Assembly (NCBI GenBank): GCA_014729085.1
Contig: WJKM01000006.1
Location: 88,016 to 152,015 of the forward strand
DNA length: 64,000 nucleotides
Source: Candidatus Dojkabacteria bacterium
GTDB lineage: Bacteria > Patescibacteriota > Dojkabacteria > B142 > WJKM01
Direction: 5' to 3'
The translations under genes were made by a program, and so were the position numbers. Of the stretch, positions 1 to 64,000 are shown piece after piece. The notes under the pieces are model-generated. The model saw nothing but the letters and a program-made list of their open reading frames with translations. It was not told where the DNA came from and did no database searches. Positions within the stretch are counted from its first letter, which is position 1. Each line of letters starts with the position of its first letter.

Positions 1-7
1 AACAGAT

Positions 8-2476
8 GTGAGCCAGGAAGATTTGCTTGCCTACCAGCCAGTTATAGATACTCTTCGAGCTAATCCTGACCCTGACAAATATTCCAGTGATATTACGCGT
101 TGGACGGAACTTATGAAAGTTCCTGAGCAGGAATCGATACAGATTACAACTAGAGTTGAAAATGGAAGGTTAGAATTACAAGTACCAGATGGTACATGGG
201 TTGATATCATGGGGGGAGAAAATGATTTATTGCATAGACTTAATTTTCTTCAGGGGCAAGTTGATGCAGATACACCACTGGAGATTGTCGGAGGATGGAC
301 TCTTGACGTTCAAGAGTTGAGGGATTTAGTGCAAGAGGCGGCTCCACAAATTGGGGAGTATTATTTGCAAAATTTGAGAAATATTCAAGCTGAAAGGATG
401 AATATTGATTCACTCGAAGATGTAATTGAAGGTATTAGAGAACCATTAAGATCAAATCATGTTTTGGAGCAGGTCTTCACAGACATGGGAGTTATTGAAC
501 AACTTCAAGTTTTGGAAGCTACTCTAACTGAAAGACGAGACTTAGAGGAGGAGGGTGAAGAAGCAGTTGAAGAAGCAAGAAATGGGAACATAGAGAGATT
601 ATTAGCTTGGTTGAAACGACTGGCAGATGCTAATCTTTCTCGTGACGCAATTGTTGCACGGTTAAGAATGTATGGGATAGATATTAATTTGCTCCCATAT
701 GTTGGTAGGAGAAACTTTATAACTTTAGTTAGAACTATTGGAAACTTATTTCCTTCACTCAGAACTTTTACTGAATCATTGAGAGCAAGGGTAGGGAAAG
801 AAGTAGATGAGGAAATGCAGGAGCAAGATGAAGAAGATCAGGATCTTACGCAATCAAGAAGGTTAACAAGGGTAGATTTAGCTAGTTTAGTAAGAGGTGA
901 AGAGGTAGAGGGGGTGGATTTGTCTCCCCTAGAGCCTGAGGACCCTAATGCAGTAGCAGACTTTTTAAATATCATTAGAGATGAGGGCTTAGAACATTTT
1001 GTTCAGAGAAATCAAATAATTGAAATTCTAAGAAACGCAATTAACCAACGTATTGAACAAGACGATACTGATGAGACAACTAGAGAAGCCTTTGGAAGAA
1101 TTAGAGCAGAATATATTGCAGCCGGAGTCCCGCCTGAATACTTACCAGATTTACCAAGAGAGACTCCTGAAGAACGTGCTGAAAGAATGGAAGATATTGA
1201 GGGGGAGTTCGATGTGCTTCAACCACTTACAGTTTTGGCTTACATAAATGAAGAAATTGAGCAGAGGAATATCCAAGAGAGTACGCGTCAGAGAAGATAT
1301 GATCAAATTACTTTTGCTTTAAAAGAAGCTATCGCTCAAGGTAGGATTGAACTTGAGCCACCAAATGATAGAGTAGACTTGGCGCATGAATATTTGGATG
1401 CTGGAGTCCGTCCTACATCTGTTTATGCTGAAGTACTAATGGGAGAACATTATAAAGAAGCTCATAAGAAAGTAGAAGAATTTGCTCCTATAATGAGAGT
1501 ATTTTATGGTGAGGCTAGGCCTCCAGCAAATCCAGAAACTGTATGGAAAGAAAGGGTTTTACCAGAGTTAAGGAGCCAAAGGCCATTTGAGACTAGTCAG
1601 TATGAAGCATTAATACTAGTCCTTGCCCATGATATGTTCACCGAAGGTGTAAAGTGGTTAAGTTCTGTTGATAGGGTTATAGGAGCGGAAGGAGTAGATG
1701 GTGTTATGAAGGTAACTATGGAGATGATTGAAGAAAAATGTGATGTTTTTGAGGAAGGATCTCTATGGTGGAAGAAAGAGGGAATTAAACCTGTTAAGTA
1801 TGATGATATAAGAGGAGAATATGCAGGAAATCTATATGACGGGCCTCTTGCTGAATATTTAGGTCAATTAGATACGGTTGTAGTTGAAGGCATGATTGAT
1901 GATAATGCTGAAATGATAACATCATATATAAATTTACAAACTGAGTTTTGGATGGCACGACGAGAACAACAGAGAAAACTCGATAGACTCAACCGTCAGG
2001 AGAATTGGGATAGAATTAAATGGATTGCTGGTCTTGGAGGAGGGGCTGCGTTAATTGGGTTTGGAATCGCTGAATTATCCCTTGGTCCCGAGTTAATAGG
2101 TTTATTAGAATCAGCTGGAGAGATACCTTTGGTACCTAAATTAGGTGCACTTAGTCTTTCTACTATGGGTATAAGGTTACTTTGGGAGAGATTAGGAAAA
2201 CCGGAGGAAAGAGATAAAAAGGAGGATGAAAGGAATAAGGCTGAATTACAATTACGGCGAACTGAGAATAAATATGAAAGTGATTTAATGAGAAGGTTGC
2301 GTATGGTGAAAAGATCTGTTAGAAATTCGGTTTTAAACGTGTGTCAAACAGCTCCAGGCTCTAATGCTGCTACAGAGGCTGTTGTTTCTTATAGAAATTC
2401 AATGTCTCAATCTAATGGAGGTTGGCAGACACAGTTTAGAGGTGTTGGTGGACAGTCCTTTGCTTATGGGACATAA
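8..2476 (+). CDS. Large acidic coiled-coil hypothetical protein (822 aa) with a C-terminal hydrophobic/TM segment. The frame is open to the window edge, so it is probably truncated at the 5' end.
   Basis: Long ORF starting with GTG at 8 and no in-frame stop before position 1. Very D/E-rich. Gly-rich hydrophobic stretch 'GLGGGAALIGFGIAELSLGPELIGLL' near residue 680. No recognisable catalytic motif. Confidence 0.55.
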   Translation: MSQEDLLAYQPVIDTLRANPDPDKYSSDITRWTELMKVPEQESIQITTRVENGRLELQVPDGTWVDIMGGENDLLHRLNFLQGQVDADTPLEIVGGWTLDVQELRDLVQEAAPQIGEYYLQNLRNIQAERMNIDSLEDVIEGIREPLRSNHVLEQVFTDMGVIEQLQVLEATLTERRDLEEEGEEAVEEARNGNIERLLAWLKRLADANLSRDAIVARLRMYGIDINLLPYVGRRNFITLVRTIGNLFPSLRTFTESLRARVGKEVDEEMQEQDEEDQDLTQSRRLTRVDLASLVRGEEVEGVDLSPLEPEDPNAVADFLNIIRDEGLEHFVQRNQIIEILRNAINQRIEQDDTDETTREAFGRIRAEYIAAGVPPEYLPDLPRETPEERAERMEDIEGEFDVLQPLTVLAYINEEIEQRNIQESTRQRRYDQITFALKEAIAQGRIELEPPNDRVDLAHEYLDAGVRPTSVYAEVLMGEHYKEAHKKVEEFAPIMRVFYGEARPPANPETVWKERVLPELRSQRPFETSQYEALILVLAHDMFTEGVKWLSSVDRVIGAEGVDGVMKVTMEMIEEKCDVFEEGSLWWKKEGIKPVKYDDIRGEYAGNLYDGPLAEYLGQLDTVVVEGMIDDNAEMITSYINLQTEFWMARREQQRKLDRLNRQENWDRIKWIAGLGGGAALIGFGIAELSLGPELIGLLESAGEIPLVPKLGALSLSTMGIRLLWERLGKPEERDKKEDERNKAELQLRRTENKYESDLMRRLRMVKRSVRNSVLNVCQTAPGSNAATEAVVSYRNSMSQSNGGWQTQFRGVGGQSFAYGT

Positions 2477-2505
2477 TAATTTAGATAATTTAAATCAGAT
2501 AATTT

Positions 2506-3138
2506 ATGAATTACATTATAGATTCCACAATTATTTCAATTTTTTTGAAAAAAGCAATAGATAGTAAAGAAGTACAGAATTTCTTAGATTCTTATGAGGA
2601 AAAGGTTACACAGATTACTAGCCAAGTTATTTATAATTATTTAAGTAAGGAAGGCGGTATGAATGATAAAGAAATTGAAGGGGAGTTAAATAAATTTGTA
2701 GACTCTGGAGAAGACCCCCCAACTTTTTTCCAACCAGAAGTTTTACTTGAAATTGATAAGCAAATTGAGAAGTATAATGAATCTATTTACGCTAAATTTG
2801 AAAAACAGATGTCATTAGAGGATCAAAAAAGAGCTAATGATTATATTCAAAAGCAGTTGCAGTTGGCACAGAAAAATTTTGAGAAAATGAGACAGGCAGC
2901 CTTGGAAGAACTGGATGAAGTAGAAAAGGAATTTGCGCAAATTGGTCGAGTACGTTCCTGGGAGGAAAAACAAAGGGCAGAAAATAAGGCCCAGCAACCT
3001 CAGAGCGGACAAAAAAATAAATACGAACCTCCACAAGCAGTACCTAAGGAGCAAGTAAATGCCTCTCAACAAAATCAGCAAGCTTCACAAATTCAACATA
3101 AAGCGAGTATACCCACACAAGATCCAGTTTTAGATTAA
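2506..3138 (+). CDS. Hypothetical coiled-coil protein with a Q-rich C-terminus.
   Basis: 210-aa ORF directly downstream of the preceding gene on the same strand. Low-complexity Q/K/E composition. Confidence 0.45.
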   Translation: MNYIIDSTIISIFLKKAIDSKEVQNFLDSYEEKVTQITSQVIYNYLSKEGGMNDKEIEGELNKFVDSGEDPPTFFQPEVLLEIDKQIEKYNESIYAKFEKQMSLEDQKRANDYIQKQLQLAQKNFEKMRQAALEELDEVEKEFAQIGRVRSWEEKQRAENKAQQPQSGQKNKYEPPQAVPKEQVNASQQNQQASQIQHKASIPTQDPVLD

Positions 3139-3302
3139 TTTTATTGTAGTACAATACAAAGATTATTTTAATAATTGTATGCTAGAATTATTTATGAAAA
3201 TATTTGAGAAAATTTAAACATAAATGGCAGTCACATTAATACAGGTAAAAAAAACTACTTAAAGAAAATAATAAAATTCTTGAAAAAAGAATCGAGGCAA
3301 GG

Positions 3303-3593
3303 TTGGAGAAGAAGTTAGAAAGAATGTTGGACGAGAAATTGGAAGAGAAATTAGAAGAAAAATTAGAAAAATTCTATATCAGGATTGCGAAATTATTTGG
3401 GCAAACCCCAAAAGAAGAAAATTTAGCTACCAAGAAAGAACTACATGAGATTAAGATCCGCGTGAATAATAATACAGATAGCATATCACGAATTCGTGAA
3501 GAGCTTGATACAGGGCCAACAATAACCAATGAACATGTAAAAAGAAATACCGAGGAAATTGGTAAAATTAAAAAAGCCGCAAATTTGGCTTGA
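3303..3593 (+). CDS. Small coiled-coil hypothetical protein. The listed ORF starts at TTG 3303; an ATG at 3324 is the more likely start.
   Basis: 'EEKLEEKLEEKLEK' heptad-like repeats. Short and low complexity. Confidence 0.3.
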   Translation: MEKKLERMLDEKLEEKLEEKLEKFYIRIAKLFGQTPKEENLATKKELHEIKIRVNNNTDSISRIREELDTGPTITNEHVKRNTEEIGKIKKAANLA

Positions 3594-3611
3594 GAAAAAT
3601 TTGAAAGATAG

Positions 3612-3624
3612 TGTATAATTACAT
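3612..3624 (+). promoter_or_regulatory. Candidate extended -10 promoter element (TGTATAAT) upstream of the rRNA leader.
   Basis: 'tgtataatt' lies about 300 nt upstream of the mature 23S 5' end. It is followed by the AT-rich leader and a 'ctttgaaaactgaatag' leader-type sequence. Confidence 0.25.
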
Positions 3625-3928
3625 CACCTTCGAAGCATGTTTGTAACTTCATTCAAACCTCTGTTTCAACAAAAGTATTTTCATTCAAAGGCTTGTTAGC
3701 TTTTGACAAAGATTTTTAGTGCTCAGTACTTAGAGATTTCAAACTAGAATATTATTATTCTTAGACAATTTGGTCTTTATTCTAAGAACTAAATTCTAAA
3801 AATCTAGGTGCTTTTTGTTCTTTGAAAACTGAATAGTAGAAGTTTAACAGGGTTAAACTTTGATTTCACGGATAAAAAACATCACAATTTACCTGCTTTT
3901 AAGCAGGCAAACGTGATGATCAATATGA

Positions 3929-6900
3929 GATTAAAGCAACTCAAGAGTGTATGGTGGATGTCTTGGTTGAAAAAGCTGAAGAAGGACGTGGTAGCCTGCG
4001 ATAAGCTTCGGGGAGCTGGCAAACAAGCTGTGATCCGAAGATGTCCGAATGGGGGAACCCATCCCGAGTAACATCGGGATACCTTATGTCGAATACATAG
4101 GCATAGAGGGAGAAAGCTGGTGAACTGAAACATCTCACTAACCAGAAGAAAAAATACCGAATGGTATTCCCTTAGTAGTGGCGAGCGAACGGGGATCAGC
4201 CCAAACTCAACAGGTAGGTAGAAGAAGATGCGTCTGCTTTGCGGACAATTTTTCGGATACACCCGTGCAGGGGTGGTTACAGTTGGGTGTTGTAGGAGGT
4301 AAACGTTGCTATACTGCAAAGTAGCAGAACAAGTGATAAATCTTATTTCTAATAGAACACGGTTGGAAAGCCAGACCATAGAGGGTAATAGTCCCGTATA
4401 TGAAAGGAATAAGACTTGTTGGTTTACGATCCTGAGTACCACGATCAATGTAGGATTTTGTGGGAATCAACACGAACCATCGTGTAAGGCTAAACACTTT
4501 TTCAAACCGATAGTGGACAAGTACCGAGAGGGAAAGATGAAAAGTACCCCTGATAGGGGAGTGAAATAGTTCCTAAAACCATATACTTACAAACAGTGGG
4601 AGCCACGTTTACGTGGTGACCGCGTGCCTATTGAAGAATGAGCCTGCGAGTTATTCTATGTTGCTTGCTTAAACTGTTTTGCAGTGTAGGCGCAGCGAAA
4701 GCGAGTCTGAAAGGGCGCGTGTAGCATAGAATAGACCCGAAACCGAGTGATCTACGCATGAGCAGGTTGAATCTCGATGAGAATCGAGAGGAGGACCGAA
4801 CCAGTGAATGTTTCAAAATTCTTGGATGACTTGTGTGTAGCGGTGACACGCCAAACGAACTCGGAAATAGCTGGTTCTCCTCGAAATAACTTTAGGGTTA
4901 GCCTTGGTGTTAAATTCTTACGGGGGTAGAGCACTGATTGGATTGTGGGGGGTATATACCTTACTGCGTTCTCTCAAACTCCGAATACCGTAAGTTTTTT
5001 ACCAGGAGTTAGACTATGGGGGCTAAGCTCCATCAGTCGAAAGGGAAACAGCCCAGATCATCAGCTAAGGTCCTTAAATTTATGCTCAGTGGGAAAGGAT
5101 GTGAAATTTCTTAAACAGCCAGGAGGTTCGCTTAGAGGCAGCTATCCTTTAAAGAGTGCGTAACAGCTCACTGGTCGAGAGATTTTGCGCCGACAATTCA
5201 ACGGGGCTAAAGCATAATACCGAAGCCATGACTTTATGTACCTATGGTACATAAGGGGTAGAGGAGCATTGTGTTCAGCTGTGAAGGTGTACTGTAAAGT
5301 ATGCTGGAGCGTACACAAGAGAGAATGCAGGCATGAGTAGCGTAATCTCGGTGAAAACCCGGGACACCGAATATCTAAGGTTTCCACAGCAATGTCAGTC
5401 ATCTGTGGGTTAGTCGGTCCTAAGTCAAGGCCGAATGGCGTAGACGATGGACAACTGGTTAATATTCCAGTACCGCCTTTAATTCGTTATTAGTTAAGGA
5501 AGGACTAAATGTGCAACTTCCAAGCCTCGACAGGTCGGGGTATAAATAGTAAGCCAGTCTGATTTGGTAAATCCGGTCAGGCGAAATCTCTGCTTCGGCG
5601 GAAAATAGGTGAGCTATGATGTAGAACTGAAGCGCAAGCGGATGTGATTTGGAATAGTATGTTTACAAGAAAATTTTCTATACGAGAATTAAGGGTGACC
5701 GTACCGCAAACCGACACTGGTAGATTGGTAGAGTATACCAAGGTGTACGGATGATCCTTTGTTAAGGAACTCGGCAAATTACTACCGTACGTTCGCAATA
5801 AGGTAGCCCCGGAAAGCGCTTGCGCTTATACGGGGGGCACATAAGAGGCTCGATCGACTGTTTAACAAAAACACAGGTTCCTGCTAACCCGTAAGGGGAT
5901 GTATAGGAGCTGACGCCTGCCCAATGCCAGAAGATTACGGAAGGAGGTTATCTGCCTTTGGCAGAGAAGCTTCCAACTTAAGTCCTGGTGAATGGCGGCT
6001 GTAACTATAACGGTCCTAAGGTAGCGAAGTTCCTCGGCGCTTAATAGGCGTCCCGCATGAAGGGCGTAACGAGTTGGGCACTGTCTTAACAAGGAGTCCG
6101 GCGAAATTGAAGTGGCGGTGAAGATGCCGTCTACCCGCACCTGGACAAAAAGACCCCGGGATCTTTACTGTATCTTGACATTGAAATAAAGGTTAAGTTG
6201 TAGAGCGTAGGAGGGAGACTTTGAAGTCTCAGCGCTAGCTGGGATGGAGTCAAGCATGCAACACCTCCCTTCGTTTCTTTTGTTTCTAACCATCTTCCGT
6301 AAGCCGGAAATGAGACAGTGTCAGGTGGGCAGTTTGACTGGGGCGGTTTCATACTAAAGGATAACGTATGATTGCAAAGGTCGACTCAAGCTGGATGGAA
6401 ATCAGCTGAAGAGCATAATGGTATAAGTCGGCTTTACTGTGAGAGGGACACCTCGAGCAGTCACGAAAGTGGGCCATAGTGACCCTTTGGCAACAAATGG
6501 GAGTGCCATTGTTTAAAGGATAAAAGTTACCCCGGGGATAACAGGCTAGTCTTGCCCAAGCGCTCATAGCGACGGCAAGGTTCGGCACCTCGATGTCGGC
6601 TCGTCGTATCCTGGAGCTGGATAAGGTTCCAAGGGTTGGGCTGTTCGCCCATTAAAACGGCACGTGAGCTGGGTTCAAACCGACGTGAGTCAGGTTGGTC
6701 TCTATCCGGTGTGGGCGTTCGAATTCTGAGGAGATTGCTCCCTAGTACGAGAGGATCGGGAGGAGGTAGCCTCTAGTGCACCAGTTGTTCCACCAGGAGC
6801 ATCGCTGGGTAGCTACGCTGCTATTGTGATAAGCGCTGAAAGCATATAAGCGTGAAGCCAGCTCCAAGATGAGAATTCGTCTGAGACCTGCGGAAGACTA

Positions 6901-6972
6901 CCGCGTTGATAGGCTCTAGGTGTAAGCACAGTAATGTGTTTAGCCAAGGAGTACTAATCGGTCGAAAGCTTT
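3929..6972 (+). rRNA. rrl: 23S ribosomal RNA (large subunit).
   Basis: 5' end 'GGTGGATGTCTTGG...GAAGGACGTGGTAGCCTGCGATAAGCTTCGGGGAGCTG'. Internal universally conserved blocks such as 'GACGGAAAGACCCCGGG', 'GGATAACAGGCT' and 'GAGCTGGGTTCA'. 3' end '...GTACTAATCGGTCGAAAGCTT'. About 3.04 kb. Confidence 0.93.
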
Positions 6973-7106
6973 AGTTTCATTATTTTTCGTGAAATTAGTT
7001 TCATCTTATTATTCTACTATTCGGTTTTTAGAAAACAAATTCATAATTAGTATTTGGTATAATTGTTTACAGTCAATAGAAATTGCAAATTATTTGATTT
7101 TCAATT

Positions 7107-7223
7107 TCTGGTGATTGTAGCGGAGCGGAACCACCTCTTCCCATCCCGAACAGAGAAGTGAAACTCTCCAGCGCCGACGATACTAGAGATTAGGTTCTCT
7201 TGGAAAATAGGTCATCGCCAGAA
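7107..7223 (+). rRNA. rrf: 5S ribosomal RNA.
   Basis: 'CCCATCCCGAACAGAGAAGTGAAAC' 5S loop C/helix III signature. The terminal helix 'tctggtgat...atcgccaga' closes the molecule. Lies about 135 nt downstream of the 23S 3' end. Confidence 0.9.
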
Positions 7224-7227
7224 TAAA

Positions 7228-7257
7228 AAAAACAACCCTTGGGTTGTTTTTTTTATT
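7228..7257 (+). terminator. Rho-independent terminator of the rRNA unit.
   Basis: 'aacaaccc ttg ggttgtt' hairpin followed by 'ttttttttat'. Confidence 0.8.
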
Positions 7258-7463
7258 TGTCATAGGAAAATAGATCACCTGTCTGCCGTCAGGTAGGTCA
7301 CCAGAACCAAGGAAGTAACTCAAGGATTGTTTTTTTGTTGTTTATGTGATTCCCTACAATTTGTAATAGAAAAAACAGGCACTGTCAAGAGAATAGTGTC
7401 ATATTCCAGGCTTTTTTCTTTTATTTATTGTATAACTAAAAAGGGTAGAATATAATAATACAT

Positions 7464-8456
7464 ATGAATATTATCAAGCCTCCAAAATTAGACAAGGGCG
7501 ACACTATTGGTATAGTCGCAACGTCCTTCCCTTTCCCTCACAATGAAAAAAGTGATTATTATCATGAGTATCAGAGGGGGATCAAAATTATTAATAGCAT
7601 GGGCTTTCAAATTCAAGAATCAAAAAATTTGAGAAAGAGAAAATGGTGGGCGGCAGGCACCGCAAAGGAGAGAGCAGAGGATATAAATGGGATGTTCGAG
7701 AATCAGGATATAAATGCAATTATGGTACATGATGGTGGACAGTCTGCTATTACAATTCTTGAATATTTGGATTATGACCTCATAAAGATGAACCCAAAAC
7801 CATTTATTGGTTTCAGTGATGTAACAAATATTCTTTCTGCAATTTATTCCAAAACGGGCATTGTTTCTTTTTATGGCCCTTTAGTAACTTATGGTTTTGG
7901 CAAGCATTGGAGAAAATTTTCGGACGATAAAATTAGTAAGGGAAAAGATTATTTCCAAAAGATACTTTCTTCTCATAATCCTCTTGGTTATATTAGCCCA
8001 ATCACAGAATGGGAATCCTGGAAACCTGGCAAAGCTAGAGGAAAACTATTTGGCGGTAATCTAAGTATGCTGCTTTCCCTAGTAGGGACTTCTTATTTTC
8101 CTTTAAAAAATGAATTGGCCGACTCAATTTTATTTTGGGAAATTGATAATACAGAGTCGTACTGGATAGAAAGAGGTTTGTATGTACTCAAATATTCAGG
8201 AATTTTGGATATTATCTCGGGTATGATTGTCGGCAAACTTCCGGGAATTAAAAATACATGCTGGAAAAAATCCAGTGAACCTTCTCCTAAAGAAATAGTA
8301 CTGGAAATTCTAAAAGAATATAATTTTCCAGTTATGGGAGGATTTGATTTTGGACATGAAACTATAGATATTCCAATGCCAATTGGTATTGAAGTTTCAA
8401 TGAATTCGCAAAATTTAAGTTTTGAAATACTTGAGTCCGCAGTGAAAAGAAAATAA
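7464..8456 (+). CDS. LD-carboxypeptidase (peptidase S66, LdcA/MccF family).
   Basis: N-terminal 'GDTIGIVATSFPF' matches the S66 'GDtIgivAPS' nucleophile-region signature. Length of 330 aa fits the family. Confidence 0.75.
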   Translation: MNIIKPPKLDKGDTIGIVATSFPFPHNEKSDYYHEYQRGIKIINSMGFQIQESKNLRKRKWWAAGTAKERAEDINGMFENQDINAIMVHDGGQSAITILEYLDYDLIKMNPKPFIGFSDVTNILSAIYSKTGIVSFYGPLVTYGFGKHWRKFSDDKISKGKDYFQKILSSHNPLGYISPITEWESWKPGKARGKLFGGNLSMLLSLVGTSYFPLKNELADSILFWEIDNTESYWIERGLYVLKYSGILDIISGMIVGKLPGIKNTCWKKSSEPSPKEIVLEILKEYNFPVMGGFDFGHETIDIPMPIGIEVSMNSQNLSFEILESAVKRK

Positions 8457-8641
8457 TTTTTCTCTTTTATACCTTCCAATATTGGTAAAAATTTGCTTAA
8501 TTACTTTAACGGTTTTAAAATATAGATAAAGAATTTATAAGCTATTAAATTTTATATTATATATTAAGTGATGGAGCATTCATGATATAATACAACATAT
8601 AGTACTCATATATTAATAGGAGATATGGTCTGATTAATTAG

Positions 8642-9244
8642 GTGTTTATGAACGATCATATTTCAAATATTTTATTTTTTTATTACATAAAAATGAAAAA
8701 AGCAAAATTTGCTGCTTTACTAGTAATTCCATTATTGGCAATCTTATTAAGCGGATGCTCTAAGAAGCCAGAGTATAAAAATCTTGTCGTAGAACAAGAT
8801 GATGCAGTTGTAGAGTATGTATATGCTTTCGATGAAAATCAGTCAGCAAAATATACAATTAAACAGGTTACTTATGATTATATGCCAGAAGGTCTGGAAG
8901 AGAAATATGATCCACATGAGGAAGAAAATCAATTTGTAAAAGTGGATTTTGTTGTGGAGGGAACTGGAACTGAACCACTTGAAATCTATGAACATCAAAT
9001 TGTTTTAAATGCAGGATTGGAGGAGGATGTTAGTTCAACATACAAGTTGATGGACCAACCTTCTTCATTCAAGTCAGTTTTTGGGGATACAAGCTATGAA
9101 TTGCAGCCTGGAGAAACAAAGGAATTTAGTATGCATTATGAAATCTTTGGTGGAATTTTAGAAGCTGCAAGCGATAAGTTTAGTATAACAATTGATGACG
9201 ATTATAACGTTCCATTAGTTAGGAAAGTAGGTACAGAGGAATAA
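8642..9244 (+). CDS. Lipoprotein of unknown function. The probable start is the M of 'MKKAKFAALLVIPLLAILLSGCSKK' at about 8693.
   Basis: Signal peptide followed by the lipobox 'LLSGC'. Confidence 0.6.
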   Translation: MFMNDHISNILFFYYIKMKKAKFAALLVIPLLAILLSGCSKKPEYKNLVVEQDDAVVEYVYAFDENQSAKYTIKQVTYDYMPEGLEEKYDPHEEENQFVKVDFVVEGTGTEPLEIYEHQIVLNAGLEEDVSSTYKLMDQPSSFKSVFGDTSYELQPGETKEFSMHYEIFGGILEAASDKFSITIDDDYNVPLVRKVGTEE

Positions 9245-9260
9245 ATATAAATATTGTATA

Positions 9261-9290
9261 GACCCTCATTTATTATGAGGGTCTTTTTTG
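9261..9290. terminator. Bidirectional rho-independent terminator between two convergent genes.
   Basis: 'gaccctcat ttatt atgagggtc' perfect 9-bp stem flanked by an A-run and a T-run. Confidence 0.8.
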
Positions 9291-9303
9291 TTTATTCGTT
9301 TAA

Positions 9304-11088
9304 TTATTTATAATACTTTGTAATAAAAGTCTCTTCATTTCCATTTACACTTCTTACGAATTTTTCGATTATACCTTCTGATTCAGTGTCTTCAATAATA
9401 TACGTATCTTTTTGGAAATCTCTAAGAGTGACTTCATTAGGAACATAATCCTCGGTTGTATATAATACTAGTTCTATATAAAGGGCACCATCTTCCCCGA
9501 CTTTGTTTTTTGTTATAAATAGTATTGGACTATCCGAATTATTTACAAAACTGAAATCAGTTTCCTCAACCTCTTTTTGAGGGGTATCTTCATAGTCTTT
9601 GTTATCTTCTGTTTCTTCAATAATAGGCTGAAATATAACAGTTGATTTTACAGTTGCATTTGAATAAGGATAAGAATAGTAATCCATTAGATTTGCTTGG
9701 AGTTGATCACCTCTTTCAGTTATTGGGAATCCTGCTTCCAGAATACTTCTGTATAATACAGTGACTACAGCCTCAACATTACCAAAATAAGTTAAGATTT
9801 CTGTATCTGTTTCAATTTCAATCTTATTATACTGATAATCATCCTTTTCTATTATTTCTCCAAAAGCATTGAGGAAGGAAAATTCGGAATTTGCATCCAC
9901 TTCAAACACATCAAGTTGTTCAAGAAGTCTTTTAATACTATTAGTCCTTTCCAATGGATCAAGTGGCGCTTTAACGACCCCTTTGCTAATTACTTGGGGA
10001 AATCGCTTTATATCTAGGTTTTCGATTTCTGTTGCCTGTTCGATCTCATCAAAGATTAAAGTAATATCTGTAAATTTGTCCAATTTTTTAATATCATTTA
10101 TGAATAGATCATAAGATTCATCAATGTTTAAAAATCTTCCTGGAGTAAATTCTCCAAGTATGTATAAAGTATTCTTTCTGATTCTGTAATCGTAGTTTTG
10201 TGGCTCAACGTCAACTAAAGCTTTTAGCATTTTGAATTTATTTCTGAGTAATTCCTCATCATTTACTTCAATTTGGAGTGTGTTTTCTTGAAAAATATAA
10301 TTAAATATTTTCTTCGCAGATTCCTGTTGAATAAATTCGTGTCCTTTTTCTTCAATCTTTTTCTCGCCATCTATTTCAAATGCTTGTACTTTGACATTAG
10401 AAATTGTGTTTTCAAAATTTTCTATCTTGTCACAAGTAGCATTTATGAGTTGTTCTTGCGGAGACATATTCATCTCAACTAATTGGAATGTCATATTAGA
10501 AGGTATGGGGTTTTCTTCTCTTAGTTTTGTAAATATTTGTTTTATTGGTAGTTTAGTTGCACCATGTCCTTTAGTGCATTCTAAAATTTTATTGGTTTCT
10601 TCATCAAGTTCAAGTTTTGGTTCCACTTTGTTTTTTTCATTCGTTTCCAAATCTCCAAAGTGGTTTATTAGCCAGTATTCTAGCTTGGCTTGATTAAATT
10701 CAACAAGATACTCGGTCTCTTGATTCTTTGTATTTTGTTTTCCGAATAAGCCCTCAAGTATTTTATCTAGTATATTAATTTTTTCATTTTGTTGTTCAGG
10801 CGATGCTATGGATTTGATACGGAAATCAAACTCGTCCGTTGAAAGATTGCTGGATTTGGATTCGATGGAAATTGTTATTTCTTCTGGTATGGAAGCGACT
10901 GCTGTAGATATACCTGCAACATCGCCTTCATTTGTTTTTTTATTTTTTAAATAATTACTTATTTGGATAAAAATAAATGTACTTAATGAAGTTATTAGGA
11001 AAAGCTGTGCAAACACTATAGCTTTCCCAACAATTTTTTTATATCTTTTGTTTGAATTTTGTATTGCAATTGGAGTTGGATGTGCCAT
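9304..11088 (-). CDS. Membrane-anchored hypothetical protein (594 aa).
   Basis: N-terminal TM helix 'IVFAQLFLITSLSTFIFIQI'. The rest is an acidic soluble domain with no recognised motif. Confidence 0.55.
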   Translation of the reverse strand: MAHPTPIAIQNSNKRYKKIVGKAIVFAQLFLITSLSTFIFIQISNYLKNKKTNEGDVAGISTAVASIPEEITISIESKSSNLSTDEFDFRIKSIASPEQQNEKINILDKILEGLFGKQNTKNQETEYLVEFNQAKLEYWLINHFGDLETNEKNKVEPKLELDEETNKILECTKGHGATKLPIKQIFTKLREENPIPSNMTFQLVEMNMSPQEQLINATCDKIENFENTISNVKVQAFEIDGEKKIEEKGHEFIQQESAKKIFNYIFQENTLQIEVNDEELLRNKFKMLKALVDVEPQNYDYRIRKNTLYILGEFTPGRFLNIDESYDLFINDIKKLDKFTDITLIFDEIEQATEIENLDIKRFPQVISKGVVKAPLDPLERTNSIKRLLEQLDVFEVDANSEFSFLNAFGEIIEKDDYQYNKIEIETDTEILTYFGNVEAVVTVLYRSILEAGFPITERGDQLQANLMDYYSYPYSNATVKSTVIFQPIIEETEDNKDYEDTPQKEVEETDFSFVNNSDSPILFITKNKVGEDGALYIELVLYTTEDYVPNEVTLRDFQKDTYIIEDTESEGIIEKFVRSVNGNEETFITKYYK

Positions 11089-11370
11089 TAATTTTGAATT
11101 TTAGGTAAATATAGAAAACTATGCTTGTTAATTTATGAATTGAGACTACTTATATTTTATTAAATATAGGGAAAATTACAAGGAAAAGATTCAATTTAAT
11201 ATATTTTTTAGTTAGGAAGGCTAGTAAAAGACGAAGAATTGGAGTTTAGATATAGGAAGTTGGGGATTTAATAACTTTAGTATTGATATGTTATAATATT
11301 TGTGTTCAGAAAGGACTCTGTTACTGTATTTTTTATAATACAAATCCAAATAACAGAGTAATTTTTTATT

Positions 11371-12603
11371 ATGAAAGATAATACAAAACAAACGAAGTTA
11401 CAAGAAGAATTTGCTGATTATGTTGATTCCATAGGAAAGGAGGAGTTCCCCAAAATTTTCCATAAAGGCCAGATTGTTAAGGGTACAATAGTTAAAATGA
11501 AATCTGGTGAAATGATTGTAGACATTGGAGGAAGAACAGAAGGGGTTGTAATGGGTAAAGAAATGAAGCTGGAAGATGAGGTTCTTGATAAAGGGGTTGG
11601 AGATGAGATTCTTGCCTATGTTGTAAAAGGAGAAAATATGCTCGGCCAGATAGAGCTTTCTATACGTAGAAGCAGTATGGCCCGTAAATGGCATGATTTA
11701 TTTGAAGCACGTGAAAATGATACAGGAGTTAAAGTTGAAGTAATTGAGGCAAATACTGGAGGTGTTATAGTTACCATAGGGGGGGGTCTTCGAGGATTTA
11801 TCCCAACTTCTCAATTGGAAAATTCAAGAATATATCCATTAGAAAATTATGGGGATAAGGATAATATAAACAGAGAGTTGCAAAACAAATTAGGAGCCTT
11901 AATTGGTGAGGAATTAGAAGTCAAAGTAATTGAAATTGATAAGGAGAAAAACAGAGTCATATTATCCGAGAAGCTAATGAATGCTGATAGTGATCTGGAG
12001 ATGAGGGAAGATACACTAGCAAGTACTGAAGTAGGAGATGTTTTAGAAGGAAAGGTAACAGGTATTGCCCCTTTTGGTTTATTTGTAAATGCTCAGGGTT
12101 TAGAGGGATTAGTTCACTTATCTGAAATCTCTTGGGACAAGGTCTCTAATCCTGCTGATTTTTATAAAATCGGGGATGAGGTTGAAGTACAGGTAATAGG
12201 TATGCAGGATGGAGGAAAAAGAATAGCCTATTCGATTAAGAGGCTTAAGAAAGATCCATGGGATGAAATAATACATGATTATAAAGTTGGAGATATTGTT
12301 AAAGGAAAGGTTACAAAAGTTGTTGATTATGGGGCCTTTGTGAGAATCGATGATAAAGTCAATGGATTAATACATATCTCAGAGATGTCAGACAAGCTTG
12401 TTAAGGATCCAAAAGATTTTGTTAAGAAGGGGGAAGCAATTGATGTAGAAATAATTTCTATTTCAAAAGAGGAAAGACATTTAGGTTTGAGTATTAAGCA
12501 CAGGCAAGAAGGTGATACGAAAGAGAAAAAACAGGCAAAAACGGAAAAAGATACAGGAGTTGCACCTGAAATGGAAAGTTTAGAGAAAATTCTTCAAGAG
12601 TAA
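11371..12603 (+). CDS. rpsA: 30S ribosomal protein S1 (four S1 domains).
   Basis: Repeated S1/OB signatures: 'GQIVKGTIVKMKSGEMIVDIGGRTEGVV', 'GDVLEGKVTGIAPFGLFVN' and 'GDIVKGKVTKVVDYGAFVRI'. Confidence 0.85.
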   Translation: MKDNTKQTKLQEEFADYVDSIGKEEFPKIFHKGQIVKGTIVKMKSGEMIVDIGGRTEGVVMGKEMKLEDEVLDKGVGDEILAYVVKGENMLGQIELSIRRSSMARKWHDLFEARENDTGVKVEVIEANTGGVIVTIGGGLRGFIPTSQLENSRIYPLENYGDKDNINRELQNKLGALIGEELEVKVIEIDKEKNRVILSEKLMNADSDLEMREDTLASTEVGDVLEGKVTGIAPFGLFVNAQGLEGLVHLSEISWDKVSNPADFYKIGDEVEVQVIGMQDGGKRIAYSIKRLKKDPWDEIIHDYKVGDIVKGKVTKVVDYGAFVRIDDKVNGLIHISEMSDKLVKDPKDFVKKGEAIDVEIISISKEERHLGLSIKHRQEGDTKEKKQAKTEKDTGVAPEMESLEKILQE

Positions 12604-12621
12604 AAAAAGTGGGTTATAATA

Positions 12622-12676
12622 AGGTTCCAATAGCTTAGTAAACTTTTTGGTTTACTATATTGGAACCTTTTTTGTG
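12622..12676 (+). terminator. Rho-independent terminator after rpsA.
   Basis: 'aaggttccaata...tattggaacctttttt' long stem with an inner hairpin, followed by a T-run. Confidence 0.7.
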
Positions 12677-12845
12677 AATATAGTATCTAGCATTAGATTC
12701 TTGAATTCAATACTTAGTTTATGGTTATGAGTAATGAAGAGCAGCCACATATCTTTGAGTTTATCTAAGAAAGTATTAAGTTCAAAAGTCTAAACATTAA
12801 ATACTGATATTTAAAAACTACTTATATTTATTAATTATTTTTTCC

Positions 12846-15389
12846 ATGGGATATGCCCACACTGTTGATCAAATGAAAGAATTAGATAAATTTAGCGAAT
12901 ATGCTAAGAAAGCTATAGTAAATGCTTTTGAGCAAGCAATGAAAGAAGAGGCATCTGAAGTAACGCCTAAACACATCTTTATTGGCATTCTAGAAGATGA
13001 TAAAGGAATATGTCCGCGTCTATTGAACAAATTAGGGGTTGATGTAAATAGAACTCTTAAATCGCTGGATTTTATAAAAGAAGATAAAGATACTAGTCAA
13101 TCTAAAAATTTAAAAATGAATGAAACCTCGAAACAGCTTCTCGTTGATGCTTTTGTTATAGCTAGTGAGATGAATCATGTCTATGTTGGAACTGAACATA
13201 TACTCCTGAGTATATTAAAATTAGAGGATTTAGACTTTGTTAAGGATTTAAACAAAGTAGGAATAGATTATGCAAGCGTTTCTAAAGTTTTGCTTGGTTT
13301 TGCTACTTATCATAAAGGAGTGTTTAAAAAGAGTGAAGATGATATGGATGAGGATGAGGACGGTGACGATTCAACCAGTTCGATTAGTACTTTTGCTCAT
13401 GATATGAATGAGTTAGCAGAGTCAGGGAAGTATATGCCCATTTATGGAAGAGAAATAGAAATCGAAAGAATGATACACATATTGTCCAGAAAAACTAAAA
13501 GCAATCCAATATTAGTTGGGGAGGCAGGAGTCGGGAAAACAGCTATAGTCGAAGGCTTAGTCCAAAAAATTGTTAATAATAAAGTACCCCCTTCATTTTC
13601 AAAGAAAAGGATTGTAAATTTAGATCTTGCCGGAATTATTGCGGGTAGTAAAATTCGTGGAGATGTAGAAGAGCGTATTCTAGGCATAATGAAGGAAGCA
13701 AAGCAAGATCCGAATTTAATATTATTTATTGACGAGATTCATATGATTGTAGGAGCGGGATCTACTGGACAAGGTACAATGGATGTTGCAAACATTCTAA
13801 AACCCTTTTTAACTACCAATGATATTTCAGTGATTGGCGCAACTACCCTTGATGAATACCAAAAATACTTTGAATCAGATAGTGCTTTGACTAGAAGGTT
13901 TCAGTCTATTATTGTTGAAGAAATTGGGGAGGAGGACTCTATTCAGGCTTTAAAAAATATTAGAACTAAACTTGAAAATTTTCATGGTGTGAAAATTGAA
14001 GATAATGCATTGGTGCAATCTGTTAAATTAACAAAACGATACATCACAGATCGGTTTTTGCCAGACAAAGCTATTGATGTCTTGGATGAGGCAGCTGCCG
14101 GGAAAAAGATTTCAAAGGAGGGAGAGATTGATAAATTTACTGAGATTAAAGAAGAATATGAGGATATAAGAAAGTCTAAGGATAAGGTATTGCTTCAAGG
14201 TAAAATAAAAAAGGCAGCGAAACTCAGAAAACAAGAAATCGAAATAAAGAAAAAAATGGATAAGATGACCAAAAAAACAAATTCAAGAAATAAGAGTTTG
14301 AAAGTTACAGATGATGATATAAGGAAGGTAATTGCAGACTTAACAAAAATTCCGGTGGAAAAAATGGATAGTAATGAGATACAGTCGTTAATAAATATAG
14401 AACAATCTCTTCGTAAAAGTATAGTTGGACAGCCCGATGCAATAAATAAGGTAGCGGCAGCAATTAAGAGGTCTAGAGTTGGAATTGGCGACCAGAATAG
14501 ACCATCGGGGTCTTTCCTCTTTTTAGGACCGTCGGGAGTTGGAAAGACAGAGCTAGCGAAAACAATAGCAAAAGAAGTATTTGGCGATGAGTCTTCTTTG
14601 GTTCAAATTGATATGAGTGAGCATATGGAAAAGCATAGTGTTTCAAAATTGATAGGATCCCCTCCTGGATATGTTGGTTTCCAAGAAGGTGGACAGTTAA
14701 CTGAAAAAATTAGAAGGAATCCTTATAGTGTTGTTTTGTTTGATGAAATTGAAAAAGCACATATTGATCTTTTGAATATATTATTGCAGATACTTGAAGA
14801 AGGTCAGTTACAGGATGCAAAAGGCAGGACTATAAATTTCCGAAATACCATTATAATCATGACATCAAATATTGGTGCAGAAGAAGTCATGAAAGATAAT
14901 ATTCTCGGTTTCAATCTTGACCTCGATACTTCAAATGATTCGGAGGAAGAAGAAGGAGAAATGGATGAGGCCTTTAATTTGATGAGGGAGAGATTAATGG
15001 AGAAGTTGAAAGATACTTTAAGACCTGAACTTCTAAATAGAATTGATGAAATTATTGTTTTTAGAGGTTTAAGCGATTCGGATATTACGGATATCATTGG
15101 TTTGGAACTTGAAAAGTTAAATAAAAGATTAGCAGAGAAAAATGTCCATGTAGAGGCTTCCAGAGGAGCAATTAAGTTTATTGCTAAAGAGGGGGCAAGC
15201 AAAGAATATGGGGCTAGGAATGTAAAACGGAAAATTCAGGAACTAATTGAAAATCCCCTTGCTTTGTTAATATTAAAAGAAGGTAAGAATTTTGGTGAAG
15301 AAAAACAAGAGGAACCTCTGTATACTGCTAAGGTTACAAAAGCTCGCGGTAAAAAGGATTTGAATATCAAATTAAACAAGAAGAAATAG
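12846..15389 (+). CDS. Class-III stress AAA+ chaperone of the ClpC/ClpB type, with two nucleotide-binding domains.
   Basis: Clp_N-like N-terminal repeats. Walker A motifs 'GEAGVGKTAIVEGL' (NBD1) and 'FLFLGPSGVGKTELAK' (NBD2). Sensor region 'RPELLNRIDEIIVF'. Confidence 0.85.
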   Translation: MGYAHTVDQMKELDKFSEYAKKAIVNAFEQAMKEEASEVTPKHIFIGILEDDKGICPRLLNKLGVDVNRTLKSLDFIKEDKDTSQSKNLKMNETSKQLLVDAFVIASEMNHVYVGTEHILLSILKLEDLDFVKDLNKVGIDYASVSKVLLGFATYHKGVFKKSEDDMDEDEDGDDSTSSISTFAHDMNELAESGKYMPIYGREIEIERMIHILSRKTKSNPILVGEAGVGKTAIVEGLVQKIVNNKVPPSFSKKRIVNLDLAGIIAGSKIRGDVEERILGIMKEAKQDPNLILFIDEIHMIVGAGSTGQGTMDVANILKPFLTTNDISVIGATTLDEYQKYFESDSALTRRFQSIIVEEIGEEDSIQALKNIRTKLENFHGVKIEDNALVQSVKLTKRYITDRFLPDKAIDVLDEAAAGKKISKEGEIDKFTEIKEEYEDIRKSKDKVLLQGKIKKAAKLRKQEIEIKKKMDKMTKKTNSRNKSLKVTDDDIRKVIADLTKIPVEKMDSNEIQSLINIEQSLRKSIVGQPDAINKVAAAIKRSRVGIGDQNRPSGSFLFLGPSGVGKTELAKTIAKEVFGDESSLVQIDMSEHMEKHSVSKLIGSPPGYVGFQEGGQLTEKIRRNPYSVVLFDEIEKAHIDLLNILLQILEEGQLQDAKGRTINFRNTIIIMTSNIGAEEVMKDNILGFNLDLDTSNDSEEEEGEMDEAFNLMRERLMEKLKDTLRPELLNRIDEIIVFRGLSDSDITDIIGLELEKLNKRLAEKNVHVEASRGAIKFIAKEGASKEYGARNVKRKIQELIENPLALLILKEGKNFGEEKQEEPLYTAKVTKARGKKDLNIKLNKKK

Positions 15390-15436
15390 TTATGTCCGAA
15401 AAGCTATATGTAGAATTTAAATGTAATTTTATCTAA

Positions 15437-16795
15437 ATGTCTAAGCCTAAAAATGTTTTTGTGTGTACTAATTGCGGAGGGGAATTTTCTAGATGGTTGG
15501 GTAGATGTCCAGATTGCAATGAATGGGGAACTCTTTCTGAGGAAGAAAAGGTCGAGACTTCATCTTCTAATAGACAGTATAAAAAAATCAAGCCATTGGA
15601 TCTGTCCAAAGTTAAGAAACAGGAATTGGAAAGAATCAGCTCGAAATTCGGTGAATTTGATAGAGTTTTAGGCGGTTCTACTTTTGATAAAACAACTGGT
15701 TTTACTCCCGGCCAAGTGATTCTATTAAGTGGTGAGCCTGGTGTAGGAAAGTCTACGCTTCTTCTTCAGTTGCTATTGAAATTGGGCGAGGAAAATATAA
15801 AATCGTTATATGTCTCTGCGGAAGAGTCGTTAGCTCAAGTAGCCCAAAGAGCTTATAGAATCAAATCGGGCCAAGAATTTAAACTCGAAGATTACGATGT
15901 AAAAGTCTTAAATGGATATGAGGTTGAAGGTATTATATCGGCTGTCCGAAAAGTTGGACCAAAAATATTAGTCGTTGATTCTATACAGACAATATTTTCC
16001 AATGACAGTAATAGTTTGCCTGGAAGTGTTTCGCAAGTAAAGTTGTGTTCTAGTAAGTTGGTAAACTTTGCAAAGTCTGAGAAAATAGTTTTAATCTTAG
16101 TAGGCCATATAAATAAGGAAGGTATGATTGCTGGCCCTAAAGTTCTTGAACATATGGTAGACAGTATTTTCAGAATAGAAGGTGATGAAAAGACTAATAT
16201 AAAAATTTTAAGAAGCTTAAAAAATAGATTTGGGCCTACGAATGAAATTGGTCTTTTTAAAATGACATCACAAGGTTTGAAAGATTTAAAGGATCCTTCT
16301 AAGATGTTTAAATTTGAGAAGGACGAAAAACTGGTTGGAGTATGCAAGTCAATTGTAGTTGAAGGTCAAAGACCATTGGTAGTAGAGGTGCAGGCTTTAA
16401 CAAATAAAACTCCTTATTCTCTCCCAAAAAGAGTGGCTGAAGGTATTCCTCTAGCCAGGCTTCAGCGTATAGGGGCAATTATTTCAAAATATACAGCTAT
16501 TAATTTTATGGATAAAGATATTTATATAAAGATAGCAGGAGGATTAAAAGTAGATGATCCAGCCATGGATTTGGCAGTTGCTTTGTCAATGATTTCTTCT
16601 TTGAAAAAAAAGTCTCTATCTTTTGATCTAATATCATTAGGGGAGTTAAACCTTACTGGTAGTATATCTGATGTTCCAAGATTTGCAGAAAGAGCAAAAG
16701 AGGCTAAAAGGTTGGGATATAAAACAATTATTTCTTCAAAAAATTATAAGAAAGTCTCGGAATTAGTCAAATTTGTAGTTTCTTCTAAAAAATAG
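15437..16795 (+). CDS. radA: DNA repair protein RadA/Sms.
   Basis: N-terminal C4 zinc finger 'CTNCGGEFSRWLGRCPDCNEWG'. RecA-like Walker A 'GEPGVGKSTLLLQL'. Lon-protease-like C-terminal domain. Confidence 0.88.
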   Translation: MSKPKNVFVCTNCGGEFSRWLGRCPDCNEWGTLSEEEKVETSSSNRQYKKIKPLDLSKVKKQELERISSKFGEFDRVLGGSTFDKTTGFTPGQVILLSGEPGVGKSTLLLQLLLKLGEENIKSLYVSAEESLAQVAQRAYRIKSGQEFKLEDYDVKVLNGYEVEGIISAVRKVGPKILVVDSIQTIFSNDSNSLPGSVSQVKLCSSKLVNFAKSEKIVLILVGHINKEGMIAGPKVLEHMVDSIFRIEGDEKTNIKILRSLKNRFGPTNEIGLFKMTSQGLKDLKDPSKMFKFEKDEKLVGVCKSIVVEGQRPLVVEVQALTNKTPYSLPKRVAEGIPLARLQRIGAIISKYTAINFMDKDIYIKIAGGLKVDDPAMDLAVALSMISSLKKKSLSFDLISLGELNLTGSISDVPRFAERAKEAKRLGYKTIISSKNYKKVSELVKFVVSSKK

Positions 16796-16959
16796 CGCTT
16801 GTTTTTTCATTTAGTATTTTTAAGGTCAAATAAAATAAGGAGATCCATTTTATATATTGAGGTATGTACCCAACTTATTTTCTATAAATAAAAGACTATA
16901 AGGTTGACTATGTGTGTTATTATAGGGTATAATAATTATGTCTTAACTTGCATTTTAAA

Positions 16960-17150
16960 TATTTGTAAATATGTCCCAGAGTCTGGTTCGCATATTTTCC
17001 TGATTCGAAGGTTCGGTCGGGTCTTACTGGACTCTTGGATATGTTTATAAATAATGAATCGTTCACCTTTTCAATCTGAATCATTTATTTGATTCAGATT
17101 AAGAAGGGGGTCGGTTCGGGCAGTGCCGATCCCTTTTTGAAAGTATTTCA
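16960..17150 (+). promoter_or_regulatory. Structured, locally GC-rich 5' leader upstream of rho, with a terminator-like hairpin. Candidate autoregulatory attenuator.
   Basis: 'tcccagagtc...gactcttgga' long-range pairing. 'atctgaatca tttatt tgattcagat' perfect hairpin. 'gggtcggttcgggcagtgccgatccctttttg' GC hairpin plus T-run, about 200 nt before the rho start. Confidence 0.4.
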
Positions 17151-17356
17151 GTATTTTATTGACAGACTTCTCCCAGTTGAATATAATTTGTTTGTTTAGT
17201 CAAAAGTTTAATAAAATATTAAAAATTCTTTTATTTAAGAAAATTTGAATCTAGTTACTTTCCCCTTTGTATAAATTCCTTAACAATCATAATCTAGTTG
17301 AGTTCTTCAGCTGGAATCAAAATTAACAATATTTAATTTCCATAAATACATATATC

Positions 17357-18655
17357 ATGATAAAGAAAAGAAAAGGTACAGATAAAATTGCAGATTCTAT
17401 GACCATACAGGAATTAGAATCCAAAACTTTGGTAGATTTAAGAAAATTAGCAGACGAGCTAAAAATTAAAAAGGCCACAGATTATAAAAAGAGCGAATTG
17501 ATTATTAAAATACTGGAGAAACAAACTGAGCGCGGAGGCAATATTTTTGCAGAAGGTGTTTTGGAAATTATTAATGACGGAACTCATGGTGTATTAAGAT
17601 CCTTGAAATTTTTACCAGGAGATAATGATGTATATGTGTCTGGGTCTCAAATAAAAAGATTTAATCTGAGGCAGGGGGATTATGTCTCTGGTCAAGCGAG
17701 ACCACCAAAGGAAGGCGAAAGGTACCTGAGTTTATTAAGAATTGAAGCAGTAAATAACCAAAATCCCGAAGAAGCTGTAAGTCGGAAAGTATATGAGAAG
17801 TTAGTACCAATATTTCCCGAAGAACAAATAAAACTAGAAACAGATGCCCATGTGATTTCTACCAGAATAATTGATCTATTATCACCTATTGGAAAGGGCC
17901 AAAGAGGGATGATTGTAGCACAGCCAAAGGTTGGAAAAACTTGGCTTCTAAAGGATATTGCAAATGGAATAGCTGAAAATCATCCCGAGATACATATAAT
18001 AGTTTTGCTGGTAGGAGAAAGACCTGAAGAGGTAACTGACATGGACCGATCGGTAGAAGGAGAGGTAGTGGCTTCGAATTTTGATGAACCACCAGAAAAT
18101 CATACTAGAGTCGCAGAGATGGCTCTTGATCGAGCTAAAAGAATAGTTGAACAAGGTAAGGATGTTGCTATTCTCATGGATAGTATTACTAGGCTTGCGC
18201 GTGCATATAATATTACAGCTCCTCCATCAGGAAGAACTTTAAGTGGTGGTTTTGATCCAGTTGCATTGTATCCTCCTAAAAGATTTTTTGGTGCAGCTAG
18301 AAATTTTGAAGATGGAGGAAGTCTAACAATAATGGCAACTGCTTTGATAGAAACCGGAAGTCGAATGGATGAAGTCATTTATGAAGAGTTTAAGGGGACA
18401 GGTAATATGGAATTACATTTGGAGAGGAAGCTAGCTAGAAAGCGTATTTTCCCCGCTATTGATATTTTAAAGTCTGGCACTAGAAATGAAGAAAAATTAC
18501 TAGATCAGAAAGTCTTGGCAGAATCTTGGAGGCTTAGAAGAATGCTTGATACTGTAGGACGAAATGAAGAAGCTACATCGTTGTTGATCGAAAGAATGAA
18601 AAAGACTAAAAACAATACAGAATTATTAGCAACATTACATGAAAATTTGAAATAA
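17357..18655 (+). CDS. rho: Transcription termination factor Rho.
   Basis: Rho_N/CSD N-terminus. Walker A 'GQRGMIVAQPKVGKTWLL'. RecA-like core with 'SGGFDPVALYPPKRFFGAARN'. Confidence 0.9.
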   Translation: MIKKRKGTDKIADSMTIQELESKTLVDLRKLADELKIKKATDYKKSELIIKILEKQTERGGNIFAEGVLEIINDGTHGVLRSLKFLPGDNDVYVSGSQIKRFNLRQGDYVSGQARPPKEGERYLSLLRIEAVNNQNPEEAVSRKVYEKLVPIFPEEQIKLETDAHVISTRIIDLLSPIGKGQRGMIVAQPKVGKTWLLKDIANGIAENHPEIHIIVLLVGERPEEVTDMDRSVEGEVVASNFDEPPENHTRVAEMALDRAKRIVEQGKDVAILMDSITRLARAYNITAPPSGRTLSGGFDPVALYPPKRFFGAARNFEDGGSLTIMATALIETGSRMDEVIYEEFKGTGNMELHLERKLARKRIFPAIDILKSGTRNEEKLLDQKVLAESWRLRRMLDTVGRNEEATSLLIERMKKTKNNTELLATLHENLK

Positions 18656-18774
18656 TAATTTTTTGTGGTATCATATTTAGGTTTCTTTTTGGCATACACA
18701 GATCAATATATTTATGAAGTTAATTCATAAAGGTGATTTGGATAGGTGTCAAATTAAATTTTTAAACCTGTTTT

Positions 18775-19893
18775 ATGAATATTAGTAAAGAAAGTAATGA
18801 TTTTGAGCCACCTAATTTGTGCATAGGTACAATAAGCAAATTTTTCCCCAAACAAACTTCCCATTTAACAAAATACATTCTTAATAGTATTGTATTTTTC
18901 ATGGGCACATTGTTTGTATTAACACCTTTTTTCTCGCCAAATGTGTTAGGAGCTGAAAATACTTCAGACTTAAAGGCCATTGAAGACGAGAGATTAGCAG
19001 ATATGTTTGAGAGGTATGGTTTTGAGAAGGATCAACATATTTCAAGAGGGGAATTGGTAAAAATACTAATTACAGATCAATTTGAACAAGCAGAAATTGA
19101 CTCTTGTTTGATTAAGAGTTTTGATGATGTTGACGAAAACTCTGACTTTTTTAAATACGTTTGTATGGCTAGACGATTCGGTGTGGCCAGGGGTTTTAGT
19201 AATGGAACTTTTCGTCCTGATAAAATCATCGACATTCTAGACGGAAGTAAGATAATATATAAACTGTATAATAAAAAAGCCCAATTTGGAGCAGGAATAA
19301 ATCAAGATGATTTCCTTAAGGAGTTGGATGAAAGAAGACTACTTCCAGGTTCTGTATTTTGCAGGGATCAGGATTTGAGAATAGATCAAATACTAGAAAT
19401 AGTAGATAGAGTAACTAATGATTATAGTGGAGAAGATTTCAAGAAGATAAACAATTTGGAAAGATGCACGGAAAGTTTTATTAGTCCTATGTTAGATTCA
19501 AGTTGTACGAATAATTATTACTTAAGTAGGGGCTGGTCATCTTCCCATACTGGTATGGATTTCGTAGCTAATGAAGCAGAGAATGGCATGGGATGTTGGA
19601 TTATATCTTCGGGTAATGGTGTTGTAGAAGAAGTTGAGAAAGGTGGTACTTTGGGTAACTATATTGTTGTAAGACATGAAAACGGCTATAAAACTCTTTA
19701 TGCACATTTAGCAGATGATGAAACCATAGTTAAAGCAGGAGATGAGGTAGAAGTTGGCCAGAGGTTAGCAAAAATGGGAGACACTGGGAATGCAACAACT
19801 GTTCATTTGCATTTTAGCTTATCGCAGTCTAATGAAGATATTGTAAATCACTATTATAGTAGGATAAATCCAGAGAAAACAATTGATTTTTGA
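18775..19893 (+). CDS. M23 family metallopeptidase with an N-terminal TM anchor and an SLH-like (S-layer homology) motif.
   Basis: M23 motifs 'HTGMDF', 'GNYIVVRHENGYKTLYAHL' and 'TTVHLHFSL'. SLH-like 'FKYVCMARRFGVARGFSNGTFRPDKII'. The probable start is an internal ATG near 18900. Confidence 0.75.
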   Translation: MNISKESNDFEPPNLCIGTISKFFPKQTSHLTKYILNSIVFFMGTLFVLTPFFSPNVLGAENTSDLKAIEDERLADMFERYGFEKDQHISRGELVKILITDQFEQAEIDSCLIKSFDDVDENSDFFKYVCMARRFGVARGFSNGTFRPDKIIDILDGSKIIYKLYNKKAQFGAGINQDDFLKELDERRLLPGSVFCRDQDLRIDQILEIVDRVTNDYSGEDFKKINNLERCTESFISPMLDSSCTNNYYLSRGWSSSHTGMDFVANEAENGMGCWIISSGNGVVEEVEKGGTLGNYIVVRHENGYKTLYAHLADDETIVKAGDEVEVGQRLAKMGDTGNATTVHLHFSLSQSNEDIVNHYYSRINPEKTIDF

Positions 19894-20022
19894 TTGCTGG
19901 ATTTAGTCATAGGTGTATTATATAGATATAAATAAGATTAAAGCGATTTTTTTTTGAGTTTTATCAATTGTTCTATATAATAAGAAGTAAATTTCTGAAA
20001 TAGTTTTATATATATACTGGAT

Positions 20023-21237
20023 ATGCCCGATAAACCAAGGCCACAAACAAATATTACTTCTTTTTTTTCCTTTTTTCCTGATTTAGGAAATTATTTAAGG
20101 TTTCGTTTGAGACAACTTTATATATGGACTTCTTTAATAATTGAATTTTTCCTTAAGATCAGTTCAAATATTAAGAGGGAAGTGGTAAAAAGAATGTTTT
20201 GGGGTAGGAGTACATTCTATAGACAGCTTTTCCATTTAACAATAATTTCAATTACAATTCTGACATTTTTTTCTAGTATTTCTCAGAGAATCGGGGGAGT
20301 TGATCAGGAAGAGGACAGAGGCCTAAATATTGCACAGGGAGCAATTGGTGCAAACGATATGATTCTTCAATATGCTAACGCAAAAACTTTTACAATTAAA
20401 GAAACGGACGAGCTTCCTTTTGAAGTTATTGAGCATACAGTTCAAGAAGGAGAGACTTTAAAGAGCATTGCAAAGCAATATAAGCTAGACGATGTGTCTT
20501 CCATTCAATGGGCAAGCGGAATGGGGCCTTATGATATGAAGATTTTTCCCGGACAGATTTTAACGATTCCTCCTATGAAGGGAGTTTTAAAAAAGGTTGA
20601 AGAGGGCGATAATTTGGATACAATATTAGAAGATGTTAAGAATGCAGATAAGATCACTGTAATTGAACTAAATGATCTGAATCCCCCTGATTATGCTTTA
20701 AGAGCTGGAGAAACCATTTTTATTCCAAATGGAGATATACCTTTACCGAGACCTAGTTCCGGTAGTAAAAAAGGCAAGAATACCGGGGGAAGTTATATTA
20801 ATCTTGCAGATCCCGGTCTAGATGTACCGCCAGGTACATTCGTAAGTCCGGTAGGTGATAGTAGTTGTGCAGGAGTATCTGTAAGTAGAGGGTGGGCTTC
20901 TTATCATACTGGTGTGGATCTTGCTAAAAAAGGCGGTTGCTGGATACGTTCGGTAGGTGAAGGTACTGTAATCAGAGCTAGATGGGGAGGCGGAGGACTT
21001 GGTTTCCATGTTGTAATTCAGCATCCAAATGGATTTTCCTCTTTATATGCTCATGGTACTGGGGATTTTGCAGTCAAGGAGGGGGATTATGTTAATGCTG
21101 GTCAGAAGATAATGTATATGGGAAGTACTGGACGATCTTACGGTACTCATCTGCACTTCAGTCTTTCAGCGAACAATAATAATGTAATATCTTATGGCAA
21201 TAGAATTAATCCTGTTGGTATAGTTCCTTATCCTTAA
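20023..21237 (+). CDS. LysM-LysM-M23 peptidoglycan hydrolase.
   Basis: Two LysM-like segments: 'HTVQEGETLKSIAKQYKL' and 'KKVEEGDNLDTILEDV...IFIP'. M23 motifs 'HTGVDL', 'GFHVVIQHPNGFSSLYAHG' and 'GTHLHFSL'. Confidence 0.78.
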   Translation: MPDKPRPQTNITSFFSFFPDLGNYLRFRLRQLYIWTSLIIEFFLKISSNIKREVVKRMFWGRSTFYRQLFHLTIISITILTFFSSISQRIGGVDQEEDRGLNIAQGAIGANDMILQYANAKTFTIKETDELPFEVIEHTVQEGETLKSIAKQYKLDDVSSIQWASGMGPYDMKIFPGQILTIPPMKGVLKKVEEGDNLDTILEDVKNADKITVIELNDLNPPDYALRAGETIFIPNGDIPLPRPSSGSKKGKNTGGSYINLADPGLDVPPGTFVSPVGDSSCAGVSVSRGWASYHTGVDLAKKGGCWIRSVGEGTVIRARWGGGGLGFHVVIQHPNGFSSLYAHGTGDFAVKEGDYVNAGQKIMYMGSTGRSYGTHLHFSLSANNNNVISYGNRINPVGIVPYP

Positions 21238-21274
21238 GAAAATATTTAAAAATTTCGGTTTAGAAAGACTATAA

Positions 21275-21475
21275 TTACCAGTTTCGCAAGTCAAGAATTT
21301 GAAGACCATCCTCTTCTATGAAGTTTCCTAATTTATTATCTAGGTTGTCTAGAGTTTCATAATTATTCTGTAGTCGTTGCCATACGGACTTTTGTTGTAG
21401 ATTTTTTTTGTTTTTTTGTGTGGCAGTTTTTTTGGTTTTACTCATGGTGCAAAGAAAATTAATTAAATTAAGCAC
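21275..21475 (-). CDS. Small basic hypothetical protein. The likely start is the M of 'MSKTKKTATQKNKK'.
   Basis: Short ORF transcribed divergently from the TrmB-like regulator. Lys-rich N-terminus. Confidence 0.35.
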   Translation of the reverse strand: MLNLINFLCTMSKTKKTATQKNKKNLQQKSVWQRLQNNYETLDNLDNKLGNFIEEDGLQILDLRNW

Positions 21476-21494
21476 CTTAACATTTTAGTTTAGA

Positions 21495-21665
21495 AAAATA
21501 GGTATTGTCAAAAGTGTCAAGAAAATTTGGTGACAATATTGTCATTTGACAAAAAAGATTTTAAGGATTTGCATAATTGCTTATTCGTGGGAGAAATGAT
21601 AAAATATTTTTTGTCACCAAATTTTGTCAGTCAAGGTTTTCTGACAAAAATATTTAGATGTTATA
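21495..21665. promoter_or_regulatory. Divergent promoter region packed with TTGTCA/TGACAA operator-like palindromes.
   Basis: Perfect 14-bp palindrome 'TGACAATATTGTCA'. Also 'TTGGTGACAA' and 'TTGTCACCAA' as reverse complements about 80 bp apart. 'TTGTCAG-n9-CTGACAA' inverted repeat. All lie between the divergent 21275..21475(-) gene and the TrmB-like gene. Confidence 0.55.
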
Positions 21666-21694
21666 TATAAAACTCTTTAGTTTTCGGCAGAATT

Positions 21695-22474
21695 ATGGTT
21701 AAGAAATTAAGTAAAGAAATAGAAACTTATTTAACTGAATTTGGTTTATCTCCAGAGGAGATAACTATATATGTAGCTTTACTTCAATTAGGAAGAAGTT
21801 CGGTACTCGATATTTCAAGAAAAACTAAGATAAAACGATCAACAGCACATAACTATGTTGAAAAGTTGATAGCAAAAGGCATAGTAAGTCAAACAAGTCA
21901 GGGAAGTCGTAGGATGATGGTTGCTGAAGTACCAGAAAAGCTTAAATCAATACTTGATCATAAGAGATGGGAGATAAAGAGATTAGAAAATAAGTTACCA
22001 GAAGTTGTTAAAACTTTGCATTCTATGATTCCAAAGGTCGAAGAGAATACGAAAGTCGAAGTTAAGTATTATGAGGGCAAAGAACATGTCGAGAGTGCAT
22101 ATAAGCAAGTATTAAAAGCTGAAAAAGTATATGGATTCTATAATAATTCGCATATTGAATCGGCATTTCCCGGAAATGAACCTCTCTTCTACAAGGCTTT
22201 AGATGAAAATCCAGATATGGAAATATGGGAAGTAGTAGAGGATCCTCGTCCTAATAGGAAAGAGTTGAATCAGACACATGAGAGATATTACTGTAGATTT
22301 CTACCAGATGGTTTTTCTTTTGCCTATTTTGATTTAGTATTTTCTGATAAGCATATATGTATGGTTAATGTTCGTGAACAAAATCCAACTATCGTTCTAA
22401 TATACTCAGTTACAATGGCAGGAGGTATGAAAGCGTTGTTTGATATTGCATGGGAGTTTTCATTAGAAGGTTAG
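21695..22474 (+). CDS. TrmB-like winged-helix transcriptional regulator.
   Basis: N-terminal HTH 'LSPEEITIYVALLQLGRSSVLDISRKTKIKRSTAHNYVEKLIAKGIV'. Confidence 0.65.
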   Translation: MVKKLSKEIETYLTEFGLSPEEITIYVALLQLGRSSVLDISRKTKIKRSTAHNYVEKLIAKGIVSQTSQGSRRMMVAEVPEKLKSILDHKRWEIKRLENKLPEVVKTLHSMIPKVEENTKVEVKYYEGKEHVESAYKQVLKAEKVYGFYNNSHIESAFPGNEPLFYKALDENPDMEIWEVVEDPRPNRKELNQTHERYYCRFLPDGFSFAYFDLVFSDKHICMVNVREQNPTIVLIYSVTMAGGMKALFDIAWEFSLEG

Positions 22475-23469
22475 AATAATACAGCCCAATACATTCGTTG
22501 TTTTTTATATGTATGAAGTTTTAGTTTAAATTGATGTAAGCCTTTAGTTTCTGAGCCACCGACATTCAAATACTGATAGTCTTCTTTAAATAATTTTTTG
22601 CATGTGTATATAGTCGCAAAGTCATCTAAATTTGATATATGCTCTCGTAGCATAAGAGACATATATGTACATGCTGTGCTATCCGACATCCTGTAAATAT
22701 CAAAAATTCCTGCAGGGAAATTATTATATTGGAGCAAATATAGAGTCTCTTTTTTCGGAGCTGTATTAAAAATAATATTATAATAATCATAAGGATTTGA
22801 TAGATTTGAAGACAGGGTCTCAATGTTTTGGGAAAAAAATTCTTTCACGATTTTCCAGGCGATTTTTTGATCTTGTTGAGTAGTTATTTTCTTTATTTGT
22901 ATTTGATCTTTTAATTTGTCAAATACTTTGAGTGCTTTCCGAGTACTTTTTCTATTTTTTTTATTAATAAGAGTAGATTGAATGTCTGTGATTATTTCGG
23001 GGTAGGTATCATCTTCTGCATGTGCTGTAGAATGCCAGGGAAATTCTTTAGATGACTTGAATCCAGCGTTAATCAAACTATTGTATTCATTTTTAAAAAT
23101 TTTAGTGACACTAGTTGGTATCTCTTCCTCTTTTAGAATTTTATTTGAGAATTTTTTAATTTCTTTAAAAACATTTTTTCCCATAGGTCTAATCCAGTAG
23201 AAGACATTTACTTTAGGATTTTCAATTTTGGGATAAATACAGACTGCTGATAAATTTTCCCCATCATAATATTTATATCCAAGATTGGATTCACCGATAC
23301 CATACATTCCTTGTGTAATGTATGTCCATGAATTTCCATATGTGGTTTGTTTCTCTTTCTCAAAAAATTTTTGGAACAGGCTATAATCTTTTTTTGCAAT
23401 GGAGCTAAAATTTTTATTATTTCGAGTAATTTGTTTAAAAGTTCTATTCAATTTGTTAAAGTTTGGCAA
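22471..23469 (-). CDS. Hypothetical protein (332 aa), possibly a DUF2156/FemAB-like GNAT-fold aminoacyl-transferase domain protein.
   Basis: Soluble. No strong motif recognised. The length and 'YGNSWTYI...YYDGENLSAVCIYP' segment are reminiscent of the MprF C-terminal-like fold. Confidence 0.4.
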   Translation of the reverse strand: MPNFNKLNRTFKQITRNNKNFSSIAKKDYSLFQKFFEKEKQTTYGNSWTYITQGMYGIGESNLGYKYYDGENLSAVCIYPKIENPKVNVFYWIRPMGKNVFKEIKKFSNKILKEEEIPTSVTKIFKNEYNSLINAGFKSSKEFPWHSTAHAEDDTYPEIITDIQSTLINKKNRKSTRKALKVFDKLKDQIQIKKITTQQDQKIAWKIVKEFFSQNIETLSSNLSNPYDYYNIIFNTAPKKETLYLLQYNNFPAGIFDIYRMSDSTACTYMSLMLREHISNLDDFATIYTCKKLFKEDYQYLNVGGSETKGLHQFKLKLHTYKKQRMYWAVLF

Positions 23470-23718
23470 GATAATTTACTTTATTAAAAAACAATATAAA
23501 GCTTTTATATATATTTTCTATAATCTGGAAATTTTTCGTATAGTACTCTAGTTTAATTTTCTATTCAAAGCTATAATACATATCAACATAAATTTGTTAT
23601 ATTTTAAGACTTTGTTAATTAATAGCTATAAGGGAGTAAATAGCTATTAATTATATCAAACAAGTTTGCTGAATTTAATAACTGCAATTTAAGTAATGTA
23701 TCTATTAAAACAATATTC

Positions 23719-24576
23719 ATGATCTTATTATATGCTTTTATTAGCATGTTCGGGTGGGGAATAGGAGACTTTTTTGGTGCAACCTTAGCAAGAAAGGTGG
23801 GGGTGATACGTTCTCTTTTTTGGTCTTATTTAATCGGTTTAGTATTGTCTTCTTTAATTGTCATAGTATTTATTAATTCTATTCAATTAAGTATCGTAGG
23901 GGCGGTTTATGCTATTGTGGGAGGGTTTTTCCATATAGTCGGTTCTATAATGTTTTTTAAGGGCTTTAAAACAAGCAAGATTGGAATTGTTTCTACAATT
24001 ACGTCTTTGTATTCCCTCGTGATAGTCATATTCGGAGTGTTTGTTTTTAAAGAGAGTTTATCAGAAAGCCAATGGGTTGCAATTTTATTAGCATTAGTGG
24101 GTGTTACTGTTTTATCTTTTGATATTCACAAATTAAGTTCCAATCTAAAAGTTGATTTTGGCGGCAAAGGAATCTTTTTTTCAATCATCACCATGTTTGC
24201 ATGGAGTACAGCCTGGATTTTATTTAGAGAAGCAGTACGGGAATCAAGTTGGATTTTACCGCAATTTGTGTTTAACCTCTTGTCTTTTCTTGTTCTGGTT
24301 ATTTATGGTAAAGCATCAAAGGCAGATCTTTCTCTTCCAAAAGATAAGAAAATGATACTATTAATATTTTCTGATGCAGTTTTTACATTAATAGGTTTAG
24401 TAAGTTACAGTATAGGAATAATGAATTTTTACACATCGATTATTACTCCCTTTTCTTCAAGTTACCCTATTGTCACCACTTTATTGGGAAGAATTTTTTA
24501 TAAAGAGAAATTACATTTATTAAAATATATTGGCATTACCCTTGTAATTGCAGGAGTAATTGTTTTGAATTTGTAG
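23719..24576 (+). CDS. EamA/DMT-family permease with 10 TM segments.
   Basis: Duplicated 5-TM halves. Hydrophobic throughout. Confidence 0.7.
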   Translation: MILLYAFISMFGWGIGDFFGATLARKVGVIRSLFWSYLIGLVLSSLIVIVFINSIQLSIVGAVYAIVGGFFHIVGSIMFFKGFKTSKIGIVSTITSLYSLVIVIFGVFVFKESLSESQWVAILLALVGVTVLSFDIHKLSSNLKVDFGGKGIFFSIITMFAWSTAWILFREAVRESSWILPQFVFNLLSFLVLVIYGKASKADLSLPKDKKMILLIFSDAVFTLIGLVSYSIGIMNFYTSIITPFSSSYPIVTTLLGRIFYKEKLHLLKYIGITLVIAGVIVLNL

Positions 24577-24711
24577 CCTTTTTTAACTTTTTGAGCGTTT
24601 TTTGAGGAACTATTACTTCAGTTTTTGCCTTAATTAGTTTATAGTAGGTAACTTTATATCAAGATATTTTTTAATTCTTTCATAAATTACACCTCTCTCT
24701 TTACAGTTGGA

Positions 24712-25166
24712 GTGATAAAGCCAACAGCAGTATCTACAGATACTCTAACAGTCAATACGGTTCCTAACCTTAGTACAAATACAAAAACAGAAAATGATGG
24801 GGATGATACAGTTATCCCAGGGCAAACAGTGACATATACAATAACGATTCCAAATACAGGAAACGGAATGGGGACAGGAATAGCAGTGACAGAGATACTC
24901 GGGGTTTTTATAATACGGACTATGATGTATTACCAGAATCTTCTGTATCAATAGAGGAAACAATGATACCTGTATCTGAAGAGATCGAGACTGATACTCT
25001 TGTACAGACAGGCGTAGCAATTGCGAATTATGTTTTATTAGGCTTGATATTATTAGTAGCAAACGTAAGTTTGAATAATTTTGAAAGAATAATGCTGTTG
25101 ATTAATAGAATAAAAAAGAAGTATAGAAATAAGAATAAAAGAAATTTTGATAGTAATTGGAAATAA
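24712..25166 (+). pseudogene. Remnant of a cell-surface protein gene: a DUF11/CARDB-like repeat domain plus an LPXTG-like C-terminal sorting signal. It is frameshifted and lacks an N-terminal signal peptide.
   Basis: Frame 1 encodes 'PGQTVTYTITIPNTGNGMGTGIAVTE'. Frame 3, open across the junction, encodes 'DYDVLPESS...DTLVQTG-VAIANYVLLGLILLVANV-RIKKKYRNKNKR' (sortase-type motif, TM helix, basic tail). The frame change occurs near the 'ggggttttt' run at about 24900. Confidence 0.45.
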
Positions 25167-25254
25167 AAGATTGTCTAAATAGCTTCAAGTTAAGTATTCA
25201 ATTTCAAAATTTGTTAAAATCTGATTGTTAAATTTCAGTTATTATTAAGTTTAA

Positions 25255-28200
25255 ATGGGTAAAACAAAAAGCAATAATTCAGATGGAGAGCAGTATAATC
25301 ATGAAATGATCGAAGAAGCAATTCGAAAGGACTGGGCTTCAACGGGGCTTTATGATACCCCGGAAGGTGTCACGAAAGAGAATAAGTATTATATACTGCC
25401 TCAACTTCCTTATCCATCCGGAAGCGGTTTACATGTAGGACATGCAGAAGTTTATACGTCTTGTGATATTTTTGCAAGATTTATGCGTATGAAAGGAAAA
25501 AAGGTTTTACAGGTGATGGGTTGGGATGCCTTTGGACTCCCTGCCGAAAATTTTGCAATAAAAACGAATATACACCCAAGAATTAATACAGATAAAGCCA
25601 TCGATAATTTCCGTGAACAGATTAGTAAGATGGGGGTTTCTGTAGATTGGAATAGAGAAGTAGGGAGCCATAATCCAGGTTATTACAAATGGACGCAATG
25701 GTTTTTTAAACTTATGTATGACCAAGGACTTGCATATAGAAAGAACCAGGCGGTAAATTGGTGCGAGAGTTGTAAAACTGTACTTGCAAATGAACAAGTT
25801 GTAGAAGGTGCATGTGAAAGATGCGATACCGAAGTTATACAGAAAAATATGGAGCAGTGGTTTTTGGAAATAACTAAATATGCCGACAGACTTAAAGAAG
25901 ATTTGGATAAGATTGATTGGCCTGAGGAGACAGTAAAAAGACAAAGAGATTGGATAGGAAAGAGTAAAGGTGCAAACGTCAACTTTAAATGCAAAGTTCA
26001 GCATTTAGATTTGTTCTTTTCTACTAGTAACAAAGCAAAAGTCAAAAGGCTTAAAAAGATTCTAGATAAAACTGACTTAAAATACACTCTTTATACTGCA
26101 GATGATTTAGATATAGAATCCTTAAATATTAAAGAAGATGGAGATTTGGAAAGCAATGCCAAGAAAAAAGCATTAGCATATTTCGATAAAGTCAATATGC
26201 CTGTAGTTGCAGTAGACACAGGTTTATTTATAGAGGATGAGCATATAGATCCGGTTACAGTAAAAAGAAATGCTTTGGAGGGAAAGAAGGAAACAGAACT
26301 TTCACAAGAAGAAATTGGTAAGCTTATGAATTCTTATTATAAAAGCATTGCAGCTAAACATGGTGGAGAAGTAGAAGCCTATTTCAAGGATGTCTTTGCA
26401 TTTGTTTTTCCGGGTGGTAGAGTTCAAATAGCAGAGATAAGAAGGCCAATAGTCATTACTGATAAACCCAAGGGAGAACTTGATATTTATATGCCTATTA
26501 GAAATCTTTATAAAACCAAGGCAACTGGCAAATATGTTATTGAATATGGAGACAAAGGTTTCGACTTAGAGTTTGAGGAATACTTTAAAGTATTTAAGGA
26601 CGTATTTTCCTATAATTTGGAAGTATTTACGACACGGCCAGATACTTTGTACGGTGCTACTTTTATGGTAATTGCGCCGGAGCATGAATTAATTGAGAGG
26701 TTAGGCAGTACAATCCAAAATTATAAAGAGGTCAAAAAATATGTTGAACAGGCGAGATTAAAATCTGAGTTGGAAAGGCAGCAGCAAGAAAAAGAAAAGA
26801 CGGGGGTTAGAATTAGGGGAATTTATGCGATTAATCCAGTCACAAAAGAAAGAATACCAATCTTCGTAGCTGATTATGTACTTATTACTTATGGTACAGG
26901 TTCAATTATGGGAGTCCCAGCCCATGATGAAAGGGATTTCGAATTTGCATTAAAATATGACTTGTCCATAATTCCTGTAATTGATTTTGAAAAGGATGAA
27001 TATATTTGTTTTATAAAAAAAGAATGGAGGAAGAACTACCAAGATTTTTTAAAAGAAGCGGAAAAACTTGGAACAAAATTTTTAAAAAAAGGAAAGAATA
27101 AATCATTGTTATCTATTAAAAGTAATGATTTAAAAAATTTTATTAAATTAGTGAGAGATACAAGCCAAGATGGAAGTTGGTTAGATTTGGTTGGCAAGGA
27201 ATATATTGTAGTTTGGGAAGATGGTGAAGTTGAATATGTTAAAAGATTTATTAATGAAAAAGATGTTTTTGACAGACAAAAAGATACAGAGCCTGATGTT
27301 CGTGAGTTCAATAATGTTTGGGAAATGCTTTTTAATTCTACGGAATATAAGGATTATGTCTGTTATAGCGGACGCGGAAAAATTATTAATTCGGAAGATT
27401 GGAATGGATGGAAATACCCAGATGATTTTGATAAGGTACTTGATTATATAGAAGAGAAAGGTATAGGAAAAAGAAATACGATTTTTAAACTTCGAGATTG
27501 GTCTGTTTCAAGACAACGTTTTTGGGGAGCCCCTATTCCCATGCTAATAAAGGAATTAAAAAATGAAGATTCGGTAGAACTTAATGAAGTTTATAAAAGC
27601 AGTCCTGAAAAGGTAGTCCAAATGCATGCGTGGGATAGTGATCCTCAGGCTCACTTCCATTCATGGGTTGAAAAGAAGCTAGAGAAAAAAGGTATCAAAT
27701 GTGTAACACCTCAGCTTCCAAAACCGGTTAAACCAAATTTCAACGAATGGGTTCAAACGGGTGCAGATTTATTATATGAAAACTCAGAGAACTCAATTTT
27801 AGTTGGTAGAAGCTTAAGTGTTTGGAGTGCTTTGAAGGTTGCTGAAAAGAAAAAATTAAGAAAGTTAATTTTATTGTGTCCAACATTGAATATCGACAGT
27901 TGGTACAAACGTATTGAAGATGTTGTGGATAAAAAAGATGTTGCAGAATCAATTATTAATTTCGTAAAGAACAATAAAATAAATTTTGAAGCGGTTGAGA
28001 GAAATGTAGGAGAAGTTGTATTTTTCTTGTCTACGGATGATCCATATATTCCCCTAAGCGAAACAGAAGAATACATCCAAAAGATTTTTCCATGTGCTCG
28101 CATTCGAAGGTTCAGAGAATCGGGACACTTTGATGCTGAAAGTGGCTATAATACTTTCCCCGAGTTAATTGAGGAGATTGAGAAGAGTGTAAGATTAGAC

Positions 28201-29283
28201 TTAAAGAAGGTTAAACAGGAAGATTTGCCTGTCCTTCTACCTGATGATGTTGATTTCAAACCAACGGGCCAATCACCATTAACTTATTCGGATTCCTTCC
28301 AAGAAGATGTAGAAAAGATTTATGGAAAGGGATGGAGAAGAGAAGTTGATACTCTAGATACCTTTATGTGTTCGAGTTGGTATTATTATAGATATTTAGA
28401 TCCAAATAATGATGAAGCTTTTGCCTCAAAAGAATCACTTAAGAAATGGATGCCAGTTGATTTTTATATAGGTGGCCCCGAACATGTTAACGGACATTTG
28501 TTGTATTCACGATTTTTTACTAAGGTGCTTTATGATGCAGGATATATAGATTTTGATGAGCCTTTTAAATTTCATAGACATCAGGGGATGATTTTAGGTG
28601 AGGATAACAGAAAAATGAGCAAGCGATGGGGAAATGTGGTAAATCCAACAGATGTTGTTAATAAATATGGTGCAGACACCTTGAGAGTGTATGAAATGTT
28701 TATGGGACCTCTTGAACAGACTAAGGCTTGGAGTGATTCTGCGGTAAGAGGAGTGAGACGTTTTTTGCAGAGAGTTTACGATTATTCGCAAAAAGTTATT
28801 GATAATGAGTCAAACTCAAATGAAGAAGAAATTAAGGTCAGAATCGATCAGTTAATTAAAAAAATAAGTGAAGATACTAAAGAATTAAAGTTTAATACAG
28901 CAATAGCAGAGTTTATGAAATTCATGAATTTTGCAGAAGATAATAAGGTTGACATAGGAACCTGGAAGAAATTTATGCTCGTTCTTGCTCCTTATGCACC
29001 TTTTATTACAGAATACATTTGGAAGAAGTTGCTTGGTAATAAAGACTCTATACACTTAGAAGAATGGCCTCAATACGATGAGAAGCTCTTATCTTCCCAA
29101 AAGATTACAATTGCTGTACAGGTTATGGGTAAAACAAGAGGAGAAATATTAATTGATCCAGAAGAAAAGAAGGAGGACGCAGTTAATATTGCAGAAAACC
29201 ACGAAAACGTATCGAAGTATCTTAAGGACGGATATAAAAAAGCAATATATGTGAAAGGAAAAATTATTAATTTTGTTATCTAG
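25255..29283 (+). CDS. leuS: Leucyl-tRNA synthetase (1342 aa) carrying three large in-frame domain insertions.
   Basis: HIGH motif 'PYPSGSGLHVGHAEVYT'. KMSKS motif 'KMSKRWGN'. 'DWIGKSKGANVNF' and 'TTRPDTLYG' (CP1 editing) are separated by about 210 extra residues. 'GTGSIMGVPAHDERDFEFALKYDLSIIPVI' and 'RDWSVSRQRFWGAPIP' are both present. Confidence 0.92.
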   Translation: MGKTKSNNSDGEQYNHEMIEEAIRKDWASTGLYDTPEGVTKENKYYILPQLPYPSGSGLHVGHAEVYTSCDIFARFMRMKGKKVLQVMGWDAFGLPAENFAIKTNIHPRINTDKAIDNFREQISKMGVSVDWNREVGSHNPGYYKWTQWFFKLMYDQGLAYRKNQAVNWCESCKTVLANEQVVEGACERCDTEVIQKNMEQWFLEITKYADRLKEDLDKIDWPEETVKRQRDWIGKSKGANVNFKCKVQHLDLFFSTSNKAKVKRLKKILDKTDLKYTLYTADDLDIESLNIKEDGDLESNAKKKALAYFDKVNMPVVAVDTGLFIEDEHIDPVTVKRNALEGKKETELSQEEIGKLMNSYYKSIAAKHGGEVEAYFKDVFAFVFPGGRVQIAEIRRPIVITDKPKGELDIYMPIRNLYKTKATGKYVIEYGDKGFDLEFEEYFKVFKDVFSYNLEVFTTRPDTLYGATFMVIAPEHELIERLGSTIQNYKEVKKYVEQARLKSELERQQQEKEKTGVRIRGIYAINPVTKERIPIFVADYVLITYGTGSIMGVPAHDERDFEFALKYDLSIIPVIDFEKDEYICFIKKEWRKNYQDFLKEAEKLGTKFLKKGKNKSLLSIKSNDLKNFIKLVRDTSQDGSWLDLVGKEYIVVWEDGEVEYVKRFINEKDVFDRQKDTEPDVREFNNVWEMLFNSTEYKDYVCYSGRGKIINSEDWNGWKYPDDFDKVLDYIEEKGIGKRNTIFKLRDWSVSRQRFWGAPIPMLIKELKNEDSVELNEVYKSSPEKVVQMHAWDSDPQAHFHSWVEKKLEKKGIKCVTPQLPKPVKPNFNEWVQTGADLLYENSENSILVGRSLSVWSALKVAEKKKLRKLILLCPTLNIDSWYKRIEDVVDKKDVAESIINFVKNNKINFEAVERNVGEVVFFLSTDDPYIPLSETEEYIQKIFPCARIRRFRESGHFDAESGYNTFPELIEEIEKSVRLDLKKVKQEDLPVLLPDDVDFKPTGQSPLTYSDSFQEDVEKIYGKGWRREVDTLDTFMCSSWYYYRYLDPNNDEAFASKESLKKWMPVDFYIGGPEHVNGHLLYSRFFTKVLYDAGYIDFDEPFKFHRHQGMILGEDNRKMSKRWGNVVNPTDVVNKYGADTLRVYEMFMGPLEQTKAWSDSAVRGVRRFLQRVYDYSQKVIDNESNSNEEEIKVRIDQLIKKISEDTKELKFNTAIAEFMKFMNFAEDNKVDIGTWKKFMLVLAPYAPFITEYIWKKLLGNKDSIHLEEWPQYDEKLLSSQKITIAVQVMGKTRGEILIDPEEKKEDAVNIAENHENVSKYLKDGYKKAIYVKGKIINFVI

Positions 29284-29542
29284 AAAATTATTGCTTTATT
29301 TATTACTTAATTTTCCAATGAAGGAATTAAAATCCGGTATTTATAAACATTATAAAGGTAATAAATATTTGGTTTTAGGAAAAGCTAAGCATAGCGAAAC
29401 ACTTGAAGACCTTGTAGTATATATTAGCTTGTATGATAATGAAATGAGTAAGATTTGGGTTAGACCAGTTGAGATGTTTCTAGAGGAAGTTGAATATGAT
29501 GGAAGGAAGATGCCAAGGTTTAAGTATTTAGACGAGAATTAA
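29273..29542 (+). CDS. DUF1653 family protein. The true start is probably the M of 'MKELKSGIYKHYKG' at 29318.
   Basis: 'GIYKHYKGNKYLVLGKAKHSETLEDLVVYISLYD...WVRPVEMF' matches the DUF1653 signature. Confidence 0.7.
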   Translation: MLSRKLLLYLLLNFPMKELKSGIYKHYKGNKYLVLGKAKHSETLEDLVVYISLYDNEMSKIWVRPVEMFLEEVEYDGRKMPRFKYLDEN

Positions 29543-29608
29543 AATATTTTTTGTACTGCAGTACAATGCAAGTTTGTTTATTTTCAATTATTATTATCAT
29601 GAATTGCA

Positions 29609-30472
29609 ATGTTCCAAGATGAGGAAACAAGAAAATTTATGCTTTACGCTTTTGGAACCGGTATTTTGATGGTAGTAATGGCTTGCGTAGTACTGACATG
29701 TCTTGTTCCCGGTAATGAAAGGAACTGCCGAGTACCATTTGTGGTTGAAAATGAAGATGAAACTGATTTTATATATACTGATCCACCTGAGTATAAATTG
29801 AAGGAAGATACGGATTATAAAGCAATATTACATACAAATAAAGGTGATATAAAAATTGATTTATTTGAAGAAGCTGCGCCTACAACTGTAAATAATTTTG
29901 TCTTTCTTTCTTTGGAAGGCTATTACAATGAAGTAAAGTGGCATAGAGTTTTTAGAGATTTGTTGATACAAACGGGGAGTAGGAAGTCACTAGATGATGA
30001 TCCTGAGAATGATGGATACGGCAGCCCAGGCTATACGATTCCGGATGAAATAAATTGGGATGCCTTAGATATTCCAGAAAAAAAGAGGAAAGAATTAAGG
30101 GAAGCAGAATACGAAAGTACTCCAGGATTGGCTTCTAAACCAATGAGGAAATATTCAGTGGCAATGGCAAATGAACATCGAGGAAATACTAATGGCAGCC
30201 AATTTTTTATTGTAACAGCTGAAGATACAGATACGCGATTAGAAGCATTAGAAGGCAAACATACAGTTTTTGGAGAAGTAATTGATGGTTTTGAAGCTGT
30301 AAAGGAAATTAATGAAGTGAAGGTAGATGATTCTGATCCAGATGCTCCATATCCTAAGCGAGATGTGTATATTGATACGGTTGATATTATCGAGATTAGG
30401 GAAGAAGGTGTATACGAGAATGGTACAAAGACCGACAATGCAGAAAAAGATCAAACTATTAGATTGGATTGA
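29609..30472 (+). CDS. Membrane-anchored cyclophilin-type peptidyl-prolyl cis-trans isomerase.
   Basis: N-terminal TM helix. Cyclophilin core 'HTNKGDIKIDLFEEAAPTTVNNFVFL...WHRV', 'SVAMANEHRGNTNGSQFFIV' and 'HTVFGEVIDG'. Confidence 0.85.
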   Translation: MFQDEETRKFMLYAFGTGILMVVMACVVLTCLVPGNERNCRVPFVVENEDETDFIYTDPPEYKLKEDTDYKAILHTNKGDIKIDLFEEAAPTTVNNFVFLSLEGYYNEVKWHRVFRDLLIQTGSRKSLDDDPENDGYGSPGYTIPDEINWDALDIPEKKRKELREAEYESTPGLASKPMRKYSVAMANEHRGNTNGSQFFIVTAEDTDTRLEALEGKHTVFGEVIDGFEAVKEINEVKVDDSDPDAPYPKRDVYIDTVDIIEIREEGVYENGTKTDNAEKDQTIRLD

Positions 30473-30511
30473 ATCTGGACAGGATATTTGTTTATTTTTT
30501 AAAAACAGATA

Positions 30512-31084
30512 ATGTCCAAAAATCAATCAATAAATAAAAATATCCAAATACTGCTATCTCTTTCATTTATCTTATTAGGTTTCTTTTCATTTTTATTTTT
30601 ATTGGGGAGCTTTATTACTAAGTTTTTTTCACAAAAACATATAGAATTAAGTATCAACAATACAGATTATAATAGGGCATATATTGCAGGTGCTGTAAGC
30701 AAACCCGGTGTTTATAAATTTGAAGGACATATGGTAGTAATAGAGTTGGTAGAATTAGCCGGAGGATTTGCTGAAGATGCAGATTTAGTACAGATCAATA
30801 AAACCATAAACCTTTCAGAACAAGTCTTTAACGAAGATCATATCTTCATTCCGTTTCGTGAGGGTTCAGGTTCTAATCTAGCACTCCAGAATTATTCTCA
30901 GGAATTGGTAAATATAAATACTGCTTCCTCGTCTGAGTTGGAAACCTTACCTGGTGTCGGTCCTAGTACAGCAACGAAAATTATTCAGGGACGTCCATAT
31001 AAGCAGGTAGATGATCTTATGAATGTTAAGGGTATTGGTGAAGCGACTTTCGAGAAGTTAAAGAGTTTAATTATAGTGAAGTAG
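30512..31084 (+). CDS. comEA: ComEA-type DNA receptor (TM + SLBB + helix-hairpin-helix).
   Basis: C-terminal tandem HhH 'VNINTASSSELETLPGVGPSTATKIIQGRPYKQVDDLMNVKGIGEATFEKL'. Confidence 0.85.
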   Translation: MSKNQSINKNIQILLSLSFILLGFFSFLFLLGSFITKFFSQKHIELSINNTDYNRAYIAGAVSKPGVYKFEGHMVVIELVELAGGFAEDADLVQINKTINLSEQVFNEDHIFIPFREGSGSNLALQNYSQELVNINTASSSELETLPGVGPSTATKIIQGRPYKQVDDLMNVKGIGEATFEKLKSLIIVK

Positions 31085-31147
31085 ATTTAGTCGGTTTTTG
31101 TATTTAAATACATAGAAACTAATCCAACTTTTTACTATTATTCTTGT

Positions 31148-32641
31148 ATGAATTTACGTACAAGGATAAAACTGTTTAATTATATTCTAAGACACAGTAA
31201 GGAGCTTTTGTTTCTGTTTGGTTTTTCTTTTGGGATCTTCATATATGATAATACTTTAGATTTCATATTCCCCAGTATTATTAATTATTCAGGCCTTATT
31301 CTAACTTTCTTTCTAGTTATCTTGGTTTTTTTGCCTAAGCAGAGAATGTTTGTACTTATATTTTGCATAAGCTTTATTATTGGATTTCTGAGGACAAATC
31401 TTTTTTACTCAAATAATATTTATGGAGCTGCAAAATACTACGAAACTAGTATCAGAATGCAAGGAAAAATTATTAGTCAATCAGTTATAAAAAAAAATGG
31501 AATAGAGGCTGTTGTATTTTTGCCAAGATATGGGAAGGTATTACTCAAGCTTCCAAGATATCCTGTTTACAATTATGGAGATCAGTTGTTAATAAGTGGA
31601 GTTTTAAAAGAACCACCTGTATATGATAGTTTTTCGTATAAAAGATATCTGCAAGTTCAAAAAATAAATTATATTATGCGAACTCCTGAAATTACATTTA
31701 TAAACACAAACAATAAAGGAGTTATTGGCAAGACTGCAAATTTTCGAAATTCACTCATTCAAAGAATTGAATTGTTGCTACCGGAGCCTCATTCTGGCTT
31801 ATTACAGGGATTAGTACTAGGTGTTCGAGCATATATACCCGAAAAGCTTGGAAAATCGTTACAAATAACGGGGACTACACATATTATTGCTGTGTCTGGA
31901 TATAATGTAAGTCTAGTAGTACTGAGCTTAATGAGATTAACCAAAATCATTTCCAGGAAAAAACTTTCATACCTCGTTATTATTGCATTGATATTTTTTC
32001 TATTTCTTGTTGGTTTGGATAATATCCCTGCTTTTAGGGCTGTTTTTATGGGTATTGTGTTTATTATTGCTCAATTAGTGGGGAGAAAAGGAAGTATAAT
32101 GAAAATTTTGATCTTGGCAGTGATTTACTTTTTATTGATGAATCCTTTGGTATATAGATCGATTAGTTTTCAACTTACAATTATGGCAACGATAGGAATT
32201 GTCGGGTTATCGCATATGATTTCCGAGGTATTTTATTTTGTCCCAAAATTGTTTAGAGAAGAGCTTTCAGCAACTATTGCAGCAATTATTTGCACATCCC
32301 CAATTACGTTATCTAGTTTTAATTCGTTTTCAATAATTGCCCCAATTTCAAATTTAATGATTCTCCCATTTATTTCTTTGATTACTAACTTAGGAATTCT
32401 GATGTTGGGAATTTCATTCTTAAGCCTTAAAATAGCCTCAGCGATTTCTTGGTTTGTATGGCTTGGATTAGAATACATTATTATAGTTATTCGGTTTTTT
32501 GGAGAGTTCGAAGGAATGTTTTTAGAAAATGTGTTTTTTAGTATAGGCAATATGTTGATTGTGTATGTGGTTTTAATAATTTTTCTTTTCGAACTGCATT
32601 ATCGGCGAGTAAAAAGGAAGTCATCCCCAAATATTAGCTGA
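31148..32641 (+). CDS. comEC: ComEC/Rec2 N-terminal part (DUF4131 plus the polytopic competence channel domain).
   Basis: Polytopic membrane protein with a 'HIIAVSGYNVSLV' competence-domain motif. Confidence 0.75.
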   Translation: MNLRTRIKLFNYILRHSKELLFLFGFSFGIFIYDNTLDFIFPSIINYSGLILTFFLVILVFLPKQRMFVLIFCISFIIGFLRTNLFYSNNIYGAAKYYETSIRMQGKIISQSVIKKNGIEAVVFLPRYGKVLLKLPRYPVYNYGDQLLISGVLKEPPVYDSFSYKRYLQVQKINYIMRTPEITFINTNNKGVIGKTANFRNSLIQRIELLLPEPHSGLLQGLVLGVRAYIPEKLGKSLQITGTTHIIAVSGYNVSLVVLSLMRLTKIISRKKLSYLVIIALIFFLFLVGLDNIPAFRAVFMGIVFIIAQLVGRKGSIMKILILAVIYFLLMNPLVYRSISFQLTIMATIGIVGLSHMISEVFYFVPKLFREELSATIAAIICTSPITLSSFNSFSIIAPISNLMILPFISLITNLGILMLGISFLSLKIASAISWFVWLGLEYIIIVIRFFGEFEGMFLENVFFSIGNMLIVYVVLIIFLFELHYRRVKRKSSPNIS

Positions 32642-32675
32642 TGTTACGCTATTTAAATTATTATGCGTTTCACAA

Positions 32676-33533
32676 ATGAAACCCTTCGTGAAACAAGGTT
32701 TGACAAGACTGCTAAGCATATTGTTGTTAACGGTGATATTATGCGCAGTTTATTTGTCCCATACAAAAAATGATAAGCTTTCTGTTTATATTCTTGATAT
32801 AGGTCAGGGAGACTCAATTTTAATAAAGTCTCCTGATAATAAATATTTACTTGTAGATGGTGGTCCAAATGATAATATTCTATCTAGCCTTGGTTCGGCC
32901 CTTCCTTTTTGGGTTCGAAAAATAAATTATGTGATACTTACCCATCCCGATCTAGACCATGTTGGAGGACTTCCCGCAGTATTAGAGAGATATGAGGTTG
33001 AAAATATAATTTATACCCCTATTAAAGCCAATAGCAGCCAATATGTACAATTTCGTGACTTAATACAAAAGAAGGATATTAAATTCGAGATTGCCGATTC
33101 AACGGATGATTTCAAATTGGGATGTTGTGTTTTTATTGATATTTTATGGCCAGAAATAGAAGTAGCAAATAATGAAGAAATAAAAGATCCAAATGATATT
33201 TCGGTATCATTTAGACTAAGATATGAGAATTTTGATGCTTTTTTTGGTGGTGATTTATCATACGAAAAAGAACAAGAATTATGCAGGAAAAATCCTATGG
33301 ATTTAGATTTATTGAAAATAGGCCATCATGGTAGTTCCACAAGTACAAGTTCAAGATTTTTAGAATGTGCAAGACCCGAACTAGCAGTTATTAGTGTAGG
33401 AGAGGGAAATAAGTATAATCATCCTGATAGTGAGGTCATAGAACGACTTAATGACATGAATATTAATTACAAGACGACAGCCGAATGGGGAACAATTCAT
33501 CTTCAGACTGATGGAGAAAGTTTGTGGTGGTGA
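32676..33533 (+). CDS. ComEC C-terminal metallo-beta-lactamase domain protein, encoded as a separate ORF with its own TM anchor.
   Basis: 'LDIGQGDSILIKSPDNKYLLVDGG' and 'THPDLDHVGG' (MBL HxHxDH motif). Reading frame differs from the upstream comEC ORF. Confidence 0.75.
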   Translation: MKPFVKQGLTRLLSILLLTVILCAVYLSHTKNDKLSVYILDIGQGDSILIKSPDNKYLLVDGGPNDNILSSLGSALPFWVRKINYVILTHPDLDHVGGLPAVLERYEVENIIYTPIKANSSQYVQFRDLIQKKDIKFEIADSTDDFKLGCCVFIDILWPEIEVANNEEIKDPNDISVSFRLRYENFDAFFGGDLSYEKEQELCRKNPMDLDLLKIGHHGSSTSTSSRFLECARPELAVISVGEGNKYNHPDSEVIERLNDMNINYKTTAEWGTIHLQTDGESLWW

Positions 33534-33702
33534 TGTTGTTTGGAGGCTAGAAATTAACTTGAATAATTTATTAATAAAGGTTATTATTCTGTCAAGCCAA
33601 TCCTATTAAAAGGTAGGTTCGAAAAAGGTAATCGCTGATATCGAATATTAAGAGATTAATTTAGATAGTACATCTTCTACACTTTGTATTTTACTTTGTT
33701 AA

Positions 33703-34335
33703 ATGAGTATCATGTTTATTGTATTTGAGAGTATTGATGGAGGAGGAAAGGGAAAGCAGAGAGAAGAAATGGTTAAATTTTTAGATGAAAAAGGTATAAA
33801 GGTTGAATCCAAAGAATTTCCCGATCATAATACTACTATATGGAGAGATTATTTGCATCCAGCACTTCACGACGAGAAAAAGTTGACATCTGGAGCATGG
33901 TTTTCTGCATTTGCACTTGAGAAATTTCTTTGGGAAGAAAAACTAAAAAAATTTAAGGGAGATAAGAATAATTTATTTATAGCAGATGGGTATTATACTA
34001 CAACTCTAGTTTACCAATGTATTCTGCAGAAGAATCCGGATTTAAGATTTGGGGTAGAATTTGCTGAAAAGCTTGGAATTGTTAAACCAGACTTAACTAT
34101 CTATCTTGATGTACATCCCAAAACAGCATTAATTAGAAAAAGCAAAGAAGAAGGAAAAGAAAAGACAGATATATTCGAAAGCAATCTGGGTAAGCAAAAG
34201 GAGATACAAACTGCCTTTTTAAAACTTGCTAAAGAAAAAGTTTGGTGTAATTGGGAGGTCTTGGATGGGAATGGGACAATACAGGAAGTAAGGGACCTTG
34301 TATATGAAAAAATAAGACAGTTGATGGAATGGTAA
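33703..34335 (+). CDS. P-loop nucleoside monophosphate kinase, thymidylate-kinase-like.
   Basis: 'IVFESIDGGGKGKQ' P-loop resembles Tmk 'EGxDGxGKTT'. 'IADGYYTTTLVYQ' sits at the DRY-motif position. Size of 210 aa fits. Confidence 0.5.
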   Translation: MSIMFIVFESIDGGGKGKQREEMVKFLDEKGIKVESKEFPDHNTTIWRDYLHPALHDEKKLTSGAWFSAFALEKFLWEEKLKKFKGDKNNLFIADGYYTTTLVYQCILQKNPDLRFGVEFAEKLGIVKPDLTIYLDVHPKTALIRKSKEEGKEKTDIFESNLGKQKEIQTAFLKLAKEKVWCNWEVLDGNGTIQEVRDLVYEKIRQLMEW

Positions 34336-34399
34336 GAATTTAAAGATATAAGGTAATTCTTCTTGCGGTATTATAAACATTTCAGAAAATTATTAATAT

Positions 34400-35044
34400 T
34401 TGTATACTAGTATTGGGTTATTAATAAATTTTATTTTTATTTTAATGAAAAATATACAGCGAACTTTTTTAATGATTAAACCGGATGGTGTGAAGCGGTC
34501 TTTGGTTGGAGAGGTGTTGTCAAGATGCGAGAGGGTTGGACTTAAGTTGGTTTATTCAAGGATGATTTGGGCAACTGAAGAACAGGCAAGAGGTAATTAT
34601 CCTGGAACTGAGGAGTGGTTAAGAGGTATGGGAGAAAAGACGAAGAGAAACTATAAAGGAGATGATCAATTATTAAAAAAAGAGGTAGGCACTACAGATA
34701 CTTTGGAAATAGGCCAGAAAATATATGATCAACTTGTTCAGTATTTGATTAGTGGTCCGATGATACCAATGGTTTGGGAAGGAAATCATGCTGTTGAAAT
34801 TGCAAGAAAAATAGTTGGTAAAACTACTCCTAAGGAGGCCGATCTGGGAAGTATAAGGGCAGATTTTGGTTTTGATTCTCCTCAATTAGCAGTAAGGTCG
34901 GGTAGAATTGTATTTGAAACCATTGTTCATGTTTCTGATTCTGAAGAAGAAGCTGAGAGAGAAATTAAATATTGGTTAGGAAAAAATTATCAAGCTTTTA
35001 AGTATGAACGGACAGATCATTTAGGTTACGGAGTTACCTTTTAA
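34400..35044 (+). CDS. ndk: Nucleoside diphosphate kinase. The likely start is 'MKNIQRTFLMIKPDG' near 34446.
   Basis: 'RTFLMIKPDGVKRSLVGEVLSRCERVGLKLV' and the active-site His in 'IVHVSDS'. Confidence 0.8.
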   Translation: MYTSIGLLINFIFILMKNIQRTFLMIKPDGVKRSLVGEVLSRCERVGLKLVYSRMIWATEEQARGNYPGTEEWLRGMGEKTKRNYKGDDQLLKKEVGTTDTLEIGQKIYDQLVQYLISGPMIPMVWEGNHAVEIARKIVGKTTPKEADLGSIRADFGFDSPQLAVRSGRIVFETIVHVSDSEEEAEREIKYWLGKNYQAFKYERTDHLGYGVTF

Positions 35045-35067
35045 TATAAGAATTTAAATTTTAATAT

Positions 35068-35682
35068 TTGTTGATGTTTAACGAAAAAACTTTAGTAATT
35101 GCAAAGCATGATGCTGTCTCGAGAGGGATAGTCGGAGAAATTGTGAAGAGAATCGAAAGAGTAGGTTTCAAATTGCTTGCTTTTGAGATGATAGCGGCAA
35201 CCGAAGATATGGGGCTTAAGCATTATCCAGATAGTGAGGAGTGGAAGAAAAAAGTAGGAAATAGAACTTTAAAAGAATATAAAGAAAAGGGCATTGATCC
35301 AATTGAAAAGCTTGGTACGGCAGATGCTGTTGAAATAGGTGATCTCGTAAAACAATGGAATGTTGATTATTTAACATCTGGGCCAATAGTTGCCATGGTA
35401 TGGGAAGGGCCTAATGCAGTTAAGGTTGTACGAAAGATAGTAGGTGATACTGTACCTGCCAATGCTTTGCCAGGCACAATACGAGGGGATTTTAGCTGGG
35501 ATAGTCCGGAGCTTGCAAATGAACTTGGAAGACCTTTTTATAACTTAGTTCATGCATCAGGGGATGTAAACGAAGCTAATGATGAGATCAAACTTTGGTT
35601 CGAAGACTTAGAGGTTTTTGATTATGAGATTTCTGATAGTGAAGTAATGGGGCTAAAGTCTAGGTTGGGTGGGAAGAAATAA
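35068..35682 (+). CDS. Second, divergent nucleoside diphosphate kinase paralog.
   Basis: 'TLVIAKHDAVSRGIVGEIVKRIERVGFKLLAFEM', 'VHASGD' His, and 'SGPIVAMVWEG'. Confidence 0.7.
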   Translation: MLMFNEKTLVIAKHDAVSRGIVGEIVKRIERVGFKLLAFEMIAATEDMGLKHYPDSEEWKKKVGNRTLKEYKEKGIDPIEKLGTADAVEIGDLVKQWNVDYLTSGPIVAMVWEGPNAVKVVRKIVGDTVPANALPGTIRGDFSWDSPELANELGRPFYNLVHASGDVNEANDEIKLWFEDLEVFDYEISDSEVMGLKSRLGGKK

Positions 35683-35818
35683 AGTAACAATAGCGTATCC
35701 TTGATTGTTTATCAAGATACGTTTGAATAGAATCGCAAGGCTTTTTGTAAAAAGTTACAGGGACTAAAAAAGTGGATATGGAATTATAATTGTCTTTTTG
35801 TTTTAATAAGACTATATT

Positions 35819-36493
35819 ATGAAAAAAACAGACAAACCTTTTGAAATTATTGTTTTGGGTCCTCCTGTTTCCGGCAAAGGTACACAATCGGAGCTTCTAG
35901 CTAAAACATTTGACATTCCTCATATTTCGACTGGTGCAATTTTTCATAAAATTAAAAACGACAAAAAGAATCCTCTTGCAAAACAAGTTAAAAAGTATAT
36001 GAATTCAGGTGGATTGGTTCCGGATGAGTTGGTAAATAAACTTGTTGAGGAACGCATAAACAAGGAAGACTGTAAGCTTGGTTTTGTTCTGGATGGATAT
36101 CCAAGGACTCAGCCTCAGGCCGAGGCAATTAAAGGCATGGTTGAATTAGATTATGTTTTTTTAATTAACGTTAGTGATGAAGTAATTATTGAGCGAATTT
36201 CTGGTAGAAGAGTATGTATAGATGGTCATACTTGGCATTTAAGATACTCTCCTCCAAAGGAGAAAGGCATATGTGATATTTGTAAAGGACGACTTTTCCA
36301 GAGGGAAGATGATAAACCGGAAATCGTCAAACAAAGATTAAAAATATATCATATAGAGATGGATAAGGTGATTAGTTTGTTTAAAGAAGGAGACTTGCTT
36401 ATAGAGATTGATGGAGAAGCTAACATTGATCAAGTGTTCCAACAAATTGTGAGATATCTTGTGTATGATATGCGTAACCAATTGTATGGTTAA
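35819..36493 (+). CDS. adk: Adenylate kinase with a zinc-binding lid.
   Basis: P-loop 'LGPPVSGKGTQSELLAK'. Lid 'CIDGHTWHLRYSPPKEKGICDICKGRL'. Confidence 0.88.
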   Translation: MKKTDKPFEIIVLGPPVSGKGTQSELLAKTFDIPHISTGAIFHKIKNDKKNPLAKQVKKYMNSGGLVPDELVNKLVEERINKEDCKLGFVLDGYPRTQPQAEAIKGMVELDYVFLINVSDEVIIERISGRRVCIDGHTWHLRYSPPKEKGICDICKGRLFQREDDKPEIVKQRLKIYHIEMDKVISLFKEGDLLIEIDGEANIDQVFQQIVRYLVYDMRNQLYG

Positions 36494-36517
36494 GAATTAT
36501 ATTTCTTCAATTTTTTT

Positions 36518-37969
36518 ATGCTTACAAAATCAGAATTTTTAATATTTCTCGATTCGCCTAAACATTTATGGGCACGAAAAAACAATAGAACAACAAGGAG
36601 TAGTTCTCCTTTTTTTAAGTTTTTGGGTCGGCAGGGATACCATGTAGAAGAGTTAGCTCGTGAATTTGCTAAAGAGCATTTATTACAAAAATATGTTCAG
36701 AAGCCGAATTCGAATGTAGAAAAAAATCTAGTTTTTCAGGAGACTATCACTAGAAATGATCTATCTGCAAGAAGCGATATTTTAATTTATGATGATTTAA
36801 GTCAAAGTTATGATATTTATGAAGTAAAGAGTTCTACTCACGTAAAGTCAGATTATATCTGGGATACCGCTTTCCAATATTTTCTTTTTTCTCAGAAGTT
36901 TAATATTAGAAATGTTTATTTGATTTATGTAAATTCAAGATATAAAAGAGGAACAAAGTTTGATTTGAAAAAATTTTTCAGAGTTACAAATTTAACCGAT
37001 GATATTAAACAGCTTCAAGATGATTTACAATTTTATATTTCAAAAGCTAAACAGGCCATTAAACTTAAGTCTCATAATAGTCTGGAAGGTTGTTTAAATC
37101 CTAAAACTTGTCCTTGCAAAGGGATTTGTCATCCTAATCTACCTGATTATTCGATATATGATCTTTGGAGATTAAATACAATTGAAAAGGAGCGGTTGAG
37201 AGATAAAGGCATTATCAATATAATAGATATCCCACAAGATTTTAAACTTTCTATTAAGCAGAAAAGACAAATTGAAGCTGTAAAGAATAATAAACCTTTT
37301 ATTGATGAGAAAAGTATTATAAAGGAACTGAAAAAGTTTGAATTGCCCTTATATTTTTTAGATTATGAAACTTTTGGACCTGCTATACCGATGTATGAGG
37401 GATACAAACCTTTTCAACATATGTGTTTTCAATATTCTGTTCATAAACAAGAAACCGAAAGTTCGGAACTTGAACATTTTGAATTTATTACGACAAAAAA
37501 AGAGGAGCCGAGTAAATATTTAGTAGAGGATCTCTCTCAAGTTATTGGAAAAAAGGGGACGGTTATAGTTTGGTATGAAAGGTTTGAAAAGACAAGGAAT
37601 ACAGATATGGCAAAATTTAACCCCAAATATGCTAGTTTCCTTGAAAATCTTAATGAACGCATTTTTGATCTAATGAACATATTTAAAAATCAATATTACA
37701 TTGATGCAAATTTTAAGGGAAGTAGTTCTATTAAAAGCGTTTTACCTGTCTTGGTTCCAGAGTTTAATTATAGTGAGTTAAATATAAGTGAAGGAGCAGA
37801 AGCAATGGTAGCATGGTACGACCTTGTTTATAAAGACTTGAAAATGAATCAAAAGATTCAACTTAAAGAAGATTTACTTGAATACTGTAAGCTTGATACT
37901 TTAGCAATGTATGAAATATGGAAGTTTCTTAATAATTTGGTAGAGGTAAATTACAAAATGGCAATTTAG
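36518..37969 (+). CDS. PD-(D/E)XK nuclease-superfamily protein (Cas4/RecB-like N-terminal domain, DUF2779-like architecture) with a Cys cluster.
   Basis: 'ILIYDD...YDIYEVKSSTHVKSDYIWDTAFQYFLF' resembles a D...E-x-K nuclease core followed by a Q/Y motif. Cys cluster 'CLNPKTCPCKGIC'. Confidence 0.45.
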   Translation: MLTKSEFLIFLDSPKHLWARKNNRTTRSSSPFFKFLGRQGYHVEELAREFAKEHLLQKYVQKPNSNVEKNLVFQETITRNDLSARSDILIYDDLSQSYDIYEVKSSTHVKSDYIWDTAFQYFLFSQKFNIRNVYLIYVNSRYKRGTKFDLKKFFRVTNLTDDIKQLQDDLQFYISKAKQAIKLKSHNSLEGCLNPKTCPCKGICHPNLPDYSIYDLWRLNTIEKERLRDKGIINIIDIPQDFKLSIKQKRQIEAVKNNKPFIDEKSIIKELKKFELPLYFLDYETFGPAIPMYEGYKPFQHMCFQYSVHKQETESSELEHFEFITTKKEEPSKYLVEDLSQVIGKKGTVIVWYERFEKTRNTDMAKFNPKYASFLENLNERIFDLMNIFKNQYYIDANFKGSSSIKSVLPVLVPEFNYSELNISEGAEAMVAWYDLVYKDLKMNQKIQLKEDLLEYCKLDTLAMYEIWKFLNNLVEVNYKMAI

Positions 37970-38029
37970 AAAGCAAAGAGTTTGTTAAATTTCTTATTGA
38001 TTTTAAAAGAGCTTTTAAATTTATTAAGT

Positions 38030-38103
38030 TGGACCTAACCGGACTTGAACCGGTGACCTTTGCTGTGCGATAGCAATGCTCTAGCCAACTGAGCTATAGG
38101 CCC
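38030..38103 (-). tRNA. tRNA-Ala (anticodon CGC).
   Basis: Minus-strand read: GGGCCTATAGCTCAGTTGGCTAGAGCATTGCTATCGCACAGCAAAGGTCACCGGTTCAAGTCCGGTTAGGTCCA. G3:U70 Ala identity pair and A73 discriminator. CCA is not encoded. Confidence 0.85.
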
Positions 38104-38196
38104 GGAATAGGTAAATTTTTCCTCACTAGGGCTTCTACCTTTGTTCAGCTAGGCAGACAAGAGGACACAAAGTTTTCGAGACCAGGCTAGGATCGA

Positions 38197-38273
38197 ATGG
38201 TGCACTAGGAGGGAGTCGAACCCCCAACCTTTTCCTTAGGACGGAATTGCTCTATCCATTGAGCTACTAGTGC
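38197..38273 (-). tRNA. tRNA-Arg (anticodon CCU) with genomically encoded CCA.
   Basis: Minus-strand read: GCACTAGTAGCTCAATGGATAGAGCAATTCCGTCCTAAGGAAAAGGTTGGGGGTTCGACTCCCTCCTAGTGCACCA. Confidence 0.85.
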
Positions 38274-38353
38274 ATAGTAGAAATTATCCATCTGCTTGTC
38301 GTCGAAAGTTCCCATTTATCGGGATAAGGGAGGGAACTATGATGGCCTTTATC

Positions 38354-39892
38354 TTATATATTTTCTTCTGTAAGTTTTAGATTATATAAATTGTTTTTAC
38401 CTTCAGATGTTTCTGTTTCTTTTGAATCCTGAATTAACATGAGTAAAGCTTTATTGTTTGATAGCATATAAAAACTTTCATCTACAATTCCATCATTAGT
38501 AAATAAATCAATTAGATTTTCTCCATTTCGATCCATAATTGTGATAGTTTTTTGGCCACTTTCGATACTTTTAGCTAAGAGAACGATGTGAGTTGAAATA
38601 GTGTTCCATTGAATTGAATGTATCTCAGGATTGTAATTTTCTAATATTAGATTGTGTTTAGAGATAATTTCATTTGTTACTTTATTTTCCTTGATTGTAT
38701 AAGAGAAGATTTTATTATCCTTCTGATAAAGTAGAGAGAGCCCATCTTTTGAAAAATCAAGAATATTAATATTTTGTCCTATTCTATCAATGAAGCTGTA
38801 TTGCGTATTTAGGTAATAATACTCATCTTTTGTTTTGTAAACAATATATTTCCCATTATTTCTATCTATATCTAGATATTCAATTTCCTTTGGCAGGCTT
38901 TGATTCTCAAGTGAAATTTTTTTCTTGGTTTCATCTTTGTAATAATACAAATTATTATCTTTATTTGATTTGAAAACTAAGGTATCTCCATTAATTGCGT
39001 ATATTGGTTCATGATCTGGATGGTAAGTGATTATGATATTTTTTTGATTACTTAGAACAAGCTCAGTTAGAAGTGTTTTGTCTTTTACTATAAGAGAAGT
39101 TGAACCTCTAAACCATTTGAACTGTTCTGGAGTAAAACCTAACATTCTTTCAATTGAAAGCAGATCTTCTGGTTTCGGATTTGGATTGGGGCTTTCTGTT
39201 TCAAAAATATAATGGGGGGTTTTATCAGATTTAAATAAGATTTTTTTATTATCAGGAGAGGGGAGAATTTTATATGAACCAGAATTAATAGCATCCTCTA
39301 TTTCTGGGATTATGTTAATAATCTTAACGGGTTGACTTTCAATCGTATTGAATATGGTAGAGATATCAGTTAATTGGAGTTGGAAAACACCATTTTCTAC
39401 ACCATTGGGAGATTTGCTGACAACGTAATAAACAAAATCGCCATATTCAGCAAAAAAAACTTTCTCTATATTTGTTGCTGGTAATCTTAGTTCTAAATTT
39501 GGATTTTCAGGAAATAGGAAAGGATTGATATCTGTAATCATCCCTCCTTCTATATTAAGGATGCTTTCCCATTCATTGTATCCCTCCATAGTTAAGTTCA
39601 ATTTATGTTCGCCTGGTTCGATGTTAGCTATTATATTTTCCTTTATTTCTTTAGGTTCACCATCTATTTTTGCTGTTAATTTCTCTTTATAGTCATCGTT
39701 ATTAATTCTGATAGACCCCGTTTGTATTATGATTGGTTCTCGAGTAGCGGAGGGGTTTTCATTATTTCCTAGAATACTGCTTAGGTTGATCTTCCTGCTG
39801 TTAGCGGATAACAAAGCCCACAAAAGCATTACGATAAATGCAATAGAGGAAGAAAATATCAATAATTTTTTTTGTGTATTAAATTTTTTCAT
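38354..39892 (-). CDS. Membrane-anchored PEGA-domain protein with a beta-propeller/TolB-like C-terminal region.
   Basis: N-terminal TM helix. PEGA-like 'IEPGEHKLNLTMEGYNEWESILNIEGGMITDI'. C-terminal region is repetitive and beta-rich. Confidence 0.55.
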   Translation of the reverse strand: MKKFNTQKKLLIFSSSIAFIVMLLWALLSANSRKINLSSILGNNENPSATREPIIIQTGSIRINNDDYKEKLTAKIDGEPKEIKENIIANIEPGEHKLNLTMEGYNEWESILNIEGGMITDINPFLFPENPNLELRLPATNIEKVFFAEYGDFVYYVVSKSPNGVENGVFQLQLTDISTIFNTIESQPVKIINIIPEIEDAINSGSYKILPSPDNKKILFKSDKTPHYIFETESPNPNPKPEDLLSIERMLGFTPEQFKWFRGSTSLIVKDKTLLTELVLSNQKNIIITYHPDHEPIYAINGDTLVFKSNKDNNLYYYKDETKKKISLENQSLPKEIEYLDIDRNNGKYIVYKTKDEYYYLNTQYSFIDRIGQNINILDFSKDGLSLLYQKDNKIFSYTIKENKVTNEIISKHNLILENYNPEIHSIQWNTISTHIVLLAKSIESGQKTITIMDRNGENLIDLFTNDGIVDESFYMLSNNKALLMLIQDSKETETSEGKNNLYNLKLTEENI

Positions 39893-39951
39893 ATTTTTAA
39901 AATTTGAAATTTGTCGAAGTTATTATACTATACATTTCGTTTTAAATACCT

Positions 39952-41064
39952 ATGGGTAAGGTTAAAAAACAAAAAACATTTAACTATGAACTTGCACATA
40001 ATGAAAAGAACCATGTTAAAATTAATCAACATTCAATTATTAATTCAATTATTAATAGATTCTCTGTGGGGAAAAAAATTGCAATTGATTTAGGTACAGC
40101 CAATTCACATGTTTTTTTAGAAGGAAAGGGTATTGTAGTCAGTGAGCCAACTGTTGTTGCCTATTCCAAAACAGACAAGAAGATTGTTGCGATTGGATTG
40201 GAAGCTAAAAAAATGTTAGGAAAATCTCCTGGGGATATTATCGTAAAAAGGCCTTTAAAACAAGGTGTAATAGCCAGCTATAAACTTACAGAAGCTCTAC
40301 TGAAAGGTTTAATACAACAAGCTTTAGGTAGATTTATTTTTGTGAAACCAGAAATTATGGTTGCTGTACCTGCTGGTTTGACTTCCGTAGAGGAAAGGGC
40401 GGTTATGGAAGCTGTAAACTCTGCTGGTGCTTCAAAGATATATTTAATTCCAGAGCCAATAGCTGCGGCAATCGGGGCTAAACTTCCAATAAGTTCATCA
40501 TCCGGAAATATGATAGTAAACATGGGAGGAGGCACAGCTGAGATTGCTGTACTTTCTATGAATGGAATTGTAACTTGTATGTCAAAAAGACTAGCAGGAG
40601 ATGCGGTAAATGACTCAATAATATCTTACGTGAAGAAAAAACATAAACTAGTAGTTGGAGAACAAATGGCAGAAAAAGTAAAGATAAGGTTGGGAAGTGC
40701 TATTAAAATGTCAGAACCTTTAAGTATGGAGATTAGGGGAAGTGATTCAACAACTGGCCTCCCAAGAAGCATAGAGTTGGACTCCAACGATATTGTTGAA
40801 CCTATCCGAGATGTAATGAACGAAATAATAAAATCAATTAAGGAAGTATTAGAGTCCACTCCTCCTGAGCTTGCATCGGATATTATTGACAGAGGAATAG
40901 TTTTATCTGGAGGTACATCACTAATTCGTGATATTGATAGATTGTTTAGAGAGGCTTTGGATGTTCCAGCCCATGTTGTCGAAAACCCATTAACTTCTGT
41001 AGTAGAAGGAGTAGCAGAAGCTCTTGATAATATTGATATTTTAAAACGTATTCTAAAAACTTAA
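39952..41064 (+). CDS. mreB: Rod-shape-determining actin homolog MreB, with an N-terminal extension of about 40 aa.
   Basis: 'IAIDLGTANSHVFLEGKGIVVSEPTVVAY' and 'NMGGGTAEIAVLS'. Actin-fold phosphate loops are present. Confidence 0.88.
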   Translation: MGKVKKQKTFNYELAHNEKNHVKINQHSIINSIINRFSVGKKIAIDLGTANSHVFLEGKGIVVSEPTVVAYSKTDKKIVAIGLEAKKMLGKSPGDIIVKRPLKQGVIASYKLTEALLKGLIQQALGRFIFVKPEIMVAVPAGLTSVEERAVMEAVNSAGASKIYLIPEPIAAAIGAKLPISSSSGNMIVNMGGGTAEIAVLSMNGIVTCMSKRLAGDAVNDSIISYVKKKHKLVVGEQMAEKVKIRLGSAIKMSEPLSMEIRGSDSTTGLPRSIELDSNDIVEPIRDVMNEIIKSIKEVLESTPPELASDIIDRGIVLSGGTSLIRDIDRLFREALDVPAHVVENPLTSVVEGVAEALDNIDILKRILKT

Positions 41065-41066
41065 AT

Positions 41067-42035
41067 TTATAGTTTAAAAAACATTTTTAAAATTTTTTTT
41101 GGGATTTGAAGGCTTTCTTTCATGTCTGCAAAGTAGTGTATATAAATATTCGGACATCCATTATTTTCGTTTATATATCCTCCTACTTTTTTGTAGGATT
41201 CATATATATTTTCAGTAATATAATCAATACCACACAGATTCAACTTGCTGTATTTGAAAACCTCAAGAAACATTTTCTTTGTATCAGGATGAATTTTTTT
41301 AATATCTATTCTTTTTGTTTCTCCTCCTAATGCGAAGTTACAGGTTGGACGTACTTCAACTTTATGCCCTTTTTTTAATACAGAGTTCAAGTTTAGCTTT
41401 TGATCTTGAAGGAAGTTTTCCACTGTTTTATCTACTTGAATTAATTTTAGTCTCAATTTTTCTCTTTCTTTGTTTTTTGACGCTATTAATTCTTTGATTG
41501 ATTTTTCTCCGTCTCCAATTACATATGGGGGAATTCTTTTTAGTACATCTAGAATCTTATTCCGGTAGATTAAAATTCGGTAATCTGTTCCTTTTACATA
41601 GTCTTCAACCAAAACCTTTTTCTTACCTATTAAAGAAACCTCTTGTATAGCAGGCTCGATTTCATCTGTGGAGTTTATGTTGACGGTAACACCTTTTCCT
41701 AAACTGGAATCCTCAGGTTTAATAACTACTGGAAAGTTTTGCTCACAATAACCAATGATTTTGTCGGTTTCGTCTATTTCGAACAATTTTTGTTTTGGGA
41801 CGGGAAGATCGTTCTTGTGTAGTATTCTGTAGGTTAGATGTTTGTTTTCAGCTGTCCGAATCGGGACATAGTTATTTACACCTAAAGTTATTCCTCGAAT
41901 ATATAGTTCCTTTTCATCATTATATATTCTACAGTAAGAATATTCCTTATCATATATTTCAATATTCAGTTTTAGCTTCTCGGCTGCAGAAAGATAAATA
42001 TCAGTATCAATATACGAAACTTTTTTTGCAATCAT
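41067..42035 (-). CDS. ATP-grasp amidoligase (RimK/cyanophycin-synthetase-like), paralog A, 322 aa.
   Basis: 'FPVVIKPEDSSLGKGVTVNI' (K-P-x-x-G-x-G ATP loop), 'YRILIYRNKILDVLKRIPPYVIGDGEKSIKELI', and 'NLCGIDYI' (Mg-binding region). Confidence 0.7.
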   Translation of the reverse strand: MIAKKVSYIDTDIYLSAAEKLKLNIEIYDKEYSYCRIYNDEKELYIRGITLGVNNYVPIRTAENKHLTYRILHKNDLPVPKQKLFEIDETDKIIGYCEQNFPVVIKPEDSSLGKGVTVNINSTDEIEPAIQEVSLIGKKKVLVEDYVKGTDYRILIYRNKILDVLKRIPPYVIGDGEKSIKELIASKNKEREKLRLKLIQVDKTVENFLQDQKLNLNSVLKKGHKVEVRPTCNFALGGETKRIDIKKIHPDTKKMFLEVFKYSKLNLCGIDYITENIYESYKKVGGYINENNGCPNIYIHYFADMKESLQIPKKILKMFFKL

Positions 42036-42041
42036 ATTGTA

Positions 42042-43010
42042 TTATTTAAAATATAGACTTAAGATTTTCATTGGAATTGTTATATTGTCTAGTTTATCTG
42101 CAAAATGGTGGATGCTTATTCCAGGATTATAGTTTACTTCATTTACACCAGAGGTAATTTCTTTATATGGTTTTTTGATGTCTGGAGATATGTAGTCTAT
42201 ACCGCAATGGTCTAAAAATAAGATTTTCTGTATTTTTTTGAAGAGATGCAGATTTTCTTTAGGTACTTCGTGTATATTTATTCTTCGGACCTCTCCTCCT
42301 TTTGAAAAATTACAGGAACTTCTAAGATAGATTTTAGAGCCTGAAGAGGGAATAGTTTTAAGGTCATATCCTTGTAAACTGATAAATTCATTTAAATGCT
42401 CATCTATAACTATTTTCGGCATAATTTTTTCTGTTCGGGAGTGATTTTTATCAAGAATTAATTCTTCTACTGTATTGTTGCCATTCCCTGTTATATAAGC
42501 AGGGATTCTTTCGAGAATATCAATAATCTTGCCTTGAAAAACTAAAATTCTATAATCTTTTCCTTTTATATGTTTTTCTAAGATCAATCTTTGCTTTCCC
42601 ATATCTTCAATAATTTTAATTGCGACATCTAGTTCTTCAGGATTTTGTATATTTGCAGTAACACCTTTTCCACATACTCCTGTTACTGGTTTAACCACAA
42701 CTGGAAAATTATTATTAGCAAGATTATGCATTTGATCTTTGTAATTAATATCAAAAACTTTACAGAAAGAGGGAGTAGGAATATTATTCTTAGTAAGAAA
42801 TTTATGTGTAGTATACTTATCTTTTGATATTCTACATGCTGAAATACTATTTATTCCCAGAGCAGCGTTTTGTATTAAAAGGTATTTTTTACCATTTCCT
42901 ATTTTGCATATACTTCGTTGAGTATCAAGTATCTCAAAATCTAGTCCAATTTCTTCTGCAGCCATTATATATAAATTGGTATGCCTACTTTCTGTAAAAG
43001 GTTTAATCAT
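42042..43010 (-). CDS. ATP-grasp amidoligase, paralog B, 322 aa, arranged in tandem with paralog A.
   Basis: 'FPVVVKPVTGVCGKGVTANI', 'YRILVFQGKIIDILERIPAYITGNGNNTVEELI' and 'DHCGIDYI'. Same length and collinear motifs with paralog A. Confidence 0.7.
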   Translation of the reverse strand: MIKPFTESRHTNLYIMAAEEIGLDFEILDTQRSICKIGNGKKYLLIQNAALGINSISACRISKDKYTTHKFLTKNNIPTPSFCKVFDINYKDQMHNLANNNFPVVVKPVTGVCGKGVTANIQNPEELDVAIKIIEDMGKQRLILEKHIKGKDYRILVFQGKIIDILERIPAYITGNGNNTVEELILDKNHSRTEKIMPKIVIDEHLNEFISLQGYDLKTIPSSGSKIYLRSSCNFSKGGEVRRINIHEVPKENLHLFKKIQKILFLDHCGIDYISPDIKKPYKEITSGVNEVNYNPGISIHHFADKLDNITIPMKILSLYFK

Positions 43011-43073
43011 ATGTCCTAATTAACTTAAATAAAGTGATTATTTATGAGATTCTCCTGAAATAAGGAGTATTAT

Positions 43074-45521
43074 TTATAAAGAGTAGTTTGCTTTTAGTAC
43101 TTTTTTTACATCTTTGATTGAAATAGGGGTGGAGGAGTCTGATGGTTTAGTAAATTCCATTAACTCATTTGGGTTTGCCTTCCCATTCCATAAATAGCCT
43201 AGGGATTTTGGGTTATTAACAATATATTGCCCAGTTTTTATGGCCCATTTCAAATAAAGATCTTTGGTAAAAGCTCCACTACTAGATGTATCTGATATAC
43301 CTCTCTTGAATCTTACTGTGTAGTTCCAAGCTTTGTTTTCGTCTTGGATGTATTTATATGCTTTGTTGTAAACAGCTTTAAAATCCGAAATCAAGGAGGT
43401 GTTCATTAATATAATAAGTAAGCTTGGGATTTTAAAGACTTTGTCTTTTTTTCTTGAGTGGCCTACTATTGTAGCTAGCCCTTCTTCTGTAATTATATAA
43501 CGTGGGGTACCTATTTTCCAAATTAATTCCTTCTTTTTCTTCCCATTATGCAGCCGTAATAAGTGTGTGAGTATTTCATGTCCTATTGCATTGTTTAGTT
43601 GATCTTCACTCCTACCACGGTTTTCTGGTAGTTTTATTCTTCCAGAACTTTTTCCTATAGACATTTTAGTTCTCTTATCGCTAAATTTAATAGGATAATC
43701 GAGTTTGTATTTGTCGAGAGCTTCCTGCATTCTTTTTCCTACTTCTCGGGCAGGGATCTCTGGATTCTTATCTATTGTTATTTTATGATTCTTAAGGATT
43801 TTTCTAGCAAGTCTCCTTATTTTACGGTTAGGTTGCCCAAAAAGTTCAATTGATCTTTGAGTAAAGGTATGTGGGTCATGTCCAATTGTTTCCATTAAAT
43901 ATACCATTTTTTTATATTCTTTAATTTTGTTTCTATAGATTCGTCCTATACTGTCAAATGGAGGATTTAAAAGTTCTAGTTTGTCAAGTATTTTATCTGG
44001 ATCAAATTTTAAAGGTTTGTATTCAAATTGTGGATTATAATCACAATTTTTCTTGAAAAACTTTTCTTTTTCTTCTTTAACATTCCGAGGTCTTAATGCA
44101 GGAATAATGCTTAATATTTTATTGAATTCTTCGAATGCTTCATCCAATTTTTTAATTTTAGTTGGTTTGAGCAATGCATAAATATTTTCTTTTAATTTAC
44201 TTTCCTCTGGACCCTCGATTTTTTTAACGTCAATTATGAAATTCCCTAGATCTTTTCTTCCTATTGACAGATTATAACCTTTGATTTGATCATTTATTAT
44301 CCTGCATTCACAATCAATTGTTTGATTGCCTAATTTTATTTTTATAAATACTATCTCGTACTCACCTTCCTCTACCTTTTCTTCCAGAATGCCAAGTTTC
44401 ATAGCTATTTGGGAACTAATGATCGAGGTTCTTCGGCTTGTATCAACCAAACTCATTGTTTGAACTTTTTTATCTTTGAAAATTATAGTCGCGGGCATTA
44501 TATTACTAATAATTTCTTTTCCAGAGATCCTTTCTATTTTTTCTTCAACTTCACCACCAAACAGATCTTTTCCTATTCTTATACCATGATCAGAATTTTT
44601 AACTTCCAGACCTTTAGCTTTATACAGTCTCCAAGCAAGGCCTCTTCTGTTTACTATTTGAATAGATAATCCGGGCCTTGCATTAAGTTCTACAATGACA
44701 GGTCCTTTTTCATTATCTATAAGGAAGTCAACAGCTCCAAAATTAAGTCCGGAAGCGTCAATAGCTTTAGAGGCGTATTTTAAGATTTCGTTCCAATGGG
44801 GAATTTCTAGTCCCTGGAATGGTAGTTTTGTTCCAGGTACAAATTCAATCGGATATCCTTTCCCCCCACTTCCTTTTCCATAAGTAGAAGTAGTAGTAAT
44901 GCCGCTTGCAAGGTCTATACCAGTACCAACAGCGCCTTTTATCATATTAGCCTTTCCTTTTGATTCTTTTGTAGGAAATCGAACATAGGCCATTATAGGA
45001 ATTTTATTGTATGTTACAACTCTTATATCGGGAGTTCCTTTATAAGTGTAGTTTTTTAGGTCATCATGTGTTCGTATTCTTTCCTCAAAAAAAGCTTGAT
45101 CCGGTTCGTTTCTAAGGGAATATTTTCCATCAAGTATTTCCAGGGCCATGCTTTTAATTTGATATGCAGATACTCTGCTACCATCGGATTTAATCCAATT
45201 TCCGTTTTTGTCTCTATTATAAAAAATTTCGATACCCGCTCCTTGTGCCCCCTGTACTGGTTTCATGACAAAACTTGCAGGTAATTTGTTCCAGTTGAAT
45301 GCTTCAAATTCTGAATAATCCTTTATGACTCCCAGTAATTCTGGTGAGGGAATATTTTCTGAAGCCAATATTTTTTTTGTAAGTAATTTATCGTCAGCAA
45401 TTTTCCTGCCTCTGGTATTACCTTCTTTTTGTATGAATAGTAGATTTCTCGCATTTTGTCCGAGAACCTTATTTCTATTCCTCAGTATTTGAAAGATTGT
45501 CATCTTCGTTTTTAGGATCAA
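43074..45521 (-). CDS. Tri-domain fusion: RimK-type ATP-grasp ligase, retropepsin-like (PF05618-type) protease, and MATCAP/DUF1704-like HExxH metallocarboxypeptidase.
   Basis: N-terminal domain: 'NARNLLFI...ADDKLLTKKIL', 'SFVMKPVQGAQGAGIEIF' and 'GAVDFLIDNEKGPVIVELNARPGLSIQ'. Middle domain: 'SLVDTSRRTSII...SIGRKDLGNFIIDV'. C-terminal domain: 'AIGHEILTHLL' (HExxH) and 'EEGLATIVGH' (QEGLA-type motif). Confidence 0.7.
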   Translation of the reverse strand: MILKTKMTIFQILRNRNKVLGQNARNLLFIQKEGNTRGRKIADDKLLTKKILASENIPSPELLGVIKDYSEFEAFNWNKLPASFVMKPVQGAQGAGIEIFYNRDKNGNWIKSDGSRVSAYQIKSMALEILDGKYSLRNEPDQAFFEERIRTHDDLKNYTYKGTPDIRVVTYNKIPIMAYVRFPTKESKGKANMIKGAVGTGIDLASGITTTSTYGKGSGGKGYPIEFVPGTKLPFQGLEIPHWNEILKYASKAIDASGLNFGAVDFLIDNEKGPVIVELNARPGLSIQIVNRRGLAWRLYKAKGLEVKNSDHGIRIGKDLFGGEVEEKIERISGKEIISNIMPATIIFKDKKVQTMSLVDTSRRTSIISSQIAMKLGILEEKVEEGEYEIVFIKIKLGNQTIDCECRIINDQIKGYNLSIGRKDLGNFIIDVKKIEGPEESKLKENIYALLKPTKIKKLDEAFEEFNKILSIIPALRPRNVKEEKEKFFKKNCDYNPQFEYKPLKFDPDKILDKLELLNPPFDSIGRIYRNKIKEYKKMVYLMETIGHDPHTFTQRSIELFGQPNRKIRRLARKILKNHKITIDKNPEIPAREVGKRMQEALDKYKLDYPIKFSDKRTKMSIGKSSGRIKLPENRGRSEDQLNNAIGHEILTHLLRLHNGKKKKELIWKIGTPRYIITEEGLATIVGHSRKKDKVFKIPSLLIILMNTSLISDFKAVYNKAYKYIQDENKAWNYTVRFKRGISDTSSSGAFTKDLYLKWAIKTGQYIVNNPKSLGYLWNGKANPNELMEFTKPSDSSTPISIKDVKKVLKANYSL

Positions 45522-46200
45522 TTAGTAAGTCATAGAAACGGAAATATTCAGTTAATCTTAATCCTGTGAATTTCCCAATAAATAGGTTTATAGGGATTAA
45601 TAGTATTATAACCCAAGGATAATTAAGGAGAATATTTTGTAGGGATTCATTTGCGATAATTGTTAAACATATACTTGTTATCAAAATACTTCTAATGATA
45701 ATTTGAAAAGTCTTTTTTATACCACTTTTAATATGCACTTTGAGTAATTGTTCTGAAATTATTATTAGGAGTACTACATTTAAAGGATTTATTTGAACTA
45801 ATAGTTGGTCTGAAAGTTTACGTGCTATTGCCATTACAATGAAGATAGCAATTGTTGATGAGATTAAAATTAGGGATATTTTAGGATAATAATGTAATTG
45901 AATTTTTTTCGTAAGTAGATATGAGATAAAAATTGCTGCATAGGATGAAAAAATCAAGAGTGTACCATAGCTAATTCCTAGAAACAGGTCAGGTTTATTA
46001 TTGAAAGTCAATGTACTTCCTAAGGAGTAAAAAAGGAAAATGGTAGCTATAGTTGCATATATGCTTATCGTTCTTAAACCAATCAAATATCTAAAGATAT
46101 TAATAACAGTCATTATCAAAGGAATAGAAAGGAGAAAGCTTAAAGTAATTATTGTTTCTTCTCCTCCTTGTAGGAGGGTTTCAATTAAAGGATGATACAT
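45475..46200 (-). CDS. Polytopic membrane protein with about 7 TM segments (7TM_transglut-like partner). Its 3' end overlaps the start of the fusion gene by 47 nt.
   Basis: Seven hydrophobic segments in 241 aa. First gene of the minus-strand ATP-grasp operon. Confidence 0.6.
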   Translation of the reverse strand: MYHPLIETLLQGGEETIITLSFLLSIPLIMTVINIFRYLIGLRTISIYATIATIFLFYSLGSTLTFNNKPDLFLGISYGTLLIFSSYAAIFISYLLTKKIQLHYYPKISLILISSTIAIFIVMAIARKLSDQLLVQINPLNVVLLIIISEQLLKVHIKSGIKKTFQIIIRSILITSICLTIIANESLQNILLNYPWVIILLIPINLFIGKFTGLRLTEYFRFYDLLIDPKNEDDNLSNTEE

Positions 46201-46417
46201 GACCAGAGATATAAAAAATATTGTTCACTTTGAGGGCTCTTAAGCACATAATCCTCGCTACGCTCGGAATTATTTGCCTTCATCCTGTAAAACAGGATTT
46301 CGGCAGCTTGTACAGAAAAATGTAGATTATTAATAATTTACATTTTCCGTAACAATGAACCGTTTTATCTAGAGAAAAGATTAAATAAATATAATCAATT
46401 ATATTATAAATACAGAA

Positions 46418-46450
46418 AGACCCCAAATATTCTTGGGGTCTTCTTTATTA
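46418..46450 (-). terminator. Rho-independent terminator downstream of rplL.
   Basis: Minus-strand read: 'gaccccaa gaatat ttggggtc' followed by 'tttctgtattta'. Confidence 0.7.
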
Positions 46451-46468
46451 GTACAAAGTAGTAATCTA

Positions 46469-47032
46469 TTATTTGAGTTCAACTTTTGCTCCGGCTTCTT
46501 CCAATTGTTTCTTTAATTCTTCAGCTTCTTCTTTTCCAACACCTTCTTTAATTGGTTTTGGTGCGCTTTCTACTAATTCCTTAGCGTCTTTCAATCCTAC
46601 TCCTGTAATTGCCTTTACAGCCTTAATTACTTGAATTTTATTACCGCCTGCTTCTGCAAGAACAACGTCAAATGTAGATTGTTCCTCATCTTCTCCTTTG
46701 CCACTTTCTGCTGGTGCAGCCATAACTGCAGCTGGAGCAGATGCAGAGACTCCAAATTTTTCTTCTAGAGCTTTGACTAATTCGGATAATTCGAGGACAG
46801 TCATATTTTCAAGCATATCGGCAATTTTTTTTGAGTCTCCTTTAAGCTCTACTTCTTTTTTCTCTTCTTTCTTCTCCTCTTTGTCTTTACTTGAAGTATC
46901 CTTTTTGCTTTTACTTTCTTTTTCCTCTTTCTTTTCTTCCTTCTTTTGTTCTTCCTCCTTTTTTACATCCTTGTCATCCTTTTTCTTTTCCGCAGCTTCT
47001 GCTGCTTTTTTATCTTTTTTATCGTCTGCCAT
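46469..47032 (-). CDS. rplL: 50S ribosomal protein L7/L12 with a K/E-rich N-terminal extension of about 65 aa.
   Basis: Canonical core '[18 protein letters not shown]...[67 protein letters not shown]'. It is preceded by '[59 protein letters not shown]'. Confidence 0.88.
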
Positions 47033-47097
47033 AATATTTTAATAATAAATAATATAATTTAGATCTTAGTTTTTCAGATCTAGATTTTACTGAAAAA

Positions 47098-47622
47098 TTA
47101 TTTTTCTTTTTGTTCTTTTATTGCATTAACTATGTTTCCAAAGTTTCTTATGGTTCCTGCCAAAACATTTACAAAGCCATTAATTGGGGCATTCATAGTT
47201 CCAATAGTTTGAGCCAGCATTACTTCGTAACTTGGTAATGTAGCGAGTTCTAAGATTTCTTCAGCTTCTACTTTTTGATCTTCAATATAACCAAATTGAA
47301 ATTTAAGTATATCCTTATTTTCATCAATAAAATTTTTAATTACCTTTGCAGATTCACTAGTTTTATCGCTTGAGAATACTACGGCTTTTGGGTTTTGTTC
47401 TATGTCGTCTTCTTCTATTGAAAATTCAGATAAAGCAAGTTTAAAAAGTGAATTTTTTATTACATTAAAAGATGAATCTAAGTCAAAAAGAGATTTTTTG
47501 ATCTCAACTGCTTGGTTAGCAGTTAAAGCATTTTGTTCCAATACAAAAAATGCTTTTGAATGTTTAAGTTTTTCAACATATTCATTTACAAGTTGTTTTT
47601 TTTGTTCTCTAGTTCTTGCCAT
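47098..47622 (-). CDS. rplJ: 50S ribosomal protein L10.
   Basis: 'MARTREQKKQLVNEYVEKLKHSKAFFV' fits the L10 N-terminus. Gene order is rplJ then rplL. Confidence 0.85.
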   Translation of the reverse strand: MARTREQKKQLVNEYVEKLKHSKAFFVLEQNALTANQAVEIKKSLFDLDSSFNVIKNSLFKLALSEFSIEEDDIEQNPKAVVFSSDKTSESAKVIKNFIDENKDILKFQFGYIEDQKVEAEEILELATLPSYEVMLAQTIGTMNAPINGFVNVLAGTIRNFGNIVNAIKEQKEK

Positions 47623-47651
47623 ATTATTTAATTAAAAAAGTAAATAATTTT

Positions 47652-47677
47652 TTGACCAAATAAAAAACCGTCTTTGC
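47652..47677 (-). terminator. Hairpin plus U-run attenuator/terminator in the rplJ leader, between rplA and rplJ.
   Basis: Minus-strand read: 'accgtctcgcaaagacggt' followed by 'tttttt'. Confidence 0.6.
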
Positions 47678-47801
47678 GAGACGGTATATTAAGAATACAA
47701 CTAAGTATTTTCTTATACGTCTCGGCTAGTCTTATTTTCTGCTAGCTGTCTTTGACGAATTTGAACCTTTTGGGCTCAAAATTGTTGTTAATTATATCTT
47801 T

Positions 47802-48500
47802 TTATTTAATTTCTTTCAACACATCGGAAGTATCAACCTTTATTGCAGGCCCCATTGTTGCAGATAGTATTACATCCTTAAGTCTTTGGGGTCCATAAAT
47901 TCTTGTTTCTGTATAGGTTTTTTTCAGAAATGCAATTAAATTTTCTTTTTGTTCATCCTTTTTCATATCAAGTTTAGCAATTTTTGCTTTAATGGATCCG
48001 TGATCATCTACTTTGAAATTCATTTTCCCTGCTTTATAATTTTTTATGACCTTCTCTAAATCCTCAGTTACAGTATTATTTTTGGGATTTGGCATCAAGC
48101 CTTTCGGTCCGAGAACTGGGCCTAGTGAGGCTACTTTAGGCATTACATTAGGAGTTGCAATTAAAATATCAAACTCGCTATATCCTTCTTTTAGTTTTTC
48201 AATTAATTCATCTAACCCAACTTCGTCTGCTCCTGCCTCCTTTGCTATTTTTTGATCTTTCTTTTCGGCAATTACTACAATTTTCTTTTCTGTGTCCATT
48301 TGGTGGGGCAGAGTAATACTACCTCTAACTGAATCATTTTTCCGTTTAGAAGGTATATTAAAATTTACTACTAAATCCAATGACCCTACAAAATTTGAAT
48401 AGGAAGTTTTGTTTACAAGCTCTATAGCTTCATCGACTGAATAATGTTTTTTCCTGTCTATGAGTTTTAAGCTTTCTTTATATTTTTTTGACCTATGCAT
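47802..48500 (-). CDS. rplA: 50S ribosomal protein L1.
   Basis: 'YSVDEAIELVNKTSYSNFVGSLDLVVNFNI' L1 signature. Confidence 0.88.
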   Translation of the reverse strand: MHRSKKYKESLKLIDRKKHYSVDEAIELVNKTSYSNFVGSLDLVVNFNIPSKRKNDSVRGSITLPHQMDTEKKIVVIAEKKDQKIAKEAGADEVGLDELIEKLKEGYSEFDILIATPNVMPKVASLGPVLGPKGLMPNPKNNTVTEDLEKVIKNYKAGKMNFKVDDHGSIKAKIAKLDMKKDEQKENLIAFLKKTYTETRIYGPQRLKDVILSATMGPAIKVDTSDVLKEIK

Positions 48501-48617
48501 TGTAATTATTTAAAAAATTAAACCTCCTAATTTAGCTTTCCAGATCTAAAAGAAATTGATCCAGCTAAATTAGTACAAATGGTGATTATAATAATTTGTG
48601 GTTGTTGAAATGAGATA

Positions 48618-49049
48618 CTATTCTTTCTCAATTTCCAGTCCCATACTTTTGGCAGTTCCTTCAACAATTTTCATTGCAGATTCAATATTTTTTGTGTTCA
48701 AGTCGTCAATTTTCTTCTCTGCAATATCACGTATTTGCTTTTTTGTAAGTTTTCCAACTTTGATTTGATTTGGTTCAGCGGAACCTTTTTTTAATCCTAT
48801 TTCTTTTTGAATCAAGTTTGCGGTTGGAATACCTTTGAGTTCAATTTCAAAGGTTCTATCTTTATATACTTTAAGTTCGCAGCGAACTTGATAGCCCATA
48901 TGCTTTTTTGTCATATCGTTAAATCTATTACAAAAATCCTGGATGGGTACTCCGTGTTGCCCCAAGGCAGGCCCAATTGGCGGTGCAGGAGTTGCCTTAC
49001 CAGCTTCAATTTGTAATTTCATTATTGTTTTTATTTGTTTTTTTGCCAT
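48618..49049 (-). CDS. rplK: 50S ribosomal protein L11.
   Basis: 'KLQIEAGKATPAPPIGPALGQHGV' L11 N-terminal signature. Confidence 0.9.
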   Translation of the reverse strand: MAKKQIKTIMKLQIEAGKATPAPPIGPALGQHGVPIQDFCNRFNDMTKKHMGYQVRCELKVYKDRTFEIELKGIPTANLIQKEIGLKKGSAEPNQIKVGKLTKKQIRDIAEKKIDDLNTKNIESAMKIVEGTAKSMGLEIEKE

Positions 49050-49086
49050 AACATTTACAAAAATTATTTTAATTCAGAATTTAAGT

Positions 49087-49629
49087 CTATAATTTAGTCA
49101 CTTGCAGAAAGTCTAGTACAATAGGCGTTTCTCTTCCAAAAACAGTTAGTAAAACTTTTACTTGTCCTTTGTCTGGATTTATTTCACTGATAGTTCCCAT
49201 AAAATCCTTGAATGGGCCGTCGGTTACCTTCACAGCGTCGTTCACTTCGAATGAGGTTTGGAAGGAAGGCTGTTTAACCTCCATATATGCCATAATACCT
49301 TTCACCTTTTTTTCATTGAGAGGAGTAGGTTTTCGATTTGTCCCAACGAAACCTGTAACTCCTTGAGTGTTCTTAACAACCCTTGAGGTATTATCATTCA
49401 TCTCCATCTGAATGAGAATATAGCCTGGAAATATCTTTTCTTCCACCTTTTTTTTCTTTCCGCTCTTAACAACAACTTTTTCTTTGGTAGGTACTAGTAC
49501 CTCGGGCATTTTATCTTCCAAATTATTTGCTTTAATTCTCTGCTTAATATTATTTGCTACAGTTTTTTCCTGACCAGCATATGACTGTACGATGTACCAT
49601 TTTAAATTTTGATTCTTTTCCTCACTCAT
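49087..49629 (-). CDS. nusG: Transcription antitermination factor NusG.
   Basis: 'KWYIVQSYAGQEKTV' NGN domain. C-terminal KOW 'NDAVKVTDGPFKDFMGTISEI'. Confidence 0.88.
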   Translation of the reverse strand: MSEEKNQNLKWYIVQSYAGQEKTVANNIKQRIKANNLEDKMPEVLVPTKEKVVVKSGKKKKVEEKIFPGYILIQMEMNDNTSRVVKNTQGVTGFVGTNRKPTPLNEKKVKGIMAYMEVKQPSFQTSFEVNDAVKVTDGPFKDFMGTISEINPDKGQVKVLLTVFGRETPIVLDFLQVTKL

Positions 49630-49651
49630 CTCAGAAAAATATATTAATAAT

Positions 49652-49837
49652 TTATAAATTTGAAATTAGATATGTTCTTGCTGTTATAAATCCTATATCT
49701 ATCAGTCCAATAATAAAAGTTGCTAAAACAATAAATAATATCACTAAAGAACTGTAGTATACCAATTCTTTCTTACTTAACCATTCAATCTTTTTGGCTT
49801 CTTCAATTATCGATTTAATAAATTTAATAATATTCAT
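49652..49837 (-). CDS. secE: Preprotein translocase subunit SecE.
   Basis: 61 aa with a single C-terminal TM helix. Sits in the conserved tRNA-Trp / secE / nusG order. Confidence 0.8.
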   Translation of the reverse strand: MNIIKFIKSIIEEAKKIEWLSKKELVYYSSLVILFIVLATFIIGLIDIGFITARTYLISNL

Positions 49838-49887
49838 CTAAAAATTTATAATTAATTAATATAACTACTATTAAAACTTTAGTAATT

Positions 49888-49962
49888 TGGCAGGCTTGCC
49901 CAGACTCGAACTGAGAACTACGGTTTTGGAGACCGTTGTTTTACCAGTTAAACTACAAGCCC
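49888..49962 (-). tRNA. tRNA-Trp (anticodon CCA) with CCA encoded.
   Basis: Minus-strand read: GGGCTTGTAGTTTAACTGGTAAAACAACGGTCTCCAAAACCGTAGTTCTCAGTTCGAGTCTGGGCAAGCCTGCCA. Confidence 0.85.
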
Positions 49963-50014
49963 AAAAACCTGCTGTTGTGCAGGATAGTATTAACTTTGGA
50001 TTCTTATCAACGGT

Positions 50015-50191
50015 CTATTTCTTGTTTTTGATTTTGCTTTCTTCATACTCAACGTGTTTTTTTATTGTAGGATCAAACTTGGTTATTTTGATTTTATCCT
50101 GTGTATTAATCCTGTTTTTCGTTGTGTAGTAACAATGACCAGACTTGGTACTTTTTAGTTTGATTTTGATTCTGTTTCCTTTTTTTGCCAT
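50015..50191 (-). CDS. rpmG: 50S ribosomal protein L33. Below the 60-aa cutoff, so absent from the ORF track.
   Basis: Minus-strand translation: '[58 protein letters not shown]'. Lies immediately upstream of tRNA-Trp and secE. Confidence 0.8.
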
Positions 50192-50298
50192 TTGATTATT
50201 TTAAAAATTGGTCCTTGAATTTTAACTTGTTATAGCAACAAAGGTCAATTCAAAGACGAGTGGGAATTAAATATACTGCTGTAAAGTTTGCTGTAAAA

Positions 50299-51024
50299 TT
50301 AATTGTTTGTCTGTCTTAAAACCTCATACATTATAATCGCTGCTGCAACGCTCATATTCAAAGAATTCACCTTCCCATGCTGAGGTAGCTTGACTATTAT
50401 ATCACATTTATTTGTAATGGAATTACTAAGTGGCCGGTCTTCTCCTCCAATAATTAAGAGTATATTTCCAGTTAATTTTGACTTTGTGTATAAAATAGAG
50501 TTTTCTGTTTGTTCAATACCAACTATCTTTATTAACTCTTCCTTGCATTTTTTCAAAAAGGGAAACAGAGATTCGTTAAATATGTGTATATGCTCGGAAG
50601 CGCCCATAGAAGCTCTTATAATTTGTGGAGTCATGTTGATTTTAGGCGGTAAAATAACAGCGTTAAAACCAGCAGATTCTGCAGTTCTTATAATTGCACC
50701 TATGTTGTGTTCATGGTAGGCTTCTCGAATATAAATAAGTTTAAGATTATTGTCTTGACCACTATAGTTTTCTAAAAATTCATCAAAAGATATATTATCC
50801 ACTTTGTCGGTCATGGCAATTATTCCTTGATGCGAACCAGTCGAGCTTATTTGGTCTAGTTTCTTCTTGCTTTTACGAATTATTCTGATATTACTTTTTT
50901 TAGCTCTTTTAATAATGGTATTAATTTTTGTATCTTGTTTGATACGATTTTGTAAGTAGAGTTTTTTAACTGGTTTTCCAGATTTCAGTAGTTCTATGAC
51001 TGGATTTCGTCCTTCAACACGCAT
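50299..51024 (-). CDS. SpoU/TrmH-family RNA 2'-O-methyltransferase (RlmB-like).
   Basis: 'MRVEGRNPVIELLKSGKPVKKLYL' N-terminal substrate-binding region. SPOUT C-terminal region 'IVKLPQHGKVNSLNMSVAAAIIMYE'. Confidence 0.75.
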   Translation of the reverse strand: MRVEGRNPVIELLKSGKPVKKLYLQNRIKQDTKINTIIKRAKKSNIRIIRKSKKKLDQISSTGSHQGIIAMTDKVDNISFDEFLENYSGQDNNLKLIYIREAYHEHNIGAIIRTAESAGFNAVILPPKINMTPQIIRASMGASEHIHIFNESLFPFLKKCKEELIKIVGIEQTENSILYTKSKLTGNILLIIGGEDRPLSNSITNKCDIIVKLPQHGKVNSLNMSVAAAIIMYEVLRQTNN

Positions 51025-51218
51025 GGTTATTTTTTGTTAGGAAGTTAATATGTTTTATATATGATACGTCATTTTTGAATGAAGTATCAATAAAGAGGAA
51101 TATTTTTTAAGTATAGCTATGTCAAAAAAAGTCATGACAATTTTTAGAAATAGCCTATAATTTATTGTTCTTGCACAAACTATATATAGATTATATTTAA
51201 ATTATTATTTAAATCACG

Positions 51219-52109
51219 ATGAGTATAAATTTTGAAAATTTTCATGCACAGCCTATGTTCCAGGATCCAGATTATCCCGAGAGTATCTGGGATATTCCAA
51301 ATGGACAAGTGTATGGTACAACTGCTCATGTATCCTTGTCGAGAGATGAAGATGGATACAATATAGTAGCTGGTCCTGATTACTTAAAAGATGAATCCGG
51401 GGAGTTTGTGCCTTTTAATCCAGAGTACCCATATGTTGGAAGGGATGGAGAAGTGTATACCATTTCGGAAGATACGTTCGATGGGGAGTTAATTGATGAA
51501 CAAGATCTAAGCAGGGTTGCATATCAATATACTTACGGAGAAGGACTAAACGGATGGGCTACTAGGGATGTTTCGAGATACAATGCGAAAGAAGGATCAC
51601 CACTTCTATACTATCGAGTTAGTCATGGAGAAGTAGATGAGTCTGGTGAGCACGATTCTTATTTTGATGTTGCTGCAAGCTTGGAAAATGGATTTGAGCT
51701 GTTCATGAGGCACGACCCAGCTAACGATAATGTTGGGGGTTTATATGATGCAAACTTAACATACACCTCTAATGATACTGTCATAGCATGTCAAGGTAAT
51801 ATGTGTGAAGTGAGAGGAGCAAATGGAGATTTTGAGTTCCAAGTACCCGAAGTTTTGACAGACAACGATCCATGGGCAGCCACCAACTATGCAATCCATG
51901 TTTTGAATGGGTATGCTGAGTATGCAGATGAAATGGATTTTAGTGAACCAGGAAGTTTCGATGAATTTATTACACACCATCTGACTGTAAATGGCGCGAC
52001 TGGTTATCTTTTGGATAATTACTCCGAGATAGGTTTAGTAGATTCCCAAAGGATTCAGCTAGGTGATGATGTTGGTACGGGTGAATCAGTAAGGATGGAG
52101 GAGAACTAA
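51219..52109 (+). CDS. Acidic hypothetical protein (296 aa) of atypical composition.
   Basis: D/E/G/Y-rich. No signal peptide. Locally higher GC than flanking genes. Confidence 0.45.
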   Translation: MSINFENFHAQPMFQDPDYPESIWDIPNGQVYGTTAHVSLSRDEDGYNIVAGPDYLKDESGEFVPFNPEYPYVGRDGEVYTISEDTFDGELIDEQDLSRVAYQYTYGEGLNGWATRDVSRYNAKEGSPLLYYRVSHGEVDESGEHDSYFDVAASLENGFELFMRHDPANDNVGGLYDANLTYTSNDTVIACQGNMCEVRGANGDFEFQVPEVLTDNDPWAATNYAIHVLNGYAEYADEMDFSEPGSFDEFITHHLTVNGATGYLLDNYSEIGLVDSQRIQLGDDVGTGESVRMEEN

Positions 52110-52122
52110 ATTAATATTATAT

Positions 52123-52506
52123 TTGATGTCTAGAAAAATGAGCAATTGCCATGAAAATTATGCATCCAGTGTATATCTAGGAGATTTCCCAGTTAAAGGC
52201 GGCTTGGTAGAGGATTCAAGCAATCCCTTAGCCTGTTATGATACAGATGCAGGACCTAACCAGGATGATGGTTTTAAGCCATTTGAAGCGGGATGGGTTC
52301 ATGACCCCGAAACAGGCGAGACCCATCCCGATAGGTTACTTTCTAATGGGGTACTACTTGAGAGTTTTTGTAATGATGAAGGGGAATGGGAAGTTGGGAT
52401 GTATTGGTGTCCTGGAGAGGTTGATGAAATAGCTTTTAGTAATGGTGTGCATGCTTGGGAATGTGCTGAGATAGACGCGTATTTACCATTGGTTTTAAGC
52501 TGGTAA
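52123..52506 (+). CDS. Acidic hypothetical protein (127 aa).
   Basis: Co-directional with and 13 nt downstream of the previous gene. W/C/E-rich. Confidence 0.4.
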   Translation: MMSRKMSNCHENYASSVYLGDFPVKGGLVEDSSNPLACYDTDAGPNQDDGFKPFEAGWVHDPETGETHPDRLLSNGVLLESFCNDEGEWEVGMYWCPGEVDEIAFSNGVHAWECAEIDAYLPLVLSW

Positions 52507-52568
52507 AATCTTTGATATATATTTGAAGGTGGGTATTGTGTAAGGAATTCCCACCTTTTAGTTTGGGT

Positions 52569-53063
52569 CTAAACGTAGAGTTCGTTGATGGTTTTCCCTT
52601 TGACTTTTAGCTTAAATGGGATAAAGAAGAATAGGTTGTTTAGATAATGTATCATAACTGAAACCCAGATTGATCCTGTATGGTATGTTATAAGTGCAAA
52701 AATTGGTCCGTAGAAAATCCCCGTAGTCAGTATTTGAAATAAAAGTTTTCTTTTATTTTTCTGTGTGAATATATTTTTGAAGTGCCAGATCCCAAAAAGG
52801 GCAGAGGAGATTATTAGAGATTTTGTAAAAGAAAAAGTGTAGAGTAATCCTCCAAAAATAATACCCCTGAAAATTATTTCTTCATAAATTGGGGCGAAGA
52901 TACATTGCATATTGATGGAGTTAGAAGTATCTTTCGCAAGCCCCTTTTTGATTTGTAGGTATTTGAAATATGCCGTAAGAATAAAGAGTAAGGTGATCAG
53001 TACTAACTGAATCTCTGGTAAAAGGAAATATATTTGTTTTATTTGAAAGTAATTTGTTTGCAT
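52569..53063 (-). CDS. CPBP (CAAX protease/Abi) family intramembrane metalloprotease.
   Basis: 'YEEIIFRGIIFGGLL' (EExxxR), 'FGIWHF' and 'HYLNN' motifs. Confidence 0.75.
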   Translation of the reverse strand: MQTNYFQIKQIYFLLPEIQLVLITLLFILTAYFKYLQIKKGLAKDTSNSINMQCIFAPIYEEIIFRGIIFGGLLYTFSFTKSLIISSALFGIWHFKNIFTQKNKRKLLFQILTTGIFYGPIFALITYHTGSIWVSVMIHYLNNLFFFIPFKLKVKGKTINELYV

Positions 53064-53105
53064 ATTCTAGAAAATATTTTGTATCAGGTTTTGATTATGT
53101 AGGCT

Positions 53106-54272
53106 CTAAGATTTTTCTAGTGGAATTTTAACATAGAAAGTTGTCTCTTTATTCTCAATCGATTCAAACCAGATTTCTCCTTTAATCAATTTGAGCATTT
53201 CTTTGGCAATATATAAACCAACACCTGTTCCATCTGTATCTACCTTCTTAATGTTGCTTGCTCTAAATAATTTAGTAAAGATTTTATTTTGCTCATCTTC
53301 GGGAATTCCAAACCCTGCATTGTTGATTTGAAGATATAAGTTTTTTGAATTGTCTTTAAATATCTGTATTTTGATTTCAGTTTTTGGAAAAGAATATTTT
53401 ATTGAATTAGAAATTAGAGTATTTAATATAGTTTGCGTAATATTTTTATCCATAGAGATAACCTCCAAACCAGGCTGTATCTGCCAAATAATTTTTAATT
53501 TTCTTTTCTTTATTTCTGATTTAAATTTATTCAAAATGGAAACGATTAATTTCTGGAGATCTAAGTCAATAGGCTTTACTTCGATAGTATTCATTTCTAG
53601 TCGGGAAATATTAATAAGAGAGTTTACAATATTAGTCATCCTTCTTGATGCATGAATGATTTCATTTATATATGTTGCTTGATCCTGATTGAGCTGACCA
53701 ACATCTCCCTCATACATACTTTCGGAATACCAATTGATAGAGGAGAGCGGAGTTCTAAGTTGGTGTGATGCAAGTGAAACAAATTGATTTTTCGATTTTT
53801 CGATTTCTTTTTCTTCTGTTATATCTGAAAAGATTTGTACAATGCCAATTTGTTCTCCGTTCATTACAATAGGGGAAGTTGTCAAATCCACTGGAAATCG
53901 GGTTCCATTTTTTCTTACATAGTAATAATTTAGATAGCCTCCCTGATGTGCAATAAATGAATCTATTTTTTTAAATCTTTGTTTTGATTCTACAATCTCT
54001 CCTTTGTCGTTTTGTTTGATAATAATATCTGTGAATTTTTTGCCGAGAACTTCATTTGCATTCCAGCCAAGTAGTCTTTCAAAAGCGGCATTCACCATAA
54101 CAATAGTTTTATCCATATCAACAACAACCAATCCATCTCCTATTGCTTGCAGTATTGCTTCATCTGTTGTAACGTCGGTTTCAAGTTCCGCAACCTTTTT
54201 CTTCAATTCTGTATTTTCTTGTTGGAGTTGGCTTATTATATTTTGGTAGTTGTTGTTTGTTTGCTGCATCAT
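53106..54272 (-). CDS. Cytoplasmic PAS-domain sensor histidine kinase with no adjacent response regulator.
   Basis: H-box 'SHQLRTPLSSINWYSE' and G2 box 'GTGVGLYIAKEMLKLIKGEI'. N-terminal coiled coil and a PAS-like region. Confidence 0.8.
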   Translation of the reverse strand: MMQQTNNNYQNIISQLQQENTELKKKVAELETDVTTDEAILQAIGDGLVVVDMDKTIVMVNAAFERLLGWNANEVLGKKFTDIIIKQNDKGEIVESKQRFKKIDSFIAHQGGYLNYYYVRKNGTRFPVDLTTSPIVMNGEQIGIVQIFSDITEEKEIEKSKNQFVSLASHQLRTPLSSINWYSESMYEGDVGQLNQDQATYINEIIHASRRMTNIVNSLINISRLEMNTIEVKPIDLDLQKLIVSILNKFKSEIKKRKLKIIWQIQPGLEVISMDKNITQTILNTLISNSIKYSFPKTEIKIQIFKDNSKNLYLQINNAGFGIPEDEQNKIFTKLFRASNIKKVDTDGTGVGLYIAKEMLKLIKGEIWFESIENKETTFYVKIPLEKS

Positions 54273-54294
54273 TTATATTTATAGATCTATAAGT

Positions 54295-55089
54295 TTACTT
54301 AAGATTCTCAGTGATTTCCCAGAATTGCCAGAATATTTGTTTCTGCATATTTGCGTATGACTTATTTATTATTTCCGTTCCGATCCTTTTTTTTTCTTTC
54401 CAACTAAAAATTGCTACTGTATCTTTATATATTACAGTCTGTTGTCTGATTTTTAAAATTTTTTTGGGAATATATCTTGATTCATAAAAATCAGGCCATT
54501 GTTTTAGGTCGGTATACCAGTATTCACCCTGATCTTTTGCATTTTCAAGTTCATAGCATTTTATTTGTCTTTTGATTTGTTCAAGTCTTGTTTTTTCTGC
54601 AAATTTTTTTCCTGCTAGTTCGTTTCTGGTTTCATATCCTAGGATCAGTATTTCTTTAGTACCTGAAGTGATTTCATTCCAAAGCATTTGTTTAAGTCCA
54701 TCTTCTCCTCGGTAGTTTTTAATTTGAAAATCCTCTGTTAAATTGTTTTTAATCTTATTAAGGTTTTTTACTAAATCTGAGAGTCCGTTCCGCTGAACTT
54801 TAATCTTTTCTTCTTTTTCTATAATCTGGATTTCTAAGTTTTCTGGGGGTGCGGCTTGGAAAGTTTTTTTGTCAAAGTTTATTTTTTCCTCTACTAGTTT
54901 TTTTTCTTTTAGATCATCTAGAGTCCTGTATGCCTTGCTTCTGTTTATTGTAGTTTCTCTTGAGATTTGTAATGGGGTTTTATTTCCATTTTGTAAGAGG
55001 TGGAAATATAGGCGAGCTTCATCTTCGTTTAAGCCAACATCCAATAATTTTTCAAACATGAGAGTTTTGTTCATCAATTTGGACAACAA
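54295..55089 (-). CDS. Second TrmB-like winged-helix regulator, a paralog of 21695..22474.
   Basis: 'LNEDEARLYFHLLQNGNKTPLQISRETTINRSKAYRTLDDLKEKKLVEE'. Confidence 0.6.
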   Translation of the reverse strand: MLSKLMNKTLMFEKLLDVGLNEDEARLYFHLLQNGNKTPLQISRETTINRSKAYRTLDDLKEKKLVEEKINFDKKTFQAAPPENLEIQIIEKEEKIKVQRNGLSDLVKNLNKIKNNLTEDFQIKNYRGEDGLKQMLWNEITSGTKEILILGYETRNELAGKKFAEKTRLEQIKRQIKCYELENAKDQGEYWYTDLKQWPDFYESRYIPKKILKIRQQTVIYKDTVAIFSWKEKKRIGTEIINKSYANMQKQIFWQFWEITENLK

Positions 55090-55147
55090 GATATATGAAT
55101 AATTATAAGTTACTATAATATATTACGAATGTCAAAGTATATATTTT

Positions 55148-56086
55148 GTGTTGATATTTGAACATCAGGTGCAATTTCTATTTTTTATTATAGAAAAGAT
55201 GAAGCTTAGCAAAAAACAATTAGGTATAGTAGCTCTTTTAGGGTATGCATTTTTAGCATCTACTATGGGAATTTTGGTGCGAGAAATGGATACAGTGTTT
55301 ACAAGTTTTCAGCAGGTTTACTTAAGGGCTTTTATTGGATTTTTATTTGCGGTTTTAATTTATCGTAAAAGAATTAATATTCAAAAGTTTAAAAAATTAC
55401 AGAGAAAGCAGTGGGGGATTTTGCTTCTTAGATCTTTGTCTCTTTATGTTTTTGGAGTCGTGCTTTTCTCGAAATCAATTGTTTTGACTACTTATAGTAA
55501 TGTCAATTTTATATTTGCAATCCCTTTTACTGCTATCTTGGGTTTTTTGCTTCTAAAAGAAAGGCTGAACATAAGAAAGTCAATCCTAGTTCTTTTAGCA
55601 TTTGTAGGGGTTTTGATAATATCTGTAGAGGATTTTACAAATATTTTCTCGGTAGGACTTGGAGAAACCTTGGCTTTCATTTCGGCCTTTTTTTATTCTT
55701 TCAGCTCAATACTGCGAAAGTTTCAGTCGAAGGAACTTAATAATCAAGAAATTACCGTAGCCATGCTTTTAATTGGTTCTACTATGGTTTTTATTACTTC
55801 CATATTTACTGGAAATGATTTCACAAACTTTGTAAACATAACACCTAGTGTACTCATTGCTTTAGTGATTGCTGGTTTATGGAACACTTTAATGGGTTTG
55901 TTTATTAATTATGGCTTTTCCAAAATCGATGCTGTGGTTGCAGGCAATATCATATTTATAGAAACGGTCTTTGCGGTTTTAATAAGTATTATTGTTTATA
56001 AGGAATTTCCAGATATATTTGAGTGGCTGGGTGCTCTTCTCGTTATCCTTAGTGCTTATTGGATGAATAAAGAGTCGGGAAATTGA
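55148..56086 (+). CDS. EamA/DMT-family permease (second copy).
   Basis: 10 TM segments with duplicated halves. Confidence 0.65.
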   Translation: MLIFEHQVQFLFFIIEKMKLSKKQLGIVALLGYAFLASTMGILVREMDTVFTSFQQVYLRAFIGFLFAVLIYRKRINIQKFKKLQRKQWGILLLRSLSLYVFGVVLFSKSIVLTTYSNVNFIFAIPFTAILGFLLLKERLNIRKSILVLLAFVGVLIISVEDFTNIFSVGLGETLAFISAFFYSFSSILRKFQSKELNNQEITVAMLLIGSTMVFITSIFTGNDFTNFVNITPSVLIALVIAGLWNTLMGLFINYGFSKIDAVVAGNIIFIETVFAVLISIIVYKEFPDIFEWLGALLVILSAYWMNKESGN

Positions 56087-56183
56087 AATCTGTTTTTTAT
56101 CAGAGAATATAAAACTATCCGATATAGAATAAATAAAATTTAGCGTTATAACCCCATGTAGTTTATATCTGTGGTATCATTGG

Positions 56184-56660
56184 ATGTTATGGCAAAGCAA
56201 GCAAAAAAAATTAAAAAGAACCCTATATCAAAAATTTGTTGAATGGCTAAAGAGATATTTACCTGCCGAAATTTTAGCAATTACTGGTGCTCTAGTAATA
56301 GGGGGATTAGCTCACATAATTTTTCAAAATGGTGCTGTTACTGCTCTTGCGGGTACATGGGGAGAGAACATTGGTTTTTACGGCAAAATTTTATATGAGG
56401 ATATTCGAAAAAGAAAACAGAAGGATGAAAGGATTACATTTATTGGCATGCTTAAAGTTTTAAGAGGTATTATAGTTGAATTTGGTGCGGGAGAATATTT
56501 AGATAGTTTTGTGATCAGGCCTGGTGCTATGTATGTATTTCCAAAACTGCTTGGGAGTACTTTTTGGGGTTTGCTTGTTGGAAAATTAACTGCCGATATT
56601 ACTTTCTATTTGCCTACTGTGATATCTTACGAGTTAAAGAAAAAATATCTAAAAGACTAA
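56184..56660 (+). CDS. Small hypothetical membrane protein.
   Basis: Two or three hydrophobic segments. No recognisable motif. Confidence 0.4.
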   Translation: MLWQSKQKKLKRTLYQKFVEWLKRYLPAEILAITGALVIGGLAHIIFQNGAVTALAGTWGENIGFYGKILYEDIRKRKQKDERITFIGMLKVLRGIIVEFGAGEYLDSFVIRPGAMYVFPKLLGSTFWGLLVGKLTADITFYLPTVISYELKKKYLKD

Positions 56661-56678
56661 TTGGTTAATTTTACTTAA

Positions 56679-57542
56679 GTGTTTATTATTAAAATGAAAA
56701 AGCATAAAAAAAGTTTTCTAATATTCATAGTAACTTTTACAGCCTTATTTATATTTAGATTGGCGTATGGATATATACAGCACCCCGAGCTGGATTTGTA
56801 TTCAGCTTCCAGTACCTACATTACATTTGATAATACAATCCGAAATATTGCTACTCAAAAGATGAAAAATATGGAAAGTAATGTAAATGATGCATTTGCA
56901 GTTGTTGAACAAAAATATGAAAAAATTTCTACAATAGTTTCTAAAACTACGGATTTTAAGAAAAATGAAACAAAAGTAAGAAGCATAATTGAGAAATTTG
57001 ATGCTTTGATACAGTATGAAAAAAGTAAGGGGAATCAGGGAGAAAGAGTTTTGGAATTCTCCATTGGAGTAAATCCTGAAAAATTTGACAGTATGGTAGG
57101 AGAATTAAAAAAAGTAGGAAAAATTGAATCAATAGAAGTAAATAAAATTGACAAAACTAACGAATATAAAGATCTTAAAGCTAAACAAAGTTCTCTTGAA
57201 GAGACAAAGAATTCACTTATTGAATTAAAAAATAGAGGGGGGTCTATTGATGAAATGATAAGGCTTGAAAATAGAATTTTAGAAATAGAGAAAGAAATTC
57301 AGGCACTTGGAGTCAGTCTTGGCGATTACGATGCTGAAAATGAGTTTTGCACTATACAGTTTGGGCTTACAGAGGTAAGCCAGCCTAGATCTGAATTTAT
57401 GTACAGAATCTTGACTGCATTCTCTTGGACTGTGAAATATTATGTTGTTTTAACTTTTAGCTTATTATTTCTAACGGCTACAGCGTTTTTTGCAGTCAAG
57501 GTTATCAAAGAGATAAAAAAGTTAAAGAAGGGAAAGGAGTAA
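56679..57542 (+). CDS. Bitopic coiled-coil protein (N-terminal and C-terminal TM helices), DUF4349-like architecture.
   Basis: TM helices at both ends with a long central coiled coil. Confidence 0.4.
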   Translation: MFIIKMKKHKKSFLIFIVTFTALFIFRLAYGYIQHPELDLYSASSTYITFDNTIRNIATQKMKNMESNVNDAFAVVEQKYEKISTIVSKTTDFKKNETKVRSIIEKFDALIQYEKSKGNQGERVLEFSIGVNPEKFDSMVGELKKVGKIESIEVNKIDKTNEYKDLKAKQSSLEETKNSLIELKNRGGSIDEMIRLENRILEIEKEIQALGVSLGDYDAENEFCTIQFGLTEVSQPRSEFMYRILTAFSWTVKYYVVLTFSLLFLTATAFFAVKVIKEIKKLKKGKE

Positions 57543-57997
57543 AGGTCTAATTAACTAACTAGGAAGCAGGGGTGCATATGAGTCCAAATGGACGTACAGT
57601 TAATGTTTTACCCGCAGTTGATCCATGGGGGTTTTGAGATACAGTTCTAATAGACCTCACATTAGAGTATTTCCCAAGAACCAGAATTTTCATCTTTTTT
57701 CATCATTGGGTTTAATAGATGTTGAATCAGGTTTAAATTTATGCAATAAGTTAGGAATTAAGAGCCGTTACTTTAGTAAAGGATTGGTGCATGATTAATG
57801 GAAGTAGTAAATGACCATGGTTGAACGAGTCCTGTAAGGTGGGTATGTCAAAGTTTGGCATTTTAACGAATTCACTTTTACTGGAGAAGCCGGAGAGCAT
57901 CAAAGTTTGAAGAAAACAGATCCCGTATAATTCACTCCGTTCGTTTGCGGAATTCTCAATTTTGTAATCGCTCACTATAGTTCGCAGACAAAATTGA

Positions 57998-58072
57998 GAG
58001 CTGAGACCGGGAGTCGAACCCGGGACCTTTCCCTTACCATGGGAATGCTCTGACCATCTGAGCTATCTCAGC
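57998..58072 (-). tRNA. tRNA-Thr (anticodon GGU) with an atypical T-arm: either an 8-nt T-loop or a 6-nt variable loop.
   Basis: Minus-strand read: GCTGAGATAGCTCAGATGGTCAGAGCATTCCCATGGTAAGGGAAAGGTCCCGGGGTTCGACTCCCGGTCTCAGCT. Confidence 0.75.
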
Positions 58073-58132
58073 GGTTGTTTATCAACGGTATAAATTATAT
58101 ACTAAATTAGCAGAAGTAGGGAAGTATTGTAG

Positions 58133-58501
58133 TTAAAATGGTTCTTCTTGGTTGTCTCCAAATAGTGCATATCTAACTGCATCAATTATGATGCCAATGA
58201 AAAAGTAAATGAGAAAACTAATTCCTATTGGAAATATAATCCATGGTGCTGAATATAATTTTTCTGGGTCTATATGTTTTAAGAAAAAACGACCTGGTAT
58301 TGTAAGCAGAGCAATAACCCAAAACTCTTTTGGGAAATATTGGGTAATATATTTGTCCACATCTTCGACTATTTCGTTCAAAATATATGAAATTATTGAA
58401 AATAAACAAATTTGGACAAAGAAAGTAAGAATAGTTATGGTAATTTTGTATTTTGATGGGGCGTCTTTGTTATTAAACATTTTTTTTAATTTAATATACA
58501 A
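58133..58501 (-). CDS. Small hypothetical membrane protein.
   Basis: Three hydrophobic segments in 122 aa. Confidence 0.4.
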   Translation of the reverse strand: MYIKLKKMFNNKDAPSKYKITITILTFFVQICLFSIISYILNEIVEDVDKYITQYFPKEFWVIALLTIPGRFFLKHIDPEKLYSAPWIIFPIGISFLIYFFIGIIIDAVRYALFGDNQEEPF

Positions 58502-58590
58502 CCTTAAAAAAGTTGAAATTGAGCATGGGGACAGATTGATTTGATTATACTACTATAGGGTTTGGGTGTGCAAGTTTATTTGAAGGTATA

Positions 58591-59343
58591 TTATATTTCT
58601 TCTTGGACAAATCTTCGAACCTTTTCAACGCTAATTTTTAGACTTTTGGATAGGTCATTTAAAAATACGTCTTCGAGGTTCTTTATAGTACTTTTTCTTC
58701 TTTTCCACAATGATGTATGAATAATGTGCCAAGCTTCTCTAATATAGGAGACAAACCAATCATTTTGTTTTTCAGTTTTGATTTTATGCAGCTTTTTGTG
58801 GCTGATTAAGGGAACAACTGCGATACGTTCTTGCCGAAATATGAAGTTTAAAATTACTTCAATTCCATATTTAGAGTTTTCAATTTCTGTTAAGGATTTT
58901 ATAATAAATTCTTTTTTAAGGCATCTTTGACCGCAAATAGGAAGAAGAACAAAAGCGATAGCTGGATTTTCAAGCGAGACATTGGGGCCGAGCGTCATGT
59001 CCACTTCGTCTTTTAATACCGGTTTTATTAGCGAAGAGAGATGATAAGGTTTTATGTTAATCATATCAGCATCCAAGAAAAGCAAATATTCATATTTGGA
59101 TTTTTTAATACCCTTTACTACTGCAAATCCCTTTCCTTTATTTTTTTTTAATTCAATAATTTTAGCTTGGTTTTTAAATCTATTTATAATTTCTTGCGTG
59201 TTATCTTTAGAACCGTCATTGATAACTATAACTTCTCCTATTTCCGGGGTTTGCAAGGCAGTTTTAATAACATCTTCAATGGTTTGAGATTCATTGTAAG
59301 CTGGAATGATGCACGTTGCCTTTTTTGCGAGTTTATTTTTCAT
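58591..59343 (-). CDS. Family-2 glycosyltransferase (Dpm1/GtrB-like polyprenyl-phosphate glycosyltransferase).
   Basis: 'CIIPAYNESQTIEDVI', 'VIVINDGSKDNT' and 'FLDADM' (DxD motif). Confidence 0.75.
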   Translation of the reverse strand: MKNKLAKKATCIIPAYNESQTIEDVIKTALQTPEIGEVIVINDGSKDNTQEIINRFKNQAKIIELKKNKGKGFAVVKGIKKSKYEYLLFLDADMINIKPYHLSSLIKPVLKDEVDMTLGPNVSLENPAIAFVLLPICGQRCLKKEFIIKSLTEIENSKYGIEVILNFIFRQERIAVVPLISHKKLHKIKTEKQNDWFVSYIREAWHIIHTSLWKRRKSTIKNLEDVFLNDLSKSLKISVEKVRRFVQEEI

Positions 59344-59511
59344 AATGGTTAATTATTTATTTTGAATATAGTTTTTGTCAAGTTTATTATTTTTTTACCC
59401 TAATTATTAGATATATAAATAAAAGTTGGTATAATCGCTTTTATTTGAAGTAAAATAGTAAACTAAACAATTTTCGGCAATTAATTTTTAGTTTATACAA
59501 TAAAATTTTTA

Positions 59512-59739
59512 ATGAAAGAAATTCCTCTATTTGATCCGAACAGGGAAAGTTGTAGATCATGTAGAAATTTTAAAATATGTGATGGACTTGGGATGTGCTG
59601 TGTGCTACCTACTGCAGAAAATCAGATTGACAGAGGCGGTTTAAGCCCAAGAGAATTTTCCAGGCTTATGCAAGAAGTAGGGAAACGAATAAGAAGATAT
59701 GGATGTGGAGGGTATGATTTAAGTGATTTGAATAAATAA
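59512..59739 (+). CDS. Small Cys-rich hypothetical protein (75 aa).
   Basis: Contains 'CRSCRNFKICDGLGMCC...YGCGG'. Falls in the region of elevated GC. Confidence 0.35.
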   Translation: MKEIPLFDPNRESCRSCRNFKICDGLGMCCVLPTAENQIDRGGLSPREFSRLMQEVGKRIRRYGCGGYDLSDLNK

Positions 59740-59845
59740 GCTATTGTTAAATTTAAATATGCAAATAAAATAAAAAGAAATATTTCATTGATCGAATAGA
59801 AAGTTTTTTGATATAATTATCCTATAATGTTTTATTATTTATGTT

Positions 59846-60340
59846 ATGGAGAATATATTGAGTAATTTAGCGGATAGGATTTTGGGGCCTGAAGATCCTT
59901 ATTATTTATATAGATGTACAGGCCCATCTCAAACAAATCAACCTCCAGGCGTATTATTGACACAAAAGGGTAAAAGATTGGATTGTAGTGCTTGTGGAGG
60001 GAATAGTCTCTGCACTCAAAACTGGGGACCTTGTGAAAGCATGAGTGGATTTAAATGTCCCGTTAGCTTAGTTGATCCTAGAAGTATGGATGCTGGATTT
60101 AGACCAGCAGCTCCGGCAACAGGAGAAGTTTCTCAAAAATTACAGGTTACTGGCCCTGGATCCACGGGTATTCCTCAAGTAAATCTTGAAGCTCGAAGAG
60201 GAGCATGGGAGGATTTACCTATTACAAATCTTCGAACGGCAATTAATTTAGGATATAATCCACCACCTGGGTTACGCCTAAAAGCATGGGCTAGTCAAGT
60301 TTTAGATTTACTCCCGGGTGATTTTTCAGTCTTTTCGTAA
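59846..60340 (+). CDS. Cys/Pro/Gly-rich hypothetical protein (164 aa).
   Basis: 'DCSACGGNSLCTQNWGPCESMSGFKCP'. No signal peptide. Confidence 0.4.
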   Translation: MENILSNLADRILGPEDPYYLYRCTGPSQTNQPPGVLLTQKGKRLDCSACGGNSLCTQNWGPCESMSGFKCPVSLVDPRSMDAGFRPAAPATGEVSQKLQVTGPGSTGIPQVNLEARRGAWEDLPITNLRTAINLGYNPPPGLRLKAWASQVLDLLPGDFSVFS

Positions 60341-60382
60341 TTATTACCAGAATTTTTTCGATTCACAGTATAAATATATAGT

Positions 60383-60694
60383 TTGATTATTATGGAACAG
60401 TATTCTTGCCCCTTTACATTTTTAGACCCTCCTTTTGCTGACCCAAGTGGTTTATGTTGGCTTCCAGATGCAAGTTGTTGTAGAGAAACAACATTAAACT
60501 TATTAGGGGGCACACAAGATGACCAGAAAAAATTTGCATTACAAATGCCTAATATTACTTGCAGCGGCATTGGATCTGATACTAGAATTGCAGGAATTCA
60601 TGGTGCATTGACTATTTTTAAATTGGATCATCCAGATCGTTATAATCAATTCTGCTCGCAGTTTCTAGAAGATAGAGATCCTCTGGAACAATGA
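60383..60694 (+). CDS. Cys-rich hypothetical protein (103 aa), an N-terminal paralog of 63565..63972(-).
   Basis: 'QYSCPFTFLDPPFADPSGL' here versus 'SYQIFLDPTLPTFPGIDSSL' in the other gene. Confidence 0.4.
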   Translation: MIIMEQYSCPFTFLDPPFADPSGLCWLPDASCCRETTLNLLGGTQDDQKKFALQMPNITCSGIGSDTRIAGIHGALTIFKLDHPDRYNQFCSQFLEDRDPLEQ

Positions 60695-60848
60695 GCATAT
60701 GCTTTGATTTCAGAGTGAATTTAATTCAGGATGAATACCAATTTCGGTTCTTCGTTTATAAATCTACATTCTTCCCAAATGAAAGTAAGCCATTCATGTA
60801 ATAATTTCAAACTTTGTATTAACGATTACATTTATTTGCGCTAATAAA

Positions 60849-61724
60849 TTGTGTATCATATTTATGAAATTATTTATCCTATCCAATATTGTGAGATTAG
60901 ATGAGTTTGCAATAAAAGTTTGGACTGTTTTGTTGGTTTTTGTTGGTATTTATATCGTATATGGAGCTGCTAAGCTTATTACGCTTAAGCAAGCAGAGAA
61001 GAAATATTCGCCTATAATTCAAGAAAAAGAACTGGCTCTGAGCTTTCTGAATCATGAAATATCAGAGCAGAATAACTATATTAAAACCCTGAATCTTGAA
61101 GTTAGTAATTTGACGGAGAGAGGGGTACAGTTAATTCAAACTAATAATAATTTAGAAGGAAGAATAGCAGGTTTGAATACTCAAAGAGAGCTTAGGTATC
61201 CATTTGATGTCCCGACCAAAGGAATAGTAGGCAGTTTTGCAGGAACATTTGGTGGTAATATGTACGGAATGAGGCATCTTGGAATTGATGTTTGGACAAC
61301 GATAGAGAATAATGGCAGAACTGAAAATAATTCCGGGAACCCTGTGTATGCTGCCTGTTCAGGGGTTGTGGACAATTCTGATAGACTTAATGGAGCAATA
61401 ACTATAAAGTGCGATCCTATACCTTCAAATTACAATGTTCCTGACCACAACGTTGATACTTATTATGCACACATGGGAAATGGCGTGTCGAAAAATTTGT
61501 ATATACAGGCAACACCGGGTAGAAGAGTGCAGAAAGGTCAGTTAATAGGATACCAGGGCAATATTAGTAAATTTTTTCCAAATATGCGTAATGTACATCT
61601 TCATTTCTCTGTTTTTGGAGGACTTTCTGAAGTCGATTCTAAAAAAGGTGCTTACAATCCGTGTCTTTATATTGGAGGTGATTGTAGAACAAGGGGGGCG
61701 AGATTTGTAACAAAATATGATTAG
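60849..61724 (+). CDS. M23 family peptidase with an N-terminal TM helix and coiled coil. Third M23 gene in the window.
   Basis: 'MRHLGIDVWT', 'YYAHMGNG' and 'VHLHFSVF'. Confidence 0.7.
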   Translation: MCIIFMKLFILSNIVRLDEFAIKVWTVLLVFVGIYIVYGAAKLITLKQAEKKYSPIIQEKELALSFLNHEISEQNNYIKTLNLEVSNLTERGVQLIQTNNNLEGRIAGLNTQRELRYPFDVPTKGIVGSFAGTFGGNMYGMRHLGIDVWTTIENNGRTENNSGNPVYAACSGVVDNSDRLNGAITIKCDPIPSNYNVPDHNVDTYYAHMGNGVSKNLYIQATPGRRVQKGQLIGYQGNISKFFPNMRNVHLHFSVFGGLSEVDSKKGAYNPCLYIGGDCRTRGARFVTKYD

Positions 61725-61773
61725 AATACATCGAAAGTGATATAATCTCAGTATAAATTTTAATGTTATTAAA

Positions 61774-61989
61774 ATGGAGAAGGCATATATTATAGACCCA
61801 AATTTCGCAAATATGCAAGATTATACCCCTGAAGGAATCCCGGTAGTTGGAAGAGTTCAAACTGGTGGGGGACCTTCAGTTTTAAATTTTTTTACTGGAG
61901 AGCCAGAAAAATTGCCTCCGGTAAGATTAGTAGATTCACCAGATAATCCGCCAGCTGATCAAGGGCCTACAATTAAATACTGTCCATAA
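61774..61989 (+). CDS. Small Pro/Gly-rich hypothetical protein.
   Basis: 71-aa ORF. Atypical composition. Confidence 0.3.
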   Translation: MEKAYIIDPNFANMQDYTPEGIPVVGRVQTGGGPSVLNFFTGEPEKLPPVRLVDSPDNPPADQGPTIKYCP

Positions 61990-62326
61990 ATCAACATCGG
62001 GCAGTATTTTCAATCTGTCTTAATCGGGGACTTGTGACTTCATTTGAAGGGAGTGTGATGGTAATGGTTTCTCTTATTGATGCTTCAGAACATATTTGCC
62101 TATTGCCACATAATTTACAAAGTCCGCCCGATAATACGCTCCGTGGATGAACTCCTGTTACATTGAAAATGGTCTCCTGTGGGCTTGTTTGTACTCTGGA
62201 TTCTACTAGTCTCATTTTTTTTTTGGATTTAAGATCCTCCAATTATATCAAGTATAAATCTTTCTCGATTTTATTATTTTCAAAAATTGTTATGATTTTT
62301 TAGTGAAATATTAATACATTAAGAAA

Positions 62327-62701
62327 ATGTCTATAAACGATGAAATAAGAATAACGCCAACTCCTATGAGGACAGATTTGGATGCACTTGAGGTTTTGCG
62401 AGGCGATCCTGAAATGCATGAAAGAATAAGACGCCATGCTGCACAAATTTTACAAGAAAGATTGCAAATGCAACCTCCTATATCTCTAAATTTCGGAGAA
62501 AGGGTTGCTGCTACTGCTTCAGGTAAATCTAGTTGGCCTGGGATCGAGCATGATCTACAGATGGCAATAAATGGAACATTGGAAGATTGTTTTGCAGGTG
62601 ATTTACCTCAAATAGATCAATATGGTTTTGATACGTTGCTTTTGGATCTTGGTGCACCACCAGAACTTTTTACTAGAAATAATAGGTTTTTATTGGAATG
62701 A
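62327..62701 (+). CDS. Hypothetical protein (124 aa).
   Basis: ORF only. No motif recognised. Confidence 0.35.
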   Translation: MSINDEIRITPTPMRTDLDALEVLRGDPEMHERIRRHAAQILQERLQMQPPISLNFGERVAATASGKSSWPGIEHDLQMAINGTLEDCFAGDLPQIDQYGFDTLLLDLGAPPELFTRNNRFLLE

Positions 62702-62740
62702 GAAGAAAATATTTCAAGTAAAGATTTTATCTTGAGAACT

Positions 62741-62947
62741 TCATTTTAAACAAATACACACTGGGGCAAGTGGTGGGGGGCTTTCCAAAAGAATCCTTCC
62801 ATGTGGGCCTAACATATATTGAACTAACTCGTCTGGCCTAAGTTCAGTATGGGTGAAAACCGGACGACCACATACTAAGTCAGCACAATAAATTTGTGTT
62901 GGAAAGCTTTCGGCTCCATCTATTCGTACAAAACCATCTTCTTCCAT
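62741..62947 (-). CDS. Small hypothetical protein, paralog family 'GFV-x-I...C-x-D-x-VCGR-x-V...TEL'.
   Basis: 'GFVRIDGAESFPTQIYCADLVCGRPVFTHTEL' here, versus 'GFVQISAAGEIPRITCQDTVCGRKVSSETEL' in 63171..63494. Confidence 0.4.
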   Translation of the reverse strand: MEEDGFVRIDGAESFPTQIYCADLVCGRPVFTHTELRPDELVQYMLGPHGRILLESPPPLAPVCICLK

Positions 62948-63170
62948 CTGGATTCCGCTTAAAGGAACTCCTAGTTTTTCTATATCACATCCGACAAATT
63001 GATGCCTTTTCCGCCATAGTTCCGGGTCTCCTACAAATATTTAATTTGGGACTATTTTCTGTTTCCATATTGTTTTTTCTATGTTTTATTGAAACTTTCT
63101 GATTATATTAAATAGAGAACGTTTTTATCTTGTAGTTAATGAAAGTATAAAATTTTACGATATTAGGGGT

Positions 63171-63494
63171 TCAAATTTTTGCAAGTATACGTATGGGAGG
63201 AAGAGGGCCGGCCCTATAAACCATAATTTTACTACTTGGACTTGCAACAAATTTCACTGTGTCTCCAGTTCCTAATTCAGTCTCAGAACTTACTTTTCTG
63301 CCACATACAGTATCTTGGCAGGTTATTCGGGGTATTTCACCAGCAGCGCTTATTTGAACAAATCCATCTGGTGTTAGATCAATTTGAGGTAAGGGGGCTT
63401 TTAAAGACTCAGGTGGAATAGCTTGAGGGACAAAGTATCCTTGCTGCCATGCATCTGGATGTCCCGTATCTACTTGTAATAAAAAATATTCCAT
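63171..63494 (-). CDS. Small hypothetical protein of the same paralog family.
   Basis: See the 62741..62947 entry. The motifs are collinear. Confidence 0.4.
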   Translation of the reverse strand: MEYFLLQVDTGHPDAWQQGYFVPQAIPPESLKAPLPQIDLTPDGFVQISAAGEIPRITCQDTVCGRKVSSETELGTGDTVKFVASPSSKIMVYRAGPLPPIRILAKI

Positions 63495-63564
63495 GATTTT
63501 GATTGATTAACTAATAGAAGTAATACTTAGGAGTTATCGCTATTTCGAATACAGTTTAATATAT

Positions 63565-63972
63565 CTAACCATTCCTATTGTCAATTTTCATATTGCAATT
63601 AATAATGCCCTCTTTTCTCCAATGATCTAGTTGAGGATCAGTTAGTGATACATCCTCAGGTGCAACAAAAAGTTTTCCTTGGCTAAATTCGGCAACCGGA
63701 CAACCTCCACAAACAGGCAATTGGCCCTCATAGATTCTATTATATCCGTCATTTCCTTTTTCTAGATGGGGTTGAATTAAAACTGATGGTCTATGAGTTA
63801 AATTCCCACAATATGAAGAGCATTCTCTGCAAGGAGTAGGGCTATTGTGGCCATATGGAGAATTTCCAGTTAGAGTAACTTTGCCAATGTTTTTGTACAA
63901 ACTGGAATCTATACCTGGAAAAGTAGGTAAAGTTGGATCTAAAAATATTTGGTAACTTGGGTCTGTTTCCAT
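63565..63972 (-). CDS. Cys-rich hypothetical protein (135 aa).
   Basis: 'PCRECSSYCGN...PVCGGCPVAEF'. 'FLDP' N-terminus shared with 60383..60694. Confidence 0.4.
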   Translation of the reverse strand: METDPSYQIFLDPTLPTFPGIDSSLYKNIGKVTLTGNSPYGHNSPTPCRECSSYCGNLTHRPSVLIQPHLEKGNDGYNRIYEGQLPVCGGCPVAEFSQGKLFVAPEDVSLTDPQLDHWRKEGIINCNMKIDNRNG

Positions 63973-64000
63973 TTGTGCTAGTCGTAAAAAGGGATTATAA

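What the first reader, a model, noticed from the sequence alone, without database searches (positions are those of the whole stretch)
25255..29283. Leucyl-tRNA synthetase enlarged to 1342 aa by three in-frame domain insertions
The canonical LeuS landmarks are all present and collinear with E. coli LeuS: HVGH, 'DWIGKS', 'TTRPDT' CP1 editing, 'GTGSIMGVPAHDERD', 'RDWSVSRQRFWGAPIP' and KMSKR. Three spacings are greatly expanded relative to E. coli:
- About 210 aa between 'DWIGKSKGANVNF' and 'TTRPDT'.
- About 110 extra aa after 'SIIPVI'.
- About 210 aa between 'WGAPIPML' and 'LPVLLPDDV'.

No intein signatures were seen (no Cys/Ser at the insert starts, and no insert-terminal His-Asn followed by Cys/Ser/Thr), so these are true domain insertions. 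The total is about 480 extra residues in an essential enzyme of a small genome.
Basis: partly seen in the sequence, partly recalled or inferred. Interest (0 to 1): 0.85.

Follow-up and report, generated by a model that had tools for sequence, protein, structure and literature searches.

The report
LeuRS carrying three inserted accessory domains
This candidate-phyla-radiation bacterium makes an intact leucyl-tRNA synthetase with three complete extra domains spliced into its surface loops: a Ham1-type nucleotide pyrophosphatase, an undescribed ferredoxin-like domain and an RBBP9-type serine hydrolase, all drawn from a pool of portable modules that related bacteria insert at the same three sites.

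Summary
Window 25255..29283 (+) is one uninterrupted 1342-aa ORF. It is collinear with T. thermophilus LeuRS in five blocks and passes NCBI's curated LeuRS threshold (865 bits against 548).

The three expansions are folded domains, not linkers or inteins:
- **I1 (aa 247-453):** a complete Ham1/RdgB-like fold with its N, K, E, K, D phosphate/Mg residues conserved. Free-standing 205-214-aa homologues exist.
- **I2 (aa 578-703):** an undescribed ferredoxin-like alpha/beta domain (AF2 pLDDT 92) with no Pfam entry or solved relative. The family also occurs free-standing and inside IleRS, MetRS, ProRS, PheRS-beta and an RluA-type pseudouridine synthase.
- **I3 (aa 766-984):** an RBBP9/YdeN-type serine hydrolase with the Ser853-Asp929-His958 triad.

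I1 and I2 sit inside the CP1 editing domain, so they are nested insertions.

Among the 120 closest LeuRS (mostly named as candidate-phyla-radiation bacteria where named), the same three sites recur: A in 5, B in 44, C in 66. They hold interchangeable cargo: NUDIX, Ham1, ASCH, methyltransferase, HAD, the I2 family and the hydrolase. No relative carries all three.

Most likely this is a working LeuRS serving as a scaffold for autonomous accessory domains. Coupling to aminoacylation chemistry is possible but untested. I found no paper describing it.

The parts
25255..29283 (+). leuS: single 1342-aa ORF (stop codon 29281-29283) encoding bacterial-type leucyl-tRNA synthetase with three inserted domains
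   Evidence: ORF listing. NCBIfam TIGR00396 leuS_bact 865.3 bits against a cut-off of 548.4. 1h3n E=3.6e-179 in five collinear blocks. Identical protein P0001 in NCBI.
25255..25992 (+). aa 1-246: first half of the Rossmann catalytic domain with HVGH (aa 60-63, nt 25432-25443), the Cys-rich zinc-finger-like region, and the strand leading into CP1
   Evidence: Aligns to T. thermophilus LeuRS 2-236. Pfam tRNA-synt_1 over aa 24-235.
25993..26613 (+). Insert 1 (site A), aa 247-453: complete but divergent Ham1/RdgB/ITPase-like domain, nested at the N-terminal edge of CP1, 5 residues before the strand that carries TTRPDT
   Evidence: Pfam PF01725 at 44.9 bits against 22.5. Family profile against 4bnq: E=1.2e-14, positions 3-202 against 2-187. 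Invariant N259, K262, E294, K305, D321, R338 across 7 family members. Free-standing homologues P0121-P0124, up to 44% identity over 95%. Well below the RdgB equivalog cut-offs (43 against 234). pLDDT about 85-94 for the N-terminal half and below 50 for aa 408-418 and 428-434.
26614..26985 (+). aa 454-577: core of the CP1 editing domain with the T-rich motif TTRPDT (aa 459-464, nt 26629-26646) and GTGSIMGVPAHDERD
   Evidence: Pfam PF13603 at E=2.5e-50. Aligns to T. thermophilus 242-363.
26986..27363 (+). Insert 2 (site B), aa 578-703: undescribed ferredoxin-like alpha/beta domain with a C-terminal helical extension, nested in a variable loop of CP1
27364..27549 (+). aa 704-765: C-terminal part of CP1 and return to the catalytic domain (RDWSVSRQRFWGAPIPML)
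   Evidence: Aligns to T. thermophilus 377-437.
27550..28206 (+). Insert 3 (site C), aa 766-984: RBBP9/YdeN-type alpha/beta serine hydrolase replacing an ~11-aa hairpin after WGAPIPM. Triad: Ser853 (nt 27811-27813), Asp929 (nt 28039-28041), His958 (nt 28126-28128)
   Evidence: Pfam PF06821 at 48.7 bits against 22. RBBP9 9fcr/2qs9 E~4e-11 and YdeN 1uxo E=5.7e-9. Triad aligned to RBBP9 S75/D138/H165; Ser and His kept in 65 of 66 related LeuRS inserts. pLDDT 92-98.
28207..29280 (+). aa 985-1342: second half of the catalytic domain with KMSKR (aa 1120-1124, nt 28612-28626), the anticodon-binding domain and the C-terminal tRNA-binding domain. The leucine-specific domain is absent
   Evidence: Aligns to T. 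thermophilus 446-580 and 637-876, with nothing matching 580-637. Pfam Anticodon_1 over aa 1193-1306.

Best explanation
**Shown.** The gene encodes a complete bacterial-type LeuRS with its aminoacylation motifs, CP1 editing motifs, anticodon-binding domain and C-terminal domain intact. Three surface loops each host a complete, independently folding domain. A Ham1/RdgB-like nucleotide pyrophosphatase fold sits at the N-terminal edge of CP1. An undescribed ferredoxin-like domain sits in a variable loop of CP1. An RBBP9/YdeN-type serine hydrolase sits in the hairpin after WGxPIP. The Ham1-like and hydrolase domains keep their catalytic residues. All three insert types have free-standing relatives: I1 and I2 in the metagenome searches, I3 in the solved proteins RBBP9 and YdeN. 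The same three sites in related LeuRS hold interchangeable cargo.

**Inferred, most likely.** The protein is a multi-enzyme chimera. LeuRS charges tRNA-Leu as usual and also serves as a constitutively expressed scaffold for small accessory domains that act largely on their own.
- Ham1-like: hydrolysis of a nucleoside polyphosphate.
- RBBP9-like: hydrolysis of an ester or amide.
- Ferredoxin-like: probably a non-catalytic binding module, possibly for RNA, given that its hosts are almost all tRNA/rRNA enzymes.

The modules come from a pool of portable domains that these bacteria repeatedly insert into tolerant loops of translation enzymes. Once inserted, they are inherited with the host gene.
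For: **LeuRS intact.**
- TIGR00396 at 865 bits against a cut-off of 548.
- Five collinear blocks with 1h3n.
- HVGH, KMSKR, TTRPDT and the HD-containing editing motif are all present.
- AF2 of aa 1-1200: mean pLDDT 85.5, pTM 0.80.

**Domains are autonomous.**
- Pfam hits above the gathering cut-offs for I1 and I3.
- Full-length alignments to 4bnq and RBBP9.
- I2 alone folds at pLDDT 92.
- Free-standing homologues of I1 (P0121-P0124) and of I2 (P0136, P0139, P0142 and others).

**Under selection.**
- I3-type inserts differ on average by 68% between LeuRS, against 36% for the core, yet Ser and His persist in 65 of 66.
- Insert and core distances correlate (Mantel r=0.25, 0 of 2000 permutations reach it).
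- The nearest I3 neighbour, P0002, is also the nearest core neighbour.
- The I1 family keeps N, K, E, K, D invariant.
- The NUDIX box is intact in 29 of 44 site-B inserts of relatives.

**Modularity argues for independent action.**
- Three recurrent sites hold different families.
- NUDIX and the I2 family swap positions: P0130 has NUDIX at A and the I2 type at B, while P0145 has the reverse.
- The I2 family and NUDIX also sit in ProRS. The I2 family also sits in PheRS-beta, MetRS, IleRS and an RluA-type enzyme.
- Insert-bearing and insert-free LeuRS are interleaved at similar core distances.
Against: - No activity was measured for any part.
- The Ham1-like domain scores far below the RdgB equivalog cut-offs. 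It lacks the canonical C-terminal base-recognition motifs, with DIYMPIRNLY where 4bnq has GFGYDPIFY. Its substrate is therefore unknown.
- The RBBP9 residues that anchor the substrate alpha-amine (E108, S76, Y99) are not conserved. Specificity cannot be transferred.
- The I2 copy in this protein is a divergent member: GSWLD instead of GFWNE, and 11-24% identity to other members.
- The cargo is heavily biased towards nucleotide and ester hydrolases placed around the editing domain. That could equally mean functional coupling to aminoacylation chemistry.
- pTM 0.80 hints at a defined rather than floppy arrangement.
- I could not check whether this genome lacks free-standing copies of these enzymes.
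- I could not confirm that this is its only LeuRS. The 41 related genome loci each come from a different assembly, but that search was pattern-limited.
Confidence: 0.6

Rival explanations
1. **Coupled quality control or clean-up.** The inserted hydrolases act on products of the synthetase itself. The RBBP9-like domain would hydrolyse aminoacyl esters or anhydrides, such as mischarged tRNA-Leu or a non-cognate aminoacyl-adenylate. The Ham1-like domain, and NUDIX in relatives, would destroy adenylated by-products such as Ap4A. The ferredoxin-like domain would help hold tRNA.
For: - RBBP9 forms acyl-enzyme adducts with single hydrophobic amino acids (Leu/Ile, Phe, Tyr, Trp) and requires a free alpha-amine. 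[quoted passage not shown] That is the chemistry of deacylating an aminoacyl ester.
- aaRS are a main source of Ap4A, and Nudix hydrolases degrade it (PMC10148737).
- NUDIX and Ham1 are both nucleoside-polyphosphate pyrophosphatases, and they never co-occur in the 120 LeuRS examined.
- Two of the three sites lie inside the editing domain.
- Hosts of the I2 family are almost all tRNA/rRNA enzymes.
- pTM 0.80 for aa 1-1200.
Against: - NUDIX and the I2 family exchange sites A and B. Precise geometry relative to the LeuRS active sites therefore seems unnecessary.
- Cargo at site B also includes a methyltransferase and a HAD phosphatase, and site A includes an ASCH domain. These do not fit one proofreading logic.
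- RBBP9's alpha-amine anchors are not conserved.
- CP1 editing motifs are intact, so no editing deficit needs compensating.
- Many close relatives manage with no insert at all.
Confidence: 0.25
2. **Neutral or selfish passengers.** The inserts are tolerated in-frame insertions, remnants of mobile DNA or random gene capture, with no present function.
For: - Patchy distribution among close relatives.
- Recurrent 'hot spots' in loops that tolerate length variation.
- One free-standing I2-family gene lies next to a GIY-YIG gene (L045).
- A PheRS-beta carries a DUF559 endonuclease-like domain beside an I2-family domain.
Against: - Catalytic Ser and His are kept in 65 of 66 inserts despite about 68% mean divergence.
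- The I1 family has invariant catalytic residues.
- The NUDIX box is intact in relatives.
- There are no intein or endonuclease motifs in this gene.
- There are no border repeats.
- Inserts co-diverge with the host.
Confidence: 0.08
3. **Specialised paralogue.** This is not the housekeeping LeuRS but a second copy, for example for resistance or a non-translational role, alongside a normal ~800-aa copy elsewhere in the genome.
For: Only 64 kb of the genome is visible. Enlarged or divergent aaRS paralogues are known elsewhere; NCBIfam has exception models such as MupA/MupB and ileS_w_GNAT.
Against: - All catalytic and editing motifs are intact, and the equivalog score is well above the cut-off.
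- Core divergence from relatives is ordinary, 0.32-0.40.
- The 41 related genome loci all come from different assemblies, with no genome yielding two.
- Genomes of this group are small; a complete Dojkabacteria genome is 862 kb.
Confidence: 0.05
4. **Assembly chimera or frameshift artefact** joining unrelated genes.
For: No relative among about 5.8 billion clusters has all three inserts together. The P0001 cluster has one member on one contig.
Against: - Each junction is in frame and restores LeuRS sequence precisely where it left off.
- Each insert type is seen at the same site in independent assemblies.
- Composition is even.
- Three independent mis-joins that all preserve frame and collinearity are not credible.
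Confidence: 0.02

Closest known systems
Bacterial-type leucyl-tRNA synthetase (T. thermophilus 1H3N/2V0C, E. coli 4AQ7 family; NCBIfam TIGR00396)
   Same: Same order of catalytic domain, CP1 editing domain, anticodon-binding domain and C-terminal domain. HIGH and KMSKS-type motifs, the T-rich editing motif and the conserved Asp are present. Scores above the curated equivalog cut-off.
   Different: 533 aa longer than insert-free relatives of its own lineage. It has three whole foreign domains in loops, two of them inside CP1. It lacks the leucine-specific domain.
LeuRS of related candidate-phyla-radiation bacteria with one or two inserts (e.g. P0012/P0034 Ham1 + hydrolase; P0013-P0024 NUDIX + hydrolase; P0002-P0011 hydrolase only; JGI name 'leucyl-tRNA synthetase/predicted alpha/beta hydrolase family esterase')
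   Same: Same three insertion sites and the same domain families.
   Different: None has all three sites filled. This protein is the longest of the 120 best hits, and it alone among them combines Ham1 at A with the I2 family at B and the hydrolase at C. These relatives exist only as database entries. I found no paper on them.
aaRS with extra enzyme or binding domains: NCBIfam NF040702 'isoleucine--tRNA ligase, N-acetyltransferase domain-containing'; terminal fusions in CPR aaRS (TyrRS and LysRS with the PheRS-beta B2 domain, TrpRS with small proteins; PMC5370408); eukaryotic GST/WHEP appendages (PMC11580382)
   Same: An aminoacyl-tRNA synthetase that has acquired additional domains unrelated to its core reaction.
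   Different: The precedents I read about in the papers are terminal appendages. For NF040702 I know only its name, not where the extra domain sits. Here there are three internal insertions of hydrolase-type and novel domains, two of them nested in the editing domain.
RBBP9 / YdeN serine hydrolases (PF06821; 2QS9, 7OEX, 1UXO)
   Same: Same fold family, full-length alignment, Ser-Asp-His triad in register.
   Different: Embedded in LeuRS rather than free-standing. The nucleophile elbow is G-R-S-L-S. RBBP9's substrate alpha-amine anchors E108/S76/Y99 are replaced by A897/L854/T877.
RdgB/Ham1/ITPase non-canonical purine NTP pyrophosphatases (PF01725; 4BNQ, 1K7K, 1VP2)
   Same: Full-length profile alignment. 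The N-x-x-K, E, K and D-x-G motifs of the phosphate/Mg site are conserved.
   Different: Divergent subfamily: 43 bits against equivalog cut-offs of 145-270. It has an extra helical segment and no FGYDP-type motif. It is inserted in CP1.
Lineage-specific insertion domains in other large housekeeping enzymes (e.g. RNA polymerase beta/beta' insertions, PMC11515920; general survey PMC13114784)
   Same: Whole domains inserted into surface loops of an essential enzyme, sometimes nested.
   Different: In the survey's dataset the LeuRS editing domain (PF13603) was insertion-exclusive, with zero events as a host. Here it hosts two domains.

Membership tests
Bacterial-type leucyl-tRNA synthetase (TIGR00396) | Score above the curated equivalog cut-off | tested here: met
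   865.3 bits against 548.4
Bacterial-type leucyl-tRNA synthetase (TIGR00396) | Class I signature motifs HIGH and KMSKS | tested here: met
   HVGH at aa 60-63 and KMSKR at aa 1120-1124; H60, G62, H63, M1121, S1122, K1123 and R1124 are invariant among 66 aligned LeuRS
Bacterial-type leucyl-tRNA synthetase (TIGR00396) | CP1 editing domain in the bacterial position, with the T-rich motif and conserved Asp | tested here: met
   PF13603 at E=1.4e-54. TTRPDT aligned to T. thermophilus 247-252; GTGSIMGVPAHDERD aligned to GTGAIMAVPAHDQRD
Bacterial-type leucyl-tRNA synthetase (TIGR00396) | Anticodon-binding helical domain and C-terminal tRNA-binding domain | tested here: met
   PF08264 over aa 1193-1306. 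Aligns to T. thermophilus 637-876 through to the last residue
Bacterial-type leucyl-tRNA synthetase (TIGR00396) | Leucine-specific insertion domain (present in E. coli and T. thermophilus; not universal) | tested here: not met
   Nothing aligns to T. thermophilus 580-637; query aa 1116 joins directly to 1120. It is also absent from the ~800-aa relatives
Bacterial-type leucyl-tRNA synthetase (TIGR00396) | Leucylation of tRNA-Leu and hydrolytic editing | not testable with these tools
   Needs enzyme assays
Ham1/RdgB/ITPase (PF01725) | Pfam gathering score and full-length fold | tested here: met
   44.9 bits against 22.5. Family profile against 4bnq at E=1.2e-14 over positions 3-202 against 2-187
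Ham1/RdgB/ITPase (PF01725) | Phosphate/Mg-binding residues (N-x-x-K, E, K, D-x-G) | tested here: met
   N259, K262, E294, K305 and D321 invariant in 7 family members and aligned to NNQGK...E...K...DDSG of 4bnq
Ham1/RdgB/ITPase (PF01725) | Equivalog-level identity with RdgB/XTP-dITP diphosphatase, including the C-terminal base-recognition motifs | tested here: not met
   Best NCBIfam score 43.4 against a cut-off of 234. The C-terminal half is divergent, with DIYMPIRNLY where 4bnq has GFGYDPIFY
RBBP9/YdeN serine hydrolase (PF06821) | Pfam gathering score and full-length alpha/beta hydrolase fold | tested here: met
   48.7 bits against 22. RBBP9 residues 15-174 of 186 aligned at E=3.6e-11. pLDDT 92-98
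RBBP9/YdeN serine hydrolase (PF06821) | Ser-Asp-His catalytic triad | tested here: met
   S853, D929 and H958 align to RBBP9 S75, D138 and H165. Ser and His are kept in 65 of 66 related inserts. Asp is aligned in 38 of 66, with the others shifted in register
RBBP9/YdeN serine hydrolase (PF06821) | RBBP9's alpha-amine-anchoring residues (E108, S76, Y99), which underlie its aminopeptidase specificity | tested here: not met
   A897, L854 and T877 at the aligned positions. The role of these residues in RBBP9 is from PMC8866121
Intein | Hint domain; N-terminal Cys/Ser; C-terminal His-Asn followed by Cys/Ser/Thr | tested here: not met
   No Hint/intein Pfam hit in the protein or the inserts. The C-terminal junctions read ...SYN|LEV...YVC|YSG and ...LDLKKVK|QED. 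Each insert is fully accounted for by another globular fold
Known anti-phage defence proteins (PADLOC-DB) | Match to any defence-system model | tested here: not met
   No hit for the three inserts or for the free-standing I2 homologue P0136
Insert-2 family (undescribed) | Shared sequence profile (S-[YF]-L-M-G ... GFWNE..G....FIFK ... N.FY) and a beta-alpha-beta-beta-alpha-beta core with helical extension | tested here: met
   The profile built from LeuRS inserts finds 92 representatives at E<=1e-3 and 26 at E<=1e-10. This copy is a divergent member at 11-24% identity (GSWLD). It is linked to P0090 at E=1e-4 in a 120-sequence search and by shared site. Fold

The most novel reading that the evidence does not exclude
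aaRS of candidate-phyla-radiation bacteria would be hubs of a previously unrecognised system of portable accessory domains. These are inserted at fixed hot spots around the editing domain and are functionally coupled to aminoacylation.
- An RBBP9-type serine hydrolase would act as an extra aminoacyl-ester or aminoacyl-adenylate hydrolase.
- NUDIX or Ham1 modules would destroy adenylated by-products such as Ap4A at their source.
- A new ferredoxin-like family, specific to tRNA/rRNA enzymes (LeuRS, IleRS, MetRS, ProRS, PheRS-beta, RluA), would act as an auxiliary RNA-binding module.

That would be a new layer of translational quality control, evolved in organisms with minimal genomes.
Probability: 0.2. 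Interest if true: 0.85.

Novelty: new variant of a known kind. Interest (0 to 1): 0.62.

Why it matters
aaRS are among the most conserved enzymes, and candidate-phyla-radiation bacteria are known for losing genes. It is unexpected to find their LeuRS grown by up to two thirds through insertion of whole enzymes.

- It shows that the CP1 editing domain can itself host domains. A recent survey found no such case.
- It defines three insertion-tolerant sites in LeuRS that protein engineers could use.
- It uncovers an undescribed domain family tied to tRNA/rRNA enzymes.
- It offers a simple test of whether nucleotide- and ester-hydrolases fused to a synthetase act on its by-products (Ap4A, misactivated adenylates, mischarged tRNA) or merely ride on an essential gene.

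Either answer says something about how minimal genomes organise housekeeping functions.

Tried and rejected
- **Inteins.** Rejected: no Hint hit and no junction residues.
- **Global hmmalign to a core LeuRS model.** It merged inserts 2 and 3 and misplaced the 60-aa core piece between them. I replaced it with local domain hits and pairwise alignment.
- **Word-index homology search with insert 2 alone.** It found nothing. Only the exhaustive profile search found the family.
- **Insert 2 as a duplicate of the LeuRS C-terminal tRNA-binding domain.** Weak phmmer hits suggested it. hhalign gave probability 0.45%, so I rejected it.
- **Defence-system membership.** No PADLOC hits.
- **Target-site duplications or border repeats.** None. 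The 16-nt repeat D7 simply encodes GKIIN twice.
- **L033 as an even longer LeuRS.** This is an artefact of joined hits: the locus holds a MetRS and unrelated genes.
- **Regex count of the catalytic Asp.** Too crude. I rely on the alignment to RBBP9 instead.
- **Context of free-standing homologues.** Short contigs, little information. P0121 lies among ftsA, ftsZ and the trigger factor gene. P0136 lies upstream of methyltransferase genes. P0142 lies beside a GIY-YIG gene.
- **Other large genes of the window.** No comparable insertions were seen among the ten largest.
- **Literature.** Nine full-text searches (a tenth call, 60, failed on term syntax) found no description of these LeuRS insertions, plus one search for RBBP9 function.

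Full report
**1. Observation**

Window 25255..29283 (+) is a single 1342-aa ORF. The identical protein is in NCBI as 'class I tRNA ligase family protein [Candidatus Dojkabacteria bacterium]', on a 152-kb contig (P0001). The window also holds 23S and 5S rRNA and four tRNAs, and ordinary housekeeping neighbours: a ClpB/ClpC-type AAA+ chaperone (Clp_N + two AAA domains), a RadA-like protein, Rho, an S1-domain protein and a ComEC-like competence protein.

Against solved structures the best match is T. thermophilus LeuRS (1h3n, E=3.6e-179), in five collinear blocks:

| Query (aa) | T. thermophilus (aa) |
|---|---|
| 12-246 | 2-236 |
| 454-577 | 242-363 |
| 704-764 | 377-437 |
| 985-1116 | 446-580 |
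| 1120-1342 | 637-876 |

The leucine-specific domain (T. thermophilus 580-637) is missing. The whole protein scores 865 bits on NCBI's leuS_bact equivalog model, whose cut-off is 548. HVGH, KMSKR, TTRPDT and the GTGSIMGVPAHDERD editing motif are all present.

Pairwise alignment to the nearest insert-free relatives (P0037 and P0039, 809 and 807 aa) sets the inserts at aa 247-453, 578-703 and 766-984. Each replaces a loop of roughly 8-15 residues.

Composition is even across the gene. There are no + strand terminator-like sites inside it and no repeats at the borders.

**2. What the inserts are**

*Insert 1.* It hits Pfam Ham1p_like at 44.9 bits against a cut-off of 22.5.
- A profile of this insert, the two other LeuRS-embedded copies and four free-standing proteins aligns end to end with a solved non-canonical purine NTP pyrophosphatase (4bnq, E=1.2e-14, positions 3-202 against 2-187).
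- N259, K262, E294, K305, D321 and R338 are invariant in that family. The first five align with the N-x-x-K, E, K and D-x-G motifs of the phosphate/Mg site.
- The C-terminal half is divergent, and the domain scores far below the RdgB equivalog cut-offs.
- Free-standing homologues of 205-214 aa exist, up to 44% identical over 95% of the insert. One lies among ftsA, ftsZ and the trigger factor gene on a 1.49-Mb contig.

*Insert 3.* It hits Pfam Ser_hydrolase at 48.7 bits against 22, RBBP9 at E=3.6e-11 and B. subtilis YdeN at E=5.7e-9.
- Ser853, Asp929 and His958 align with the RBBP9 triad S75, D138 and H165.
- It is the most confidently modelled part of the protein, at pLDDT 92-98.

*Insert 2.* It has no hit in Pfam, NCBIfam or PADLOC.
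- Modelled with an alignment of 35 family members, it folds at pLDDT 92.2 and pTM 0.84. The fold is a beta-alpha-beta-beta-alpha-beta core followed by two further short strands and three C-terminal helices.
- Foldseek finds nothing at E<=1e-3 in the PDB or among viral models.

No insert has intein features (junction sequences).

**3. Where they sit**

In insert-free P0037 the Pfam editing-domain model spans aa 219-410. Site A maps after its residues ~237-247 and site B after ~372-381, so both lie inside CP1. Site C maps after residues 443-447, in the catalytic domain after WGAPIPM.

Inserts 1 and 2 are therefore domains nested in a domain that is itself inserted in the Rossmann fold. A 2026 survey of domain insertions reported the LeuRS editing domain as insertion-exclusive, with zero events as a host in its dataset (PMC13114784). 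This protein is a counter-example.

An AF2 model of aa 1-1200 has mean pLDDT 85.5 and pTM 0.80. The low-confidence stretches are:
- the first 11 residues of the protein;
- parts of insert 1 (aa 408-418, 428-434);
- part of insert 2 (aa 663-687).

The alignment was thin over the two insert stretches. The tool returns no coordinates, so I could not measure how the inserted active sites are oriented.

**4. Relatives**

The 120 best LeuRS hits range from 787 to 1342 aa, and this is the longest. Those that carry a taxon name are mostly assigned to Dojkabacteria, Magasanikbacteria, Roizmanbacteria and other Patescibacteria groups. Some related genome loci are labelled 'uncultured Gammaproteobacteria' or come from other phyla.

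A core model built from the ~800-aa forms shows three recurrent insertion sites:

| Site | LeuRS with an insert (of 120) | Cargo |
|---|---|---|
| A | 5 | Ham1 in three, NUDIX in one, ASCH in one |
| B | 44 | Mostly NUDIX (box intact in 29); one methyltransferase, one HAD, seven confirmed members of the insert-2 family and a few other unassigned inserts |
| C | 66 | RBBP9/YdeN-type or related alpha/beta hydrolases |

- Insert-bearing and insert-free enzymes are interleaved at similar core distances. A complete 862-kb Dojkabacteria genome has a ~790-aa LeuRS (L014).
- Site-C inserts differ by 68% on average, against 36% for the core, yet they keep the nucleophile Ser and the His in 65 of 66.
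- Insert and core distances correlate (Mantel r=0.25; none of 2000 permutations reaches it). The nearest insert neighbour of this protein, P0002, is also its nearest core neighbour. So the hydrolase has mostly been inherited with its host and is under selection.

**5. The insert-2 family**

A profile of seven LeuRS site-B inserts, searched against 1.84 billion representatives, finds 92 proteins at E<=1e-3 and 26 at E<=1e-10. They fall into three groups:
- LeuRS, mostly with the domain at site B, but at site A in P0145, P0149, P0165, P0183 and P0197.
- Free-standing proteins of 115-140 aa.
- Other hosts:
  - IleRS (P0168), MetRS (P0134) and PheRS-beta (P0162, P0170);
  - ProRS together with NUDIX (P0199);
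  - an RluA-family pseudouridine synthase (P0194);
  - an NYN-domain protein, and fusions to DMP19-like and DUF5680 domains.

P0130 has NUDIX at A and this domain at B. P0145 has the reverse.

Only hydrophobic positions are near-invariant across the family, which suggests a binding module rather than an enzyme. The copy in this protein is a divergent member.

A suspected relationship to the LeuRS C-terminal domain was rejected (hhalign probability 0.45%).

**6. How it most likely works**

*Shown:* an intact LeuRS plus three autonomous domains, two of them with catalytic residues under selection.

*Inferred:* the domains act largely independently, and LeuRS serves as an essential, always-expressed scaffold. 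The reasons are:
- the modules have free-standing forms;
- they swap sites;
- they are replaced at the same site by unrelated families;
- they occur in other synthetases;
- many close relatives do without them.

The main rival is functional coupling, for these reasons:
- RBBP9 forms acyl-enzymes with single hydrophobic amino acids including Leu/Ile and needs a free alpha-amine (PMC8866121). That is the chemistry of hydrolysing an aminoacyl ester.
- aaRS make Ap4A, which Nudix enzymes degrade (PMC10148737).
- NUDIX and Ham1 never co-occur in these LeuRS.
- Two of the sites are in the editing domain.

Against coupling:
- RBBP9's alpha-amine anchors are not conserved here.
- The cargo at these sites includes a methyltransferase, a HAD and an ASCH domain.
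- The exact position does not seem to matter.

I put the scaffold reading at about 0.6 and the coupled reading at about 0.25.

**7. Novelty**

Extra domains on aaRS are a known theme. CP1 itself is one. Others are eukaryotic appendages, NCBI's 'ileS_w_GNAT' model and terminal fusions in CPR TyrRS, LysRS and TrpRS (PMC5370408). One- and two-insert LeuRS sit unremarked in databases, and JGI even auto-names some 'leucyl-tRNA synthetase/predicted alpha/beta hydrolase family esterase'.

Eight of the nine successful full-text searches looked for these LeuRS insertions, the three hot spots or the insert-2 family, and none found a description. That library lacks most subscription journals, so prior description cannot be excluded.

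I rate this a new variant of a known kind: of real interest to people who work on synthetases and on minimal genomes, and directly testable.

Noticed in passing
window 3930-6977 and 7107-7223 (+): 23S and 5S rRNA genes, with no 16S called anywhere in the window. The 3.9 kb upstream holds an 822-aa protein ORF (8..2476), so the 16S appears unlinked. The 23S match spans 3048 nt against a 2925-position model, about 120 nt extra.
   Followed up: no
window 43074-45521 (-): 815-aa ORF fusing a sugar-transfer-associated ATP-grasp domain (PF14397, E=7e-55) to a MATCAP-type carboxypeptidase domain (PF08014, E=1e-35). This is an unusual ligase + peptidase pairing.
   Followed up: no
window 8-2476 (+) and 38354-39892 (-): Two large ORFs (822 and 512 aa) with no Pfam family at E<=1e-4.
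   Followed up: no
window 29273-29542 (+): 89-aa ORF with a TTG start that overlaps the last 11 nt of leuS. It may be translationally coupled to it. It was not scanned against any family library.
   Followed up: no
P0162 (PheRS-beta, 853 aa) and P0199 (ProRS, 775 aa): Other synthetases carry the same kind of cargo. P0162 has a DUF559 (Vsr-like endonuclease) domain at aa 201-307 and an insert-2-family domain at aa 392-513. P0199 has an insert-2-family domain at aa 137-217 and NUDIX at aa 304-429.
   Followed up: partly
L045 56-382 and 442-849: A free-standing insert-2-family gene (P0142) lies 60 nt downstream of a 108-aa GIY-YIG gene on a 958-nt contig. This is a possible hint of mobility, but the contig is too short to judge.
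   Followed up: no
L042 79-495, 719-1288, 1366-1989: A free-standing insert-2-family gene (P0136) is followed by two methyltransferase genes. The first hits the same Pfam families (Methyltransf_23/25/11) as the site-B insert of LeuRS P0026.
   Followed up: no
L044 6001-6645: The locus of the free-standing Ham1-like homologue P0121 is flagged 'translates_to_query: no' under table 11. That may mean the source genome (a 1.49-Mb contig) uses another genetic code or that the start was called differently.
   Followed up: no
L001, L006, L007 and other loci: Several genomes holding close relatives of this LeuRS, including insert-bearing ones, are titled 'uncultured Gammaproteobacteria bacterium'. That sits oddly with a LeuRS type otherwise named in Patescibacteria. 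The labels may be placeholder names.
   Followed up: no

What the first reader, a model, noticed from the sequence alone, without database searches (positions are those of the whole stretch)
25987..26619. LeuS insert 1 resembles a Ham1/ITPase (non-canonical NTP pyrophosphatase) fold
The insert is collinear with the Ham1/Mj0226 motifs.
- 'LFFSTSNKAKVKRLKKIL' corresponds to 'IYFATGNPNKIKEANIIL'.
- 'MPVVAVDTGLFIEDEH' corresponds to 'PVIVEDSGFFVEAL'.
- 'EAYFKDVFAFVFPGG' corresponds to 'NAYFKTVIGYCDENG'.

The C-terminal 'SHR' catalytic motif is not evident, so the domain may be a degenerate nucleotide or aminoacyl-adenylate binding module recruited into LeuS just before the CP1 editing domain.
Basis: partly seen in the sequence, partly recalled or inferred. 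Interest (0 to 1): 0.7.

Follow-up and report, generated by a model that had tools for sequence, protein, structure and literature searches.

The report
Ham1-type nucleotide hydrolase nested inside LeuS
The leucyl-tRNA synthetase of this tiny-genome (Dojkabacteria, CPR) bacterium carries a complete nucleotide-cleaning (Ham1/ITPase-type) enzyme domain inside a surface loop, and the same domain is also nested in other essential enzymes of CPR bacteria and DPANN archaea, a pattern I found described in no paper.

Summary
Residues 247-453 of a 1342-aa LeuS (nt 25993-26613) form a complete Ham1/ITPase-fold domain:
- Pfam PF01725 scores 44.9 bits against a cut-off of 22.5.
- hhalign gives 99.6% probability against a canonical Ham1.

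The domain replaces a 5-residue loop (T. thermophilus 237-241) in the first beta-hairpin of the CP1 editing domain. The LeuS itself is otherwise intact.

The SHR motif is indeed missing, but the domain is not degenerate. The phosphate, metal and catalytic residues N259, K262, E294, K305 and D321 are near-invariant in a distinct SHR-less Ham1 clade of about 180 clusters. That clade includes free-standing ~205-aa proteins.

The same domain is nested at three different LeuS sites. It is also nested in topoisomerase I, archaeal Cbf5, a thioredoxin-reductase-like protein and a class II aaRS. It is fused to NUDIX, HAD, Ser_hydrolase, GNAT and AlkD-like domains.

The best reading is a passenger house-cleaning NTP pyrophosphatase in a permissive loop, not an aminoacyl-adenylate module. 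LeuS-coupled sensing or regulation is not excluded. I rate it a new variant of a known kind, of moderate interest.

The parts
25255..29283 (+). LeuS ORF, 1342 aa plus stop. It is identical to NCBI 'class I tRNA ligase family protein [Candidatus Dojkabacteria bacterium]' (P0004).
   Evidence: TIGR00396, 865 bits; P0004, 100% identity. HVGH at aa 60, KMSK at aa 1120, TTRPDT at aa 459 and AHDERD at aa 556 are all present.
25255..25992 (+). LeuS N-terminal Rossmann half plus ZN1 and the first strand of the CP1 hairpin (aa 1-246; ends '...WIGKSKGANVNFKC').
   Evidence: Aligns to T. thermophilus LeuRS residues 2-236. PF00133 matches aa 24-235.
25993..26613 (+). Nested Ham1/ITPase-fold domain (aa 247-453), belonging to the SHR-less clade.
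26029..26040 (+). N259-K-A-K262, the N-x-x-K phosphate-binding motif ('STSNKAK'). It corresponds to RdgB N10/K13 and ITPA N16/K19.
   Evidence: K is invariant and N near-invariant in the family. Aligned to canonical 'ATSNKGK'.
26134..26136 (+). E294, the equivalent of ITPA Glu44 (metal and catalysis).
   Evidence: Invariant in A3. Present in 26/27 nested copies. Its role is taken from PMC9016069.
26167..26169 (+). K305, the equivalent of ITPA Lys56 / RdgB Lys53.
   Evidence: Invariant.
26215..26217 (+). D321 in 'VDTG', the equivalent of ITPA Asp72 / RdgB Asp69.
   Evidence: Invariant, 27/27 nested copies. Its role is taken from PMC9016069.
26614..26985 (+). CP1 editing domain, main part (aa 454-577). 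It includes the Thr-rich TTRPDT and AHDERD editing motifs.
   Evidence: Aligns to Tt 242-363. PF13603 matches aa 449-582.
26986..27363 (+). Second insert (aa 578-703) inside CP1, of unknown fold. This is the position where other CPR LeuS carry NUDIX, methyltransferase or HAD domains.
   Evidence: Unaligned between Tt 363 and 377. No Pfam hit. AF2 pLDDT only 59.5 and no fold match. One homologous insert, in P0093.
27547..28206 (+). Third insert (aa 765-984), an alpha/beta Ser_hydrolase (PF06821) domain after CP1.
   Evidence: PF06821 E 1e-12, aa 790-972. Unaligned between Tt 437 and 446. Common in CPR LeuS.
28207..29280 (+). Second Rossmann half (KMSKS), anticodon-binding domain and C-terminal domain (aa 985-1342). 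The leucine-specific domain is absent.
   Evidence: Aligns to Tt 446-580 and 637-876. PF08264 matches aa 1193-1306.

Best explanation
Residues 247-453 are a complete, independently folding member of a divergent, SHR-less branch of the Ham1/ITPase (non-canonical NTP pyrophosphatase) family. The domain is nested in the loop of the first beta-hairpin of the CP1 editing domain of an otherwise intact LeuS.

Inferred mechanism:
- The domain binds a nucleoside triphosphate and Mg2+ through N259, K262, E294, K305 and D321.
- It cleaves the alpha-beta phosphoanhydride to give NMP + PPi.
- Its base specificity differs from ITP/XTP because the SHR arginine is absent.

On this reading it is a passenger 'house-cleaning' enzyme. 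CPR bacteria and DPANN archaea repeatedly nest this domain, together with NUDIX, HAD and alpha/beta-hydrolase domains, in permissive surface loops of large essential proteins such as LeuS, TopA and Cbf5. That guarantees its expression and retention in a minimal genome, and it does not take part in leucylation chemistry.

Shown: fold, family, nesting site, conservation of active-site residues, multi-host distribution, and partner domains.
Inferred: catalytic activity, substrate class, and independence from LeuS function.
For: Fold and family:
- PF01725 scores above its gathering cut-off.
- A profile search of the PDB gives E 9e-16 to RdgB/Ham1.
- hhalign gives 99.6%.
- The AF2 model has pLDDT 95.7.
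- The top 30 Foldseek hits are all Ham1/RdgB/ITPA/KomB.

Complete gene-sized unit:
- It is collinear over its full length with free-standing proteins of 202-214 aa: P0001 (44% identity), P0002 (Pacearchaeota) and P0003.

Active site kept:
- K18, E50, K61 and D77 are invariant in 41 sequences.
- K18, K61 and D77 are kept in 27/27 and E50 in 26/27 nested or fused copies.

Host promiscuity:
- LeuS site A in many clusters, LeuS site C (P0158), and the LeuS anticodon-domain region (P0141).
- TopA (P0124, P0125), Cbf5 (P0139), a TrxR-like protein (P0172) and a class II aaRS (P0196).

House-cleaning partners:
- NUDIX fusions in both orders (P0170, P0176, P0206, P0252).
- A NUDIX + Ham1 tandem nested in LeuS (P0175, P0223) and in TopA (P0124).
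- HAD (P0158, P0175), Ser_hydrolase (P0132) and AlkD-like DNA_alkylation (P0258).

LeuS as a general insertion scaffold:
- CPR LeuS carry NUDIX, methyltransferase, HAD, ASCH and Ser_hydrolase domains at three hot-spot loops.

LeuS intact:
- The HIGH, KMSKS and editing motifs are all present.
Against: - No activity or substrate has been measured for any member of this SHR-less clade.
- LeuS is by far the commonest host: about 20 of about 27 nested or fused clusters, at three independent sites. That could reflect a functional link to LeuS rather than mere tolerance.
- Conserved binding residues are equally expected for a non-hydrolysing nucleotide sensor. KomB is a precedent (PMC13454610).
- The acidic residue before the invariant Asp (RdgB D68, ITPA E71) is Val here and is variable in the clade.
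- Domain geometry relative to the LeuS active sites could not be examined, because no coordinates were available.
Confidence: 0.55

Rival explanations
1. LeuS-coupled module. The Ham1-like domain binds or hydrolyses a nucleotide linked to aminoacylation, such as mis-activated aminoacyl-adenylate, Ap4A-type by-products or ATP analogues. Alternatively it senses a nucleotide and allosterically tunes LeuS synthesis or editing. This is.
For: - LeuS is the dominant host, and the domain has entered it at three different sites: the CP1 hairpin, after CP1, and the anticodon-domain region.
- A class II aaRS also hosts it (P0196).
- It sits within CP1, next to the Thr-rich editing motif.
Against: - The same clade is nested in TopA, Cbf5 and a TrxR-like protein, none of which forms adenylates. 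It also exists free-standing and fused to NUDIX, GNAT and AlkD-like domains.
- The closest LeuS relatives (55-61% identity) do without it.
- CPR LeuS tolerates many unrelated inserts at the same loops, so multi-site entry can be explained by scaffold permissiveness.
Confidence: 0.27
2. Catalytically dead structural or RNA-binding module. On this reading it is a degenerate ITPase fold kept only as a spacer, a dimerisation element or a tRNA-contact element.
For: - The SHR motif is absent.
- Pfam aligns only profile positions 1-144 of 186.
- All NCBIfam RdgB/Ham1 equivalog cut-offs are missed.
- Canonical ITPases are dimers, so the domain could dimerise LeuS. This rests on established knowledge and was not tested here.
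Against: - The N-x-x-K, Glu, Lys and Asp active-site residues are invariant or near-invariant in both nested and free-standing copies.
- SHR loss is shared by the whole clade, including stand-alone proteins that have no host to scaffold.
- The clade is repeatedly fused to other nucleotide hydrolases.
Confidence: 0.12
3. Artefact: a chance motif resemblance, or a mis-assembled or chimeric ORF.
For: None found.
Against: - The statistics are far beyond chance.
- An identical protein is in NCBI, on a 152-kb contig.
- More than 15 independent 50%-identity clusters of LeuS have the same architecture at the same loop.
- The reading frame is uninterrupted, GC is uniform (0.31-0.37), and there are no flanking repeats.
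Confidence: 0.01

Closest known systems
RdgB / Ham1 / ITPA non-canonical purine NTP pyrophosphatases (Pfam PF01725; e.g. T. maritima TM0159 1VP2, E. coli RdgB 1K7K/2Q16, human ITPA 2J4E)
   Different: - It has no SHR motif or Arg178 equivalent.
- The C-terminal half is not alignable by sequence. It carries clade-specific conserved residues: R94, Y118, GG126-127, R153, P170 and K182 in insert numbering.
- It scores below the NCBIfam equivalog cut-offs.
- It is nested inside another enzyme instead of being a free ~200-aa dimer.
KomB, the Ham1-like subunit of the Kongming anti-phage KomBC effector (8ZSG, 9XVC)
   Different: KomB is a separate polypeptide in a filament with a SIR2 protein and sits in a defence locus. 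Here there is no PADLOC hit and no SIR2, and the domain lies in a housekeeping gene. Sequence similarity is marginal (E 0.17).
Idiosyncratic insertions in class I aaRS: the CP1 editing domain, the leucine-specific domain and ZN1 of LeuRS
   Same: It is a whole domain nested in a loop of the synthetase, with both termini emerging from a beta-hairpin, as CP1 itself is.
   Different: Known LeuRS insertions serve aminoacylation or editing and are conserved across bacteria. This one is a stand-alone-type nucleotide hydrolase, is patchily distributed within CPR, and is shared with unrelated host enzymes.
CPR LeuS with NUDIX, Ser_hydrolase, HAD, methyltransferase or ASCH inserts (e.g. P0016, P0029, P0097, P0105; UniProt A0A1G2FBJ3 = P0126, which has a Ham1 insert)
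   Same: They use the same three insertion hot-spots, and several have the same Ham1-like insert at the same hairpin.
   Different: These are database entries with automatic annotation only. I found no paper describing them. The window's protein combines the Ham1-like insert, an unknown insert and a Ser_hydrolase.

Membership tests
Ham1/ITPase family (Pfam PF01725) | Score above the Pfam gathering threshold | tested here: met
   44.9 bits for the insert alone and 40.6 within the whole protein, against a cut-off of 22.5.
Ham1/ITPase family (Pfam PF01725) | ITPase-like alpha/beta fold over the full domain | tested here: met
Ham1/ITPase family (Pfam PF01725) | N-terminal (S/T)-x-N-x-x-K phosphate-binding motif | tested here: met
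   'STSNKAK', N259/K262. K is invariant and N near-invariant.
Ham1/ITPase family (Pfam PF01725) | Catalytic and metal-binding Glu and Asp (ITPA Glu44, Asp72) and Lys56 | tested here: met
   E294, D321 and K305 are invariant in the clade. Their roles are taken from PMC9016069.
Ham1/ITPase family (Pfam PF01725) | C-terminal SHR motif (ITPA Arg178), which selects the 6-keto purines ITP and XTP | tested here: not met
   No [ST]HR anywhere in the LeuS. It is absent from nearly all of about 90 full-length clade members listed; the one clearly canonical hit, P0217, has it.
Ham1/ITPase family (Pfam PF01725) | Mg2+-dependent NTP -> NMP + PPi activity | not testable with these tools
   This needs an enzyme assay.
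RdgB/HAM1 equivalog (NCBIfam TIGR00042; XTP/dITP diphosphatase NF011397) | Score above the curated equivalog cut-off | tested here: not met
   37.9 bits against 145.35, and 43.4 against 234. It should not be named an XTP/dITP diphosphatase.
Bacterial leucine--tRNA ligase (TIGR00396) | Equivalog cut-off, plus the HIGH, KMSKS and CP1 editing motifs | tested here: met
   865 bits against 548. HVGH at aa 60, KMSK at aa 1120, TTRPDT at aa 459, AHDERD at aa 556.
Kongming KomB-type defence sensor | Defence-locus context with a KomA deaminase and a KomC SIR2 partner | tested here: not met
   The domain is nested in LeuS. There is no PADLOC hit. Neighbours are housekeeping genes, including ClpB/C-like, RadA-like, Rho, S1 and ComEC.
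Intein or other mobile in-frame insertion | Splicing motifs, a homing endonuclease, flanking repeats, or a compositional anomaly | tested here: not met
   No intein Pfam hit in the LeuS. No flanking repeats. GC is uniform.

The most novel reading that the evidence does not exclude
CPR bacteria and DPANN archaea may possess a 'guild' of nucleotide house-cleaning domains: SHR-less Ham1, NUDIX, HAD and alpha/beta hydrolase. These are repeatedly and independently nested, singly or in tandem, into surface loops of essential enzymes such as LeuS, TopA, Cbf5, TrxR and class II aaRS. This would be a previously undescribed way for ultra-small genomes to secure expression of sanitising enzymes, or to couple them to the host enzyme. 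In LeuS specifically, the nested Ham1 domain could act as a nucleotide-pool sensor that gates charging or editing.
Probability: 0.3. Interest if true: 0.75.

Novelty: new variant of a known kind. Interest (0 to 1): 0.55.

Why it matters
aaRS specialists regard bacterial LeuRS architecture as settled: a Rossmann core plus ZN1, CP1, the leucine-specific domain (LSD), an anticodon-binding domain and a C-terminal domain. This LeuS lacks the LSD. It carries three extra inserts, two of them recognisable hydrolase domains, and one of those is a full Ham1-type nucleotide pyrophosphatase with an intact active site.

The wider pattern is that the same SHR-less Ham1 clade is nested in several unrelated essential enzymes and is habitually paired with NUDIX and HAD domains. 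This suggests how nucleotide-scavenging, minimal-genome organisms organise nucleotide-pool sanitation.

It also defines a Ham1 subfamily whose substrate is unknown and is probably not ITP or XTP. Both points can be tested directly with recombinant protein.

For annotation, these proteins are real LeuS and should not be labelled XTP/dITP diphosphatases.

Tried and rejected
- First homologue search with the insert alone: the word-indexed search returned only one hit. The exhaustive HMM search was needed to see the family.
- Assembly or frame artefact: rejected.
- Mobile DNA element or intein: no repeats, no GC anomaly and no intein domains.
- Defence-system membership: no PADLOC hit, and the gene context is housekeeping.
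- Alternative genetic code in the window: rejected. TGA ends 5 of 47 ORFs and long ORFs are intact.
- The relative P0001 does come from a UGA-recoded genome. There the database's 'W' aligns with conserved Gly, which suggests UGA = Gly.
- The search for related loci with the 41-sequence alignment failed because no stretch was conserved enough. The 2-sequence alignment found only 2 loci in GTDB representatives.
- The afdb50 fold library was unavailable.
- Domain-versus-host phylogeny: the NJ trees interleave nested and free forms, and place the window's LeuS among Ham1-less relatives. They are unbootstrapped and star-like, so gains and losses remain unresolved.
- Second insert (aa 578-703): the AF2 model has low confidence (59.5) and there is no significant fold match.
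- Inter-domain geometry could not be assessed, because model coordinates are not returned.
- Literature searches for Ham1 or NUDIX inserts in LeuRS or other aaRS of CPR found nothing relevant.
Full report
**1. What is at the coordinates**

The window is low-GC (about 0.33) and uses the standard genetic code: TGA terminates 5 of 47 long ORFs. It carries a 23S and a 5S rRNA gene and ordinary housekeeping genes.

ORF 25255..29283 (+) encodes a 1342-aa protein. This protein is a bacterial LeuS by NCBIfam TIGR00396, scoring 865 bits against a cut-off of 548. It is 100% identical to an NCBI protein from a Candidatus Dojkabacteria (CPR/Patescibacteria) MAG (P0004).

Alignment to T. thermophilus LeuRS (1H3N) breaks the protein into five collinear blocks. 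Three stretches are left unmatched:

| Unmatched stretch (aa) | Lies between Tt residues |
|---|---|
| 247-453 | 236 and 242 |
| 578-703 | 363 and 377 |
| 765-984 | 437 and 446 |

The leucine-specific domain (Tt about 581-636) is missing; the sequence there reads 'ILGEDNRKMSKRW'. The HIGH (HVGH, aa 60), KMSKS (KMSK, aa 1120) and editing motifs (TTRPDT, aa 459; AHDERD, aa 556) are all intact.

The first unmatched stretch is nt 25993-26613.

**2. Is the insert Ham1-like?**

Yes, by four independent lines of evidence.

- **Curated profile.** PF01725 Ham1p_like gives E 1.6e-11 and 44.9 bits against a gathering score of 22.5. Several NCBIfam XTP/dITP diphosphatase models also hit, but far below their equivalog cut-offs.
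- **Family profile against solved structures.** RdgB/Ham1 chains match at E 9e-16 to 1e-8.
- **Profile-profile alignment.** hhalign against a canonical Ham1 (P0217) gives probability 99.6% and E 1.8e-23.
- **Structure.**
  - An AF2 model built on a 41-sequence alignment has mean pLDDT 95.7 and pTM 0.90.
  - The top 30 Foldseek PDB hits are all Ham1/RdgB/ITPA/KomB (E down to 7e-11, about 205 aligned columns); Maf proteins follow.

That criterion is clearly not met.

**3. Is it degenerate?**

No. The SHR motif is absent, but this is a property of a whole clade.

An exhaustive HMM search of 1.84 billion representative proteins found 182 proteins at E <= 1e-3, of which 28 were at E <= 1e-30. Almost all of the full-length members lack SHR. 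Instead they share a 'G-x-x-D-x-x-F-P-x-R-S-L-Y...T-G-K-Y' C-terminal signature.

The insert is collinear, end to end, with free-standing proteins of 202-214 aa:
- P0001, 44% identical, from a 1.49-Mb UGA-recoded Patescibacteria chromosome.
- P0002, from a Pacearchaeota archaeon.
- P0003.

In a 41-sequence alignment the invariant residues are K18, E50, K61, D77 and P170 (insert numbering; K262, E294, K305, D321 and P414 in LeuS). Near-invariant are N15, N57, R94, Y118, G126, G127, R153 and K182.

N15/K18, E50, K61 and D77 align with the N-x-x-K motif, Glu44, Lys56 and Asp72 of ITPases. Glu44 and Asp72 are cited as crucial for catalysis in PMC9016069.

Across 159 aligned family members, the 27 nested or fused copies keep K18, K61 and D77 in 27/27 cases and E50 in 26/27. 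The triphosphate, metal and catalytic core is therefore under purifying selection whether the domain is free or nested. Only the base-recognition part differs from canonical ITPases.

**4. Where exactly it sits**

Plain CPR LeuS read 'WIGRSEGAxIxF x(5-15) LxVFTTRPDT'. In the window, and in more than 15 other LeuS clusters, that short loop is replaced by the ~205-aa domain: 'WIGKSKGANVNFKCKVQ[HLD...SYN]LEVFTTRPDT'.

The position corresponds to Tt 237-241. That is the loop of the first beta-hairpin of CP1, immediately upstream of the Thr-rich editing motif. The insert is therefore inside CP1, not before it.

**5. Context that changes the interpretation**

The 120 closest LeuS relatives show that CPR LeuS is a general scaffold for nested domains, with three hot-spot loops (positions given in plain-LeuS coordinates):

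| Hot-spot | Position | Domains found there |
|---|---|---|
| Site A | ~232-252 | Ham1-like, ASCH, NUDIX + Ham1 tandems |
| Site B | ~371-389 | NUDIX, methyltransferase, HAD |
| Site C | ~442-456 | Ser_hydrolase / alpha-beta hydrolase, HAD, and Ham1 in one case |

The SHR-less Ham1 domain itself occurs in many settings:
- at LeuS site A in many clusters;
- at LeuS site C together with HAD (P0158);
- in the LeuS anticodon-domain region (P0141);
- nested in topoisomerase I (P0125; P0124, which also carries NUDIX and a true intein);
- in an archaeal Cbf5/TruB, between the catalytic and PUA domains (P0139);
- in a thioredoxin-reductase-like flavoprotein (P0172);
- in a class II aaRS (P0196).

In smaller proteins it is fused to NUDIX in both orders (P0170, P0176, P0206, P0252) and to Ser_hydrolase (P0132). 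It is also fused to GNAT, an AlkD-like DNA-alkylation repair domain, an AAA_33 kinase and RNase PH_C.

NUDIX, HAD and Ham1 are the classical nucleotide 'house-cleaning' superfamilies (established knowledge). Their recurrent pairing, and the diversity of unrelated hosts, favours a sanitising hydrolase that rides in permissive loops. It argues against a module dedicated to leucyl-adenylate chemistry.

**6. Evolution**

At the DNA level there are no flanking repeats, and GC is uniform across the gene. The insertion is therefore not recent and is not an obvious mobile element.

An NJ tree of the domain interleaves nested and free-standing copies; for example, TopA P0124 groups with free P0001, and LeuS P0135 groups with the Ser_hydrolase fusion P0132.

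An NJ tree of the LeuS cores places the window's LeuS among Ham1-less relatives (P0005-P0008, 55-61% identity). Other Ham1-bearing LeuS branch elsewhere.

This indicates repeated gain and/or loss. The trees are unsupported and sampling is biased, so I leave the number of events open.

The window contains only this one Ham1-like sequence.

**7. Mechanism, rivals and confidence**

- **Best explanation (0.55).** A catalytically competent NTP pyrophosphatase with non-ITP/XTP specificity, acting as a passenger domain.
- **Main rival (0.27).** Coupling to LeuS, either by hydrolysis of adenylates or ApnA, or by nucleotide sensing that tunes charging or editing.
  - Three things keep it alive: the strong over-representation of LeuS as host, the three independent entry sites, and the KomB precedent for a Ham1 fold acting as a dITP sensor (PMC13454610).
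  - KomB is also among the best structural matches.
- **Dead structural module (0.12).** Disfavoured by the active-site conservation.
- **Artefact (0.01).** Excluded.

**8. Novelty**

Proteins of this architecture are already in public databases with automatic names. Examples are P0004, 'class I tRNA ligase family protein', and UniProt A0A1G2FBJ3, 'Leucine--tRNA ligase' of a Portnoybacteria MAG.

Full-text searches found no paper describing Ham1 or NUDIX domains nested in LeuRS or other aaRS, and none describing an SHR-less Ham1 clade.

I therefore rate it a new variant of a known kind: a known fold and family, in a new sub-clade and a new nested architecture. Interest is moderate (0.55). It would be higher if the guild-of-nested-hydrolases pattern, or a regulatory link to LeuS, were confirmed.

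Noticed in passing
window 27547-28206 (LeuS aa 765-984): A third LeuS insert is an alpha/beta Ser_hydrolase domain (PF06821, E 1e-12) placed just after CP1. This insert is very common in CPR LeuS. A free-standing Ham1-like + Ser_hydrolase fusion also exists (P0132), which hints that the two inserts work together.
   Followed up: partly
window 26986-27363 (LeuS aa 578-703): A second insert lies inside CP1, at the loop where other CPR LeuS carry NUDIX, methyltransferase or HAD domains. It has no Pfam hit and only one homologous insert (P0093). The AF2 model is poor (pLDDT 59.5) and has no fold match, so its identity is unknown.
   Followed up: partly
window ~28570-28630 (LeuS aa ~1105-1125): The leucine-specific domain (T. 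thermophilus ~581-636) is absent. The sequence runs 'HQGMILGEDNRKMSKRW', with a short 'GEDN' linker before KMSKS. This is reminiscent of the GKDG tetrapeptide of Mycoplasma mobile LeuRS (PMC3643597 abstract).
   Followed up: no
L001 10001-10645 (P0001 gene) and other family members (P0142, P0146): The closest free-standing relative comes from a 1.49-Mb Patescibacteria chromosome (OZ245768.1) with in-frame TGA codons. The database translates them as W, but they align with conserved Gly ('HGG' appears as 'NGW' or 'WW'). That points to UGA = Gly (code 25, Gracilibacteria-type) and mistranslation in the database.
   Followed up: partly
P0124 (1621-aa topoisomerase I, ENA contig of 271 kb): This TopA carries a nested NUDIX + SHR-less Ham1 tandem, and also a genuine intein with a LAGLIDADG endonuclease. 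Its Ham1 domain is the best hit to the profile built from the window's insert and P0001 (E 3e-88) and groups with the free-standing P0001 in the NJ tree.
   Followed up: partly
window 3930-6977 and 7107-7223: 23S rRNA (3048 nt against a 2925-nt model) and 5S rRNA are present without an adjacent 16S gene. Protein ORFs (8..2476, 2506..3138) lie upstream, so this looks like an unlinked rRNA arrangement, with about 120 extra nucleotides in the 23S.
   Followed up: no
window 43074-45521 (-): An 815-aa protein fuses a sugar-transfer-associated ATP-grasp domain (PF14397) to a MATCAP-like metallocarboxypeptidase domain (PF08014). This is an unusual pairing.
   Followed up: no
window 8-2476 (+) and 38354-39892 (-): Two large ORFs (822 aa and 512 aa) have no Pfam match at E <= 1e-5.
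   Followed up: no

What the first reader, a model, noticed from the sequence alone, without database searches (positions are those of the whole stretch)
27547..28215. LeuS insert 3 is an RBBP9/YdeN-type alpha/beta serine hydrolase with an apparently intact catalytic triad
The insert has the YdeN/RBBP9 serine-hydrolase layout.
- 'VVQMHAWDSDPQAHFHSWVEKKLEKKG...PQLPKP...EW' matches HG..s...HW..WL...l....v..P.lP.P....W.
- Nucleophile elbow 'ILVGRSLSV' (G-x-S-x-G/S).
- Acid 'FFLSTDDPYIP' (family SDNDP).
- Histidine 'ESGHFDAESGYNTFPEL' (family GHF...G...fPEL).

A hydrolase domain embedded in an aminoacyl-tRNA synthetase, in addition to the CP1 editing domain, could act as a built-in trans-editing/deacylase. 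Alternatively it could be a moonlighting esterase. I know of no described precedent.
Basis: partly seen in the sequence, partly recalled or inferred. Interest (0 to 1): 0.8.

Follow-up and report, generated by a model that had tools for sequence, protein, structure and literature searches.

The report
Serine hydrolase nested inside LeuRS
A leucyl-tRNA synthetase gene of a tiny-genome (Patescibacteria) bacterium really does carry a complete, apparently active RBBP9/YdeN-type serine hydrolase domain spliced into one of its surface loops; this turns out to be a widespread, repeatedly evolved but apparently undescribed feature of that bacterial group, and its purpose is still unknown.

Summary
Residues ~765-984 of the 1342-aa LeuRS (window 25255-29283, +) are a PF06821 domain (48.7 bits, cutoff 22). 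The AlphaFold model is confident (pLDDT 96.7) and its closest solved structures are YdeN and RBBP9. Ser853, Asp929 and His958 align with the RBBP9 triad.

The domain replaces the tip of the short hairpin that corresponds to the first Zn2 knuckle of bacterial LeuRS. It is not unique to this window:
- 67 of the 120 closest LeuRS relatives, all Patescibacteria where named, carry the same domain at the same site.
- 65 of 66 examined keep Ser, acid and His.
- The family also sits at two other LeuRS sites, and the embedded copies fall into several domain lineages, so capture was recurrent.
- JGI already labels some [quoted passage not shown]. I found no paper describing it.

CP1 editing motifs are intact with or without the insert. 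The domain is acidic. It tolerates three insertion sites. The same LeuRS loops host NUDIX, Ham1, methyltransferase, HAD and ASCH domains.

Best reading: an autonomous, active small-substrate hydrolase hosted by LeuRS. A leucine-supplying aminopeptidase or an aminoacyl-ester clean-up role remains possible.

The parts
25255..29283 (+). Host gene: bacterial-type leucyl-tRNA synthetase, 1342 aa, with three large insertions. HVGH (res 60), KMSKR (res 1120) and the CP1 editing motifs are intact.
   Evidence: ORF. TIGR00396 865 bits vs cutoff 548. Five collinear segments align to T. thermophilus LeuRS 1h3n, E 4e-179. Motif positions. Identical to an NCBI protein from Candidatus Dojkabacteria.
27547..28206 (+). 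Insert 3 (res 765-984): RBBP9/YdeN-type alpha/beta serine hydrolase domain with its N-terminal linker helix and C-terminal linker. It replaces the tip of the Zn2-knuckle-equivalent hairpin.
   Evidence: There are 53-58 aa between the SRQRxWGxPIP and DTxDTF anchors in insert-free relatives and 269 aa here. Hairpin comparison. AF2 pLDDT 96.7. Foldseek top hits are YdeN and RBBP9.
27622..28170 (+). Pfam PF06821 (Ser_hydrolase) match, residues 790-972.
   Evidence: 43.5 and 48.7 bits, gathering score 22.
27625..27627 (+). His791 of the 'HAW' motif (the family's HG motif after strand beta3, in the oxyanion-hole region).
   Evidence: Conserved in 65/66 site-C inserts. Codon checked.
27811..27813 (+). 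Ser853, predicted nucleophile in the elbow G-R-S-L-S.
   Evidence: Aligned to RBBP9 Ser75. Conserved 65/66 overall and 32/32 in the window's subgroup. Codon AGC.
28039..28041 (+). Asp929, predicted triad acid in STDDP.
   Evidence: Aligned to RBBP9 Asp138. Conserved 31/32 in the subgroup. An acidic residue is present in this turn in 66/66.
28126..28128 (+). His958, predicted triad base in SGHF.
   Evidence: Aligned to RBBP9 His165. Conserved 65/66.
27508..27543 (+). Upstream LeuRS anchor SRQRFWGAPIPM, immediately before the insert.
28222..28242 (+). Downstream LeuRS anchor DLPVLLP, where the core resumes after the insert.
26614..26985 (+). Canonical CP1 editing domain (res 454-577) with TTRPDT and HDERD intact. 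It coexists with the hydrolase.
   Evidence: PF13603 184.9 bits. Aligned to Tt 242-363. Motifs.
25993..26613 (+). Insert 1 (res 247-453): Ham1/ITPase-like domain at hotspot A. Context only, not part of the hydrolase.
   Evidence: PF01725 40.6 bits vs cutoff 22.5. No PDB sequence hit.
26986..27363 (+). Insert 2 (res 578-703): orphan domain at hotspot B. Context only.
   Evidence: No Pfam hit. No Nudix box. Belongs to a small family of site-B inserts. AF2 gave low confidence.

Best explanation
Insert 3 is a complete, catalytically competent RBBP9/YdeN-family (PF06821) alpha/beta serine hydrolase domain. It is nested in the tip of the hairpin that corresponds to the first Zn2 knuckle of a Patescibacteria (Dojkabacteria) LeuRS.

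Shown:
- The fold and family membership.
- Presence and strong conservation of Ser853, Asp929 and His958.
- The exact insertion point.
- Coexistence with intact synthetic and CP1 editing sites.
- The architecture is common in Patescibacteria LeuRS and arose at three different LeuRS sites.

Inferred: the domain works as an autonomous hydrolytic module. Ser853 attacks an acyl or aminoacyl carbonyl, activated by His958 and Asp929. The backbone amides after His791-Ala-Trp and after Ser853 form the oxyanion hole. The substrates are small and water-soluble, as for characterised family members: short-chain esters for ML-005, and single hydrophobic amino acids with a free alpha-amine on amide, ester or thioester bonds for RBBP9.

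LeuRS serves mainly as a permissive, essential and constitutively expressed host for this and other small 'house-cleaning' enzymes. The hydrolase is not a replacement for CP1 editing, and direct action on tRNA is not required.
For: Family and fold.

Triad selection: 65/66 site-C inserts keep Ser + acid + His, although the domain evolves faster than the core (32% vs 55% mean identity).

Autonomy and host permissiveness:
- The same family sits at three LeuRS sites, and the embedded copies fall into at least 4 domain lineages, two of them with free-standing sisters.
- The same loops carry NUDIX (29/40 with an intact Nudix box), Ham1, methyltransferase, HAD and ASCH domains.
- PF06821 is also fused to NusA, an M1 aminopeptidase, NUDIX (both orders), GNAT, IMPase and S9/S33 peptidase domains.
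- Insert-free sister LeuRS proteins are frequent, and the distribution on the core tree is patchy.

Not an editing substitute: CP1 motifs are intact regardless of the insert.

No RNA-binding signature: the embedded domains are acidic.

Family chemistry: the ML-005 esterase had its triad verified by mutagenesis (PMC6119806). [quoted passage not shown]

GC and GC3 of the insert equal those of the rest of the gene, so it is long-resident.
Against: - LeuRS is by far the commonest multi-domain host. It accounts for 18 of the 37 proteins of 260 aa or more among the 150 best representatives, no other aaRS appears, and the other hosts that were scanned had a variety of architectures.
- Site C always holds this family (67/67).
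- Recurrent capture at three sites, all around the editing/CP region, could equally mean selection for physical coupling to LeuRS chemistry.
- The linkers are ordered and conserved (pLDDT >90 from residue ~10 of the model; P784 in 30/32), which suggests a fixed rather than floppy attachment.
- No substrate has been tested, and the lid differs from RBBP9.
Confidence: 0.5

Rival explanations
1. Leucine-supply module. The domain is an RBBP9-like aminopeptidase or amino-acid esterase that releases N-terminal hydrophobic residues (Leu) from scavenged peptides right next to the LeuRS synthetic site. This would help an amino-acid-auxotrophic Patescibacterium charge its most-used amino acid.
For: RBBP9 removes single hydrophobic residues that have a free alpha-amine, and Leu/Ile adducts were trapped on S75Dap (PMC8866121). 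A PF06821 domain is nested in an M1 aminopeptidase, and another is fused to an S9/S33 peptidase domain. LeuRS is the only aaRS host seen and the dominant host overall.
Against: RBBP9's alpha-amine anchors are not demonstrably conserved: Ser76 aligns with Leu, Tyr99 with Thr, and the Glu aligned to Glu108 varies within the family. There is no evidence of Leu specificity. The three insertion sites argue against a precise channel. The co-resident NUDIX, Ham1 and HAD domains have nothing to do with amino-acid supply. The only characterised bacterial member is a short-chain esterase.
Confidence: 0.18
2. One reading: a second proofreading site. The hydrolase deacylates mischarged aminoacyl-tRNA(Leu), in cis or trans, or clears other aminoacyl by-products of LeuRS such as released aminoacyl esters or homocysteine thiolactone.
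For: The family chemistry fits aminoacyl esters with a free alpha-amine. RBBP9 is reported as a valacyclovir (L-valyl ester) activating enzyme (Shenoy 2020, cited in PMC7730578) and acts on amide, ester or thioester bonds. All three insertion sites lie in the connective-polypeptide/editing region of LeuRS. One free-standing relative has a YbaK-type tRNA_edit gene two genes away (a single anecdote).
Against: CP1 editing motifs are intact with or without the insert. The embedded domains are acidic, not basic. There is no homology to any known trans-editing family (AlaX, YbaK, Dtd) or to Pth. To my knowledge no alpha/beta hydrolase is known as an aa-tRNA deacylase. Most family members are free-standing in ordinary bacteria. 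One lineage (P0035) lost the triad but kept the domain.
Confidence: 0.12
3. Non-catalytic module. The domain is retained for structure, for example as a substitute for the lost Zn2 knuckle, or as a protein-protein interaction surface (RBBP9 was first described as a retinoblastoma-binding protein). On this reading the triad is a relic.
For: P0035 keeps the domain after losing Ser, His and the HG-motif His. The linkers are conserved and ordered. Patescibacteria LeuRS lacks the Zn2 cysteines at this hairpin.
Against: 65/66 keep Ser + acid + His despite only ~32% mean identity. In the window's subgroup the Ser and His are invariant and the Asp is present in 31/32. Insert-free relatives manage with a 9-residue hairpin.
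Confidence: 0.05

Closest known systems
Human RBBP9 (PDB 2QS9, 7OEX, 9FCR), PF06821
   Same: Same Pfam family and fold (Foldseek E ~4e-13, TM 0.82). The Ser-Asp-His triad aligns residue for residue, including identical STDDP and GHF motifs. Compact ~190-aa alpha/beta hydrolase.
   Different: - RBBP9 is a free-standing eukaryotic protein.
- Its elbow is GHSSG, against GRSLS here (Arg before the nucleophile, Ser at the last position).
- The window's domain has a longer helical lid of ~25 extra residues.
- RBBP9's alpha-amine anchors Ser76, Tyr99 and Glu108 are not clearly conserved.
- Only 23-24% identity.
Bacillus subtilis YdeN (PDB 1UXO) and the metagenomic esterase ML-005
   Same: YdeN is the best structural match (E 1.4e-13). 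It shares the HG-type motif, the xHSLG elbow and GHF. ML-005 shows that bacterial members are active short-chain esterases whose triad is needed for activity.
   Different: Both are free-standing (ML-005 is secreted). Identity is 19%. Neither has any link to translation.
Other Patescibacteria LeuRS with the same nested domain (e.g. P0002-P0036; JGI 'leucyl-tRNA synthetase/predicted alpha/beta hydrolase family esterase')
   Same: Same insertion point and the same domain subfamily (HAW...GRSL[S/G]...ST[ND]DPYIP...GHF). Identity is 40-55% over the insert and ~55-61% over the core.
   Different: The window's protein is the only one of the 120 closest relatives with all three hotspots filled: Ham1-like + orphan domain + hydrolase, 1342 aa against 980-1210 aa.
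Known cis and trans editing modules of aaRSs (CP1 of LeuRS/IleRS/ValRS, AlaX, YbaK/ProX, Dtd)
   Same: Like these, it would be a hydrolytic domain physically associated with an aaRS, and family members can hydrolyse aminoacyl esters.
   Different: There is no sequence or fold relationship, since none of those families is an alpha/beta hydrolase (established knowledge). CP1 is present and intact in the same protein. No evidence of tRNA binding.
aaRSs with appended or inserted accessory enzyme domains (e.g. NCBIfam NF040702 'isoleucine--tRNA ligase, N-acetyltransferase domain-containing')
   Same: A class Ia synthetase carrying an unrelated small-molecule enzyme domain. The existence of that model shows the phenomenon is recognised by annotators.
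   Different: Different host, different guest domain, and here the domain is nested rather than terminal. Up to three guests sit in one LeuRS.

Membership tests
PF06821 Ser_hydrolase (RBBP9/YdeN family) | Profile HMM score above Pfam's gathering threshold | tested here: met
   48.7 bits (insert alone) and 43.5 bits (whole protein) vs cutoff 22. hhalign to RBBP9 gives probability 99.3%.
PF06821 Ser_hydrolase (RBBP9/YdeN family) | Compact alpha/beta-hydrolase fold closest to YdeN and RBBP9 | tested here: met
   AF2 pLDDT 96.7, pTM 0.93. The top 7 Foldseek PDB hits are 1uxo, 2qs9, 7oex and 9fcr, E 1e-13 to 7e-12, TM(target) 0.78-0.82. The next class of hits is six orders of magnitude weaker.
PF06821 Ser_hydrolase (RBBP9/YdeN family) | Nucleophile elbow small-x-Ser-x-small at the position of RBBP9 Ser75 | tested here: met
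   G-R-S853-L-S aligned to G-H-S75-S-G. Ser conserved in 65/66. Variant: Arg instead of His before the Ser, and Ser instead of Gly at the end.
PF06821 Ser_hydrolase (RBBP9/YdeN family) | Triad acid and base at the positions of RBBP9 Asp138 and His165 | tested here: met
   STDD929P aligns with STDD138P, and GH958F with GH165F. His conserved in 65/66. An acid is present in this turn in 66/66.
PF06821 Ser_hydrolase (RBBP9/YdeN family) | Ser, Asp and His within hydrogen-bonding geometry in three dimensions | not testable with these tools
   The structure tool returns no coordinates. Only fold-level superposition scores are available.
PF06821 Ser_hydrolase (RBBP9/YdeN family) | Measured serine-hydrolase activity | not testable with these tools
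   Needs fluorophosphonate labelling or substrate assays.
RBBP9-type aminopeptidase (functional subclass) | Alpha-amine anchoring residues (RBBP9 Glu108, Ser76, Tyr99; PMC8866121) | tested here: inconclusive
   In the hhalign alignment Ser76 aligns with Leu854, Tyr99 with Thr877 and Glu108 with Glu898. The lid region differs in length, and Glu898 is not conserved within the subgroup.
Bacterial leucyl-tRNA synthetase (TIGR00396) | Equivalog HMM above cutoff, HIGH and KMSKS signatures, CP1 editing domain | tested here: met
   865 bits vs cutoff 548. HVGH at residue 60, KMSKR at 1120, TTRPDT at 459 and HDERD at 557. Collinear with 1h3n. The leucine-specific domain (Tt 580-637) is absent.
Known aa-tRNA trans-editing or hydrolase families (AlaX, YbaK/ProX PF04073, Dtd, Pth) | Sequence homology of the insert to any of these families | tested here: not met
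   A Pfam scan of the insert at E<=1 lists only alpha/beta-hydrolase families and one weak unrelated match, SNF2-related (E 0.092). NCBIfam finds nothing.
Intein or other self-removing insertion | Hint/splicing domain and Cys/Ser/Thr...His-Asn junction residues | tested here: not met
   No Hint or endonuclease family. The junctions are PIPML|IKEL and LKKVK|QEDLPV. The insert is a folded enzyme domain conserved in frame across relatives.

The most novel reading that the evidence does not exclude
Patescibacteria have repeatedly built an alpha/beta-hydrolase active site into LeuRS, at three different loops around the editing region and from several domain lineages, because it is functionally coupled to leucylation. 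It would act either as a second, CP1-independent hydrolytic checkpoint for aminoacyl esters or thioesters, including mischarged tRNALeu, or as an aminopeptidase that feeds leucine to the synthetase in amino-acid-auxotrophic cells. Together with the NUDIX and ITPase-like guests, this would make LeuRS a multi-enzyme 'quality-control and supply hub', an arrangement not described for any aminoacyl-tRNA synthetase.
Probability: 0.3. Interest if true: 0.85.

Novelty: new variant of a known kind. Interest (0 to 1): 0.6.

Why it matters
Aminoacyl-tRNA synthetases are among the most conserved enzymes, and their accessory domains usually serve tRNA binding or editing.

Here, a large part of a major bacterial radiation carries one to three unrelated, apparently active small-molecule enzymes nested inside LeuRS. 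These are an RBBP9-like serine hydrolase, NUDIX and an ITPase-like domain, among others.

If the hydrolase is coupled to leucylation, it would be a new kind of proofreading or substrate-supply device. It would also give a physiological role to the poorly understood PF06821 family, which includes the human cancer-linked RBBP9.

If it is merely hosted, it is still a clear natural example of recurrent domain nesting in an essential enzyme of reduced genomes. It would be useful for understanding how tiny genomes pack functions, and which LeuRS loops tolerate 200-residue insertions.

It also matters for annotation. Some of these LeuRS genes are labelled only 'alpha/beta fold hydrolase' or 'class I tRNA ligase family protein'.

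Tried and rejected
1. The word-indexed homolog search with the insert alone found nothing. The exhaustive HMMER search and the full-length search were needed.
2. hmmalign in global mode misplaced the inserts. I replaced it with local domain segments.
3. The first NJ attempt with Biopython's BLOSUM distance timed out and was redone with a numpy distance. Both trees are rough NJ trees without support values, so I use them only for the statement 'patchy / several lineages'.
The subgroup alignment gave only 10 loci because a single narrow pattern was used. Taxonomic breadth is therefore illustrated, not quantified.
5. Compensation hypothesis (hydrolase replaces a dead CP1): rejected, because the motifs are intact.
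6. RNA-binding electrostatics: no signal.
7. Intein, mobile element or recent transfer: rejected. There is no splicing domain, and the composition equals that of the host gene.
8. Gene neighbourhoods of free-standing relatives show no conserved partner. The NUDIX neighbours in L001 and a YbaK-like gene in L016 are single cases.
9. Insert 2: not a degenerate NUDIX by sequence. The AF2 model was too poor (pLDDT 55.6) to search with.
10. Insert 1 has no PDB sequence match.
11. The last homolog search, with the subgroup profile, returned only free-standing proteins and added little.
12. Literature: seven searches for LeuRS or aaRS plus hydrolase, NUDIX, CPR or PF06821 found no description. One of those was rejected for a syntax error and not repeated. 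Subscription-only papers are not covered.

Full report
**1. The observation**

It lies inside one uninterrupted ORF, 25255-29283 on the + strand, 1342 aa.

That ORF is a bacterial-type leucyl-tRNA synthetase. TIGR00396 scores 865 bits against a cutoff of 548. The ORF aligns collinearly in five blocks with T. thermophilus LeuRS 1h3n, E 4e-179. The blocks leave three unmatched stretches:
- residues ~247-453,
- residues ~578-703,
- residues ~765-984.

The leucine-specific domain (Tt 580-637) has no counterpart.

The third stretch matches Pfam PF06821 (Ser_hydrolase). It scores 43.5 bits in the whole protein and 48.7 bits alone, against a gathering score of 22. phmmer against all PDB sequences finds only RBBP9 (E 4e-11) and YdeN (E 6e-9). 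Profile-profile comparison with RBBP9 gives 99.3% probability.

An AlphaFold2 model built on 44 homologous inserts is very confident, with mean pLDDT 96.7 and pTM 0.93. It has the alternating strand/helix pattern of an alpha/beta hydrolase. Foldseek against the PDB ranks YdeN (1uxo) and RBBP9 (2qs9, 7oex, 9fcr) first, with E 1e-13 to 7e-12 and TM 0.78-0.82 normalised to the target. The next class of hits, feruloyl and other esterases, is six orders of magnitude weaker.

The catalytic positions align residue for residue:

| Window | RBBP9 |
|---|---|
| G-R-S853-L-S | G-H-S75-S-G |
| S-T-D-D929-P | S-T-D-D138-P |
| G-H958-F | G-H165-F |

Codons were checked. The one thing I could not do is measure the triad geometry, because no coordinates are returned.

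**2. Where exactly it sits**

Insert-free relatives have 53-58 residues between the two LeuRS anchors SRQRxWGxPIP and DTxDTF. Insert-bearing relatives have 235-287, and the window has 269.

In the insert-free proteins the site is a short hairpin, PIPMV-YDPEGNLQP-VDEKDLPV. In the window about 215 residues replace the hairpin tip: PIPML-[IKELKNED ... SVRLDLKKV]-KQEDLPV.

In T. thermophilus and in some relatives retrieved here (P0131, P0132) this hairpin carries the first CxxC of a zinc knuckle. It corresponds to the 'Zn2' module, which published LeuRS domain maps list among the insertions that split the aminoacylation domain (PMC9424281). P0132 has the hydrolase right after an intact CxxC.

GC and GC3 of the insert (0.35/0.30) equal those of the rest of the gene. 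No splicing or endonuclease domain is present. It is therefore a long-resident part of the mature protein, not an intein or a recent transfer.

**3. It is not a one-off**

The window's protein is identical to an NCBI entry from Candidatus Dojkabacteria.

Among the 120 best LeuRS relatives, 67 carry a ~165-230-residue insert at this same site. Named sources are Dojka-, Roizman-, Magasanik- and Nomurabacteria and 'Patescibacteria group'. Species-genome loci add Paceibacter and Saccharibacteria-labelled MAGs. JGI already names some of these proteins 'leucyl-tRNA synthetase/predicted alpha/beta hydrolase family esterase'. NCBI calls two of them merely 'alpha/beta fold hydrolase'.

Of 66 aligned inserts, 65 keep the Ser, an acidic residue in the post-beta7 turn, and the His. 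Only P0035 has lost Ser, His and the HG-motif His together.

There are two main sequence types:
- The window's type has HAW...GRSL[S/G]...ST[ND]DPYIP...GHF. Among its 32 members the Ser and His are invariant and the Asp is present in 31. Arg852, Lys870 and Glu974 are also invariant.
- The other type is canonical: HG...[GA]HSLGG...HF.

The domain evolves faster than the LeuRS core, at 32% against 55% mean pairwise identity. Retention of the triad therefore reflects selection on catalysis.

**4. Recurrent capture and a landing-pad pattern**

An exhaustive HMMER search of 1.84 billion representatives found 972 relatives of the insert, 152 of them below 1e-10. Most are free-standing proteins of ~175-200 aa.

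Of the 37 hits of 260 aa or more among the best 150, 18 are LeuRS. None is another synthetase.

In those LeuRS proteins the hydrolase sits at three different places in core coordinates:
- ~240: P0131, with two tandem copies, and P0141.
- ~372-387: P0164, P0167 and P0177.
- ~445: the window and most others.

A rough NJ tree of the hydrolase domains puts the embedded copies in at least four clusters. Two of them have free-standing sisters: P0128/P0130 for the window's type, and P0155 for P0131. On the LeuRS core tree, insert-bearing and insert-free enzymes are interleaved. So there have been several gains and/or losses.

The same three loops are hotspots for other guest domains:
- Site B mostly holds a ~140-aa NUDIX domain (29 of 40 with an intact Nudix box). 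It also holds a methyltransferase (P0026), a HAD domain (P0102), or the window's orphan domain.
- Site A holds Ham1-like or ASCH domains.

The window's enzyme is the only one of the 120 with all three sites occupied.

Outside LeuRS, PF06821 domains are nested in an M1 aminopeptidase. They are also fused to NusA, NUDIX (both orders), GNAT, inositol monophosphatase and an S9/S33 peptidase domain.

**5. Tests of the 'built-in deacylase' idea**

- If the hydrolase compensated for a decayed CP1 editing site, CP1 motifs should be degenerate in insert-bearing enzymes. They are not. TTRPDT, HDxRD, HVGH and KMSKR are equally intact in both classes and in the window.
- If it docked tRNA, one might expect a basic domain. 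The embedded domains are acidic, with mean net charge -7 to -9 and pI ~5.3-5.6. They are no more basic than free-standing relatives.
- The insert has no similarity to known trans-editing families.
- Three different insertion sites argue against a requirement for one precise geometry.

None of this excludes the idea. All three sites surround the editing/connective region. The family's chemistry also fits aminoacyl esters. [quoted passage not shown] RBBP9 is also cited as a valacyclovir-activating enzyme.

RBBP9's alpha-amine anchors are not clearly conserved, though. Ser76 aligns with Leu and Tyr99 with Thr. The Glu aligned to Glu108 lies in a lid that differs in length and is variable.

The only characterised bacterial family member, ML-005, is a short-chain esterase whose triad was confirmed by mutagenesis (PMC6119806).

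**6. Most likely mechanism**

Shown: an intact PF06821 hydrolase domain under selection for its triad, nested at a defined hairpin of a LeuRS whose synthetic and editing sites are intact.

Inferred: it is an autonomous serine hydrolase with Ser853 as nucleophile, His958 as base and Asp929 as acid. It acts on small soluble acyl or aminoacyl substrates, as its free-standing relatives do. LeuRS serves as a permissive, essential, constitutively expressed carrier for it and for other house-cleaning enzymes in these reduced genomes. I give this 0.5.

The rivals are:
- a leucine-supplying aminopeptidase (0.18);
- aminoacyl-ester or mischarged-tRNA clean-up (0.12);
- a non-catalytic module (0.05).

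The main argument against pure 'hitch-hiking' is the specificity and recurrence of the LeuRS/PF06821 pairing. Site C always holds this family, LeuRS is the dominant host, and no other aaRS appears as a host.

**7. Comparison with what is known, and novelty**

The domain is a member of PF06821, and all testable defining features are met. The host is a bona fide bacterial LeuRS. What is unusual is the nested architecture.

It is visible in databases, and some pipelines already label it. Seven searches of the held literature found no description of an alpha/beta hydrolase, NUDIX or ITPase domain inside an aminoacyl-tRNA synthetase of Patescibacteria. One of the seven was rejected for a syntax error and was not repeated. 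Subscription-only papers were not searchable.

I therefore class it as a new variant of a known kind: an aaRS with an accessory catalytic domain. It is of moderate to high interest. The phenomenon is real, widespread, recurrent and experimentally tractable, but the exciting functional reading is unproven.

Noticed in passing
window 25993-26613 (+), LeuRS residues 247-453: Insert 1 is a Ham1/ITPase-like domain (PF01725 40.6 bits vs cutoff 22.5; weak hits to NCBIfam XTP/dITP diphosphatase models) at the junction before CP1. phmmer finds no PDB relative, and I did not check its catalytic residues. The N-terminal motif reads STSNKAKVKR, so the usual Glu may be missing. Only P0012 and P0034 among the 120 relatives share it.
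   Followed up: partly
window 26986-27363 (+), LeuRS residues 578-703: Insert 2 is an orphan domain with no Pfam hit and no Nudix box. It is markedly AT-richer than the rest of the gene (GC 0.27, GC3 0.20). It belongs to a small family of site-B inserts also found in P0090, P0101, P0054, P0063 and P0123. The AF2 model on 5 sequences was poor (pLDDT 55.6; only residues ~11-70 reach 72-88, with a beta-alpha-beta-beta-alpha pattern), so the fold is unresolved.
   Followed up: partly
window ~28600-28626 (+), around KMSKR (residue 1120): The leucine-specific domain that precedes KMSKS in E. coli and T. thermophilus LeuRS (Tt 580-637) is absent. The alignment jumps from Tt 580 to Tt 637 across only ~4 residues. 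Judging by length (~800 aa), the insert-free Patescibacteria relatives lack it too.
   Followed up: no
relatives P0013, P0016, P0017, P0020-P0024, P0028, P0031, P0041-P0045 and others (site B): 29 of 40 site-B inserts in LeuRS relatives are NUDIX domains with an intact Nudix box, and 27 of the 120 LeuRS proteins carry both a site-B insert (mostly NUDIX) and the hydrolase. Small free-standing NUDIX-PF06821 fusions exist in both domain orders (P0174, P0221). This hints at a functional link between these two enzymes that is independent of LeuRS.
   Followed up: partly
P0035 (1199 aa LeuRS relative): This is the only site-C insert that has lost the nucleophile Ser (elbow SSYLS), the triad His (replaced by Cys) and the HG-motif His (CAW) together, while keeping the domain. 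It may be a natural pseudo-enzyme and so a useful control lineage.
   Followed up: no
P0186, P0218: A PF06821 domain is nested between the catalytic and ERAP1_C domains of an M1 aminopeptidase (P0186), and another is fused to the C-terminus of NusA (P0218). The family seems unusually prone to nesting or fusion with housekeeping proteins.
   Followed up: partly
P0042, P0045, P0001: Annotation problem. Full-length LeuRS genes with these inserts are named 'alpha/beta fold hydrolase' or only 'class I tRNA ligase family protein' or 'hypothetical protein' in NCBI records. This could make LeuRS appear to be missing from those genomes.
   Followed up: no
L003 (CAZKQL010000002.1): A contig labelled 'uncultured Gammaproteobacteria bacterium' encodes a Patescibacteria-type LeuRS with the GRS-type hydrolase insert (43% identity to the window's insert). 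The bin may be mislabelled or contaminated.
   Followed up: no
L016 3252-3749 (-) and 5001-5540 (+): One free-standing PF06821 gene (P0284) lies two genes from a YbaK/ProX-type tRNA_edit (PF04073) gene. This is a single case, and it is not seen at the other free-standing loci examined (L001, L012-L015).
   Followed up: partly
window 43074-45521 (-): An 815-aa ORF combines an N-terminal sugar-transfer-associated ATP-grasp domain (PF14397, E 7e-55) with a C-terminal MATCAP-like domain (PF08014, microtubule-associated tyrosine carboxypeptidase family, E 1e-35). This pairs an amino-acid ligase with a carboxypeptidase in one protein.
   Followed up: no
window 8-2476 (+) and 38354-39892 (-): Two large ORFs (822 aa and 512 aa) have no Pfam match at E<=1e-5.
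   Followed up: no
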